64,000 bases of DNA from Macrostomum hystrix (taxonomy: Eukaryota; Animalia; Platyhelminthes): the NCBI GenBank assembly GCA_950097015.1, contig CATNEN010000029.1:8246001-8310000 (forward strand), given 5' to 3'. The notes below the pieces were generated by a model. That model saw nothing but the letters and a program-made list of their open reading frames with translations, did no database searches and was not told where the DNA came from. Below are positions 1 to 64,000 of the stretch, one piece after another. Each line of letters begins with the position of its first letter. The first letter of the stretch is position 1. Made by a program: the position numbers and the translations under genes.

Positions 1-945
1 TTCTGGTGTCTCAAGGTGCAATTGGTTAGACAAATACTCTGTTACCTTTAAGTCACCAATACCTGCAATAAATTGGTCAAGCACCATAGTTTGGACTACT
101 TCACTATTGGCATTTTCTGGATAAGCTTGAATGGCTAGATTTTGTAAGTTTGTCAAGAATTGCTCAAATGTTTCATTAGGCTTCCTAGTTAGGGTCCGAA
201 CTTCTCTTCTAAGAACAATACTAGTTTTCTCACCTTGTCTACTCTTTAAAAATTGCACACATGAGTCATAGGTAGCATTTGGCAGTTGTTCAAGAGGTGT
301 ATCTAGAGGCATACTTGCTGATGCACATGCATTTGCCAACCAGGCTCTATAAGAACTAAAGACTGGACCTAAGAAAGCAACAAGTGTTTGAATTTTGATA
401 GCATCAGTCAAGCTAGGGAATCTGCAAAGATAATTATCGATTCTAGCAATGAAATCAGAAAAATCTTCCTTGCCATTAAATGGTGCTGGCTTAGGCACAG
501 GAGGAATCTGGTAAGATGTTGGCATAGGCTCAATGCTAGTGTGCTTTTGTGCTTGAAAAACTTGAGGCACTGGGCCTAAGAAAAGGCTAGGATTGGTAGC
601 ATTGGTTGGCTCTGAATTGGCAATACATGATGCTTCATCTAAAAATGGATTAGTGCTTCTTGATGGATTGTGGTTTATCCACTCTTGAACTCTCATATTT
701 TCTTGTGCAGATGATGATGGAACATATGGTTCTCTATGACCATAATCTATATGGAAAGGATTTGTTTGTATTGTTGGTTCAGTTCTATTGATTTGTTCTG
801 GTGGGTTAAAGAATGAATAGTCTGCATTTGGGTTTGACTGGAAGTCACCAGATTGGCCTGGCCAAGGGTTGGATTGAATTGGCACAGGTGCTCTCTGAAC
901 TGATCGATTTCTTAATTCAATTGTGTCCATTAAGTGTTGAGACAT
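1..945 (-). CDS. Retrotransposon Gag-like protein (Ty3/Gypsy type), truncated by the window edge
   Basis: Manual translation from ATG at 945 gives 315 codons with no stop to position 1 (absent from the ORF track because it has no stop). It contains Gag-like motifs PAPFNGKEDFSDFIARIDNY, RKPNETFEQFLTNLQNLAIQAYP and MVLDQFIAGI, and lies downstream of a PBS and LTR on the same strand. Confidence 0.8.
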   Translation of the reverse strand, partial: MSQHLMDTIELRNRSVQRAPVPIQSNPWPGQSGDFQSNPNADYSFFNPPEQINRTEPTIQTNPFHIDYGHREPYVPSSSAQENMRVQEWINHNPSRSTNPFLDEASCIANSEPTNATNPSLFLGPVPQVFQAQKHTSIEPMPTSYQIPPVPKPAPFNGKEDFSDFIARIDNYLCRFPSLTDAIKIQTLVAFLGPVFSSYRAWLANACASASMPLDTPLEQLPNATYDSCVQFLKSRQGEKTSIVLRREVRTLTRKPNETFEQFLTNLQNLAIQAYPENANSEVVQTMVLDQFIAGIGDLKVTEYLSNQLHLETPE

Positions 946-1339
946 CACAAATGAAATGTAAAGCTAAGATCTTTATTTAACTTAACCTATTAAGACCAAA
1001 CGTTCTATGATTGAGTTTGAAATGTAGTTTGAAACAAAATAAATTATTAGGTAAATACCAAAGGAGAAATAAGTCATTAATGAGATCTAGGCCTAGTTAA
1101 ACTGTAGTTGCAACATGCAATAGGGCCAACAATCAAGAGACTAGCTTTAGACTAACTGAGATTTAGTGAGACAATATATAACCAGAAAATACAGATAAAG
1201 TGTATGCCTATGTAGATATTAACAAATTTCGATATCAGAGAAGAGATTACTCAAAACTATATACAAAGTAAATGAATATGAATCCAGATTATATTAAAAT
1301 AGCTAATAGATTCCAGCAGAGTCTAACATTTAGAGTATG

Positions 1340-1357
1340 GTCCTGGCGTGGTCGCCA
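1340..1357 (-). promoter_or_regulatory. Primer-binding site, complementary to a tRNA 3' end (likely tRNA-Arg)
   Basis: The plus strand GTCCTGGCGTGGTCGCCA reads as a tRNA T-stem 3' half, acceptor strand CGTGGTC, discriminator G and CCA. It lies 2 nt from the LTR end. The Arg assignment comes from recalled GACC-starting Arg-TCG tRNAs and was not searched. Confidence 0.7.
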
Positions 1358-2256
1358 TTTGTAATGAAATTATTGGTCGGTGGTCGCCATTTAAAATGAA
1401 TTGTAAATCGTTTTGAAGGGCTGCAGCTTAATGTAATATAATTAGTAATAGGGCCTACTTCTGTTATATAAATTACGCCGCTTTGCTGACGCACGCGCTT
1501 ACAATATAGAGCAAGATTAGTTAAAGGTGGTTATATTAATTATAATCTAATGTTCGAATATTCTAATTATCTAAACTTAGTGGCTAATCCCGATGCGCGC
1601 GCGCGTGTCAGAAAACCGGTTGCAACTGGTGTCACTTTATATTTAACTTGTCAAGCGTAGATTTAACAAATACTAAATACATAATTAATACAAACATCCG
1701 TACGAAAATACCGGTAATATGAGAAGATGATTTAGCATAAATTTAGTTGTAATAACAGTACACAAGAAATATTTTGATTTTACTAACAATTTAAAATAGA
1801 CGAATTATTTCATTACAGATTCATGCTGCTTTTTGCTGGACACCGCGCTTATGGCACTGAATCGCGCGATATGTATCTTCCACGGACAAATAATTAGGAC
1901 AGAAGGGACTTTGTATATGTAGACAGTACAGATCCGGAGTATTGTATCTAATTCATTATCTCAGCGCCTCCATCTGGCAAACTAAAAAGAGCAGTGATTT
2001 TGTGAAAAAAATTAAAGTAAAAAAGTTGAATCCAGCTGAATTACTTTGTTCATTACTAAGCTTGTCCAATTTAGAAATGTATTTGGAAGCCTTTTCTGGT
2101 CTAACAGATTTTTGGACAAAATAAGACCCTTTGCCTTAGACTCTGAGATCTGTAGGCCTAGTAGCTGTTACCTTGTATTGTACCAATAATAATATTATTA
2201 GATCTACTTATTTACTAGTTTTAGTTCTCAGTTAGAGGCCTAGTTTAAACCAAAAC

Positions 2257-5200
2257 ATGTCTATATTTATCCTTACTTTCTATATTTTATGTGCCGCTTG
2301 TTTTGCTTTGTATATTTACTCACGGAAGTCTAGAATACAACCAGAAGGTAGTAATGACCCAGCTTATGTGTCCTTCCGAAATTCTTATTTGGTGGTCTAT
2401 CTACTTGGAATGGGTAAGTATATAGTATATATTTTCTCTTTATTCATTTATGTGCTTATGTGAAATAATATTCTTAAATTTTTTTGTGACATTTTTATGC
2501 TAGTTAGTAAAATTCTTAGTTCAATTTAAACTCCAATTGTTGAAGTTCCTTTTTTATGTGTATACTTCTTTATTACTTAGTAGGCCTTGAAAGGTACCTG
2601 AATAAATAATATATAAATAAATATATGAAAACAATTTTGCTTTTTCGTTTTCCCCTAGCTTATTAAATACATTGAAAAATATGTGCAACCTTTGTCCATA
2701 GTTTCTCTTGTACATAATATGCCCTAGCCAAGTTGATGGCAAAATTTCTATTCAGGGGAGGATCTATGAGGGGCTGAGAAGCTATGCCTATGGCTTTCCT
2801 TGATTTTCACTTCCATTTTATTATCAATTTTATTTATCTATCCATGATTTTTGTCTAAAACTTCCTGTAATCTTTTGTTATTAAGGATTTAATAAGAAAG
2901 ATATATTTACCTTTTCCCTGTCCTATAGTAATTGTGGGACCACTTTTTGGACATTGTTATAATGCTTAAATAAAAGCCATCTAATATACTCGCTCTTGTT
3001 AGATGACGAGGCATTTAGGTTAGCATATAGGAGTATAGTTACTCCCGCCCTTTACCCAAAGTTCTGCACCAGGCAGGATGACCAAGAGTATAAAATATTT
3101 TCTCATCAATAATCTATTGTCTGGAATATGAACTCTTTCCTCTCTGTAACTCACGTATAGCTGGAGACTGGCTGCAGGGCCCATATGTGTATGCCCTGTA
3201 CGAGCACTACGGCATGTCCAAGCGCCACATTGAATTCTTATTTGTTGCTGGCTTTGGGGCCAGCATGATATTCGGCACCATAGTCGGCTCCTTCGCTGAT
3301 AAATTTGGTCGCAAACGTAACTGCATAATCTATGGCATTATCTACGGCCTGTCCTGCCTCACAAAGCATTTCAATAATTTCTGGATTCTGCTGCTTGGAA
3401 GACTGCTTGGCGGCACGGCCACCAGCATCCTGTGGAGCGGCTTCGAGTCCTGGCTGGTGCATGAACATCATAGCCGCGGCTACAGTGAGCGCCTGCTAGA
3501 GGAGACTTTCAGTTGGGCAATCTTTGGAAATAGCATCGCTGCTATCCTGAGCGGCCTGGTGTCACAGTACGCAGTTGACAACTTCGGCTTCGTGGCGCCG
3601 TTCGACTGCGCCCTATTGGTCCTGGCGGCAATGACCGTCATCGCCGGGCTCCGCTGGCCGGAGAACTACGGCGACGCCAATGCGGAACTGCGGGCTAGCT
3701 TTGTAGCCGCCTGGAACACTGTACGCTCCGACCGGAAGGTGCTCAGTCTGGGCATCACGCAGGCCCTATTTGAAGGCAGCATGTACTGCTTTGTGCTGGA
3801 GTGGACACCGGCACTCACTCCAGACAAACCGGGTTAGTGTTAGAGAATACATTAATAATAATTGCTGGAGGGCTCCGGGCAATGGCACACCATTTAGTGA
3901 CACTAGACCCGCCGCCAGCGAGGAGGCAATTCTGCCCATTTCGCTGATTCATAAGCACACACTCACACGGATACTGTACGCTATCTATCACCTTTCTCAT
4001 TGTCAGGCAGTGTACACTTTCACTGTGCCTTGAGGGTGGGTCCTCAAGAGTGTAAATTGCACGACAAGCCCCAAGCCTTCTCTCCGCGGCTGCGCCCCAA
4101 ATAAATGTGGCCTCTGCGGAACGGAGCTCAAGGACCTTCAAGCGAGAGGCAGCCTAGTATCATAAGTTCGAGCTTCGGACTTTTTGAACGGTCGGGGGTT
4201 CGAATCTCGGCAGCAATTTTTGTACTTGAGAGAGGCACTAAATTCCATAGTGCTTCAATCTTCAATTCACCCATCTCTAGGTTAGCAGTTTAGGTGGTTT
4301 AGAAACAGCTGCCGAGGTAGTTCTTTGAAGACAAAGAATACGGGTTGGCAGAAATTCTGTTTAAGAATCCTAGCTGGCTTCGTATTAATCCGGCCTTCTT
4401 AAACGATCCGCAGCGGCCCTGGTCGGTGGCTCGGGTCACGCGGGCAAGATTCCGCACGGCTACATATTCGCTGCCTACATGGTCAGCATGATGATCGGCA
4501 GCCAGCTGTTCGGCTTCTGCTGCGCCAGAGCCCGCCCGGAGAGTTTCATGCGTTGGGTGTTCGCCATCAGTGCCCTGTGCTTCGCTCTGCCTGCCTGGCG
4601 CAAGACCGACTCTCTCATACCGGCCACCTTTGTCGGGTTCCTGGCTTTCGAGGCCTGCATCGGCCTGTTCTGGCCCGCCATTGGCACCATGCGTGGCAGA
4701 TACGTGCCTGATGCCAGTGAGATTTGCGTGCTCTTCATTCTCCTGTTTATTTTAGACATCATTTTCCCCAGTCCTTACGAGTAGCTCAAATATCCCTATT
4801 CGAACTATTTAAAATCCTCATCCCAACTCTTAAATCTCTATTCCCACTCTTTATATCCCCGTTGCCTTTTTTGATATCCCCATTACAATTCTTAGTCTTC
4901 CCACTCTTGATATCCCCATTCCCACTCTTGCTATTCCCCTTCCCACTCTTATGTCCCTATTCCCACTTTTGATGTTCCCCTTCGCACTCTTTTGTCCCTA
5001 TTCCCACTCTTGATGTTCCCCTTCCCACTCTTGATATCCCTATTCCCACTCTTGATGTTCCCCTTCCCACTCTTATGTCCCTATTCCCACTCTTGATGTT
5101 CCCCTTCCCACTCTTGATATCCCTATTCCCACTTTTGATGTTCCCCTTCGCACTCTTTTGTCCCTATTCCCACTCTTGATGTTCCCCTTCCCACTCTTGA

Positions 5201-8200
5201 TATCCCTATTCCCACTCTTGATGTTCCCCTTCCCACTCTTATGTCCCTATTCCCACTCTTATGTCCCTATTCCCACTCTTATGTCCCTATTCCCACTCTT
5301 ATGTCCCTATTCCCACTCTGATGTCCCTATTCCCACTCTTGATGTTCCCCTTCCCACTCTTATGTCCCTATTCCCACTCTTGATGTTCCCCTTCCCACTC
5401 TTATGTCCCTATTCCCACTTTTGATGTTCCCCTTCCCACTCTTATGTCCCTATTCCCACTTTTGATGTTCCCCTTCCCACTCTTATGTCCCTATTCCCAC
5501 TCTTGATATTCCCCTTCCCACTCTTATGTCCCTATTCCCACTCTTATGTCCCTATTCCCACTCTTATGTCCCTATTCCCACTCTTATGTCCCTATTCCCA
5601 CTCTGATGTCCCTATTCCCACTCTTGATGTTCCCCTTCCCACTCTTATGTCCCTATTCCCACTCTTGATGTTCCCCTTCCCACTCTTATGTCCCTATTCC
5701 CACTATTGATGTTCCCCTTCCCACTCTTGATATCCCCATTCCCACTCTTGCTATTCCCCTTCCCACTCTTATGTCCCTATTCACACTATTTCTATTCCCC
5801 TTCCCACTCTTATGTCCCTATTCCCACTCTTGATGTTCCCCTTCCCACTCTTCAATCCCTATTCCGGCTCATGATATCCCCATTCCTACTCTTGATACCC
5901 CCATTCCAACTGTTTATATCTCGCTCTTAATTCTGTCCCTGTCTTTGCTCTTAAAGTCTCCTTCTTCCGCTGAAATGTTCCTTTATCACCATATGTTTCA
6001 TCCCTTCTAATAAGTAGCCTGCATTGCTGTTCCAGCCCGAGCCACCATCATGAACTTCTTTCGCGTGCCGCTGAATCTGGTTGTCGTTTTAATATTGACG
6101 CAGGACTTTCCTATAGCCCTGATTTTCAAGTGTTGCGCAGTATTCCTGTTTATATCGTTCCTCACTCAGGTCTACCTAAACCGGTGAGTTTGTGCTTGTT
6201 TAATACGCGTGAGCCGCGAATTGCCATTAGAGCTTTCCGGCTTTAGTAAATAATTTTATAGAGTTTATTCTATTTCATTCTCATTTTGATACGCATGAGA
6301 GACAAGAGTAACAGATGAATGATAGAAGAGTGACTGGTGAATGACAGAAATAGGGACAGGTGAATGATAGAAGAGGGACAGGTGAATGACAGAAAGAGGG
6401 ACAGGTGAATGGCAGAAAGAGGGACAGGTGAATGACAGAAATAGGGACAGGTGAATGACAGAAAAGGGTACAGGTGAATGATAGAAATAGGGACAGGTGA
6501 ATGACATGAAGAGTGACTGGTGAATGACAGAAAAGGGTACAGGTGAATGATAGAAATAGGGACAGGTGAATGACAGAAAAGGGGACAGGTGAATGACAGA
6601 AATAGAGACAGGTGAATGACAGAAAGGACAGTTTAATGACATGAAGAGGGAGTGTTATTGAGGAGACGGAGTGAGGGGGAATTATTCTGGTGAGTTCATT
6701 CGCTATTTTTGTCCCTATTGAATTTATCCTAGCGCATGCAAACTAAAACAATATGCAAATACTAAAACACCCTTGTAACTCAATGAAGTGACACTGCTGT
6801 GAAACAGACTCTATGCATCACCAGAGGCAGCATTCGACTCTCTGTCTAGTCTGAGATCATATGCCAATTGTAACTAACTAAATAATATCACTGGTTTCTA
6901 TTGTTATCTAAGCAACAATAGATTAGCTTATTAACATTTCATAGTAGCGAGCACACATCTTAGCGATAGATTTGCTAGTATTGTCATTTGCTACTCGCGA
7001 TTTAAAGCATTTTCGTAGTCATATTTGCACTTTTGGTTGAAGGTACGAGCAGCTATTCAAACCTTGTTTAAGTCACACTTGATTGAATTTTTATAACCGA
7101 CATTAGGTGAATTTATTTATGCATTTTCAATAATTCAGCTGTCATTGTTAAATATGTGTGCACAGGGCACAGGTGTTCTGATTCTCTGTTGATTAATTTA
7201 GTCAATTAAGCATTAGTGGCTTCTTCCCCAGGTGAATATTTCCCGTCATATGTCTCTATTAGCTGAATATTGGGCTTTAGAAAACGGGCGTTTTTTTTAT
7301 TTACGAGCAATAAAATGTGCACATAATTTTGGCGTTGGATGGAGGTTTTTGTGAAACTCTACGGTGGTAGTGTAGCTTCTCAAAACTTGGACTATTGTTA
7401 ATTTGAATTCTTTGCCTTCAATACTTTGTAGGCAGGATAATGATTGCTCCACCAACGTCGCTTATCCTTGCTAACTAGGAATATCGCTAATCCTCGTTCT
7501 CCTAATATCGCTAATCCTCGTTCTCCTAATATCGCTAATCCTTGTTCTCCTAATATCGCTAATCCTTGTTCTCCTAATATCGCTAATCCTTGTTCTCCTA
7601 ATATCGCTAATCCTCGTTCTCCTAATATCGCTAATCCTTGTTCTCCTAATATCGCTAATCCTTGTTCTCCTAATATCGCTAATCCTCGTTCTCCTAATAT
7701 CGCTAATCCTTGTTCTCCTAATATCGCTAATCCTTGTTCTCCTAATATCGCTTATCATTGTTGTTCTAATTTCGCTAATCCTTACTTCCATTATGTCGCT
7801 AATCCTTGCTACAATAATCTCGCTAATCAGTGCTGCCCTAATCTCGCTAATCATTGCTTTTATTAAATCGTTAATCCTTGCTACCATCATGTCGCTATTA
7901 CTTGCTACCCTAATCTCGCTAATCCTTTCTACCCTTATGTCGTTAATCCTTGCTACCATTATGTCGCTAATCCTTTCTACCCTCATGTCGTTAATGCTTG
8001 CTACCAATTTGTCGCTAATCCTTGCTACCATTATGTCGCTAATCCTTGCTACCCCTATATTGCTAATCCTTTCTACCCTTATGTCGTTAATGCTTGCTAC
8101 CAATTTGTCTCTAATCCTTGCTACCAACTTGTCGCTAATCCTTGCTACCCCTTTGTCGCTAATCTATGACACTCTGATTTCGCTAATCCTTTCTCCTCTA

Positions 8201-8500
8201 ATACAGCTAATGAATTTACTATAATGTCACTATTTCTAGTTATCTTAGTCTCTCACAAAAATCTAACACATCAGTGTCAAATAAATATATTAAAAATTCA
8301 CCTGCAATTCGGTGCGCAGAATTACTCGCGGCCAGGACATGGACCGGCTAGATGAGTTGCAGCAGCAGCAGCAGCAGCTGGAGCAGCAGCAGAAATCTGA
8401 GCTAAGAATGCAAAATCCATCTGAAATCGATGACAGCATTCAGTCTAATAAAGAAACAGATCCTCAGACTGAAAATAGATGCGCTCAACTTCTAGTCTGA
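2257..8500 (+). CDS. MFSD5: MFS transporter MFSD5 (molybdate-anion transporter family); exons 2257-2413, 3161-3832, 4414-4716, 6036-6183, 8320-8500
   Basis: All four introns are GT-AG with consistent phases (1,1,1,2). Family motifs: AGDWLQGPYVY, ADKFGRKRNC, FESWLVHEH, LFEGSMYCFVLEWTP, IPHGYIFAAYMVSMMIGS, RATIMNFFRVPLN. The last exon encodes a Q-rich tail and is the least certain. Confidence 0.9.
2999..3057 (-). other. Diverged 28S rRNA-like fragment (R2/I-PpoI target region) in MFSD5 intron 1
   Basis: TTAGATGACGAGGCATTT (2999-3016) and TAGTTACTCCCGCCCTTTACCC (3036-3057) match the reverse complement of the conserved eukaryotic 28S segment GGGTAAACGGCGGGAGTAACTA...AAATGCCTCGTCATCTAA (1 mismatch), at the correct 19-nt spacing. 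Confidence 0.75.
3847..4155 (-). mobile_element. tRNA-derived SINE, copy 1 (MFSD5 intron 2)
   Basis: Shares the core AGCGAGGAGGCAATTCTGCCCATTTCGCTGA...CAGGCAGTGTACAC with five other loci in the window. Confidence 0.75.
4155..4215 (+). pseudogene. tRNA-like remnant
   Basis: GAGCTTCGGACTTTTTGAACGGTCGGGGGTTCGAATCTC contains a B-box (GGTTCGAATC) and resembles the tRNA-like pieces at 44001 and 57431. Confidence 0.35.
4898..5905. repeat. Minisatellite, 20-21 bp units (CCCACTCTTATGTCCCTATT / TTCCCACTCTTGATGTTCCCC), MFSD5 intron 3
   Basis: Tandem units visible directly; it explains the PFPLL/YSHS ORFs. Confidence 0.95.
6310..6645. repeat. Minisatellite, ~23 bp (GACAGGTGAATGACAGAAATAGG), MFSD5 intron 4
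   Basis: Tandem units visible directly. Confidence 0.9.
7478..8200. repeat. Minisatellite, 24 bp (AATATCGCTAATCCTTGTTCTCCT) with a diverged right half
   Basis: About 11 near-perfect units to ~7755, then degenerate GTCGCTAATCCTTGCTACC units. Confidence 0.9.
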
Positions 8501-8741
8501 GCTGTCTCGTACTTGTTTGACTTCTGTCTACTACGAGTACTTAGGCATACTTAGATTTGCTTTTCGCTTAGAGACTTTGGCTCACTTAGAAACGCAGCGC
8601 ATTGTGTGTATTGTCCTTTTTAATGTATTCTTAGTGCCAAATTCAACTGCAGGTTCTTTGTATTAGTCTAATAATGCTTCTGTTGCTTATTTCTTTGAAT
8701 ATTTATTGTTCTTCCCTTCAGGATTTGTTAATGGGACTCAC

Positions 8742-10420
8742 CCTTCCTCCCTTCATGGTCTGTTGATGTGCCTGATCATTCCTCCCTTCATGGTCTGTTG
8801 ATGTGCCTGATCCTTCCTCCCTTCATGGTCTGTTGATGTGTCTGATCCTTCCTCCCTTCATGGTCTGTTGATGTGCCTGATCCTTCCTCCCTTCATGGTC
8901 TGTTGATGTGCCTGATCCTTCCTCCCTTCATGGTCTGTTGATGTGTCTGATCCTTCCTCCCTTCATGGTCTGTTGATGTGTCTGATCCTTCCTCCCTTCA
9001 TGGTCTGTTGATGTGCCTGATCCTTCCTCCCTTCATGGTCTGTTGATGTGCCTGATCCTTCCTCCCTTCATGGTCTGTTGATGTGCCTGATCCTTCCTCC
9101 CTTCATGGTCTGTTGATGTGCCTGATCCTTCCTCCCTTCATGGTCTGTTGATGTGTCTGATCCTTCCTCCCTTCATGGTCTGTTGATGTGCCTGATCCTT
9201 CCTCCCTTCATGGTCTGTTGATGTGCCTGATCCTTCCTCCCTTCATGGTCTGTTGATGTGTCTGATCCTTCCTCCCTTCATGGTCTGTTGATGTGCCTGA
9301 TCCTTCCTCCCTTCATGGTCTGTTGATGTGCCTGATCCTTCCTCCCTTCATGGTCTGTTGATGTGCAATCCTTCCTCCCTTCATGGTCTGTTGATGTGTC
9401 TGATCCTTCCTCCCTTCATGGTCTGTTGATGTGTCTGATCCTTCCTCCCTTCATGGTCTGTTGATGTGCCTGATCCTTCCTCCCTTCATGGTCTGTTGAT
9501 GTGCCTGATCCTTCCTGCCTTCATGGTCTGTTGATGTGCCTGATCCTTCCTCCCTTCATGGTCTGTTGATGTGCCTGATCCTTCCTCCCTTCATGGTCTG
9601 TTGATGTGCCTGATCCTTCCTCCCTTCATGGTCTGTTGATGTGTCTGATCCTTCCTCCCTTCATGGTCTGTTGATGTGCCTGATCCTTCCTCCCTTCATG
9701 GTCTGTTGATGTGCCTGATCCTTCCTCCCTTCATGGTCTGTTGATGTGCCTGATCCTTCCTCCCTTCATGGTCTGTTGATGTGCCTGATCCTTCCTCCCT
9801 TCATGGTCTGTTGATGTGTCTGATCCTTCCTCCCTTCATGGTCTGTTGATGTGCCTGATCCTTCCTCCCTTCATGGTCTGTTGATGTGCCTGATCCTTCC
9901 TCCCTTCATGGTCTGTTGATGTGCCTGATCCTTCCTCCCTTCATGGTCTGTTGATGTGCCTGATCCTTCCTCCCTTCATGGTCTGTTGATGTGCCTGATC
10001 CTTCCTGCCTTCATGGTCTGTTGATGTGCCTGATCCTTCCTCCCTTCATGGTCTGTTGATGTGCCTGATCCTTCCTCCCTTCATGGTCTGTTGATGTGCC
10101 TGATCCTTCCTCCCTTCATGGTCTGTTGATGTGCCTGATCCTTCCTGCCTTCATGGTCTGTTGATGTGCCTGATCCTTCCTCCCTTCATGGTCTGTTGAT
10201 GTGCCTGATCCTTCCTCCCTTCATGGTCTGTTGATGTGCCTGATCCTTCCTCCCTTCATGGTCTGTTGATGTGCAATCCTTCCTCCCTTCATGGTCTGTT
10301 GATGTGCCTGATCCTTCCTCCCTTCATGGTCTGTTGATGTGCCTGATCCTTCCTCCCTTCATGGTCTGTTGATGTGCCTGATCCTTCCTCCCTTTATGGT
10401 CTGTTGATGTGCCTGATCCT
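8742..10420. repeat. Minisatellite, 35 bp (CCTTCCTCCCTTCATGGTCTGTTGATGTGCCTGAT), ~48 copies
   Basis: Near-identical tandem units with no spacers. Confidence 0.97.
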
Positions 10421-11046
10421 TCCTGCCTTCAGGTTCATGGCCCTTTTTTACCTCATGTAGGCCATTTTCCTAACCGTGTATTTTTTCTGCTGCTAGTTTT
10501 TGATTTCTTGTTTCTTGTTTTGCTTTGCCATCCGCTGGCCACATTGTTTGCATTGACGACCATATTTTTGCGAATAATACGAGCTAACTTTTGTAAGCTC
10601 TTCTCATAGTTTATTTAATTGCACAGATGAAATTGATTAGTCTAGCTTTGTCTAACTTTAAAAGGCTGAAGTTGTTTTACACTGATTATAGCTTGTACTC
10701 GTACGATATTATCTTATTTATTTTATGTCATATTCATTTTTTACTTCAAACTCAGGAGGAATATGTCTAACATGTTCTTGTGCCCTTTAGTTTCGTGTGT
10801 CTAACAGGTTCCTCTGTACTTTTGTTACGTTTCTTAACTGATCAGTTAATCGAGCTTGGTCATTGGTCTCATCTATGATATCGTGGAACTATTTATTCGA
10901 CAATAATTCTGGTAGCTCTACTTGTTCAGTAGTCGAATTGGCGCAATACTAAAGCAAAAAATCTAATCATTGGAGAGAAATTTGCTAAGGAAATTAGTAC
11001 TCAACATGCACCTGTCTGAAATTTGCAAATTTGATACTTTTAACTC

Positions 11047-11298
11047 TCACAAGATATCATCAAGTGCTAGGTTGTATCGTGCTATCAAAATATTAACGGA
11101 AGCGAGTGATACGTAGTTTAAATTTGCAAATTTTCTGATTGGATTGAATGTATCTGATCGGTTCTTGACTGTTAGCACAGGCAGTATGGCTCTAACTACA
11201 TGCTTACTTGACTTGCTTTGATTCGAAAAATGGCTACATTCACAATACCCTGGATTTGTCATCATCCAATAATAATCTTTGCCTACTAGCCAAAACAT
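11047..11298 (-). pseudogene. Possible degenerate SWIM zinc-finger fragment (MULE transposase-like)
   Basis: GYCECSHFSNQSKSSKHVVRAI fits the SWIM pattern CxC-xn-CKH if AGT (Ser) is a single-base change from TGT (Cys). No other transposase domains were seen. Confidence 0.3.
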
Positions 11299-11319
11299 GC
11301 ATTTTTGCTACCATCTGAT

Positions 11320-12275
11320 CTGTGATAATCCTCACCATGAGCTGATCTGGGATAACCCTCACCATGAGCTGATCTGGGATAACCCTCACCATGAGCTGAT
11401 CTGGGATAACCCTCACCATGAGCTGATCTGGGATAACCCTCACCATGAGCTGATCTGGGATAACCCTCACCATGAGCTGATCTGGGATAACCCTCACCAT
11501 GAGCTGATCTGGGATAACCCTCACCATGAGCTGATCTGTGATAACCCTCACCATGAGCTGATCTGGGATAACCCTCACCATGAGCTGATCTGTGATAACC
11601 CTCACCATGAGCTGATCTGGGATAATCCTCACCATGAGCTGATCTGGGATAATCCTCACCATGAGCTGATCTGTGATAACCCTCACCATGAGCTGATCTG
11701 GGATAATCCTCACCATGAGCTTATCAGTGATAATCCTCACCATAATGTGATCAGTGATAATCCTCACCATGAGCTTATCAGTGATAATCCTCACCATAAT
11801 GTGATCAGTGATAATCCTCACCATGAGCTTATCAGTGATAATCCTCACCATCATGTGATCAGTGATAATCCTCACCATGAGCTGATCAGTGATAATCCTC
11901 ACCATAATGTGATCAGTGATAATCCTCACCATGAGGTGATCAGTGATAATCCTCACCATGAGGTGATCAGTGATAATCCTCACCATGAGGTGATCAGTGA
12001 TAATCCTCACCATGAGCTGATCAGTGATAATCCTCACCATGAGGTGATCAGTGATGATACTCACCATGAGGTGATCAGTGATAATCCTCACCATAATGTG
12101 ATCAGTGATAATCCTCACCATGAGCTTATCAGTGATAATCCTCACCATAATGTGATCAGTGATAATCCTCACCATAATGTGATCAGTGATAATCCTCACC
12201 ATGAGCTGATCAGTGATAATCCTCACCATGAGCTGATCAGTGATAATTCTCATCATGAGGTGATCAGTGATGATC
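11320..12275. repeat. Minisatellite, 27 bp (GATAATCCTCACCATGAGCTGATCAGT/TGG)
   Basis: Tandem units; the source of the DNPHHELIW and ITDHLMVRI ORFs. Confidence 0.95.
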
Positions 12276-12799
12276 CTTCTAAAATACAATTTAGATACAC
12301 ACGCGACAGTCAGTTAGCAGATTTTTTTGCCGAGAAATGTTTTTTTCTTTTACGGAAAGTACATTCCCTATTGATGAAATTCTGATGAACTAAATGAGAT
12401 ATCTCACTGTTCAGTATTCAGTTTTTGTTCCTGCATGTTCTAGACTTCTAGACTGGGTCGTAGTCTGTGAGTGACGTGTGTGTGTTTGTGTGTTCGTGTT
12501 TTGCTTATTGGCAGTCTTATCTTACACCCGCAGTATGCAATCAATCAAGCTTGTTAAGCACTAATTCTAGCTGGCATTAATTAGCCTTTGAGCACGAGTT
12601 TTTATTGTTTTAACCAACTGGATCAAGTGAAAGCCGGTCTCTTCTCTCTTCCTGTGCGATTTCGTCGTCACGCAGAATTTAGCTTCGCTGGAGCTTAATA
12701 AGCAAGCTATTTATAATCCTTGTAGTCCGCATTTTGTGTTTTAGCTAGAAGTAGAGTTGGAACTACATCTGGAATTGCTGCAGGATTTATAGCTAGAAT

Positions 12800-13470
12800 C
12801 TAGGCAGGAATCGCAGCAGGAACGGTAGCTGGAATCGCAGAAGGAACAGTTGCTGGAATCGCAGCAGGAACAGTTGCTGGAATCGCAGCAGGAACAGTTG
12901 CTGGAATCGCAGAAGGAACAGTTGCTGGAATCGCAGCAGGAACGGTAGCTGGAATCGCAGAAGGAACAGTTGCTGGAATCGCAGCAGGAACAGTTGCTGG
13001 AATCGCAGCAGGAACAGTTGCTGGAATCGCAGAAGGAACAGTTGCTGGAATCGCAGCAGGAATAGTTGCTGGAGTCGCAGAAGGAACCTTAGCTGGAATC
13101 GCAGCAGGAACAGTAGCTGGAATCGCAGAAGGAACAGTTGCTGGAATCGCAGAAGGAACAGTTGCTGGAATCGCAGCAGGAATAGTTGCTGGAGTCGCAG
13201 AAGGAACAGTAGCCGGAATCGCGGCAGGAACAGTAGCTGGAATCGCAGCAGGAACAGTAGCTGGAATCGCAGCAGGAACAGTAGCCGGAATCGCAGCAGG
13301 AACATTAGCCGGAATCGCGGCAGGAACAGTATTTGGAATCGCAGCAGAACAGTAGCTGGAATCGCAGCAGGAACAGTTGCTGGAATCGCAGAAGGAACAG
13401 TTGCTGGAATCGCAGCAGGAATAGTTGCTGGAGTCGCAGAAGGAACAGTTGCTGGAATCGCAGCAAGAAT
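12800..13470. repeat. Minisatellite, 24 bp (GCTGGAATCGCAGCAGGAACAGTT)
   Basis: Tandem units, with a 1-nt deletion near 13348 that shifts the reading frame. Confidence 0.92.
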
Positions 13471-14094
13471 CGTAGCAGAACCCCAATCTGAAAGAAAACC
13501 GCACCAGGACCACTTTCAAGAACCGCAGCAAGAATCATATTCAGTGAGACTATACAATCGATACAGCATCCGGGCTTTCAATAATTATCCCAGTGCCAAC
13601 GCAAAAATGTACTTTTCGTACTGAAGTATTAGTACTTCAACCACGGCCGCCAAGACTCTCAAGCTGCAGTGTCCACTCGAGTGTTTCGATAATGTCACCC
13701 AGTGAAGAGCGCTGTATTATTAATTATCTTTTTTAGTGATCCAAGGAAGCGAGACGTACGCACTCCTGGTATGAAATGATCGTATATTCGCTAAATTTAG
13801 AATATAATAATGCATAGCTGTGCAGTATAATTAAAAGCCTAGGCGAGAAGAACTGTTAAATAACTTGAGGATTCAAAACAGTTTTTGGCATATTAAACTA
13901 TCATTTTATGAGCTTAGGCGTCACTTCAAACTGATCGGTGACAGCTGACCACCCTGCTCTAATAATAAAATACCTTCTTGGCATCCACAGTTCAAACTCT
14001 TGAAATTTAAATTGAAAAGGGCTGCTTGGAATCGTAACTGCGTACAAGTTTAGAGCGCACCAGCGAAAGGGATCGCTTTTACTTGCCTAAACTG

Positions 14095-14670
14095 TACATT
14101 CCCTAAACTCCACATTTCCTATACGGCACATTCCCTACACGGCACATTCCCAAAACTGCACATTCCCTAAACTCCACATTCCCAAAACTGTACATACCCT
14201 AAACTGCACATTCCAAAACTGCACATTCCCAAAACTGCACATTCCCTAAACTGTACATACTCTAAACTGCACATTCCCTAAACTGCTTGTTTCCTAAACT
14301 GCACATTCCCTAAACTCCACATTCCCTAAACTGTACATACCCTATAAACTGCACATTCCCAAAACTGCACATTCCCTAAACTGTACATACCCTAAACTGC
14401 ACATTCCCTAAACTGCTTGTTTCCTAAACTGCACATTCCCTAAACTCCACATTCCCTAAACTGTACATACCCTATAAACTGCACATTCCCAAAACTGCAC
14501 ATTCCCTAAACTGTACATACCCTAAACTGCACATTCCCTAAACTGCTTGTTTCCTAAACTGCACATTCCCTAAACTCCACATTCCCTAAACTGTACATAC
14601 CCTATAAACTGCACATTCCCTAAACTCCACATTCCCTAGACTGCGCATTCCCTAAACTGTACATTTTCTA
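14095..14670. repeat. Minisatellite, ~16-17 bp (CCCTAAACTGCACATT), upstream of the GPCR
   Basis: Tandem units with a higher-order periodicity. Confidence 0.9.
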
Positions 14671-14927
14671 AACTGCTCCTATCTTATTATTGAATCACAA
14701 ATTGAGACGGAAATACTTGCATAGGAATGATCGCCAGTATTCTGTAAGCTCCTGGCCAATCAGAGCGACCCGGCTCACTTGAGTGCTACACCAGCCCCAC
14801 CCCATATTCCTAATCTCTGAGGCTACTAAAAGGAGCGAGAGAAATAACTGCCGCTGCTTCTGCTAATATCCAACTCGCCTGCCAAGAGGCTCCCGTCTCA
14901 GACAAGTTTTATCTGTCGGATTCGGTC

Positions 14928-17900
14928 ATGGAATCGGATGAGGCTCAGAGCCAGGCACGAGCTCTGAGCTACTACATGTTCGGCTGTGTTGGCACCAGCA
15001 TCTGCTGCTTTGGCGTCCTCGCCAATGCCCTCTCTTTGGTGGTACTGTCAAAGAAATCGATGCGAAGCAGCAGCACCAACTTGTACCTGATGGCGCTGGC
15101 TGTGGCCGACACCCTAGTGCTGCTGATGTCGCTCCTGACGTTTCTGAAGGACACCAGGCCCATCTTCGACCAGGCCGAATACGTGATCTGGCGCGACTCG
15201 CCCTGGCTGCCGCACGTTTACATCTACTCCCACGCGCTGAACCTCATGTTCCAGGTGCGTTATCAATACTGTCATCCATACTGTCATCTAGACTGTCATC
15301 TAGACTGTCATCTATACTGTCATCTATACTGTCATCTATACTGTCATCTAGACTGTCATCTAGACTGTCATCTAGACTGTCATCTAGACTGTCATCTAGA
15401 CTGTCATCTAGACTGTCATCTAGACTGTCATCTAGACTGTCATCTAGACTGTCATCTGGACTGTCATCTGGACTGTCATCTGGACTGTCATCTGGACTGT
15501 CATCTGGACTGTCATCTATACTGTCATCTATACTGTCATCTATACTGTCATCTATACTGTCATCTATACTGTCATCTAGACTGTCATCTAGACTGTCATC
15601 TAGACTGTCATCTAGACTGTCATCTAGACTGTCATCTAGACTGTCATCTGGACTGTCATCTGGACTGTCATCTGGACTGTCATCTGGACTGTCATCTATA
15701 CTGTAATCTATACTGTCATGTAGACAGTCGTCTATACTGTCATCTATACTGTCATCTGGACTGTCATCTATACTGTCATCTAGACTGTCATCTAGACTGT
15801 CATCTAGACTGTCATCTAGACTGTCATCTATACTGTCATCTATACTGTCATCTATACTGTCATCTATACTGTCATCTAGACTGTCATCTAGACTGTCATC
15901 TATACTGTCATCTATACTGTCATCTGGACTGTCTTCTGGACTGTCATCTGGACTGTCATCTGGACTGTCATCTAGACTGTCATCTTGGCAGTAATCTAGA
16001 CATTCATCTATACAGTCATGTAGACAGTCATCTATACTGTCAACTGGACTGTCATCTATACTGTCATCTAGACAGTTACCTAGGCAACCATCAAGGCAGT
16101 CATATAGGCAGACATCTAGACAGTCATCTAGACATTGCTTTAGTCGGACAGTCGGGTCAGACTGTAGGACAGACAATTCCATTTGATTCGCACAACAACT
16201 CTCCATTATTTTAATGAAACGATAAGTTGATTGTTGTAAAAAAACACAAAATTAATTTATCAATCAGCGCCATCATTTGAGCCTTTAAGAATTCTATTCC
16301 TATAGATTGGGAACTTTTAGCAGTAAATTATCTAATAAACAGAGTTTATTTTACACTGGCTAAGGTAAATAGTAACCAATCCTTCCTCAGTAAACTGTAT
16401 TACAGAGGCCTTGAACTGCTAAGTCATTTAAATCTCATTTACTTACTGCGGTAAGCATAATCCTTTACCGACAAGGGCAAGCCGTGGTACCACTTTTAAA
16501 TTCCCGTAGGGGAAAAATACGGCACCGGGGGGAACTTTAACCAATGGGGGCGTAGATAAACTTGAGGATTAAATCCTTATTAAACGGAAAATTTTCTCAA
16601 CTTTGCTGAAATCCGAATCCTCATTCCAGGCCTCCGGTCTCTGGGGAGAAAGTTGCGGGGGGCAAATAAATATATTTCCGGAGGTTTTTTGCCTAGCAAA
16701 ATCAGGCCAAAAATTTGGGGAAATTTAAAACAAAATATCTTCCATGGAGATTATTCCCTGCTCTAACGACTGTTCAGAAAATATGGAGAGAGCATTTGAG
16801 TTCATTTTATTTGTCGATTCCCCGCGGAATGGTCTCTAGCTTTTTGTTAGCTTTGCTTCACAGAATTCTCACTTTCCCCCCCCCATACTTTTAGCCCCGG
16901 ATTTTCAAGGACAAAAAGCTTAATGAAAGCTTAGTCGCGGTCACACGCAAACTAGTAGATTGCGGGGAACTGCGGCATCAGACACTGCTGGCACAGCTCA
17001 CATTGTGACGTATTGTACGAGCGCATTATTCAAAATGAATTTGTTTTACATTGTTAATATGAGTTTGAATCAGTTCAAGGATCGAAAAAACTTACCAACA
17101 AGCCGGACGCCTGGGTAAAAGCTGAATCAAAGCTAGAGCAGAACTGGATCAAAGCTGGAGCTGAGCTGGATCAGAGCTGTACCTGTCATCTGTGAAGGGT
17201 GAGGGTGAAGAGGACAGAGGAAGAGGAAGAGGGCAGAGCTGGATCAAAGCTGGATCAGAGCTGGATCAAAGCTGGAGCAGAGCTGGACCAAAGCTGGATC
17301 AGACCTGGAGTAGAGCTGAATCAAAGCTGGATCAGAGCTGGAGCAGAGCTGGATCAGAGCTGGACCAAAGCTGGATCAGAGCTGGAGCAGAGCTGGATCG
17401 GAGCTGGACCAAAGCTGGATCAGAGCTGGAGCAGAGCTGGACCAAAGCTGGAGCAGAGCTGGACCAAAGCTGGATCAGAGCTGGAGCAGAGCTGGAGCAG
17501 AGCTGGACCAAAGCTGGATCAGAGCTGGAGCAGAGCTGGACCAAAGCTGGATCAGAGCTGGAGCAGAGCTGGACCAAAGCTGGATCAGAGCTGGAGCAGA
17601 GCTGGACCAAAGCTGGAGCAGAGCTGGATCAAAGCTGGAGCAGAGCTGGATCAGAGCTGGAGCAGAGCTGGAGCAGAGCTGCAGAAGTACTGAAGCTGGT
17701 GCTGCATCAGTAACATGTCAGTATCTTAAAAAGTAGTCTGAGAGCGCATCCCAAAAGTCAGTAAATCTCTTATCATTTTAATCGCGAACGTCCTCTAAGT
17801 GATCAGGTCGGACCATCAGCCCTCTTCCTGAAATATTTCCTGCCCCGCAACTGGTTCATCTAATCGTATCATTTCCTAGTTCTTCCATTTCTTAATTGGG

Positions 17901-20224
17901 AAAAAAGGACCTCATCCAGTACAAAGCGCATTTGCCTGAGCCCTGAGGGATGGGAGCTCGTATCGTATAACCTGCTGAGTCAATCTCATCGCATGCTCTA
18001 CCACACAGGGGATTTTTCTGTGCTCAGAGAATAAGGATTAGCATTCTTTCCTTGGCCACAACTGACGAACCTGTTGACTTGCCCGATCACGAAACGTCGC
18101 TAAATCACACGAGACCAGACGGCCGTTCGTCTAGCTTCGCTTCAACCACGTATTCGCGGAACAAAAAATTCTGTCTGTCTGATATTGAGAAAGAGCGCTT
18201 GCACTTTTATTAGTGCGAGTCTAGAATTGGAATGGCCAAGTGCCCGCCCCGACAATGATGGGCTGGCGAATAGTTGAGAATAGAGATACCCAGCTTGAGC
18301 AGCTCTTTAGTGTCCGACGATTATACTAGCTATTTATTGCCCTGATGTGAGCAATCTAGAGAATTATTCTGTCATTTATTCGATCCTTAATCACCTCGTA
18401 TAGATATTACTCTTCGGGTTAGCATTTATCCTATTTGGGGATTCAAACTCGCATGGATTTCACTTCATTCGGATTTTGCCTTGATGAGATTTCGAATCGT
18501 TTGTCTTTTGGCTCGTTGGAATTTTGAATCGTTCAATATTAGTCAGGTAGAAATTACAGTTATAATAGGTAAAATACTCGGTTACTAGAAGATAACAGAG
18601 GGAGGGGAAGAGGACAGAGGATCGGAAAGAGGACGAAGTAAGAGGGAAGAGATGTAGCGGAAGAGGACAGAGGAAGAGGAAGAGGACAGAGGAAGGGGAA
18701 GAGGAAGAGGACAGTGGAAGAGGAAGAGGACAGAGGAAGGGGAAGAGGAAGAGGACAGAGGAAGGAGAAGAGGACAGAGAAAGGGGAAGAGGACAGAGGA
18801 AGGGGAAGAGGACAGAGGAAGGAGAAGAGGACAGAGGAAGGGGAAGAGGACAGTGGAAGGGGAAGGACAGTGGAAGGGTGAAGAGGACAAAGGAAGGAGA
18901 AGAGGACAGAGGAAGGGGAAAAGGACAGAGAAGGGGGAAGAGGACAGAGGAAGGAGAAGAGGACAGAGAAAGGGGAAGAGGACAGAGGAAGGAGAAGAGG
19001 ACAGAGGAAGGGGAAGAGGACAGAGGAAGGGGAAGAGGACAGAGGAAGGGGAAGAGGACAGAGGAAGGGGAAAAGGACAGAGAAGGGGGAAGAGGACAGA
19101 GGAAGGAGAAGAGGACAGAGAAAGGGGAAGAGGACAGAGGAAGGAGAAGAGGACAGAGGAAGGGGAAGAGGACAGAGGAAGGGGAAGAGGACAGAGGAAG
19201 GGGAAGAGGACAGAGGTAGGCGAACAGAACTCCATGTTAAATCTCCTCAACTGACTGCCCGCCTTGTCCAACCCATCAGGTGGCCTCAGTGTGGCTCACC
19301 CTGGCCTTCACGGTGGATCGCTACGTGATGATCTGCCATCCGTTCGTAGCAGAGCGACACTGCAGCCGGCGCATCGTCTATTGCGTCATCGCCGCCATCT
19401 TCACCGGAGCCGGCGCCTACTCGGTGCCCCGAGCCTTTGAACAGGTGATCTTCCGGCACGAATGGCCGTTTAGCTTCAACTCCAGCAGTCTGGCCGGCCT
19501 CGAGCAGGCGGTAGTGATGAACGACAACTCCTCTCTGACTCAGGCTGAGATGCCCACTCTGGAGCAGCTGCAGCAGCTGCGATTCTATGCGAAGCTGGGC
19601 CCGATCAAATGGTTCCACACTTCAGTGTTCGGCCTTTCAAACTCATTTCGCATGGTCTACCACCTGGCTGCCTGGCTGATCTTAGTTGTGGTCCTGCCGT
19701 TCCTCTGCATCGCCGTCATGAACGTCTTCCTAATTCTCGAGGTTCGCCGCTCGCGCCGTCGCGGCCAACGAATCAACGCCAGCGACCAGCGTCGCAGCGA
19801 CACCAACCTGATGCTGATCGGCGTGATCTGCCTGTTCTTTACCTGCCAGATTCCCGCGGCTGTCTCTCATGTACTGTGGAGCATCCAGCCGCTGCAGAAT
19901 ACCACGGTCAGCATGCCGGTCTTCGCCTTCTACGAGGTGTCCAACCTGCTGGTTGTGCTGAACTCCGCCATCAACATTGTGCCCTATTATCTGTTCAGCC
20001 GGCGCTTTCGCCAGGAGTTCGCGGGCCTCCTGGTCTGCCGGCTGCTGCTGCGTTGTGGGCCGATGCAACCTACTGGCGCCGGCCAGCCGCTGCCGCTGCC
20101 GCTGCACGAGCTTCCGCAGCATGGCCGATGCAGCACCAGCGTCGGCGGCGGTCCCGCCTGGCAGGAGGCGTCAACACGGAGGAAGCGTCGGGAGAGTCAG
20201 CGAAGCTTGCGTGCGCAAAAATGA
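14928..20224 (+). CDS. Class A (rhodopsin-like) GPCR, FMRFamide/sex-peptide-receptor-like; exons 14928-15254 and 19280-20224 (423 aa)
   Basis: Phase-0 intron CAG|GTGCGT ... CATCAG|GTG. Motifs: TM1 GVLAN, TM2 YLMALAVADTLVL, TM3 TVDRY..ICHP, TM6 FFTCQIP, TM7 NSAINIVPYYLFSRRFR. Confidence 0.88.
15268..16140. repeat. 12-bp tandem repeat (CTGTCATCTAGA and TATA/TGGA variants), GPCR intron
   Basis: About 70 units arranged in variant blocks. Confidence 0.95.
17135..17685. repeat. ~11-bp AGCTGG-based repeat (CAGAGCTGGAT/CAAAGCTGGA), GPCR intron
   Basis: Tandem units visible directly. Confidence 0.92.
18598..19215. repeat. Purine-rich ~19-bp minisatellite (AAGAGGACAGAGGAAGGGG), GPCR intron 3' end
   Basis: Tandem units; the reverse complement of the 20480-20905 array. 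Confidence 0.95.
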
Positions 20225-20479
20225 ACTTATTGACTGAAGCCACTGTCTGAGCAAGAACTCAACTGTTGTTCCCATATCACGGATGTGACCTCACTCAGTC
20301 TGATTCATTCCTGAATCATTTTGCTTATCTCACCAACATGCACGTTTCATTTTCTTCCTTTGTCATATCCTCTGTCCTCCTCTTTCCCTTCCTCTGCCTC
20401 TCTTCATTCATCTGTCCTTTCCTCTGTCCTCCTACCTTTCCTGTCCTTTTATCCTTCCCTTATCATCTTCTTCAATTCT

Positions 20480-20905
20480 CTTCCCCTTCCTCAGTCCTCT
20501 TCCCCTTCCTCAATCCTCTTCCTCTTCCTCCGTTCTCTTCCCCTTCATCAGTCCTCATCCCCTTCCTCAGTCCTCTTCTCCTTCCTCTGTCCTCTTCCCC
20601 TTCCTCTGTCCTCTTCCCCTTCCTCTGTCCTCTTCCCCTTCCTCTGTCCTCTTCCCCTTCCTCTGTCCTCTTCTCCTTCCTCTGTCCTCTTCTCCTTCCT
20701 CTGTCCTCTTCCCCTTTCTCTGTCCTCTTCCCCTTCCTCAGTCCTCTTCCCCTTCCTCAGTCCTCTTCCCCTTCCTCAGTCCTCTTCCCCTTCCTCCGTT
20801 CTCTTCCCCTTCATCAGTCCTCTTCCCCTTCCTCAGTCCTCTTCCCCTTCCTCAGTCCTCTTCCCCTTTCTCTGTCCTCTTCCCCTTCCTCAGTCCTCTT
20901 TCCCT
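20480..20905. repeat. Pyrimidine-rich ~19-bp minisatellite (CCCCTTCCTCTGTCCTCTT), downstream of the GPCR stop
   Basis: An inverted copy of the 18598-19215 unit. Confidence 0.95.
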
Positions 20906-21210
20906 TCCCTGCCCTTTACTCATTGATTAACCCCATTGATTTTTTAGCAATGTGACTGACTAAATCGTGTATTTTACCTACGTTAATTGTCTTTTTAACC
21001 TGTATGCAGCAGCGTATGTTGCACTTTAGGTTAATAATTTATTTTACAAAATTATTTTTTCTTTGTAAATCGAACCTATGCAAACGCTCTCACAGATACA
21101 CTTAGAATTGTGAGCCTAGTTATTTACCTGCAGTGCGACAGTCCTACTTAATTGATTTTGAACAGAAATACAGCTAAGTTTACAGAAACTTAATCTTAGC
21201 TGTACTAATA

Positions 21211-21415
21211 CCGCGGAGAGAAGGTGCCCTGACGATGGGAAAGTCAGGGCATATGTGCACACCTGTGTGAGCGTATGCCTGCGTACAGTATCTGTGTGCG
21301 TGTGTGCTCAGGAGTCAGCGAAATGGGCAGAATTGCTTCCTCGCTGGCTGCGGGTCTAGTGCCACCAAATGATGTGCCACTGCCTGCAGCCCTCCTGAAA
21401 TTACTATTATTATAC
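21211..21415 (+). mobile_element. tRNA-derived SINE, copy 2 (5'-truncated)
   Basis: Core TGCCCTGACGATGGGAAAGTCAGGGCA...CAGCGAAATGGGCAGAATTGC...CCTCCTGAAATTACTATTATT with an ATT-type tail. Confidence 0.8.
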
Positions 21416-22079
21416 AAGCCCTACAAAGCGTCTCTCCGGCTCGCCGCAGATTCGAGCTCAAGGACTTTTTTGTTAGTTTTCGGGCGCGATATTACTCATC
21501 TTAATCATCCTCCCAAATGATAATCTTTGGAATCCTTAGAAAAATTATCAAATTAAATTTTCTCGCTCTAGTTTTCGTTTGCAGTTTCACATTTTAAAGA
21601 TTGCTCCACTATCTGAGAAGCTTTTATCGATTGATATGTGGTCAGAAGAGCTTGTATCTGCGTCGTTTCTGAGGGGAATACCTACTAGCACACCTGCTAG
21701 ACCAATTTTGATTTCCTTATCATTCATTCCCCTATTTAATCCCAGTCTGTCGACTTGTAGGTCTAAGGCTTCGGCATGTGTGCTTCCTTCCCAAAGCCCG
21801 TGTCCTATGTGCACTGCCGAGGGCGTAGCTTTAATCCGTCTCGTCCACCCTTGCGTGCGCGATTGAGTTCGGCCTCAAGGGCTTGAAGCCGAATTTACAA
21901 AGAGTCATTCTGTCAATCGAATGGCTACCGCATTATTCTCCTTCTGTTAGGGCTGAAATTCCAGTGTGCTTATAGTCTGGTCTGTGCAACGATTCAGCCT
22001 ATGGCAGAACTGTGCACTTTAGAATTGCGGCATTTTTTCAAACATTCAAACATCTCCAGATTTATTATTGAAATTGGTT

Positions 22080-22285
22080 GAAAATATTCAACTGATCGTC
22101 ATGAAAATCTAGAACACGGGCGAAAATTTTAAGCTCTATCCGATGAAACAACTTCCAGAATCACAAATTTGTCAATCGAGAGGGGCGGAAAATGTAGATC
22201 CATATGGTGGACTTTCAAGAAAATCGGTCCTTCGGTTAGGGAGCTATCGTGAAGTAGGCAGTGGGTTTTCCGTGGTTTTTCCCTA
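22080..22285. mobile_element. Internal fragment of the CAGTAGA-MITE family
   Basis: Shares TTCCAGAATCACAAA, GGGGCGGAAAAT, GGTGGACTTTC and GAAGTAGGCAGTGGG with the 27.1, 30.0 and 41.5 kb copies. Confidence 0.6.
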
Positions 22286-22394
22286 GGTGAAAAAATCTTG
22301 AATGCCTGACAATGAGTCAGTAGTGAAACAAAAATTGCGTTTCTGTCCTTTTCTGAATTTGATGCTTAGTTTCTCATTAGCCGGTTCTCTTGGG

Positions 22395-23125
22395 AAGATT
22401 CGGAAGATTCCCTTCGGCAGATTCTAGTGGGTAGATTATATTCGGCAGATTCTACTCGGCAGATTCTACTCGGCAGATTCCCTTCGTCAGATTCTATTCG
22501 GCGGATTCTATTCGGCAGATTCCAGTTGGCATATTCTACTCGGCAGATTCCCTTCGTCAGATTCTATTCGGCGGATTCTATTCGGCAGATTCCAGTTGGC
22601 ATATTTTAGTCGGCAGATTCTAGTCGGCATATTTTACTCGGCAGATTCTAGTTGGCATATTCTAGTCGGCAGATTCTAGTCGGCAGATTCTAGTCGGCAG
22701 ATTCTAGTCGGCATATTTTAGTCGGCAGATTCTAGTCGGCATATTTTAGTCGGCAGATTCTAGTTGGCATATTTTAGTCGGCAGATTCTAGTTGGCAGAT
22801 TCTAGTCGGCAGATTCTAGTCGGCAGATTCTAGTTGGCATATTCTAGTCGGCAGATTCTAGTCGGCAGATTCTAGTTGGCATATTCTAGTCGGCAGATTC
22901 TAGTCGGCAGATTCTAGTTGGCATATTCTAGTCGGCAGATTCTAGTCGGCAGATTCTAGTTGGCATATTCTAGTCGGCAGATTCTAGTCGGCAGATTCTA
23001 GTCGGCAGATTCTAGTCGGCAGATTCTAGTCGGCAGATTCTAGTCGGCAGATTCTAGTCGGCATATTTTAGTCGGCAGATTCTAGTCGGCAGATTCTAGT
23101 CGGCAGATTTTAGTCGGCAGATTCT
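22395..23125. repeat. 14-bp minisatellite (TTCTAGTCGGCAGA)
   Basis: Tandem units visible directly. Confidence 0.95.
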
Positions 23126-23142
23126 TTTTGTCTGGTTCTTGT

Positions 23143-23255
23143 GACTCCTGAGCACACACGCACACAGATGCCACACGCAGGCGCACACTCACACAGGTGT
23201 GCACATCGGCCCTGACTTATCGTCTGTAGTCTGTACACTCTCACTGTGGTTATCC
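23143..23255 (-). mobile_element. tRNA-derived SINE, copy 3 (fragment)
   Basis: GACTCCTGAGCACACACGCACACAGAT...CACAGGTGTGCACATCGGCCCTGAC matches the SINE core. Confidence 0.65.
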
Positions 23256-24029
23256 CTCACGGGAGTAAGTTGTACAAGAAGCATTCAGCCTACAACAAAG
23301 TCACTGAGACAAATGTTGAATGTCAATTCACTAAATTCAGTTTATTCTGATGTGAGCAGTCATGAAGTCATGAAAAACTGCACGGACAACATTTTGCTTT
23401 CCCTGACCTCTTTTTTGCTTGCTTGAGTTGACCGCGGGTTTAGCTGCTTCACAGAGGAGCAAAGGATGGCAGGATAAAGGGACAGTATAAAAGGGGGCAG
23501 GCAAGTAGCTGTGAGTCAGTCATTAGTTGCATTATACTCTCACGTGGAGGAGGCCAGCAAGTCTTTTTTTTAGGTATTTTTATACCTAAATTTCTGCGAA
23601 TTTAGGTATTTTAAAGGTATTTTTATCATTTGAATAAGTGAGACAGTAAGCAAATGCAGCTGGTACCACTTTGTTTACTTGCTACTTATAGTAATACACT
23701 GAAGCTTTTTATGCATGTGATTGGTGAGTGATTAAATTCCTTTAAACTAGGAACCATAAACTCGTCGTGTATTAAATAAGCTGTCCTCGTGTCGACTGAG
23801 CGCATATCCATCGGGACATCAAGAATCTCAGGTAGGCGGCTTGCTTAATTATTTTATCTATTGATATTTGTTTTGTTAATAATGGCTATTCAAGAAAAGC
23901 TAGGCAAGATGATAATAAGTTGTATGTATGTTTACCAGTTTACAGTACAGTTAAATCTGTGTTTTAAATGACAGTAGTGTCGTTTTACAGAAATTTATGA
24001 GACATCTGGGAGATTTGAGACATGTGAGA

Positions 24030-25215
24030 TAGATGAGACAGGTGAGAGATGAGACAGGTGAGAGATGAGACAGCAGGGAGATGAGACAGCAGAGAGATGA
24101 GACAGCAGAGAGATGAGACAGGTGAGAGATGAGACAGCAGAGAGATGAGACAGCAGAGAGATGAGACAGGTGAGAGATGAGACAGCAGAGAGATGAGACA
24201 GCAGAGAGATGAGACAGCAGAGAGATGAGACAGCAGAGAGATGAGACAGCAGAGAGATGAGACAGGTGAGAGATGAGACAGCAGAGAGATGAGACAGCAG
24301 AGATATGAGACAGCAGAGATATGAGACAGCAGAGAGATGAGACAGCAGAGAGATGAGACAGCAGAGAGATGAGACAGGTGAGAGATGAGACAGCAGAGAG
24401 ATGAGACAGCAGAGAGATGAGACAGCAGAGAGATGAGACAGCAGAGAGATGAGACAGCAGAGAGATGAGACAGGTGAGAGATGAGACAGCAGAGAGATGA
24501 GACAGCAGAGAGATGAGACAGCAGAGAGATGAGACAGGTGAGAGATGAGACAGCAGAGAGATGAGACAGCAGAGAGATGAGACAGCAGAGAGATGAGACA
24601 GCAGAGAGATGAGACAGCAGAGAGATGAGACAGGTGAGAGATGAGACAGCAGAGAGATGAGACAGCAGAGAGATGAGACAGCAGAGAGATGAGACAGGTG
24701 AGAGATGAGACAGCAGAGAGATGAGACAGCAGAGAGATGAGACAGCAGAGAGATGAGACAGGTGAGAGATGAGACAGCAGAGAGATGAGACAGCAGAGAG
24801 ATGAGACAGCAGAGAGATGAGACAGCAGAGAGATGAGACAGCAGAGAGATGAGACAGGTGAGAGATGAGACAGCAGAGAGATGAGACAGCAGAGATATGA
24901 GACAGCAGAGAGATGAGACAGCAGAGAGATGAGACAGGTGAGAGATGAGACAGCAGAGAGATGAGACAGCAGAGAGATGAGACAGCAGAGAGATGAGACA
25001 GCAGAGAGATGAGACAGCAGAGATATGAGACAGCAGAGAGATGAGACAGCAGAGAGATGAGACAGCAGAGATATGAGACAGCAGAGAGATGAGACAGCAG
25101 AGAGATGAGACAGCAGAGAGATGAGACAGCAGAGAGATGAGACAGCAGAGAGATGAGACAGCAGAGAGATGAGACAGCAGAGAGATGATACAGCAGAGAG
25201 ATGAGACAGCAGAGA
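24030..25215. repeat. 16-bp minisatellite (GAGATGAGACAGCAGA), ~74 copies
   Basis: Tandem units with the same GAGATGAGACA core as the arrays inside the hAT elements at 43460 and 52921. Confidence 0.95.
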
Positions 25216-27094
25216 GCCGATACAGAGCGAGTAGGTCTTGTAATTAGCCAGGGGGGCATGTTTAGAAATTATTGTAAGGCGGAGGTTGTTGACCCATTAT
25301 TGATTATTCTAAAAAAGTTCTGCTTGGCATTTGCGCTCCAGTCTGGCGCAATAGACTCAGGTAAGTAGAAACTGCTTGGGCCGAATGAGCCCACAAAAGT
25401 TTAACTGAGAAATCTTCTGCTTCTGGTTGAGCAGAGCGAAGACAGAAAGGTACGTTTTTGTAGGTGGGTAAGAGGGCACGTGACTATTTTATTTCGCGTT
25501 TTTATGAACTGCAAAAGGTGAAACTTTAGTTTTGAATGCGTGGAATTTGCATTCTCATACAGTATGAGAATGTTTGGCAAGCAGGCGCTAACTGCAGTAC
25601 GTGGGCGGTCATATTGCAATTCCTCGTATTTCGTATTTCGTCAGTTAAGTTGTAAAAGTAAGAAAAAGTAATTGGAAAAACAACTCAAGCGAGCCGATTT
25701 TCAACTGTATGTTTTTTCCGCGTGTCTCGACGGCGAACATGTGCAAAATGTTTTCCTTCCAAGTGCTTTTCATACGAGTATATGTTCTTGGCAACGTAGA
25801 AGACTGCGAAAGCGAGTGAATTTTCTAAACTTGAAGACAGAGAATTGAGAAAAATAGAGAAAAAGCTCAACCAATACACTAGAATGTCGTCCAGTCAGTT
25901 CTTTGGACTTGAGCAAATCAACAAGACAAAATTTAGCTCTTTCCATTTTAGTCACATGACCTGTGTGAGCACAGTCAGTAACTGAACTGCACAGAACTGG
26001 AACAATAGAACTAGTATTTACTGAACCTATTGAGACTCAGCTAATAACTATGTTGACAATTTCCCGCTCTGGTCCTATTGCCTAAAAATCGATCTAAATC
26101 TTTCTCTCTAGCCATTTCTGTCTCTCTCTCTCGTGTGCTTCGTAGAAAGAAAGACGTTTTTGGCTTTAGTTTTCTTTCGCGCGAGTGACGGAAATGACGA
26201 AACCCGCGTGCGCCGAGAGAGGCACGTGACAGCTGCACCCTTTTTGCATTATTCGCAAGCATAAAAAATTATTTCTTTAGTTTAGAAAACGTTTTCTATT
26301 GTGATTCGTGTCCATTGTCTCGAATGAATCTCAGTTGTTCTAAAGTCTGAAGTGCTCCAACACTTAGAGTTCGTGTTCAAACTTTGTTATACCTTGTTAC
26401 ACCTTAAATAATGAAAGATTAAGTCGGTGAAATCTTAATTTACGAATATAATTCAAGCACTGTAAATTAATTATTGGAGCGATTATTAAAATCTGATCAG
26501 AGCTAGTACAATATAGGTAAGGCACGCAAATACTCATACGTGGATTAATCACAACTGTCATAACTCAATATTCCATAAAATTTTGGCAGCAGTCAATAGA
26601 GCAAAATACAGCAATATGCATAAATCAGTATGTCTTTGCATTATTTTGTTCATGTATGACTATAAATATGTGTTATGCCTCATAAAAGATTAATGTGATA
26701 AATATATAACAATAGCAATCTGTAGTCTTGAAATTAAAATTCAATAAGCGTAAAATCACTTAGGCACGTCAGCAACAAATAGTATACAAAAATGGAAGAC
26801 AATAAATAAATAGGAAGATTGCATTTGAGATTTGAGATTTGTATTTGAGTATTTGAGATTTTCAGCTTATCAGTCGCTTAGATTGTAACTCCCATTCATC
26901 ATATTTAGACGGCGTCAGCTGCCTCCCTTTAAAAGGGATCGCGCGGTTCGAGCCTCAGACCGTTCGTCCTTGGCAGCAGCTCAGCGCGAACTCACCGCGC
27001 TGCACCGGATAAGCTGGGCTTAACAGTAAAAGTACCAAGAAAGTATATTTCAAATAGCCACATTTTTTAGAACATCCATAACACAAGCTTAAAT

Positions 27095-27224
27095 TTTCCG
27101 CGGAAGGGCGTAAGGGGCGGAAAATTATGATTCAGATGGTGGACTTTCATGAACATCGGTCATTCAGTTTGGGAGCTGTCGTGCAGTAGGAGTGGGTATT
27201 TGAAACACCCCCCGTGGTCTACTG
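27095..27224. mobile_element. 3' end fragment of the CAGTAGA-MITE family
   Basis: Shares GGGGCGGAAAATTATGAT and CGGTCATTCAGTTTGGGAGCTGTCGTG, and ends in GGTCTACTG. Confidence 0.6.
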
Positions 27225-27485
27225 TTTGAAAAGCTTCGCGAGAATTCTTCTCGGTTATGCAGCCATCCAGACTCGGATGTCATTTTCGAGAAATCAATCG
27301 AAGCATCTGGACTGAAGCCACAGCTGGGTTCCGCACGACTTTGACTGCTATTGTTGAAGCTTGGAATATACTCAATCAGTAGTAAACCAGAGATGCTTGG
27401 TTTCATTCAACAGTAGATGAAGCAGAAGATAACAAAGAGTCCCTTTAAAAGAAAGACGAGGCACATTTGAAGGAGGCAAACATTT

Positions 27486-30400
27486 TTACACTGAGCACTC
27501 GGCAGGCGGTGCCGTCGGCAATGGCAGCAGTCGAAACTCGGTGCCAATTCGCGTTGGCGTCTCCACCGCGGTGAACTCATCGACCCCATTTTCGCTGACC
27601 GGGTGCAGATTTTTCCGCTTGCCATTGGGCCGATTCACACTGGTCGAACTGGTGCTCTTTTGCATCAGCGGCAGCGACTCTGATTGCTCGTTGATCTGCA
27701 GGAAACTATTTTGCTTGTGATGCCGGCTGCTTACTGAATATCTGCCGCCGTCCTGCTCAGTTTTACCTTTCATTATTTGCTTGTATTTGCTATCAAAGGT
27801 AATGTAGAGTTCGGCGCAAATTTCCGAGGCAATCACATCGCCCGCGTTCAGCGCCAGCATGTGAATCAAAAATATGCCATCAAATCGAAGAAATCTGCGA
27901 CAGAACATGTTGGCAGACTTCCTTTTCTCTTTGTTAATGACGCCGGATAATCTGAGGTATTTCATTACTACTCCGTTCTTTGTGAACGCTCTGCAGAAGC
28001 GAACCAGCCAGATTGGCACACTGAAGGCGTTCATGAACAGCAGGAAGACAAACCAGAACCAGAGAAAGATGAACAGCTTCTCGTGGATCATGTTGACAGG
28101 CAGGGCGCACTGGGCGAATATGTACTGCGATGATGCGGCCTGTCTGGTCTCGATGGCGCAACAGCCCGAGCGAGGGAAGGCCTCTGTGTTCTGCCAGTCC
28201 CGACCCTGCAGCAGGTCTTTCAATAAAGTGACACCAAAGGTGGCAGTGATCCTGAGCACGCTGCTATTCTTATTGCTAGCTAGATCTGGCAGCTGTAGCA
28301 GGCGGGTCATAAGCACCAGTTGGCCAGCGGCGTTACCAATGTAAATAAGTTTTATTAATAAGTAGATCCACATCAGCCAGGTGGCCAAACGTTTTGAGCA
28401 GAGTAGATAGCCGGGGTATGTTTCGTACCAGTTCCTCTGCTCCTGTGTATCCTGCTGCTCCTGTGTATCCTGTTGCTCCTGTGATTCCGTTTCCCGCTTT
28501 GGCATCGACACGCAGCATATGACATTTTCATAGCAGTCCCTCTGCACCAATGTCTCCTCTTCTTCCTCCGATTCTGTCTTCTGCTTGCGCACCTTCATGC
28601 AGCACCTATTGCTAATAACAAAGTTGCTTTTAATCCACAGCTCAATCTGGCGACTGATTTGTTTGATGAGCTTTTCTCGCCTTTCACCTTCAGCCTTCTG
28701 CACCTCCACAGACTGGCGGACCAGCTGGGTGAGGTCAGTCCCAGATCGGTTGTTGACAAATAGGTACCAGAAGATGCGCGGAACATAGCAGAGAATGCCC
28801 TGCAGGCCCAGAATGAATGGCAGCCACTGGTAGTAATAAATCTTCTTGTCCTTGTAAGCCTCCAACCAGTGCGGGTTCTCATTGTCTACCTTGAATTCAG
28901 CCAGTGGCACATTGTAAGTTCCCTCAGTGTAGCAGTAGTTCGTGACGTAAGCCGCCTGGCCTTCGTGTGAGCCAACAATGGTGGGTATGTAGCAAATTAT
29001 AGGAGTCAGAAAGTAGGTCTTGACTGTGGTCACGGAGCACATCAGCATCAGAATCCACACTGGAAGGACGGGAGATGAATATTGCTAGATAAACTTATAA
29101 CTTATTGCTAGATAAATAAAAGTAATAGTGAAACAAAAAGCATAAAAACAACTTATCCTAAATTTCTCTCTGCATCGGTATTGAAAATACTATCTTGTGA
29201 TAGTTATTGGATGTTTTTATTTTGTAGTAATTTACTTTTTCTGCACTTATAAGGATCAATTGCATTACCTGTTCTGTCAAACATGCAAGTAATATTTGTT
29301 CTCATTAAACATTCTTCTCATTGTTCTCACCGATTTTCATATGGTGAAAATCGCAATTTATGTCCGTGGATATCAACACTCGAGGGGCCATAACTCAGTT
29401 AATAAAAGTGCTAAAGAAAAAAGTCAACACTCATCTAGACCTTTGATAGTTTTTCTTTAAGCTGCTTTAGGCAATTTAGATGGTGTTGTAGAAAGCAGTG
29501 CCCAAACGATCACTATCCCAGCTAGCACCCCTTGTATCAAGTTTATACTAGGCAATGAAATGTTTATTTTATAATTGAAGTCATTAACTTTCTATTTCAA
29601 CTACGAGCCAGTTGCGAATCAGTTAACGCTATTTGTCTCTAGTGATTGAAATTGAAGAAAACAGAAAAGTTATAGAGAACAGTTCTAAGCCAGTTAAGTT
29701 GCTAGACTGTACTTTATAACGAAAGTGCTATAAAGCCCAGTAGTCTCAGTAAAATCCCAGCATTCAAGAGTGAATCGTTTTTGTATAATCGCCCAGCAGA
29801 TGTGCGCGGGGGCGAATAGGACCACCCAATGCTCTCTCATGCTCCCAGCCAGCCGTCTATATTTAGCAGAAATTTTGCTGAAGCAGTGAAAATCAATATA
29901 GTCAGACTTTTCAAGTACGTTGCCGTGTGCGAGTTGAGACAGATTCAAATGACTCCACTAATTGTATGTCCTGTCTAGTAAACTCACGGATACCTTCGCG
30001 AACCTCAGGCTTCATTCACAGTAGAAGGACCACATTGCACACATTTTCTGTATCTTCCAAAAGATTCAACCTATTGCCATGAAAATGCAGAACACGGGCT
30101 AAGTTTTTCTGCTCTATCCGACGAAACAGCTTCCAGAATCACAAAACATCGACATCGTCGAGATATTCAACAATTGTTGATTGGGTTTCTGGTGGCAAAA
30201 ATGACCAATATTGGCCCCATTTTTCTGCTCACAAACTTTCATCATGGAACCATGTCGGCTCCACAAACTATGTCAATCAGTCGCAGGGACCTTTGTTCTC
30301 AGCATCTCAGCGTGCAGAAGAGGATTCTTCAATTACAGCTTTGAGAATCGCTGAATATCTGGACGATGCTGATGTCAGACGGCTTTGAAAGTTAGTTCGT

Positions 30401-30785
30401 TCATCGTAAATGATTGAAATTTCGATCCAAATGATGGGCTTTCGCGAAAATCGGTCATTCGGTTTGAGAAGTAGGCAGTGGGTTAGTGGGTATTTGAAAT
30501 AATCCCTGGTCTTTCCTCAGGGAGACAGATAGTATGGTCTGTCTACTGTTAAACTGTTGTCTCTTTTTAACCTCCACTCTCTAATTCCCTGATCACCTTC
30601 TCATTCAACTCAATTTCCATCCCTTTTCTATTTCTCCGACGCCTTGAATTTCCCAATCCTCATCATCGCACGAAGCAGTGCTCACCTGTGAAAATAAAGT
30701 TTAACCTGTCGAACCAATCGTCCAGACCCACGTAGGTTAGGACTTCCAGCTTTCCCATCCGATCGATGAATTCTTGCACCACCAT
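27486..30785 (-). CDS. Innexin (paralog A); exons 30785-30686 and 29059-27486 (~557 aa)
   Basis: Exon 1, found by hand, encodes MVVQEFIDRMGKLEVLTYVGLDDWFDRLNFIFT and joins in phase 1 (ACAG|GTGAG ... CCAG|TG). Motifs: NYCY, YYYQWLPFIL, FPRSGCC, CALPVNMIHEKLFIFLWFWF; two Cys per extracellular loop plus one extra. Confidence 0.92.
30019..30548. mobile_element. Putative MITE with CAGTAGA/TCTACTG termini (innexin A intron)
   Basis: Starts CAGTAGAAGGACCAC and ends GTCTACTG. It is collinear with the copy at 41451-41883. No TSD was identified. Confidence 0.55.
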
Positions 30786-31140
30786 TTCCGGCGTGTCGGA
30801 GTGAGCTTGAGTGAACTCAAACTATACGATTGCAGATATCAGTGTCAATAGATAAGTTTTGTGAAGTCCGGACTTCGCAGCTTGCTCAGTAGCATGAAAT
30901 GCCTAATTGGCCAACTGAAATAAAGAAATAGTTTTATTCAGTCAGCGATCAGGCACGTCAGCTGTTGTGATAAACAAGGGAATCCCCGATCCAGACAACA
31001 CTCCTTATTGAACTATATATTGTCATTTAACAATGCGTCATTATTTTTCCCTTGCGGAATATATGCACCAAACAGAATCTATAGGAATGAATAAGTGAAA
31101 ATTTTTATTTGCAGGAAAAGCACGACTAATTGGGGACAGT

Positions 31141-31410
31141 CGACACGCAGCCAGCGAGGAGGCAATTCTGCCCATTTCGCTGACTCCTGAGCACACGCGC
31201 ACACAGATACCGTACGCAGGCACACACTCATACACGTGTGTACATTTGCCTTGACTTTCGCATCGTCAGGCAGTGTACACTCTCAAGTACCTTGCGGTTT
31301 GGCTCTCAAGGGCGTGAATTGCACGAAAAGTCCCCAAGCCTTCTCTTCGAGAATGCCAACAAGGCTCCTTGACGGGAGAGGCAAAAGCGTGGTCTATCGC
31401 TCTGCTACTA
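31141..31410 (-). mobile_element. tRNA-derived SINE, copy 4
   Basis: Full core, plus a diverged head (reverse complement GTAGCAGAGCGATAGACCACGCTTTTGCCTCTC). Confidence 0.78.
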
Positions 31411-31865
31411 ACTCCCGAATATAGGGAACGAACGAAGCTATAGGAAGCTAAATTTAACAGCTCTAGCAGTCAGAAACCCCATTTCTTAAACCTGAAATCC
31501 TATCGCTTGCTTCTCGTAAATTAATACTGAAGATTTGTGCATTCTCTCTCAGAAAGGGACAAAAAACGAACTGAAAATCCTGACACCAGATGTCACAGAG
31601 CTCGGGCCTGATAGGCACTGAGTCACTGCGGAAGGCCATGCATATTGTCTATACTGAGTTACATTGATTAGTCCGTCAATTAACCTTTAAGAAGTATTTA
31701 ACTAATCGTTTCAGATTTCTATTTCGTGAGCTTTGTTTAATGTTGAAGAGGGTCACCACGCTGTCTGAATGGGAAATTGTGCTATGCATTTATGCAAATG
31801 CATTTATTCTGATTTTTTTGAGAGATACATAATTTAGCTTTAATTTTTTACTTAAGCCAATCGAT

Positions 31866-32430
31866 GCACCACATGAATGCACAGGGATGCACAGGGATGC
31901 ACAGGGATGCACAGGGATGCACAGGGATGCACAGGGATGCACAGGGATGCACAGGGATGCACAGGGATGCACAGGGATGCACAGGGATGCACAGGGATGC
32001 ACAGGGATGCACAGGGATGCACAGGGATGCACAGGGATGCACAGGGATGCACAGGGATGCACAGGGATGCACAGGGATGCACAGGGATGCACAGGGATGC
32101 ACAGGGATGCACAGGGATGCACAGGGATGCACAGGGATGCACAGGGATGCACAGGGATGCACAGGGATGCACAGGGATGCACAGGGATGCACAGGGATGC
32201 ACAGGGATGCACAGGGATGCATAGGGATGCACAGGGATGCACAGGGATGCACAGGGATGCACAGGGATGCACAGGGATGCACAGGGATGCACAGGGATGC
32301 ACAGGGATGCACAGGGATGCACAGGGATGCACAGGGATGCACAGGGATGCACAGGGATGCACAGGGTTGCACAGGGATGCACAGGGATGCACAGGGATGC
32401 ACAGGGATGCACAGGGATGCACAGGGACGC
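31866..32430. repeat. 10-bp tandem repeat (TGCACAGGGA), ~56 copies
   Basis: A nearly perfect array. Confidence 0.97.
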
Positions 32431-33199
32431 ACAGCGATACGCAGTGATGAACTAGAATACACTGAATGAGTGTCATTCGTTCAGTTCGGTTTAAACGACA
32501 TTGTACACAGAGAGGGGTAGCACAAGGATGCACTGGAATGTACAGGGATGCACAGGGATGTACAGGGATGCACTGGAATGTACACTGATGCACTGGAATG
32601 TACAGAGATGTGCGTGGGTGTATAAAAATAAAAATCTCAGTTTGCAATCTCACTCATGCTTGTCTCGCGAAAATATGAACACGAATAAGAAAATAGCTTA
32701 CGTTAGTTAGACGCTTCGTTCATGCTGCAAGGGATTCGATAACAGCGATTCGATCATCTGATCTGAATCTGGATTATTCACGCTACCAACAGAAGTTACC
32801 AAGCCTTTTTTGTTAAAAAAATTTAGTTAAACCGGATTGGGTCAAATCGGAAAATAAATTTCCCTAACCCAAGAAACTCATTCTGAACTAAACTTTTAGG
32901 ACGACTGTACAAACTGACGGCATGGGGCAGCAGGTGCACCCCATACACTTCTAAACCTTCAGCTAACATTGATCTCACGCTGTTCAATAGTAGCATTGAA
33001 AAGTGAGCAGAAAATCGTACGAATCCTGATCAGAGGTTCAGAAAAAAATATCGATTTTAGGGAGTACGTCAGGAAGCCTCCAGATCATGCGGAAGGCTCT
33101 TAACTCCCCATTCCCATACCGTACTTCCTGAGCTGCCCGTTTCTGTCTCTGACCTCTGCACTCTCTCACACCTCTGCCTTCTCTCACCTATCTCTATTT

Positions 33200-36100
33200 C
33201 TCACCTTTCTCACTCTCTCCTCTTCGTCTCTAAACTCTCTCCTCTCCGTCTCTCCTCTTCGTCTCTAAACTCTCTCCTTTCTGTCTCTCTCCTCTCCGTC
33301 TCTAGACCCTCTCCTCTCCGTCTCTAGACTCTCTCCTCTTCGTCTCTAAACTCTCTCCTCTCCGTCTCTCTCCTCTCTCCTCTTCGTCTCTAAACTCTCT
33401 CCTTTCTGTCTCTCTCCTCTCCGTCTCTAGACCCTCTCCTCTCCGTCTCTAGACTCTCTCCTCTTCGTCTCTAAACTCTCTCCTCTCCGTCTCTCTCCTC
33501 TCTCCTCTTCGTCTCTAAACTCTCTCCTCTCCGTCTCTCTCCTCTCTCCTCTTCGTCTCTAAACTCTCTCCTCTCCGTATCTCTCTCCTCTCCGTCTCTC
33601 GACTTTCTCCTCTCCGTCTCTAAACTCTCTCCTCTTCGTCTCTAGACTCTCTCCTCTCCGTCTCTCTCCTCTCCGTCTCTCTCCTCTCCGTCTCTCTCCT
33701 CTCTCCTCTTCGTCTCTAAACTCTCTCCTCTCCGTATCTCTCTCCTCTCCGTATCTCTCTCCTCTCCGTCTCTCTCCTCTCTCCTCTTCGTCTCTAAACT
33801 CTCTCCTCTCCGTATCTCTCTCCTCTCCGTCTCTCTCCTCTCTCCTCTCCGTCTCTCGACTTTCTCCTCTCCGTCTCTCGACTTTCTCCTCTCCGTCTCT
33901 AAACTCTCTCCTCTTCGTCTCTAGACTCTCTCCTCTCCGTCTCTAGACTCTCTCCTCTTCGTCTCTAAACTCTCTCCTCTCCGTCTCTCTCCTCTCTCCT
34001 CTCCGTCTCTAGACTCTCTCCTCTTCGTCTCTCTCCTCTCCGTCTCTCCTCTCCGTCTCTCTCCTCTCTCCTCTTCGTCTTTAGACTCTCTCCTCTCCGT
34101 CTCAACTCTCTCCTCTTCGTCTCTAGACTCTCTTCTCTTTGTCTCTAGACTCTCTTCTCTTTGTCTCTAGACTTTCTCCTCTCCGTCTCTCTCCTCTCTC
34201 CTCTTCGTCTCTAAACTCTCTCCTCTCCGTATCTCACTCCTCTCCGTCTCTCTCCTCTCTCCTCTTCGTCTTTAGACTCTCTCCTCTCCGTCTCTAAACT
34301 CTCTCCTCTTCGTCTTTAGACTCTCTCCTCTCCGTCTCTAAACTCTCTCCTCTTCGTCTCTAGACTCTCTCCTCTCCGTCTCTAGACTCTCTCCTCTTCG
34401 TCTCTAAACTCTCTCCTCTCCGTCTCTCTCCTCTCTCCTCTCCGTCTCTAGACTCTCTCCTCTTCGTCTCTCTCCTCTCCGTCTCTCCTCTCCGTCTCTC
34501 TCCTCTCTCCTCTCCGTCTCTCTCCTCTCTCCTCTTCGTCTTTAGACTCTCTCCTCTCCGTCTCAACTCTCTCCTCTTCGTCTCTAGACTCTCTTCTCTT
34601 TGTCTCTAGACTCTCTTCTCTTTGTCTCTAGACTTTCTCCTCTCCGTCTCTCTCCTCTCTCCTCTTCGTCTCTAAACTCTCTCCTCTTCGTCTTTAGACT
34701 CTCTCCTCTCCGTCTCTAAACTCTCTCCTCTTCGTCTTTAGACTCTCTCCTCTCCGTCTCTAAACTCTCTCCTCTTCGCCTCTAGACTCTCTCCTCTCCG
34801 TCTCTAGACTCTCTCCTCTTCGTCTCTAAACTCTCTCCTCTCCGTCTCTCTCCTCTCTCCTCTCCGTCTCTAGACTCTCTCCTCTTCGTCTCTCTCCTCT
34901 CCGTCTCTCCTCTCCGTCTCTCTCCTCTCTCCTCTTCGTCTTTAGACTCTCTCCTCTCCGTCTCAACTCTCTCCTCTTCGTCTCTAGACTCTCTTCTCTT
35001 TGTCTCTAGACTCTCTTCTCTTTGTCTCTAGACTTTCTCCTCTCCGTCTCTCGACTCTCTCCTCACCGTCTCTAGACTCTCTCCTCTCCGTCTCTAAACT
35101 CTCTCCTCTTCGTCTCTAGACTCTCTTCTCTTTGTCTCTAAACTCTTCTCCTCTCCGTCTCTCGACTTTCTCCTCTCCGTCTCTCCTCTCCGTCTCTCCT
35201 CTCCGTCTCTCCTCTCCGTCTCTCTCCTCTCTCCTCTTCGTCTCTAGACTCTCTTCTCTTTGTCTCTAGACTCTCTTCTCTTCGTCTCTAAACTCTCTCC
35301 TCTCCGTCTCTAAACTCTCTCCTCTCCGTCTCTAGACTCTCTCCTCTCCGTCTCTAAACTCTCTCCTCTCCGTCTCTAGACTCTCTCCTCTCCGTCTCTA
35401 AACTCTCTCCTCTCCGTCTCTCTCCTCTTCGTCTCTAAACTCTCTCCTCTCCGTCTCTCTCCTCTTCGTCTTTAGACTCTCTCCTCTCCGTCTCTCCTCT
35501 TCGTCTCTCTCCTCTCTCCTCTTCGTCTTTAGACTCTCTCCTTTTCGTCTTTAGACTCTCTCCTCTCCGTCTCTCCTCTTCGTCTCTCTCCTCTCCGTCT
35601 TTAGACTCTCTCCTCTCCGTCTCTCTCCTCTTCGTCTTTAGACTCTCTCCTCTCCGTCTCTCCTCTTCGTCTCTCTCCTCTCCGTCTTTAGACTCTCTCC
35701 TCTCCGTCTCTCTCCTCTTCGTCTTTAGACTCTCTCCTCTCCGTCTCTCCTCTTCGTCTCTCTCCTCTCTCCTCTTCGTCTTTAGACTCTCTCCTCTTCG
35801 TCTTTAGACTCTCTCCTCTCCGTCTCTCCTCTTCGTCTCTCTCCTCTCCGTCTTTAGACTCTCTCCTCTCCGTCTCTCTCCTCTTCGTCTTTAGACTCTC
35901 TCCTCTCCGTCTCTCCTCTTCGTCTCTCTTCTCTCTCCTCTCCGTCTTTAGACTCTCTCCTCTCCGTCTCTAAACTCTCTCCTCTCCGTCTCTAAACTCT
36001 CTCCTCTCCGTCTCTAAACTCTCTCCTCTCCGTCTCTAAACTCTCTCCTCTCCGTCTCTAAACTCTCTCCTCTCCGTCTCTAAACTCTCTCCTCTTCGTC

Positions 36101-36515
36101 TCTAAACTCTCTCCTCTCCGTCTCTAAACTCTCTCCTTTCCGTCTCTAGACTCTCTCCTCTCCGTCTCTAAACTCTCTCCTTTCCGTCTCTAGACTCTCT
36201 CCTCTCCGTCTCTAGACTCTCTCCTCTCCGTCTCTAAACTCTCTCCTCTCCGTCTCTAAACTCTCTCCTCTCCGTCTCTAAACTCTCTCCTTTCCGTCTC
36301 TAGACTCTCTCCTCTCCGTCTCTAGACTCTCTACTCTCCGTCTCTAAACTCTGTCTCTGGACTCTCTACTCTCCTTCTCTAAACTCTCTCCTCTCCGTCT
36401 CTCGACTCTCTCCTTTCCTTCTCAAAACTCTCACCTCTCCTTCTCTCGACTCTCTCCTCTCCTTCTCTAAACTCTCTCCTCTCCGTCTCTGTCTCTCCGT
36501 CTCTCCTCTCCGTCT
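33200..36515. repeat. 3.3-kb pyrimidine-rich compound satellite (CTCTCTCCTCTCCGTCTCTAAA/AGA)
   Basis: Tandem ~22-bp units with variants; an extremely strand-biased CT tract. Confidence 0.95.
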
Positions 36516-36927
36516 CTTTAACTAAAAGCATGGCTTAAAAATTCATTTCAGCGTAAGCCGCAATTGTTTAGTGATCGATCTTCACGCAAAATTTGCGTAT
36601 CATTATTGTACTGCTGAACAATCAATTAGCAAAGCGTTACGAATTATTTCAATCGAAAACAACACCATTCAGTTTAAGTATGGTCATGCGGCAGAATGCG
36701 AATAGCCCAATCCATTATACTACAACTAAAAACAAGCCAACAGATTAGTGATAATCTCCTAAAACACATAACTCACTAAAAATATCAATAGGAATTATGG
36801 CTACTTGTACAAGCTACTTTATATTCGTGACACACCTGCTCAGAGCAACAACAAGTCACATTTGCTGGCTCTAGTAGCTTTGTTTCATTGGGATAGGCTC
36901 AAAATGTAATCATTTTAATCGTATCAT

Positions 36928-39900
36928 TGATGTTCTGAGGCAATGATGTTCTGAAGCTATTGATGTTCTGAAGCTATTGATGTTCTGAAGCTATTGATGT
37001 TCTGAAGGTAATGATGTTCTGAAGCTATTGATGTTCTGAAGCTATTGATGTTCTGAGGTAATGATGTTCTGAAGCTATTGATGTTCTGAAGCTATTGATG
37101 TTCTGAAGCTATTGATGTTCTGAAGCTATTGATGTTCTGAAGGAAATGATGTTCTGAAGGTAATGATGTTCTGAAGCTATTGATGTTCTTAAGCTATTGA
37201 TGTTCTGAAGGTATTGATGTTCTGAAGCTATTGATGTTCTGAAGCTATTGATGTTCTGAAGCTATTGATGTTCTGAAGCTATTGATGTTCTGAAGCTATT
37301 GATGTTCTGAAGCTATTGATGTTCTGAAGGAAATGATGTTCTGAAGGTAATGATGTTCTGAAGCTATTGATGTTCTTAAGCTATTGATGTTCTGAAGGTA
37401 TTGATGTTCTGAAGCTATTGATGTTCTGAAGCTATTGATGTTCTGAAGCTATTGATGTTCTGAAGGTAATGATGTTCTGAAGCTATTGATGTTCATAAGG
37501 TAATGATGTTCTGAAGCTATTGATGTTCTGAGGTAATGATGTTCTGAAGCTATTGATGTTCTGAAGCTATTGATGTTCTGAAGGTAATGATGTTCTGAAG
37601 CTATTGATGTTCTGAAGGTAATGATGTTCTGAAGCTATTGATGTTCTGAAGGTAATGATGTTCTGAAGCTATTGATGTTCTGAAGCTATTGATGTTCTGA
37701 AGGTAATGATGTTCTGAAGCTATTGATGTTCTGAAGGTAATGATGTTCTGAAGCTATTGATGTTCTGAAGCTATTGATGTTCTGAAGGTATTGATGTTCT
37801 GAAGCTATTGATGTTCTGAAGGTAATGATGTTCTGAAGCTATTGGTGTTCTGAAGCTATTGGTGTTCTGAAGGTAATGATGTTCTGAAGCTATTGATGTT
37901 CTGAAGCTATTGATGTTCTGAAGCTATTGATGTTCTGAAGCTATTGATGTTCTGAAGCTATTGATGTTCTGAAGCTATTGATGTTCTGAAGCTATTGATG
38001 TTCTGAAGCTATTGATGTTCTGAAGCTATTGGTGTTCTGAAGGTAATGATGTTCTGAAGCTATTGATGTTCTGAAGCTATTGATGTTCTGAAGCTATTGA
38101 TGTTCTGAAGCTATTGATGATGTTCTGAAGCTATTGATGTTCTGAAGGTATTGATGTTCTGAAGCTATTGATGTTCTGAAGCTATTGATGTTCTGAAGCT
38201 ATTGATGTTCTGAAGGTATTGATGTTCTGAAGCTATTGATGTTCTGAAGCTATTGATGTTCTGAAGCTATTGATGTTCTAAGCTATTGATGTTCTGAAGC
38301 TATTGATGTTCTGAAGCTATTGATGTTCTGAAGTAATGATGTTCTGAAGCTATTGATGTTCTGAAGCTATTGATGTTCTGAAGCTATTGATGTTCTGAAG
38401 CTATTGATGTTCTGAAGCTATTGATGTTCTGAAGCTATTGATGTCTGAAGCTAATGATGTTCTGAAGCTATTGGATGTTCTGAAGCTATTGATGTTCTGA
38501 AGCTATTGATGTTCTGAAGCTATTGATGTTCTGAAGCTATTGATGTTCTGAAGCTATTGATGTTCTGAAGCTATTGATGTTCTGAAGGTAATGATGTTCT
38601 GAAGCTATTGATGTTCTGAAGCTATTGATGTTCTGAAGCTATTGATGTTCTGAAGCTATTGATGTTCTGAAGCTATTGATGTTCTGAAGCTATTGATGTT
38701 CTGAAGCTATTGATGTTCTGAAGCTAATTGATGTTCTGAAGCTATTGATGTTCTGAAGCTATTGATGTTCTGAAGCTATTGATGTTCTGAAGCTATTGAT
38801 GTTCTGAAGCTATTGATGTTCTGAAGCTATTGATGTTCTGAAGCTATTGATGTTCTGAAGCTATTGATGTTCTGAAGCTATTGATGTTCTGAAGGTATTG
38901 ATGTTCTGAAGCTATTGATGTTCTGAAGCTATTGATGTTCTGAAGCTATTGATGTTCTGAAGCTATTGATGTTCTGAAGCTATTGATGTTCTGAAGCTAT
39001 TGATGTTCTGAAGCTATTGATGTTCTGAAGCTATTGATGTTCTGAAGCTATTGATGTTCTGAAGCTATTGATGTTCTGAAGCTATTGATGTTCTGAAGCT
39101 ATTGATGTTCTGAAGCTATTGATGTTCTGAAGCTATTGATGTTCTGAAGCTATTGAGTTCTGAAGGTATTGATGTTCTGAAGCTATGATGTTCTAAGCTA
39201 TTGATGTTCTGAAGCTATTGATGTTCTGAAGCTATTGATGTTCTGAAGCTATTGATGTTCTGAAGCTATTGATGTTCTGAAGCTATTGGTGTTCTGAAGC
39301 TATTGGTGTTCTGAAGCTATTGATGTTCTGAAGCTATTGGTGTTCTGAAGCTATTGATGTTCTGAAGGTAATGATGTTCTGAAGCTATTGATGTTCTGAA
39401 GCTATTGATGTTCTGAAGGTAATGAGTTCTAAGCTATTGATGTTCTGAAGCTATTGATGTTCTGAAGATAATGATGTTCTGAAGCTATTGATGTTCTGAA
39501 GCTATTGATGTTCTGAAGGTAATGATGTTCTAAAGCTATTGATGTTCTGAAGCTATTGATGTTCTGAAGCTATTGATGTTCTGAAGCTATTGATGTTCTG
39601 AAGCTATGATGTTCTGAAGCTATTGATGTTCTGAAGCTATTGATGTTCTGAAGCTATTGATGTTCTGAAGCTATTGATGTTCTGAAGATAATGATGTTCT
39701 GAAGGTAATGATGTTCTGAAGCTATTGATGTTCTGAAGCTATTGATGTTCTGAAGATAATGATGTTCTGAAGCTATTGGTGTTCTGAAGCTATTGGTGTT
39801 CTGAAGGTAATGATGTTCTGAAGCTATTGATGTTCTGAAGCTATTGTGTTCTGAAGCTATTGTGTTCTGAAGCTATTGATGTTCTGAAGCTATTGGTGTT

Positions 39901-40290
39901 CTGAAGCTATTGGTGTTCTGAAGCTATTGGTGTTCTGAAGCTATTGATGTTCTGAAGCTATTGATGTTCTGAAGGTAATGATGTTCTGAAGCTATTGATG
40001 TTCTGAAGCTATTGATGTTCTGAAGCTATTGGTGTTCTGAAGCTATTGATGTTCTGAAGCTATTGATGTTCTGAAGGTAATGATGTTCTGAAGGTAATGA
40101 TGTTCTGAAGCTATTGATGTTCTGAAGCTATTGATGTTCTGAAGGTAATGATGTTCTGAAGGTAATGATGTTCTGAAGGTAATGATGTTCTGAAGCTATT
40201 GATGTTCTGAAGGTAATGATGTTCTGAAGGTAATGATGTTCTGAAGCTATTGATGTTCTGAAGGTAATGATGTTCTGAAGGTACTGATTT
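36928..40290. repeat. 17-bp satellite (GATGTTCTGAAGCTATT / ...GGTAAT), ~195 copies
   Basis: Tandem units with scattered 1-nt indels in the 38.3-39.9 kb part. Confidence 0.97.
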
Positions 40291-41450
40291 TCTGAAGCTC
40301 CTTAAATCCCTGAATTCTGTAGTTCTATGGCTCCTGAAAAAATACAGATTATAAAAAAATAAGAATTGATAATCAGACAAGAAATTCTCCAAACAAGGTC
40401 GCCTGCTGCTCAACTAATTGCAAACTGCTCAAAGATGACTGCTCAGTACGTTGCCCTTCATTTTATTATCATAGCAAACAAAATAACAGATGGGAAATGA
40501 AGCGATTACAATTTTAACTAAAAGGCTAGTTTAGCTTATTAATGAACCAATGCGAACTAGAAACCTAATAATCTAGCTTTATGTGCTGCCAAAAGCCCCG
40601 TTGAAAATTGTCAAGGGACGGATAACAAATGACTCAAATTCAAGCTTGGCTGCGCTGATGCGAAATTTATCTCAATCGAGAATTAAATCCTAATTTAGCC
40701 TACTGAAAGTAGAATGGAAAGCAAATATAGTTCGCTTTAAAAGCTACGACTGCTCTGGAAAAAACTGCTGGATAAGCTAAGATAGTGGCTAGCAGATAAT
40801 GTCAACAGCACACGAAGATGTAGGCTTCGGTAAAAGTGAGTTAATGTCTTCTTGGGATTGCAGCACCCAAAAATGGGATTTTAATGCCAGCATGCGCATT
40901 CACTAGGAGAGAAAAGTAAAAGGGGACAAAAACATGCAGGAAGCTGGAAGAAAACTAAGAAAAAGCACAGAAAAATTGAAGTTATATACATCGATCATTT
41001 TACGGTTAGAAATAACAAAAACGATCGCTAGCTTCCACTTGGCATTTGAAAAAAACTAGACTTCGAGTAGTCGATCAACTGGCAGATAGCACACGGGATT
41101 GTGCAAAATATTGTGTACAAAAAGCTGATTATTAGAAATCAAATCAATGCTGATATTGAAGCATAAATCAATATAATTAGCTAGCACATTTGTGGCACAG
41201 GAAAAAGTAGTGAATAAATAATGAAGCAGGGTCACGTTGCTTCCTAATAACAAAAAAACTCGCAGTACAAGCTATTGTCCAGCTTGTAAATAAGCAAACG
41301 ACAAAAGCTTTTGTCTGGGTTGTTGAGTTGTGTACAAACCATTCAACTCACAGCACCTTTGCATTGGCTGGCAGATCAATTATCAGAGGATGATAGAGGC
41401 TAAAGAATGAGATTTTTTCAATCAACGATTTCAATGCACAAATCACTGAA

Positions 41451-41883
41451 CAGTAGAAGGACCACGTATTTCTAATACCCAAATAATTATTTTTTTCTGT
41501 ATCTACCAAAATATTCGCCATGAAAATTCAGAACACGGCCTTAAATTTTCCGCTCTATTTTATGAAACCACTCCCAGAATCACAAAACATCGGCATCGTC
41601 AGGATATTCAACGATTCCGGTGGCAAGAACCACCAGTATAAAGAAGATTTTTCTGCTCACAAAATGTCATTTTGTAACCATGTCGGCTATCATTGTTTAC
41701 TATTTTGGATTGATTAAATTGTTCGTTTTTCAATTTTTCGATTTGTTACGAAAGTTAGTTTATCGTAACGGGCGGAAAATTATGATTTTGATGGACTTTC
41801 TCACGAAAATCGGTCATTCGGTTTGGGAGCTGTCGTGAAGTAGGCATTGGGTATTTGAACTAGCCCCTGTGGTCATTGTACTG
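41451..41883. mobile_element. Putative MITE, CAGTAGA family
   Basis: Starts CAGTAGAAGGACCAC and ends GGTCATTGTACTG; internal blocks are shared with 30019-30548. Confidence 0.55.
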
Positions 41884-41953
41884 CTAAGGAATTGAAGCCT
41901 ATTTATCCAAACTAAGTAACAAAAGTTTTGCTGATAAGCGAAGTGCTAAGTGC

Positions 41954-44284
41954 TCACAGCGCTGTACTCGCAGGAGGCTGTGCCGCCGGCCCGAAGGCGG
42001 TGGCCGGCTCCTCCTCCATCAGCGGCGCTGTTGGCTCGGCGAAGAACACGCTGCTATGCTTGTCCTCGGCTCCACCGGTGCCGCTGTTGCTTCGACGCCT
42101 GCGGCGCTTGGTGCCGTTAGCGCCTGGCGACATCGCGGCGATGCTGCTGTGGCTGATGTTGACGGCGATGGCTTCGCCGATGTCGGTGGAATTGCCGCGG
42201 AGGTCCACCCCGGAGTAATGCGTCTTGAAGGCGCGGTAGAGCTCCGCGCAAATCTCCGTGGTGATGAGGTCGCCGCAGTTCAAAGCCAGCATGTGCAGCA
42301 CAAGGGCTCCGTCGTGCCGCAGGAATTTCGCTACAAAGTTCTCCACCATCGGATGCTCGTCCTTGTCCTTGCGCGACAGCAGGTCCGCCAGGTAGAGGTA
42401 CTTCTTGAATAGGCGACTGCGGCGATGGCTAAGCAAGCGGCTGCACCAGAGGACAACGCTAAGCAGTGTGAGGGCAAGCACCAGCACAAACCAGAACCAA
42501 AGGAAAATGAAGATTTTCTCGTGTATCATGTTGACAGGTAGGGAGCATTGCGCGAATATGTACTGGGCGTCCGCTGTCTGACGCAGCTTGACAGCGCAGG
42601 CGCCGCTCCTGGGGAACAGGCCCGTGTTCTGCCAGTCGGCTCCGCTGATCAGCTCGCTCAGAAGGTCGATGCCAAATCTGGAAGTGGCGCGTATCAGTGA
42701 GCCGTTCTTGTTCCCAGAAGCCGTGTCCAGCTGCAGCACGCGACCCATGAGCAGCAGCTGGCCGAGTAGGTTGACGATGTACATGCACTTGATGGCAAAG
42801 TAGCCGAACACTAGCCAGGTGCCCATGCGCTTCGACGGCATGCAGCAGGACGCGTAGCGGTAGATGCGCCGTTTAGTCAGCTTCATCGGACTCTGGCTAA
42901 TCTCGCGCGTGTTGTAAAGCCAGAGCTCCAGTTGGCGGGTCACGTGGCGCGTCAGTTTCTCCCGCTTTTCGCCATCGGCTCGCCCGGCCTCGCTGGCGAT
43001 TCGAACCAGCTGGGTGACGTCGGTGCCGGAGCGTTGACTAACCATGAGGTGCCAGACGATGCGGGGCATGCAGAACATGACGCCCTGGACTCCGATAATG
43101 AACGGCAGCCACTGATAATAATAGATTTTGTGCTTGCGGTAGGCGGCCTCCCAGTTAGGATTTTCGTTGCTGATGTGAAATTTCTCCAGCGGCACATTGT
43201 AGGTGCCCTCCGTGTAGCAGTAGTTGTTAACGTAGGCCGAGTGGCCCTCGTGCGAGCCGATAATGTTGGGAATATAGCAGAATATGGGATTCAGGAAGTA
43301 GGTCTTCACGGTGGTGGCGCCGCTGAATACCATCAGGAAGCAGACTGGAGTGCAAAAGGGTTTTCGGAGTCGATAATTAATCGAAGGTAAAAAACGGCTA
43401 GAGGTCATGCATAGCAGAGCAGAGCGGGGAAGTTCCGATGCACATTGTAGCATTTAGTCCAGGGGTCGGCAACATTGTACTGTATGCCCCACGGACCGCA
43501 TTGAGTCCGGACCGCAAAAGAGAAAGCAGACCGCATTGAGTTGGTGAGATGAGACAGGAAAGAGATGAGACAGGAAAGAGATGAGACAGGAAAGAGATGA
43601 GACAGGAAAGAGATGAGACAGGAAAGAGATGAGACAGGAAAGAGATGAGACAGGAAAGAGATAAGACAGGAAAGAGATGCGACAGGAAAGAGATGAGAAG
43701 AGGAGAGATAAGACAGGGGGATGACACAGGAGGGAGATGAGACGGAATAGATAAGTTGTTAAAATGGGTTCAGGGGCCGCATCTGGCGGGCGGGAGGCTT
43801 CCAGTCGCTGACCTAGAAAATAGCTTTAATTCAACTTTTTGGCCTTCAATTAAAGGGAAATCACTGTTCAGTCCATGGACTGGGGGTGCCAAACCCACCC
43901 AAAATTGTTAGCCATTCCAACTAATGCTGGCACCCTATTTTACAGCTGGTGAACTGAAGAAATTGCCAATTCAGATTCAAGGCTCAACGACAAAATAAGG
44001 TGGGCTGAGATTCGAACTTCCGACCGCTCAGTCAGAAGTCCTCAGCTCTCACCACTGGGCTACAACGGCCCCAAGTGGAGCTGGGTCCATCAAGGACGGT
44101 TAAACAGGAAGTTTTCAATTCTAGATTCTATATCCAGACGCCCTCTATTAGCCCGTAAAGATCCGGCATTGAGTCCACACTCACCAGTGAATATTGAGCT
44201 CAATCTATCAGCAAAGTCGTCTAGACCAACGTGTGTTAGCAGCTCCAACTTGCCGGCCGCCGAAATGAAATCGTGAACTACCAT
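41954..44284 (-). CDS. Innexin (paralog B); exons 44284-44185 and 43344-41954 (496 aa)
   Basis: Exon 1 encodes MVVHDFISAAGKLELLTHVGLDDFADRLSSIFT (100 nt, phase 1, ACTG|GTGAGT); acceptor CTCCAG|TC. Motifs: NYCY, YYYQWLPFII, FPRSGAC, CSLPVNMIHEKIFIFLWFWF. Confidence 0.92.
43460..43815. mobile_element. Degenerate hAT-type MITE with an internal GAGATGAGACAGGAAA minisatellite (innexin B intron)
   Basis: Left TIR CAGGGGTCGGCAAC; right subterminal GGGGCCGCATCTGGCGGGCGGG with a decayed TIR (GTCGCTGACCTAG). The TSD is not recognisable. Confidence 0.6.
44001..44072 (-). pseudogene. tRNA-Arg(UCU)-like pseudogene or SINE head
   Basis: The reverse complement GGGGCCGTTGTAGCCCAGTGGTGAGAGCTGAGGACTTCTGACTGAGCGGTCGGAAGTTCGAATCTCAGCCCA has A/B boxes and loop CTTCTGA, but the stems do not pair properly. 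Confidence 0.55.
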
Positions 44285-45039
44285 CTTCGTCTGGTCGGTG
44301 GCTTCTATGCCGCTGCTTTGATGATAGAAGAATAAGAAGGAACTTGAGTAATAGGGGCTGAGATGCGATAGTCAATATTGAGTTGGAGTTTTTAATGAAC
44401 TACAGTTGTTTGAGCGTAGAATACCTGGAATGAGAAAATAATAGTTTTGTGTTTAAATTTAATTATTGCAAGAACTTTTTCTACAAAGAGACGATTAATA
44501 GAAAATTATTAAATTACATGGCAATTTATCTGACGACGTCATCTGATTAGTAGCTAGGGTCTGCATCCTGATTGTCGCATGCATCTTTGGTGCGAGTACA
44601 ATCACTACATGTATCTAGCTATAGTAAGTCTAGAAAAAATGATGAAGACATCTAAACTCGTACACTAGCTATGCTAAACTAGCGAGATGACAATAACAAT
44701 TTTTATTAGTAAGAATATTTGCTTTGTTACTCTTAGTTAGTCTTGCCCTCTGAGGAACCTCTGCCAAACCTGTGCTAGCAAACGAAACCACGGTTCTGTC
44801 TGAGTATCGCTGTTTGAGCACTACACAGGCTGGGGCGCTGAGTCAACATCAAAAATTTCTAATTTTACCTATCTCGTAAGCACAATGCATTATAAGCGTA
44901 CATATGCGAGACTATTTGAATGTGCTCAAAGTCAGTTTGAGCACAATTTAGGTATAGCATGTTTTCGTAGTGCAAACAGTGGTATCATTGAAGCATTGCC
45001 ACATTGCGAAAACGATCTACGAATAGTTCTAGACCTACG

Positions 45040-45280
45040 GTGTACAATGTGGCAGAATGGTGTACAATGTGGCAGAATGGTGTACAATGTGGCAGAATGG
45101 TTTTGAATGTAGCACAATGGTGTAAAATGTGGCAGAATGTGTACAATGTGGCAGAATGGTGTACAATGTGGCAGAATGGTTTTGAATGTAGCACAATGGT
45201 GTAAAATGTGGCAGAATGTGTGCAATGTGGCAGAATGGTGTACAATGTGGCAGAATGGTGTACAATGTGGCAGAATGGCT
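45040..45280. repeat. 20-bp minisatellite (TGTACAATGTGGCAGAATGG)
   Basis: Tandem units visible directly. Confidence 0.9.
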
Positions 45281-46727
45281 TAGAATGTGGGGCACCAGCA
45301 GAAAGTCCCGTTGCTAAGCCAAATGAAAGAAGCAAAAGTGCTAAAACGCAGCAAGCAACGAGGCTACTGAATGCATCAGTGATTACCATTTTAGCATAGA
45401 AAAAGTTAACTTACTTTTTGTTAATCCGGAGCTTCCGGAGAAGTAAGTCACGTGGGCTCGTTGATGAGGCTGAGAAGCTGGTCCGCTTCAGTCAAGTCGA
45501 CGGACGCCGAGTCCATTTTGTGTCTATGGCACTGGCTTCAGCAAGCGAGTGCAAACTGCATCATCATAGAGCAGTTTGTCACTCAGAAAATGTACAAAGG
45601 AAATCGATGAACAGCTAGCAGTTTTTGAGCCCAGAAATGGTTGCGAACAAAGAGCTATTTATATTTGTATGAGCTGTGCGTGAGCTATATTAGTATTTTA
45701 GTTCTCTTTGTAGTAGTTAAGAAAAAGAACTGGTTTTCATTCAGAGAGAGAGAGGCAGTGAGATAGCATGCCCGCTGTGCTAGGAGTGGCTCTGAGTCAC
45801 TCATTGGCCTATCCGACGGTACGGTGGGTTCCCCTGCCACAGTTGCAACCAACTGCTTTGCAAAGAGCAGCGAAAACCCAATGAGCGTCGAGTGAACTGA
45901 ACTGCCCTCTATAGCAGTGGAGAGGCAAGAGGATGACAAAACAAGGGGTTTGTTCTGTGGGGGGATATAAAACACGTATCTGCCTCCAAATCCAAGAGTG
46001 GAAAATGGGACACTGTAGAAATGGGGGAAGATTCAAGCGGAAAAAAGTCACCGACCGAGGACAAGGTCGTCTAATGCAACCAACCAATCAAATTCATTCT
46101 AGTTTGTGTGGCTCTAAGTGCATAAGCGAGAAAACTGTACGGGAAGCTATCAAGTGTACAGTCACAGCTGAGTCAGAACCGTTGAATCAGATTGGGCCCA
46201 GTTTTGCAGGCAGCACGCGTTAAATTGAAATCTATTTTTAGACATCCTTGTTAGCTAGACTCTTAAAGTAGGAAATTTGGCTGCCCAGTTTAGCCAACTA
46301 AACGCTAAACGCTTCGATAAAATTCGCTCTCCTATTAAGATTTTGATTAATTTCGATAAAGTTTCTGGATGTAAACTTCCTGTCTTAATTTAGACATTCT
46401 AGAATAAGCTGTGTGAAATTTGAATTTATTTTTTAACACTCGAATGATGTACTTGGTATTCGCGTAGGTGTGTTACGAGCACAAAATTTGTTTCTTTTCA
46501 TGGCTATCAGATAATAGCCGCCGTAACAAAAATAACTAAATTAGTAAAATAGCATGGGCCTAATCTTATCTGCTCTTCGACTAGTGAGTCAGCTTTAAAC
46601 TAGTATATGAAATATTAGAGAAGACAAGTTGATAGCATTTAGACTAGAAATAAGCGGCAATGTGGTAATGCGAGCTTTTGGCGCAAAAAAATGTTTTTTT
46701 TTGGGGCCGGAATGACACTCTACAGCA

Positions 46728-47590
46728 GTGGAATGACACTCTAAGGGATAGGAATGACACTCTAAGGACACTCAAAGGGATAGGAATGACACTCTAAGGG
46801 ATAGGAATGACACTCTAAGGGATAGGAATGACACTCTAAGGGATAGGAATGACACTCTAAGGGATAGGAATGACACTCAAAGGGATAGGAATGACACTCA
46901 AAGGGATAGGAATGACACTCAAAGGGATAGGAATGACACTCTAAGGGATAGGAATGACACTCTAAGGGATAGGAATGACACTCTAAGGGATAGGAATGAC
47001 ACTCTAAGGGATAGGAATGACACTCAAAGGGATAGGAATGACACTCAAAGGGATAGGAATGACACTCAAAGGGATAGGAATGACACTCTAAGGGATAGGA
47101 ATGACACTCTAAGGGATAGGAATGACACTCTAAGGGATAGGAATGACACTCTAAGGGATAGGAATGACACTCTAAGGGATAGGAATGACACTCTAAGGGA
47201 TAGGAATGACACTCTAAGGGATAGGAATGACACTCTAAGGGATAGGAATGACACTCTAAGGGATAGGAATGACACTCTAAGGGATAGGAATGACACTCTA
47301 AGGGATAGGAATGACACTCTAAGGGATAGGAATGACACTCTAAGGGATAGGAATGACACTCTAAGGGATAGGAATGACACTCTAAGGGATAGGAATGACA
47401 CTCTAAGAGATAGGAATGACACTCTAAGAGATAGGAATGACACTCTAAGGGATAGGAATGACACTCTAAGAGATAGGAATGACACTCTAAGGGATAGGAA
47501 TGACACTCTAAGAGATAGGAATGACACTCTAAGAGATAGGAATGACACTCTAAGGGATAGGAATGACACTCTAAGAGATAGGAATGACTC
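46728..47590. repeat. 21-bp minisatellite (GGATAGGAATGACACTCTAAG), ~40 copies
   Basis: A near-perfect array; the source of the SFLSLRV ORF. Confidence 0.97.
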
Positions 47591-48269
47591 TGTTGAGATT
47601 TAAAAATGCTTGCTACTTACTCGAAATCAGTCGAAATCTCTCTCAATAAATTGAGCTCTCTACTCTTCAATTCGAGTTCTTGCTTCATCGATTTTGGATG
47701 TCTTTCTTAGAAAATTCCGTCCTTGGCGTCCTTGAACTTTAGCTGAGTGATGAAGCTACAGCATTTGTGCAGCGTATAAATGAAAGTAGATAGTTGAAGT
47801 CTAATTACGGATAGCTCATATTCTGCGTCCATTTTCTGGCGTCAATAGCCGTCTATTTCGGCCTAATGAACATTCGTTAATTACACAAATTCTATACATT
47901 CGCTTCAAACTTGGCTTGAATATTAAATTAGCAAACACTAGTGCCATATTCATAGTCGCCAATGAAATATCAATACTAGTACCTGTTCGCCATTAATTCT
48001 GCCGAAACGAGTACAGATGTACCGCGAAGCGAACCCAACTAGGGACAGGAAATGCTGAAGATTTAAAAGCCAGTTTAATCGGTTCACGTTGTAGAGCAGA
48101 ATTTTAATAGAGGTAGCAAAACTATTGTACAAAATCTGTGAAAACTTAACCAACTATGAAGTTTGTAATACAGAATTACTGGAAGTTAGAAAACATTAAA
48201 ACCAACCTGCTTCAGCAAACAGAATCTCCAACACTTGAGAATTTAAAAGCAGCCCATACAGAACAACCA

Positions 48270-48810
48270 GGGAATCCCATAGTCCAGGGAATCCTACACT
48301 CCAGGGAATCCCATACTCCAGGAAATCCCATACTCCAGGGAATCCTACACTCCAGGGAATCCCATACACCAGGGAATCCTACACTCCAGGGAATCCCATA
48401 ATCCAGGAAATCCCATAAACCAGGAAATCCCATAATCCAGGAAATGCCATAAACCAGGGAATCCCATACTCCAGCTAATCCAATACACAAGGGAATCCCA
48501 TACTCCAGGGAATCCGACACTACAGGGAATCCGACACTACAGGGAATCCCATACTCCAGGGAATCCCATACTCGAGGGAATCCGACACTACAGGGAAGCC
48601 CACACTCCTGGGAATCCCATACTCGAGGGAATCCGACACTACAGGGAATCTCACACTACAGAGAATCCCATACTCCAGGGAATCCCATACTCGAGGGAAT
48701 CCCATTCTCCAGGGAATCTGATACTCCAGGGAATCCCATACTCCAGGGAATCCTACACTCCAGGGAATCCCATATTCCAGGAAATCTCATACTACAGGGA
48801 ATCCCATACT
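48270..48810. repeat. 17-bp minisatellite (CCAGGGAATCCCATACT)
   Basis: Diverged tandem units. Confidence 0.9.
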
Positions 48811-49384
48811 CAGTCTCACAATCTGACACAGTCACAGAACATGTTTGTGTCGGCATTCAGTCATATCCTCGATGCTTATTCTGGTACATAAACTTTTGTG
48901 GAAGATATCGCGTTAGTACGAGTATATTGAAAAAAATTATGTGATACATTTTCACCCAGTTGTGTTCATTGCCTTTTTTCGCGATGCTGAAATAATCTGC
49001 AGACATGTGACCCAGACAGAAATTATGAATGCATTTTCTAAGACAAATGTACAGAATTTCCTAGCGAAAATGCATATAATTATCTTCTATAAACAGCACA
49101 ATTGAAAACAAGTGCGCACTCGAAGCTTTCGGGCCATCAGTCTGCAAAAGTTTTTTTCTTAACAAAGTTCATCAACGCATACATTTGAACCCTTTTTGAC
49201 TCTGGGTTCCCACGGATAACTGGAGATGTTTCAATAACAGACAAAGCATATGCAAACGCATCACGGGTTGGCGCGGCAAATCAACACCATTGTTGTTGTT
49301 TGTGTCTGACGGTGCTTGTGCGAGCGAGAATTCGGTTACTTACTTACTGCTGGCGTTACTGTCGGCATTACTCTGTATCAGAGG

Positions 49385-49750
49385 GTGAGTGCAGAGCGGT
49401 TAATGCGTTTGCCTCTCGCAATAATGTCCCTAAATTCGAATCCGCGTAATTACATTTACGAGTAATTAAGGGCGCAGCCGCGGAGAGAAGGCTTGGGGGC
49501 TTGTCGTGCAATCTACGCCCTTGATGGCCAACCTCCAAGGCACTGTGAAAGTGTACACTGCCTGACGATGAGAAAGTCAGGGCAGATGTACACACCTGTG
49601 TGAGAGTGTATCTGCATACAGTATCTGTGTGCCTGTGTGCTCAGGAGCCAGCGAAATGGGCAGAATTGCCTCCTCGCTGGCTGCGGGTCTGGTGTCAGCA
49701 AATGATGTGCCACTGCCTGCAGTCGTCCTGCAATTATAATTATTTTTATT
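49385..49750 (+). mobile_element. tRNA-derived SINE, copy 5 (near full length)
   Basis: Head GTGCAGAGCGGTTAATGCG...AAATTCGAATCC (A/B-box-like), then the conserved core and an ATT-rich tail. Confidence 0.8.
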
Positions 49751-51379
49751 ATTGCTCTGTAAGAAACTCGATGGTGAATCCATAGATCAATAATAGAATA
49801 ATGAGCAATATAATAATTTTAGACCGTGTTCTTCAGTTTCATGGGGATTGGTTAAATATTTAGGATGAAGAAAAAAAGAATAAATGCGGGAATTGAAATA
49901 CCAGTGTCTTTCTACTCTTAGGAGAAATCAGGCAATCAGAGATCTTACGGTTCATTTCCGGCATAGCTGAGCGGGCTTCCTTGTTGTCGTCGCAATTTCG
50001 AGAGCGTCTGGTGCTGGCGCTTGAGCCAATTCTCAAAGGTTATGGACGATCATTGATCTTGGCACCGGAACGCCATCTTGGTGGCCGTTCTCTAGGTTGT
50101 CCCCATCCTTGGCTAATTTATCGACGAACTGATTGTCGAGGATGTCGCCGTGACCGGGCGCCTAGAGCAGGTTGACCATATGATGGATAGCGAAACAAAA
50201 AATATGCAAGTTTATCCTAGAAGTTTCTTAGAAAATTACAGAACATATTTCATCTGGCATTGACAGTAGAACCACCAGTGGGGGTTTTCCCCGTTGACAA
50301 TTGCAGACAATTTCTTGTGCTGCATCCGAACGGAGCAACGCAAGCACATGAAACTCAAGAACACGATCTTGAAACAACAATCAATTCGGCAGCTCTACAG
50401 ACCGTCAAGATATTCAATGTTCTGGCAAAAGGTCAGATTTTTCCAACAAACGCTAGTGTATTTCATACACCCATGTACACGAATTAGCACTGCGCCACAG
50501 TGCGGCCTTGCCAGGCCTTCAAAATTTATCAGCTTGTCATCCAAATGTGCCTGAACGAACCTGGAGAGTGACAGCTTAATGACGCGCTGTCGGATTAAAA
50601 AATACTTTAATTTCTACGTAAGTTGATCACTAATCAATGATACATGTGGAATAACAAGCTAGAAATATGAAACTTCATGGTCCCATAATGATGACATTTG
50701 TTGACTTGTTTACTTGAATGATACTATAATTAAACTGTCTAAATGTTGACGAAACTGCAACATAATACGTAGCCACCCAGTCATTGTGGCGTTGTCGAAC
50801 CACGTGAGCGAACCGCGACTGCAAAGTAAAAAAGCTTCATATAGTTTTTTTTGCATTTCGTTTCTTTCAGAATCGGCAGACAAACAAAATTGCACAATGG
50901 CCATACAAATGCGGAGGAGTCACATCGAGCTGCAAATTCTAGTGCCTCTGTATAGATAATGTGTTAAGTTTAATGCCTTCACAAATAATAAGAAATAGAT
51001 TGACCTACTTCAGGTTAAAAGGCTTATTGCTATGCAGAGTTTATGCTTATATGCTTTACTGTCCTCCGCAAAAAGATGATGAAATACTCGTATAGTCGCG
51101 TGAATGGATTAAAATGTGCAGGCTAAAGCGTTTAAAGCAGTTTAATTCACGAAAACAGCGGCTGCAAGCAGTGCGTAAATAAGAATTCGCCCGACGCACC
51201 GGATTACTCAGCGAGATTGCGAAGTTTACTTTACTCGCTGGCTACAAATTATTTAACTATTTGCGCATTTAAAGATTTCTAAATTGCGTGAACGACTGTT
51301 CCCCTTTGAGACGTCTTATATTGGAAATTATACACCTTAAGTTAATTTATTTTCCTCGATTATTCACAAATAAAAATTT

Positions 51380-52055
51380 GCTATACGCTAATCGCTATAC
51401 GCTAATCGCTATACGCTAATCGCTATACGCTAATCGCTATACGCTAATCGCTATACGCTAATCGCTATACGCTAATCGCTATACGCTAATCGCTATACGC
51501 TAATCGCTATACGCTAATCGCTATACGCTAATCGCTATACGCTAATCGCTATACGCTAATCGCTATACGCTAATCGCTATACGCTAATCGCTATACGCTA
51601 ATCGCTATACGCTAATCGCTATACGCTAATCGCTATACGCTAATCGCTATACGCTAATCGCTATACGCTAATCGCTATACGCTAATCGCTATACGCTAAT
51701 CGCTATACGCTAATCGCTATACGCTAATCGCTATACGCTAATCGCTATACGCTAATCGCTATACGCTAATCGCTATACGCTAATCGCTATACGCTAATCG
51801 CTATACGCTAATCGCTATACGCTAATCGCTATACGCTAATCGCTATACGCTAATCGCTATACGCTAATCGCTATACGCTAATCGCTATACGCTAATCGCT
51901 ATACGCTAATCGCTATACGCTAATCGCTATACGCTAATCGCTATACGCTAATCGCTATACGCTAATCGCTATACGCTAATCGCTATACGCTAATCGCTAT
52001 ACGCTAATCGCTATACGCTAATCGCTATACGCTAATCGCTATACGCTAATCGCTA
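51380..52055. repeat. 14-bp perfect tandem repeat (GCTATACGCTAATC), ~48 copies
   Basis: No variant units were seen. Confidence 0.97.
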
Positions 52056-52920
52056 TTATATAGTTAAGTTAATTACGAGTAAGCCGTTACTTTGAAAGAA
52101 AGGTTCACATGTTTTTAAGTCATAAGTCAAACCAAGAAAAATGTAGATTTTTCCGAAGCTTTCGCTACATTTCTGAATGAATTTGTTCAACAGTTTTTCA
52201 TACTAATTGAGAATAGGTCAAAATTTCAAGTATATTAGCAAAATATAAAATCACAAAAGATGTGCTTGCTGATAATAACCATATAACTATATAATCATTG
52301 ATTATGCGATATTATGCGAAAACGGGATACACATGCTTGCACGGTGAGACTACATATTGCACTAATAATAGTAAAATTAAATAATAAATACCTGTTATAA
52401 GAAGCATAAAAACATATGTATTACCAGTATAATATTAAAAAATCGAATATGAACACAAAACTATATCAGTAACCACGTAACTAACCGACTACGCGTAGAA
52501 ATTAGAAAACGAGTTGATAATTTTGCACCTGCAGACACTAACTAGCCCCTATTATAAAATAGAAGTCTTCGTTGACCTTCAATCTAAAAAACATTGCCGA
52601 TAATTTTCAAACAGAGAATTTACAAAATTGACTTTGAGAGCAGTTTACAATTGAATGTAATAATTAATTAGTGAATACATACATTATCAGGAATCAGGTA
52701 GGAATGGGTCAAGTTATTAGAAATATTATCTAGCAAGTTAAAGGTAATATAATATAATTGGATACTCAAATCTTTAATAACATTCGCTATACTACTTCCA
52801 AGCCACATAGGTAGGTGGTTATATATTGATTAAATAATGCAAGGTATTTATTTATCGATCATTGTTTTTGGTGTACTTGCATTATTGTGAGAATGAATCT
52901 TTTGACATACCCCCCTGTGG

Positions 52921-53632
52921 CAGGGCTTGGCAAACTTATTAGCGTGCGGGCCACGGAGAGAACCTAAAAGACGACAGCGGGCCGCAGTGCCTTATGAGAA
53001 AGGGGAGAGATAAGTCACATGATAGATAAGACAGGGGAGAGATAAGACAGGGGAGATGAGACACTGGAGAGATGAGACATGGGAGATTAGACAGGAGAGA
53101 GATGAGACACGGGAGAGATGAGACACGGGAGAGATGAGACACGGGAGAGATGAGACACGATAGATAAGACTGGCCGGAGAGATAAGACAGAGGAGATGAG
53201 ACACAGAAGAGGCACAGGAGAGATGAGACACGGGAGAGATGAGACACGGGAGAGATGAGACACGGGAGAGATGAGACACGGGAGAGATGAGACTGGCCGG
53301 AGAGATAAGACAGAGGAGATGAGACACAGAAGAGGCACAGGAGAGATGAGACACGGGAGAGATGAGACACGGGAGAGATGAGACACGGGAGAGATGAGAC
53401 ACGGGAGAGATGAGACACGGGAGAGATAAGACAGGAGAGATGAGACAGGGTAGAGATGTGCCACGGGAGAGATAAGACAGGAGAGATGAGACAGGGTAGA
53501 GATGTGCCACGGGAGAGATAAGACAGGAGAGATGAGAATCTCGATCTCCAATTGAGAGAAAGATGAGACAGGATAATATAGGTGTTGGAAGGGGCCGCAT
53601 CAGGCCCGCGGGCCGGAGTTTGCCGACCCCTG
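52921..53632. mobile_element. Non-autonomous hAT (Charlie-like) element with an internal minisatellite
   Basis: TIRs CAGGGCTTGGCAAACT and AGTTTGCCGACCCCTG; perfect 8-bp TSD CCCTGTGG (52913-52920, 53633-53640); subterminal GCGGGCC motifs; internal GAGATGAGACACGGGA array at ~53020-53560. Confidence 0.9.
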
Positions 53633-53712
53633 CCCTGTGGTCTTTCCGCAGGGGAGACGATAGCGTGATATTTTTACTGTTAAGCCTTATCAACCAAGCT
53701 CTGCACTGTGGC

Positions 53713-54141
53713 TCACTCCAATGTAGACAGCATCATCAGCTGGCGCAGCACTTTGGTCTGGCTGGTCTCTCTGATCTCACCGGCTAAAAACATCTCGTCA
53801 ACCACAGTGTAGACCTTGTAGAAATTGAACACCAGATCCAGCTCGCACACATTCTGAAAGTATTCGTTCAGCACTTCAACAAAATTGTGAATAGCCTCCA
53901 GGTACATCAGATTATTGTCGCCGATGTCTACGCAGATGCAAAAGTACAGGCCGGCGTAACGGCGATAGACGATCTTATAATTGCGAAACTCCACAAAGTT
54001 GGTGTGCTTGGCGTCGCGAACTGTGACTGTGGCGTGCACCTCCTCGATGAGCTTCTGCTTCTCTTCGTCGGCAAACTCCATGTACCATTTAGCTAGGCGG
54101 GTCTTGCCCGCGCGGTTCTGGATCAGGATGAAGCGAATCAT
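53713..54141 (-). CDS. AP2S1: AP-2 complex subunit sigma (142 aa, intronless CDS)
   Basis: [20 protein letters not shown]...[35 protein letters not shown] is the recognisable AP2S1 sequence at the canonical length from the ATG at 54141. Confidence 0.96.
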
Positions 54142-54264
54142 GTCTGCGCTGAAACTGAAGCCAGGGCCCACCTTTTGTTAACAGAGAGCTACTCGCGACC
54201 GGTTCACGAGCTTCTGTGCCTTTTCCTAAACTGTCTTCATCTCAATCTAGGCTACTTCTAGCCT

Positions 54265-55400
54265 AGTAGAAGGGTGGTAGATGTTAGAAGGGTAGTAGAA
54301 GGTAGAAGGCTGGTAGATGTTAGAAGGGTAGTAGAAGGTAGAAGGCTGGTAGATGTTAGAAGGGTAGTAGAAGGTAGAAGGCTGGTAGATGTTAGAAGGG
54401 TGGTAGAAGGTAGAAGGGTGGTAGAAGGGTGGTAGAAGGTAGAAGGGTGGTAGAAGGTAGAAGGGTGGTAGAAGGTAGAAGGGTGGTAGAAGGTAGAAGG
54501 GTGGTAGAAGGGTGGTAGAAGGTAGAAGGGAGATAGAAGGTAGAAGGGTGGTAGAAGGTAGAAGGGTGGTAGAAGGGTGGTAGAAGGTAGAAGGGTAGTA
54601 GAAGGTAGAAGGGTGGTAGAAGGGTGGTAGAAGGGTGGTAGAAGGTAGAAGGGTGGTAGAAGGTAGAAGGGTGGTAGAAGGTAGAAGGGTGGTAGAAGGT
54701 AGAAGGGTGGTAGAAGGTAGAAGGGTGGTAGAAGGGTGGTAGAAGGTAGAAGGGAGATAGAAGGTAGAAGGGTGGTAGAAGGTAGAAGGGTGGTAGAAGG
54801 GTGGTAGAAGGGTGGTAGAAGGTAGAAGGGTAGTAGAAGGTAGAAGGGTGGTAGAAGGGTGGTAGAAGGGTGGTAGAAGGTAGAAGGGTGGTAGAAGGTA
54901 GAAGGGTGGTAGAAGGTAGAAGGGTGGTAGAAGGTAGAAGGGTGGTAGAAGGTAGAAGGGTGGTAGAAGGTAGAAGGGTGGTAGAAGGTAGAAGGGTGGT
55001 AGAAGGTAGAAGGGTGGTAGAAGGTAGAAGGGTGGTAGAAGGGTGGTAGAAGGTAGAAGGGTGGTAGAAGGGTGGTAGAAGGTAGAAGGGTGGTAGAAGG
55101 GTGGTAGAAGGTAGAAGGGTGGTAGAAGGGTGGTAGAAGGTAGAAGGGTGGTAGAAGGGTGGTAGGCTACTTCTACCACCCTGTCTAGTTCTTACAACCT
55201 GTCTACTTCTCCTAACATGGCTACTTCTCCCACCCTGTCTACTCCCCCATCCTGTCTACTTCTACCACCCTGTCTACTTCTTCCACCCTGTCTACACCTC
55301 CCTCTGGCTATAAGTCTCTTAAGAAGTCTCTTAAGAGACTTAAGTCTCTTAAGTCTCTTCTACCACCCTGTCTACTTCTTCCACCCTGTCTACACCTCTC
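54265..55400. repeat. GGGTGGTAGAAGGTAGAA array (54265-55165) abutting an inverted CTACTTCTACCACCCTGT block (55167-55400)
   Basis: Tandem units, with the orientation switch visible at GGGTGGTAGGCTACTTCTACCACCC. Confidence 0.9.
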
Positions 55401-55868
55401 TCTGGCGAAGTCTCTTAAGCTCGACTTATTTCCTGTGCCTACTTCTCCCCTTCTCCCTGGCTGATAGTAGCCAAGAGAAAAAAGCAAGTAGACTTCGCTG
55501 AACTCATATAGGTTTTGAAGTTCACGATGCTATTTCTTTGTCGCTTTGTCTAGTCAGAACGGCATAACAAAGAAAGTCATATGTGGATCAGTAGTTACGA
55601 GCTACTTAAGGTAGAGAGAACGGAATCTTATAGTGAAAAAAGCAAAGAAATATTTGCCAGTAAACGGAGAAAATGACAATTATTACAGCTGATAGTAAGT
55701 AAATGGTGATTGAAAGTATACAAACCTTCACCGATTGCTTGTCCTGGAAACAAAGAATAAACGCAATCAGTTTTTAATGAGTCGAAAGTTCTCTCACACA
55801 TATCTACTTCTCTACCGACCTAACATATACATATATTTACTCGCCAGCTAACAAAACGAGCGAAAGCC

Positions 55869-57339
55869 TCAGACATGCTTATCGTAAAATTTTCGCACAA
55901 TAACATTAGGCCTCAGCTTGCTGCTAATACCCTGCGCCTCCGCCCAGCGTTTAAACTCGGCGGTTCGTTCTGCGTTCAACTGGACGGCCTTCTCGCGCAG
56001 CCGTTTAATCTCCTCATCGTTGGCGGCAGGCTGCGATTGGCCAGCGGTCAGCGGTTTCTTGCCCTTCTGGCCGGCGGTGCGCTCAGCGAATAGCAGGCTG
56101 TACCAGCTGAAGCGGCCCATAGCTGGCATGCCGTGCCGCTTGGCGAAGTTCAGCATCTTGCGGCGCTTCTTGGCTGCCTCGGCCGCAGCTGCGTCGGCGC
56201 CAGGAGACGAGGCGGTGTTGCCCGACTGCGACTTCAGGGCGGCGGCCTGATGAGTGAAAATTGGGGAGTGACGGAGTGAGGGAAGCTCACGGGAAGAGTG
56301 ACACGATCCGTGAGGGTGATGGGAGGAGTGACACGATCCGTGAGAGTGCCGGGAAGAGTGACACAATCCGTGAGGGTGACGGGAAGAGTGACATGATCCG
56401 TGAGAGTGACGGGAAGAGTGACACGATCCGTGAGAGTGCCGGGAAGAGTGACACAATCCGTGAGGGTGACGGAAAGAGTGACACGATCCGTGGGAGTGAC
56501 GGAAAGAGTGACACGATCCGTATGAGTGACGGGATGACGGGACGAGTGACACGATCCGTTAAAGTGACGGGAAGAGTGACACGATCCGTGAGGGTGACAG
56601 GAAGAGTGACACGATCCGTGAGGGTGAGGGGAGGAGTGACACGATCCGTGAAAGTGACGGGACGAGTGACACGATCCGTGAAAGTGACGGGAAGAGTGAC
56701 ACGATCCGTGAGGGTGACAGGAAGAGTGACACGATCCGTGAGAGTGACGGGAAGAGTGACACGATCCGTATGAGTGACGGGATGACAGGAAGAGTGACCC
56801 GATCCGTATGAGTGTCGGGATGACAGGAAGAGTGACCCGATCCGTTAGGGTGATGGGAGGAGTGACACGATCCGTGAGACTGACGGGAAGAGTGACACGA
56901 TCCACGCGAGTGACGGGAAGTGTGACATGACCCGCGCAAGTAGCCGAAATATTTTCCACGCAATGTTGCAGCTTGCCAAATAAAGAATAGAAACCCGAAA
57001 TACCTCCTGTTTGAGCTTGGCCTTCTCAGCTTCGTCCAGCTGTTTATAAAGCCGGCCCAGCTCGGCAATGGTGGCCTTCGGAGCCAAGCCGGGATTCTCA
57101 GCTCTCACTTTGGCAAAGTTAGATTTCACGAACAGCGAATAGGCGTTGAGAAGCTTGGCCGGCTTGCCAGGCTGCTCCTGAGATGACAGACCCTTTGAAG
57201 AGGCCAGCAGCAGCGGATGCGTCAGCGGAGGCTTCTCGTACAGCTGCCAACAGATGTTGGCCACTGAGCGGCTCTGGCAGCGGGCGACAGCGCGAAGTCC
57301 GCTAGCCGCCAAGGCAATGGAATTGAATAGCGAGCCAGC
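55869..57339 (-). CDS. HMG-box protein, TFAM-like (mitochondrial); exons 57339-57004 and 56246-55869; initiation codon not found in the genome
   Basis: HMG box PGKPAKLLNAYSLFVKSNFAKVRAENPGLAPKATIAELGRLYKQLDEAEKAKL; second box-like HGMPAMGRFSWYSLLFAER; Arg/Ser/Ala-rich N-terminus without acidic residues; phase-0 intron GAG|GTATTT ... CATCAG|GCC. The TFAM assignment is inference. Confidence 0.75.
56265..56930. repeat. 30-bp minisatellite (GGGAAGAGTGACACGATCCGTGAGAGTGAC), HMG gene intron
   Basis: Tandem units of the same family as 58840-59586. Confidence 0.93.
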
Positions 57340-57430
57340 CTGAAATTGTGGGGACAGATGGGAATTGGGATTTCACCTGAATGGGATTTTAACGAATTAT
57401 CAACGCTGCCTAGCTAGCTAGATAACTTAG

Positions 57431-57503
57431 GAGAGCTTGTAACACAGTGGTTAGAGCTTCTGACTTCTGAGAGAGAGGTCTGGAGTTCGAATCTCAGCAC
57501 AAG
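57431..57503 (+). pseudogene. tRNA-Arg(UCU)-like pseudogene or SINE head
   Basis: AGTGGTTAGAGCTTCTGACTTCTGAGAGAGAGGTCTGGAGTTCGAATCTCAGC; a homolog of 44001-44072. Confidence 0.55.
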
Positions 57504-57532
57504 AGAAATAATCTGGGTAAGGGGGGTGGGGA

Positions 57533-57830
57533 GTGGCAGTGCGGTTTAACGCGTTTGCCTTTCGCACAAAGGTCCCTGAGCTCGATTCCGCGGCGAGGCC
57601 ACATTTAACTGGGGCTTGTCATGCAATTTACGCTTTTGAGGGCCAACCTACAAGGCACAGTGGGAGTGTACACTGCCTGACGATGAGAAAGATGTACACA
57701 CCTGTGTGAGTGTATGCCTGCGTACGGTATGTGTGCGAGTGTGCTCAGGAGCCAGCTGGCTGCTGGCTGCGGGTCTAGTGTCTACAAATCGTGTGTCATT
57801 GCCCGCAGCCCTCCTGAAATTATTATTAGC
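57533..57830 (+). mobile_element. tRNA-derived SINE, copy 6
   Basis: Head GTGGCAGTGCGGTTTAACGCG...GAGCTCGATTCC, core with deletions, tail TGAAATTATTATTAG. Confidence 0.8.
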
Positions 57831-58541
57831 TTGTCTGTGAGCAAGATCAGCTGGGGTAGAAATTTAAGCGCGTGTGGCGGCCTCCTTAGTCCACGGACTG
57901 AACAGCTGTGCACAGCCTTTTGGAAGCGCTGCGATGGGTCATAGATGTGGCTATCTATCTGTACTATCTATATTTAGGGTAGACTCTCTACATACTAAGT
58001 GTCAGAAGGGTTAACAGTGCTTAACTGGCCTAGACAAGCAGAAAAAAATCAAAGTTACTTTTAAAGTAATGAGACGGAAAAGTTTATACTCTGAATTTAA
58101 AAAATTCAGAGTATAATCGAATGTGAAGTATCAGTAGATTTATAATCAAAATTCTGTCAAGAAGGCTAAAAATGAGGAAAGAATATTATTTCATATTGTA
58201 GCAGCTTACTCACTGAAATTTCTTCTAGACAAGTTTGAAATGTAGAAAGTGTCAGGTAGAGTATAAAATACATAAAAATAATGTCTAATCATTCTTTACA
58301 AAACAGACCAAGCAGCATTTGAGATCGCAGCTCAGTTGTAAGACGGGAACCAAATGATTTGGCAATAAAACAAGTAAATAGAACGCGTAGAAAGTTATTT
58401 TTAGACCTGAGGCATTACGGGCCAGAATGGCATCATATTGCTACTGAAGAGTAGTGCGTTGAGAATATTTTGATTCTATTTAATCAAATAAGGCGCAAAA
58501 GTGAACGAATAAACAAAAATTGTCTGCACAATTTAAGTCTC

Positions 58542-59894
58542 TTTTATTTAAGTTAAACGACAGACATCGAAATCGAAATTTCACAGTAAATATCGAAATA
58601 GAAAGCAGCCGTTATCGAAATTCTAAAATTTATTAACGCGTTAGGAATCTTAGAAATGTAGAGTTTTAAATCCTTTGGAATTGAAAATCAACTACACGAT
58701 GTGCGACAGAAAACATAAAAAAATGGACAGAAAAACATCTCCTAAAGTTGTAAAATATTCTCGTCAAAAAAATCTGTCATAAAAATATCTTTATCGATAT
58801 TGAAATCTCACAATCGACATGATAGGACGATGGTGACCTCACGATCCGTGAGGGTGACAGGAAGAGTGACACGATCCGTGAGAGTGACGGGAAGAGTGAC
58901 ACGATCCGTATGAGTGACGGGATGACAGGAAGAGTGATCCGATCCGTGAGAGTGACGGGAAGAGTGACACAATCCGTATGAGTGACGGGATGACAGGAAG
59001 AGTGATCCGATCCGTGAGAGTGACGGGAAGAGTGACACAATCCGTATGAGTGACGGGATGACAGGAAGAGTGATCCGATCCGTGAGAGTGACGGGAAGAG
59101 TGACACAATCCGTATGAGTGACGGGATGACAGGAAGAGTGATCCGATCCGTGAGAGTGATGGGAGGAGTGACACGATCCGTTAGGGTGATGGGAGGAGTG
59201 ACACGATCCGTGAGGGTGACGGGAAGAGTGACACGATCCGTGAGGGTGACAGGAAGAGTGACACGATCCGTATGAGTGACGGGATGACAGGAAGAGTGAT
59301 CCGATCCGTGAGAGTGACGGGAAGAGTGACACGATCCGTATGAGTGACGGGATGACAGGAAGAGTGATCCGATCCGTGAGAGTGATGGGAGGAGTGACAC
59401 GATCCGTGAGGGTGACAGGAAGAGTGACACGATCCGTGAGGGTGACGGGAAGAGTGACACGATCCGTGAGGGTGACAGGAAGTGTGACACGATCCGTGAG
59501 AGTGATGGGAGGAGTGACACGATCCGTGAGAGTGATGGGAGGAGTGACACGATCCGTGAGGGTGACAGGAAGAGTGACACGATCCGATTTTTTTTTATTT
59601 AAGTTAAACGACAGACATCGAAATCGAAATTTCACAGTAAATATCGAAATAGAAAGCAGCCGTTATCGAAATTCTAAAATTTATTAACGCGTTAGGAATC
59701 TTAGAAATGTAGAGTTTTAAATAATTTGGAATTGAAAATCAACTACACGATGTGCGACAGAAAACATTAAAAATGGACAGAAAAACATCTCCTAAAGTTG
59801 TAAAATATTCTCATCGAAAAAAAATCTGTCAAAAATATCTTTATCGATATTGAAATCTCACAATCGACATGATGGGACGATGGTGACCTCACGA
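58542..59894. repeat. ~300-bp direct duplication (58542-58844 and 59593-59894) flanking a 30-bp minisatellite (58840-59586)
   Basis: Both copies run from TTTTATTTAAGTTAAACGACAGACATCG to GGTGACCTCACGA with few substitutions. Confidence 0.92.
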
Positions 59895-59933
59895 ATTTAT
59901 CAATTAACAACGGCTCAGTTCCTGAAGCATCTT

Positions 59934-62900
59934 TTAGTCGCTCTCGCGCAACACGCGGCGCAAGATTTTGCCTGACGGATTACGCGGTATGGCCGAAACG
60001 AATCTAACGCCGCCCTCCAGCCGTTTATAGTCGGCGGCATTCTTGGCCACAAAGTCGGCCACCTGGCGCTCTGTGAGCTTCGGGTCCGAGTCTGACCGGC
60101 GGACAATGTAAGCGCGCGGCGCTTCGCCCAGACGATCGTGCGGCACGCCGATAACACCGGCGTCTGCGACGCCCGGGCAGGCCAGGAGCAGGGCTTCCAG
60201 CTCTGCGATGGATAGGGAAAACTAAGGATATAAGTATTGGTGGGCTACTATAAGTAGGATAATATGATTTTTTTATAGCAAACAGCTGTTGAGGGTAATT
60301 ACTGAAAAACCCTGTGATGGGTCACACCAAAAACGGAACCGGAGGGCCAATGACCCATCACAGAGTTGGGATAATACTAATGACCGATCATAGAGTTGGG
60401 ATAATACTAATGACCGATCATAGAGTTGGGATAATACTAATGACCGATCATAGAGTTGGGATAATACTAATGACCCATAATAGAGTTGGGATAATACGCT
60501 CGTACTAATGACCCATCATAGAGATGGGATAATACTAATGACCGATCATAGAGATGGGATAATACTAATGACCGATCACAGAGTTGGGATAATACTAATG
60601 ACCGATCATAGAGTTGGGGCAATACTAATGACCGATCATAGAGTTTGGATAATACTAATGACCGATCATAGAGTTGGGGCAATACTAATGACTGATCATA
60701 GAGTTTGGATAATACTAATGACCGATCATAGAGTTGGGGTAATACTAATGACCGATCATAGAGTTGGGGTAATACTAATGACCTATCATAGAGTTGGGAC
60801 AACATTAATCTGATTATAGAGCTGGGGATAAGATCATACAAGCATATAACTCGGAAAGTTCAATGACTGATCATAAAACTCGTCAGGAGTCAATGACTGA
60901 TCATAAAACTCGTCAGGAGTCAATGACTGATCATAAAACTCGTCAGGAGTCAATGACTGATCATAAAACTCGTCAGGAGTCAATGACTGATCATAAAACT
61001 CGTCAGGAGTCAATGACTGATCATAAAACTCGTCAGGAGTCAATGACTGATCATAAAACTCGTCAGGAGTCAATGACTGATCATAAAACTCGTCAGGAGT
61101 CAATGACTGATCATAAAACTCGTCAGGAGTCAATGACTGATCATAAAACTCGTCAGGAGTCAATGACTGATCATAAAACTCGTCAGGAGTCAATGACTGA
61201 TCATAAAACTCGTCAGGAGTCAATGACTGATCATAAAACTCGTCAGGAGTCAATGACTGATCATAAAACTCGTCAGGAGTCAATGACTGATCATAAAACT
61301 CGTCAGGAGTCAATGACTGATCATAAAACTCGTCAGGAGTCAATGACTGATCATAAAACTCGTCAGGAGTCAATGACTGATCATAAAACTCGTAAGGAGT
61401 CAAAGAGTGATCATACAACTCGTCAGGAGTCAATGAACGATCATAGATCTATTGAGTCAATGACCGATCATAGATCTAATGAGTCAATGACCGATCATAG
61501 ATCTAATGAGTCAATGACCGATCAAATAGCAATGACCCATTCCCGCCATAGCTCTCACCAGCCGGCGCCACCTGGAAGGCCTTGACCTTGATGAACTCCT
61601 TCAGCCGGTCTGTAATAAAGAATTGACCGTACTTATCGTACCAGCCGACATCTCCGGTGTGATACCAGCCATCCTTCACCGACTCAAGCGTCGCGTGCTC
61701 ATTCTTATAATAGCCCAGCATGCGATGCGGCCCAGTGACAACTATTTCGCCGCTTTGATTTGGTCCCAGATCTTCGCCAGTGACAGTAGACACAAGGCGG
61801 GTTCGCTGCAACGACACTGGCACACCGACGGAGCCCATGTGATCCGATCCCGCCAGCCGACGCTCCAGGGGTGGCACCACGTGGGTTAGCGGCGACATCT
61901 CCGTGCCACCGTAGGCTTGGATAACGTCCACAGTTGGATTCCATCTGGGATTAGAGTCACCTAAATTGTTATAGCATGGTCACTGCTGGCGATTGTTACA
62001 GCAGGAAATTGTCCCAACAGGCAATCGTCACTACAGGCAATTGTCCCAACAGGAAATTGTAGTGAGTCGCTAGTTACTAGGCTTAGCATCTAGCTCCCTC
62101 TCATTGACTAGCTAGTCATCGCCGCTGTGTGGTTTAGTTTAGTCTCCCTTAAAAGTTTAGTTAATGAGTTGGTTACAGTATAAAACTTTGGCCGGTATTT
62201 CCACGGTTTTTCCACGGCAGTTTTGGCACGCCCACGGTAATTCCGCCTGCCTAAATCTTTCCAGCCAATGAGAGCGCTAGAAAGGCCTCCGTCAATGGCA
62301 GAGTTGGAAGGGATCCAAACCGTATATAAATACGAGCCACACTAGAGCCCAAAAATAAGAGCGCGTCGCGAGCACCGGCCGCGGAGTCTAAGTCTTAAGT
62401 TAGGGGTTTGGACAAGCAATACCTTACCTTACGCTTGGATAAGTGCGGCCAGCATCAATTAGGACTAGAAGAAATTTGGATAAGAGCGTCTTTGTATTAG
62501 ATAGTAGGCAGCGAGAGAACTCTTGGATAAGGGACCAACTCTTGTCATTAGCTGATTAGGTAATTAGGTTGCTGGGATTTCTTTTGGATAGGAGTCATAC
62601 GCAGACGTGCAGGTGATCTCGTGAATTCGAGACCTGCTGTTGGTACAGTAGTGAGATATCTCTTGGCCGAAAGATTAATCCTGTCAGGGACCTATTAGGG
62701 ATTGACCGCCGTCTCCTCCGTTCAGCAGCGTCCGTGTTTAGCGTGGATATTGTCCACAGACATTGTCTCCCAGTCTCGTACCTCAGGTGTTTATTTCAGA
62801 AGCTAACCAACATGTTTAATTACAAATACTCGTAATTCTTCTCACGATATTTTAAATGATTAAAAAGTAAGGAAACAACAATAGCTCACCTTTGAGCCAA

Positions 62901-63849
62901 TCGATCGCGCAGTCGCCTCTGTACATCGGCTCCCAGTGGCGCAGCAGCGGATAATACAAGTCGCACCGAACTAAGATTGGCACGTTCAGTCAGCGAATGC
63001 TGCAGTAGGAACAGCACTAAAGGTGGCACCAGGGCCATCTGGGTAATCCTGTGACGCTCAATAGAATTCAGCATTAATTCCGGATCAAACTGGGGCAATA
63101 GGACTGTGGTGTAGCCCAGAGCCAGGCTCATACTGACAATGGTAAAGCCGGATATGTGAAAGCAGGGCAGCAGGCCAAGGGAAACTTCAGTCAATTCGGG
63201 AAATCCTGCAGTAGCAGCCAGCTGTAGGGGATTGCAGTTCAGGCTGGCGTGGCTCAGCGCTACGCCTTTAGGCAGGCCGGTAGTGCCGCTGCTGAATGGA
63301 ATGGCCGCCACGCTGTGAGCATCGCAGGCTGAGGGAGTGATCAGGTGAGCAACTTGATAGCTTAAAGTTTGCAGGACACTGAATCGCGTGCTGGCCGGGC
63401 CGCTATTGGCTCTGACCCTCACGCGAATGTGATTGGTCGGGGACCGGTGGGGCCAGAAGCTCCGCTCTGTACTCTCTAGGGGGGCAGCCCCACCAATAGT
63501 CTTTGTTCATCTTTCGCGTTGTCAATAGCAACGACTAGGTACGCTTTCTAAGCTCAATCTTGAACAAGGCGAAGAATAAGCCAATATGTTAGTTTTTCAC
63601 TGCACACAAAAACTTACGAACATCAAACGATTGAAAAGCAGCTCCCGAATCGGTTGTCAATCGGTTAAACGACAGAATTCGACCACTGCCTCCTCCAGCG
63701 CCTTCGCCGTCAACAACAAAGACTGTGCGCAGATCTGGAAGATTATCATCGCCAGCGGCTTGAATCAGTTGTGACAGTCGGGCAGCGCCAACAACAGCCA
63801 TTGTGGCGCCAGTGAGCTTCAAGTGGTAGGCCAGCTCTCGGGGCGTGAA
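59934..63849 (-). CDS. 4-coumarate-CoA ligase / luciferase-like acyl-CoA synthetase, 5'-incomplete; exons 63849-63618, 63328-62890, 61944-61559, 60202-59934
   Basis: AMP-binding motif PFSSGTTGLPKGV; also LPCFHISG, QAYGGTE, GWYHTGDVG, DRLKEFIKVKAFQVAPAELE and PRNPSGKILRR. Intron phases 1, 2 and 1 are consistent. The start of the 5'-most exon is less certain. Confidence 0.9.
60345..61520. repeat. Three adjacent related minisatellites (30 bp, 30 bp, 27 bp) in the last intron of the ligase gene
   Basis: Units AATGACCGATCATAGAGTTGGGATAATACT (60345-60800), CAATGACTGATCATAAAACTCGTCAGGAGT (60862-61420) and ATGACCGATCATAGATCTAATGAGTCA (61430-61520). Confidence 0.95.
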
Positions 63850-64000
63850 CTGATTGAGTACCAGACGATAATAACCGGTAAATTTTGGGACTTGACTAAA
63901 ATCTCGTCTGCAGAATTCCACCAGAATCAGGAAATCTGAACTCCTAAAATCATAACCCCGAAGCGATTACTTCCCAAAAACCCAGACACATTTTATATCA

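What the first reader, a model, noticed from the sequence alone, without database searches (positions are those of the whole stretch)
57004..57345. TFAM-like gene lacks a genomic start codon; a spliced-leader AUG would complete its mitochondrial presequence in frame
Seen: the first visible exon starts after a strong acceptor (CACAATTTCAG|GCT at 57339) in phase 0 and contains no Met in 112 codons. Reading upstream without splicing hits TGA at 57375-57373. A possible 37-nt mini-intron (GT at 57376) leads to TAA, not ATG. Adding ATG at the acceptor gives M-AGSLFNSIALAASGLRAVARCQSRSVA, an Arg/Ser/Ala-rich segment without acidic residues, typical of a mitochondrial targeting peptide. Established: flatworm spliced leaders end in a conserved AUG that can serve as initiator Met. 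Inference: this mtDNA-packaging protein may get its initiator Met from trans-splicing, which would tie its mitochondrial import to SL addition.
Basis: partly seen in the sequence, partly recalled or inferred. Interest (0 to 1): 0.75.

Follow-up and report, generated by a model that had tools for sequence, protein, structure and literature searches.

The report
TFAM start codon from spliced leader
In the flatworm Macrostomum hystrix the gene for the mitochondrial DNA-packaging protein TFAM has no start codon of its own and most likely takes it from the AUG that ends the trans-spliced leader, a habit already known in flatworms; its sister species M. lignano keeps a genomic ATG.

Summary
On the minus strand, a 112-codon exon (57339-57004) opens straight after a TTTCAG acceptor. 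It has no ATG in any frame, and an in-frame TGA lies 12 codons upstream. The genome is the published M. hystrix assembly. Its spliced-leader (SL) genes read ...TTGCATG|GTAAG, so the SL ends in AUG, which falls in phase 0 with the exon.

RNA contigs from two samples match the genome only up to the acceptor. Each then carries 21 further non-genomic letters, and the base joined to the exon is G. Nothing covers the 115 nt upstream. The tool did not print the 21 letters, so I have not read the leader's identity. No ATG-bearing cis mini-exon within 2.6 kb upstream fits the RNA.

The protein (238 aa as modelled) is collinear with flatworm proteins that their sources name mitochondrial transcription factor A. 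Only its first HMG box is recognisable.

New here: the M. lignano ortholog has its own ATG 6 nt after the homologous acceptor, and the SL AUG there is out of frame (AUG CCC UAA).

The mechanism has been known since 2006, and this scan has already reported several such mitochondrial genes on other DNA of this genome. I class it as a new member of a known kind, of modest interest.

The parts
57340..57345 (-). Trans-splice acceptor TTTCAG (AG at 57341-57340), preceded by a pyrimidine-rich tract
   Evidence: Sequence. It matches the [T/C]TNCAG motif reported for M. lignano SL acceptors (PMC8629364). RNA contigs stop matching the genome here.
57004..57339 (-). Exon 1: 112 codons in phase 0 from its first base, with no ATG in any frame
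   Evidence: Covered end to end by RNA contigs X5 rec12 and X6 rec20. 58% identical to the M. lignano ortholog P0001.
57256..57339 (-). Presequence-like N-terminal segment (first 28 exon codons; with the SL Met it reads M-AGSLFNSIALAASGLRAVARCQSRSVAN)
   Evidence: In the first 30 residues there are 3 Arg, no acidic residue, and many Ala/Ser/Leu; the first acidic residue is at position 36. Hydrophobic moment is 0.51, reached by 7% of shuffles. This is a heuristic only. The pattern ALAA-G-R--AR is kept in M. lignano.
57016..57150 (-). HMG box A (its third helix continues into exon 2)
   Evidence: Pfam PF00505, E = 4.4e-8, residues 64-108. In the M. lignano ortholog model this box matches solved HMG boxes: SSRP1 Z 9.8, Abf2p Z 8.4, TFAM box B Z 7.8.
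56247..57003 (-). Intron 1 (GT at 57003-57002, AG at 56248-56247), filled by a 30-bp minisatellite at 56289-56934
   Evidence: The splice is shown by the X3 rec4 loose end, which equals the start of exon 2.
55869..56246 (-). Exon 2: 125 codons plus the TGA stop. It holds the linker, the FAKRHGMP motif, a degenerate second HMG box and the C-terminal tail
   Evidence: 64% identical to M. lignano P0001. Aligns with box B of neodermatan TFAM-named proteins, which do score as two HMG boxes. Pfam finds no box here.
57341..58283 (-). Presumed outron or intergenic stretch, removed by trans-splicing. It contains an interspersed repeat at about 57509-57828
   Evidence: The TFAM transcript gives no coverage at 57341-57455. 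The repeat has 40 or more scored copies (3916 first-look candidates) in the genome at 75-91% identity. Upstream-gene transcripts end between 58733 and 58284.

Best explanation
This is the single-copy TFAM ortholog of Macrostomum hystrix. It is a two-exon gene on the minus strand.

Proposed mechanism: the pre-mRNA is SL trans-spliced at the TTTCAG acceptor at 57340. The 35-nt leader ends in AUG, and that AUG lands in phase 0 directly before GCT GGC TCG. It is then the only AUG in the first 461 nt of the mRNA. Translation from it gives a 238-aa precursor with four parts: a roughly 28-residue Arg/Ser/Ala-rich presequence, a spacer, HMG box A, and a degenerate box B with a tail.

What is shown:
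- the gene structure;
- the absence of any ATG in exon 1;
- an SL that ends in AUG in this genome;
- transcripts whose match to the genome starts exactly at the acceptor and which carry a short non-genomic leader ending in G;
- homology to flatworm proteins that their sources name TFAM.

What is inferred:
- that the short leader is the SL;
- that the SL AUG is the initiator;
- that the N-terminus is a mitochondrial targeting peptide.

Comparison with M. lignano: the ortholog has a genomic ATG 6 nt after the homologous acceptor, and the SL AUG there would open only AUG-CCC-UAA. The source of the start codon has therefore changed within the genus.
For: Species: the genome figures (220,453,370 nt, 42 contigs) equal those published for M. 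hystrix.

SL: 23 exact copies of the SL 35-mer, and a gene copy reading ...TTGCATG|GTAAG followed by an Sm-like site. No SL-like sequence lies in cis anywhere in the window.

Acceptor: it fits the published trans-acceptor motif.

RNA:
- Contigs X5 rec12 (1086 nt) and X6 rec20 (846 nt), from different samples, align on the minus strand from 57340 to 57003 at record positions 22-356. Both therefore hold exactly 21 unaligned letters 5' of the acceptor.
- The alignment runs one base past the exon onto the G at 57340 and stops before the A at 57341. This is what a leader ending ...TG would give.
- Depth is zero at 57394-57455, and only the last 9 positions of the 57332-57393 bin are covered.
- A break after about 22 leader letters in a k = 31 graph assembly is what a sequence shared by thousands of transcripts should produce (7,254 SL genes reported in M. 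hystrix). That step is my inference.

Frame and AUGs: no ATG in exon 1 in any frame, and the SL AUG is in frame with the conserved ORF.

Cis mini-exons: of 27 in-frame ATG...|GT candidates in the 2.6 kb upstream, only the three that share the 58407 donor end in G. They end in CAG, which would have extended the alignment to 57342. Their donor GTCTAA is weak, and RNA depth there is 0 in X5.

Identity: the profile search gives full-length collinear hits to Echinococcus and Clonorchis proteins named 'transcription factor A mitochondrial' (E = 1.4e-8 and 6.9e-5). These proteins have two HMG boxes.

M. lignano: orthologs P0001-P0005 exist. The NCBI models are flagged partial, and one (P0002, in locus L013) starts 2 nt after a CAG acceptor. 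The downstream clathrin-adaptor gene is syntenic.

Prior art: Cheng et al. 2006, as cited in PMC9851317 and PMC12582326.
Against: - The 21 leader letters were not displayed (table 7 was truncated), and read laying allows one call. The leader's sequence is unread.
- The runs are contigs, not reads, so minor isoforms with a cis exon would be invisible.
- An earlier follow-up in this genome (s1-316733) found one such claim wrong because of a tiny upstream ATG exon, so such exons do exist here.
- No translation or localisation data exist.
- The presequence call rests on my own simple composition and hydrophobic-moment heuristic; 7% of shuffles reach the same moment.
- Pfam, Foldseek and the single-sequence models do not detect box B.
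- TFAM names in the homologs are source annotations, not experiments.
Confidence: 0.85

Rival explanations
1. A short cis-spliced 5' exon, further upstream or too short to be laid, is joined to 57339. It carries the real ATG, or only 5' UTR.
For: The leader letters were not seen. A 21-nt side is below what the joint table lists. Tiny ATG-bearing first exons exist in this genome according to an earlier follow-up (s1-316733).
Against: - Both independent contigs stop after exactly 21 extra letters. A private exon would normally be assembled further and to different lengths.
- No in-frame ATG...|GT candidate within 2.6 kb upstream ends in a non-A base followed by G, as the alignment ends require.
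- There is no unique RNA coverage between 57341 and 58283 in X5.
- The ortholog's annotated transcript in M. lignano also starts at the acceptor.
Confidence: 0.07
2. The mRNA is SL trans-spliced, but translation does not use the SL AUG. It starts at the in-frame UUG at 57312 (GCC UUG G context) or at Met143 in exon 2.
For: The UUG has -3 G and +4 G. The SL AUG has a U at -3. Non-AUG starts are documented in SL organisms (PMC9851317).
Against: - The SL AUG comes first and is a true AUG with +4 G.
- Flatworm SL AUGs have been shown to initiate, and more than 40 S. mansoni cDNAs need it (Cheng 2006).
- Starting at Met143 would delete the presequence and HMG box A, both conserved with M. lignano.
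- A UUG start would still give a presequence-like N-terminus, so the biology would hardly change.
Confidence: 0.05
3. The 21 letters are a library artefact (for example a template-switch oligo ending in G) attached to a transcript that truly starts at 57339/57340.
For: The library type of X5/X6 is not on record. Such oligos end in G.
Against: - A transcription start falling exactly on the first base after a consensus TTTCAG acceptor would be a coincidence.
- It would leave the conserved ORF with no AUG at all.
- The same boundary is annotated in M. lignano.
Confidence: 0.02

Closest known systems
Flatworm mRNAs that take their initiator Met from the SL 3'-terminal AUG (Cheng, Cohen, Ndegwa and Davis, J Biol Chem 2006; 'slORFs' in PMC9851317)
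   Same: The SL ends in AUG directly before its donor. The acceptor sits in phase 0 of a conserved ORF that has no ATG of its own. The SL AUG is the first and only AUG ahead of the functional domains.
   Different: A different species (the free-living macrostomorph M. hystrix) and a different gene (TFAM). Here the congener M. lignano retains a genomic ATG with the SL AUG out of frame, so the change of start-codon source can be placed within one genus.
Echinococcus granulosus thioredoxin glutathione reductase (Agorio et al., J Biol Chem 2003; known to me only by its title, listed in the references of PMC12582326)
   Same: Trans-splicing in a flatworm determines whether a mitochondrial N-terminus is encoded.
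   Different: There, alternative trans-spliced mRNAs give mitochondrial and cytosolic variants. For this gene I saw only one transcript form and have no evidence of a second isoform.
TFAM / Abf2 / HMG-5 family of mitochondrial HMG-box DNA-packaging proteins
   Same: About 240 aa. N-terminal presequence-like segment, HMG box A, basic linker, second box region and C-terminal tail. Full-length collinear with flatworm proteins that their sources name TFAM.
   Different: Box B in Macrostomum has lost part of helix 2, including the conserved Trp, and is not recognised by Pfam. A 25-30 residue spacer (WQLYEKP...EQP) lies between the presequence and box A and is absent from neodermatan orthologs.
Other SL-AUG-dependent mitochondrial genes reported by this scan in the same genome (TOP3A, cardiolipin synthase, EARS2, YARS2, a thimet-type peptidase)
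   Same: Same genome, same mechanism, same kind of RNA evidence, and the same class of product (a presequence-bearing mitochondrial protein).
   Different: A different locus. Those reports are unchecked AI notes, and I did not re-test them.

Membership tests
SL-AUG-initiated flatworm mRNA | The species' spliced leader ends in AUG immediately 5' of the SL donor | tested here: met
   23 exact SL 35-mers in G000. Gene copy L001 reads ...TTGCATG|GTAAG. The M. hystrix paper agrees.
SL-AUG-initiated flatworm mRNA | The mRNA carries the SL joined at the acceptor that opens the ORF | tested here: inconclusive
   Contigs of two samples end their genome match at 57340 and carry 21 further letters whose last joined base is G. 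There is no coverage upstream. The letters themselves were not shown.
SL-AUG-initiated flatworm mRNA | The SL AUG is in frame with the conserved ORF, and no other AUG precedes the functional domains | tested here: met
   Phase 0 at 57339. No ATG in exon 1 in any frame. The next AUG is codon 143.
SL-AUG-initiated flatworm mRNA | No cis exon supplies an ATG | tested here: met
   No candidate among 27 in 2.6 kb upstream fits the RNA alignment ends or the coverage. A more distant exon is not excluded.
SL-AUG-initiated flatworm mRNA | Translation actually initiates at the SL AUG | not testable with these tools
   Needs ribosome profiling or a reporter.
TFAM (mitochondrial transcription factor A) | First HMG box | tested here: met
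   PF00505, E = 4.4e-8. Fold match of the ortholog model to HMG boxes, Z 7.8-9.8.
TFAM (mitochondrial transcription factor A) | Second HMG box | tested here: inconclusive
   Pfam does not detect it. Foldseek finds nothing for the exon 2 model. Even so, the region aligns column for column with box B of neodermatan homologs that score as two boxes.
TFAM (mitochondrial transcription factor A) | Closest relatives are TFAMs rather than nuclear HMG proteins | tested here: met
   The only full-length single-stretch hits are 214-242 aa flatworm proteins. Two of them are named 'transcription factor A mitochondrial' by their sources. Names are annotations, not experiments.
TFAM (mitochondrial transcription factor A) | Cleavable mitochondrial presequence; mitochondrial location; mtDNA binding | tested here: inconclusive
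   Composition and amphipathicity heuristics are consistent. TargetP and MitoFates are not available. Localisation and binding are not testable here.
Downstream gene of an SL-resolved operon | Same-strand upstream gene within 1 kb after subtracting repeats (criterion of PMC8629364) | tested here: inconclusive
   An AMP-binding enzyme gene lies upstream on the same strand. Its transcripts end at 58733-58284. The gap is 944-1393 nt, of which about 320 nt is interspersed repeat, so the case is borderline.

The most novel reading that the evidence does not exclude
Handing the start codon to the spliced leader may not be random in Macrostomum. It may be concentrated in nuclear genes for presequence-bearing mitochondrial proteins. 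This scan has now flagged TFAM, TOP3A, cardiolipin synthase, EARS2, YARS2 and others in one genome. One explanation is neutral: presequences tolerate N-terminal change, so a shift of the acceptor can swap the ATG without cost. The other is functional: it would place mitochondrial biogenesis under SL/TMG-cap-dependent translation. The TFAM pair (M. hystrix uses the SL AUG; M. lignano has its own ATG behind a 2-codon SL-opened mini-ORF that overlaps it as UAAUG) would then be a snapshot of that turnover.
Probability: 0.12. Interest if true: 0.6.

Novelty: new member of a known kind. Interest (0 to 1): 0.3.

Why it matters
Practical value: genome annotation of Macrostomum and other flatworms will mis-call or truncate genes like this one. 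The M. lignano records of the ortholog are flagged 'partial', and an ATG-seeking predictor in M. hystrix would start at Met143 and lose the presequence and the DNA-binding box.

Biological value: it adds the mitochondrial genome's main packaging and transcription factor to the list of proteins whose N-terminus exists only after trans-splicing. The contrast with M. lignano shows that the source of a start codon can switch between genomic and SL-donated within a genus.

It does not reveal a new mechanism.

Tried and rejected
Searches that gave nothing:
- The search for homologous proteins with exon 1 (length window 90-287 aa) found nothing. No M. hystrix transcript-derived protein is in that collection, so I could not reach the RNA contig through the look-up of encoding contigs to read the leader.
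- Read laying printed only the best-supported loose ends.
- Exon 2 alone: no Pfam family, no meaningful PDB sequence hit, an Atlas feature hit of only 0.75, a single-sequence AlphaFold model at pLDDT 65, and no Foldseek match.
- The full-length model of the M. lignano ortholog was poor (pLDDT 56). It only re-found box A.

Ideas tested and dropped:
- The upstream stretch looks tRNA-like by eye, but ARAGORN and Rfam find nothing. It is an interspersed repeat.
- DNA alignment of the 5' flanks of M. hystrix and M. lignano is uninformative upstream of the coding part.
- The genome holds no paralog of either exon.

Housekeeping:
- My first coordinates for exon 2 were out of frame and were corrected to 56246-55872.

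Full report
**What is there.** On the minus strand, an exon runs from 57339 to 57004. It follows the acceptor CACAATTTCAG| and ends at a GT donor at 57003-57002. It translates to 112 codons without Met. Read without splicing, the same frame meets TGA at 57375-57373. The exon holds no ATG in any of the three frames, where mononucleotide shuffles give 4.1 on average (P = 0.013).

The intron (57003-56247) is filled by a 30-bp minisatellite at 56289-56934. Exon 2 is 56246-55872, with the stop at 55871-55869. My first coordinates for exon 2 were out of frame.

**Which organism.** The window is contig 29 of a genome of 220,453,370 bases in 42 contigs. These are exactly the figures published for the Macrostomum hystrix assembly (PMC10468722).

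The 35-nt SL of M. lignano (PMC8629364) occurs 23 times without mismatch in this genome, many copies at about 11.6-kb spacing. One copy reads ...TTGCATG|GTAAG followed by an Sm-like site. The SL of this species therefore ends in AUG directly before its donor. The genome paper says the same and reports 7,254 SL trans-spliced genes, about 20%. No SL-like sequence lies in cis anywhere in the window. The acceptor TTTCAG fits the [T/C]TNCAG motif reported for M. lignano trans-splice acceptors.

**RNA evidence (runs found).**
- Two contigs from different samples, X5 rec12 (1086 nt) and X6 rec20 (846 nt), lie on the minus strand from 57340 to 57003 at record positions 22-356.
- Both stop matching at the donor and then continue for 730 and 490 letters. 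A third run (X3 rec4) shows the exon 2 sequence directly after 57004. These are therefore spliced RNAs.
- At the 5' side both contigs hold exactly 21 letters that do not lie on the laid stretch.
- The alignment runs one base beyond the exon, onto the G of the AG at 57340, and stops before the A at 57341. The base joined to the exon is thus G, preceded by something other than A. This is what ...ATG would give.
- Depth falls to zero between 57341 and 57455.

The tool listed only the best-supported loose ends. The one at 57340 was not printed, and only one call is allowed, so I have not read the 21 letters.

An identical break after about 22 leader letters in two k = 31 graph assemblies is what a sequence shared by thousands of transcripts should give. 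The graph branches once the gene-specific part of the word falls to about 8 nt, and log4 of 7,254 is 6.4. A private 5' exon would normally assemble further and unequally. This last step is my inference, not a tool result.

**Test of the cis-exon rival.** An earlier follow-up in this genome found a similar claim wrong because of a tiny upstream ATG exon (s1-316733). I therefore listed every in-frame ATG...|GT between 57341 and the stop codon of the upstream gene at 59934.
- Of 27 candidates, only the three that share the donor at 58407 end in G.
- They end in CAG, which would have carried the alignment on to 57342.
- Their donor is GTCTAA, and RNA depth there is 0 in X5 and 5.5 in X6, against 43 and 57 for the gene.

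No cis mini-exon within 2.6 kb fits. A more distant one is not excluded.

**What the gene encodes.**
- Exon 1 carries an HMG box (PF00505, E = 4.4e-8).
- The gene is single-copy in the genome.
- A word search with exon 2 found the M. lignano ortholog P0001 (UniRef A0A1I8I6W1, 223 aa). It is 58% identical over exon 1 and 64% over exon 2.
- A profile of both species, searched against 1.84 billion representatives, gave as its only full-length single-stretch matches flatworm proteins of 214-242 aa. Among them are Echinococcus multilocularis 'transcription factor a mitochondrial' (E = 1.4e-8) and Clonorchis sinensis 'Transcription factor A mitochondrial'.
- Those proteins score as two HMG boxes. 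Their box B aligns with the Macrostomum exon 2 region SWYSLLFAER...KRWAE, where Macrostomum lacks part of helix 2. This explains why Pfam, Foldseek and single-sequence models see only box A.

The TFAM label is thus supported by collinear homology to source-named TFAMs. It is not supported by experiment.

With the SL Met, the N-terminus is M-AGSLFNSIALAASGLRAVARCQSRSVAN. It has three Arg, no acidic residue before position 36, and an amphipathic moment that 7% of shuffles reach. This is consistent with a presequence, but it is only a heuristic.

**Comparison with M. lignano.** This is the one new point. The NCBI models of the ortholog are flagged partial (P0002, P0003). Their loci L013 and L014 keep the exon 1 donor position and the downstream clathrin-adaptor small-chain gene.

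In both loci the sequence reads CCAG|CCCTAATGCTCAGC. The P0002 model starts 2 nt after this CAG, which fits an SL-trimmed transcript. A genomic ATG lies 6 nt into the exon and opens MLSSALAAANG.... An SL joined there would read AUG CCC UAA, a two-codon frame whose stop overlaps the real AUG. That Met aligns with Leu4 of the M. hystrix exon.

So M. lignano uses its own ATG, while M. hystrix has none and has the acceptor in phase with the SL AUG. That the M. lignano site is a trans-splice acceptor is inferred from the annotation, not from reads. The polarity of the change is unknown without an outgroup.

**Surroundings.** The upstream gene on the same strand is an AMP-binding (acyl-CoA synthetase-like) enzyme, and the downstream gene is an AP-complex sigma subunit. 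Upstream-gene transcripts end between 58733 and 58284. The gap to the acceptor is 944-1393 nt, of which about 320 nt is an interspersed repeat. By the M. lignano criterion of under 1 kb after subtracting repeats, an operon is possible but not shown.

**What is known already.** All reported flatworm SLs end in AUG (PMC12582326). Cheng et al. 2006 showed it can initiate translation, is in frame in 28% of S. mansoni trans-spliced mRNAs, and is required by more than 40 cDNAs (as summarised in PMC9851317). Trans-splicing that decides between mitochondrial and cytosolic variants was described for Echinococcus TGR; I cite Agorio et al. 2003 by title only. This scan has already reported the same mechanism on other DNA of this genome: TOP3A, cardiolipin synthase, EARS2, YARS2 and a peptidase. 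I did not re-test those notes.

**Verdict.** The leader letters are still unread, and translation and import are untested. I put 0.85 on 'SL trans-spliced and started at the SL AUG'. It is a new member of a known kind. The claim that import is 'tied' to SL addition adds little, because every transcript seen carries the leader. Interest is modest (0.3) and rests mainly on the within-genus switch of start-codon source and on the value for annotation.

Noticed in passing
window 56289-56934 and 58840-59586: The same 30-bp minisatellite unit, in the same orientation, forms two arrays of about 650-750 bp. One lies inside the TFAM intron and one about 1.5 kb upstream of exon 1. They bracket exon 1 and the interspersed repeat.
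   Followed up: no
window 58559-58820 and 59610-59870: Identical short strings recur at an offset of about 1050 bp on the minus strand: ATGTCGATT|GTGAGA, ATGTTTTCT|GTCGCA and ATGTCT|GTCGTT. This suggests a tandem duplication of about 1.05 kb (unique part plus minisatellite) in the 3' region of the AMP-binding gene.
   Followed up: no
window 57509-57828: Interspersed repeat with 40 or more scored copies (3916 first-look candidates) in the genome at 75-91% identity. It is present in very many RNA contigs, with summed depth in the thousands. It looks tRNA-like by eye, but ARAGORN and Rfam find nothing.
   Followed up: partly
L013 2996-3009 and L014 2987-3000 (M. lignano): If the SL is joined at CCAG|CCCTAATGCTC, the SL AUG opens a two-codon frame (AUG CCC UAA) whose stop overlaps the gene's own AUG as UAAUG. 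That arrangement would need leaky scanning or reinitiation for TFAM synthesis in M. lignano.
   Followed up: partly
window 57205 and 57217: All RNA contigs that cover these places (X5, X6, X1) differ from the assembly in two ways: a 3-nt in-frame deletion in the CTGCTGCTG run (one Leu fewer), and A>C on the plus strand at 57217 (His41 to Gln in exon numbering). Both lie in the spacer between the presequence and box A. This is likely allelic or strain variation.
   Followed up: no
window 53713-54171 (minus strand): Clathrin-adaptor small-chain gene (PF01217, E = 1e-61). The family match starts at the Met of MIRFIL. It lies on the same strand, 1.7 kb downstream of TFAM, and is syntenic in M. lignano.
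   Followed up: no
G000 contigs 15, 17 and 42: Exact SL copies recur at about 11.6-11.7 kb spacing. This agrees with earlier notes that the SL RNA gene sits in every rDNA spacer.
   Followed up: partly
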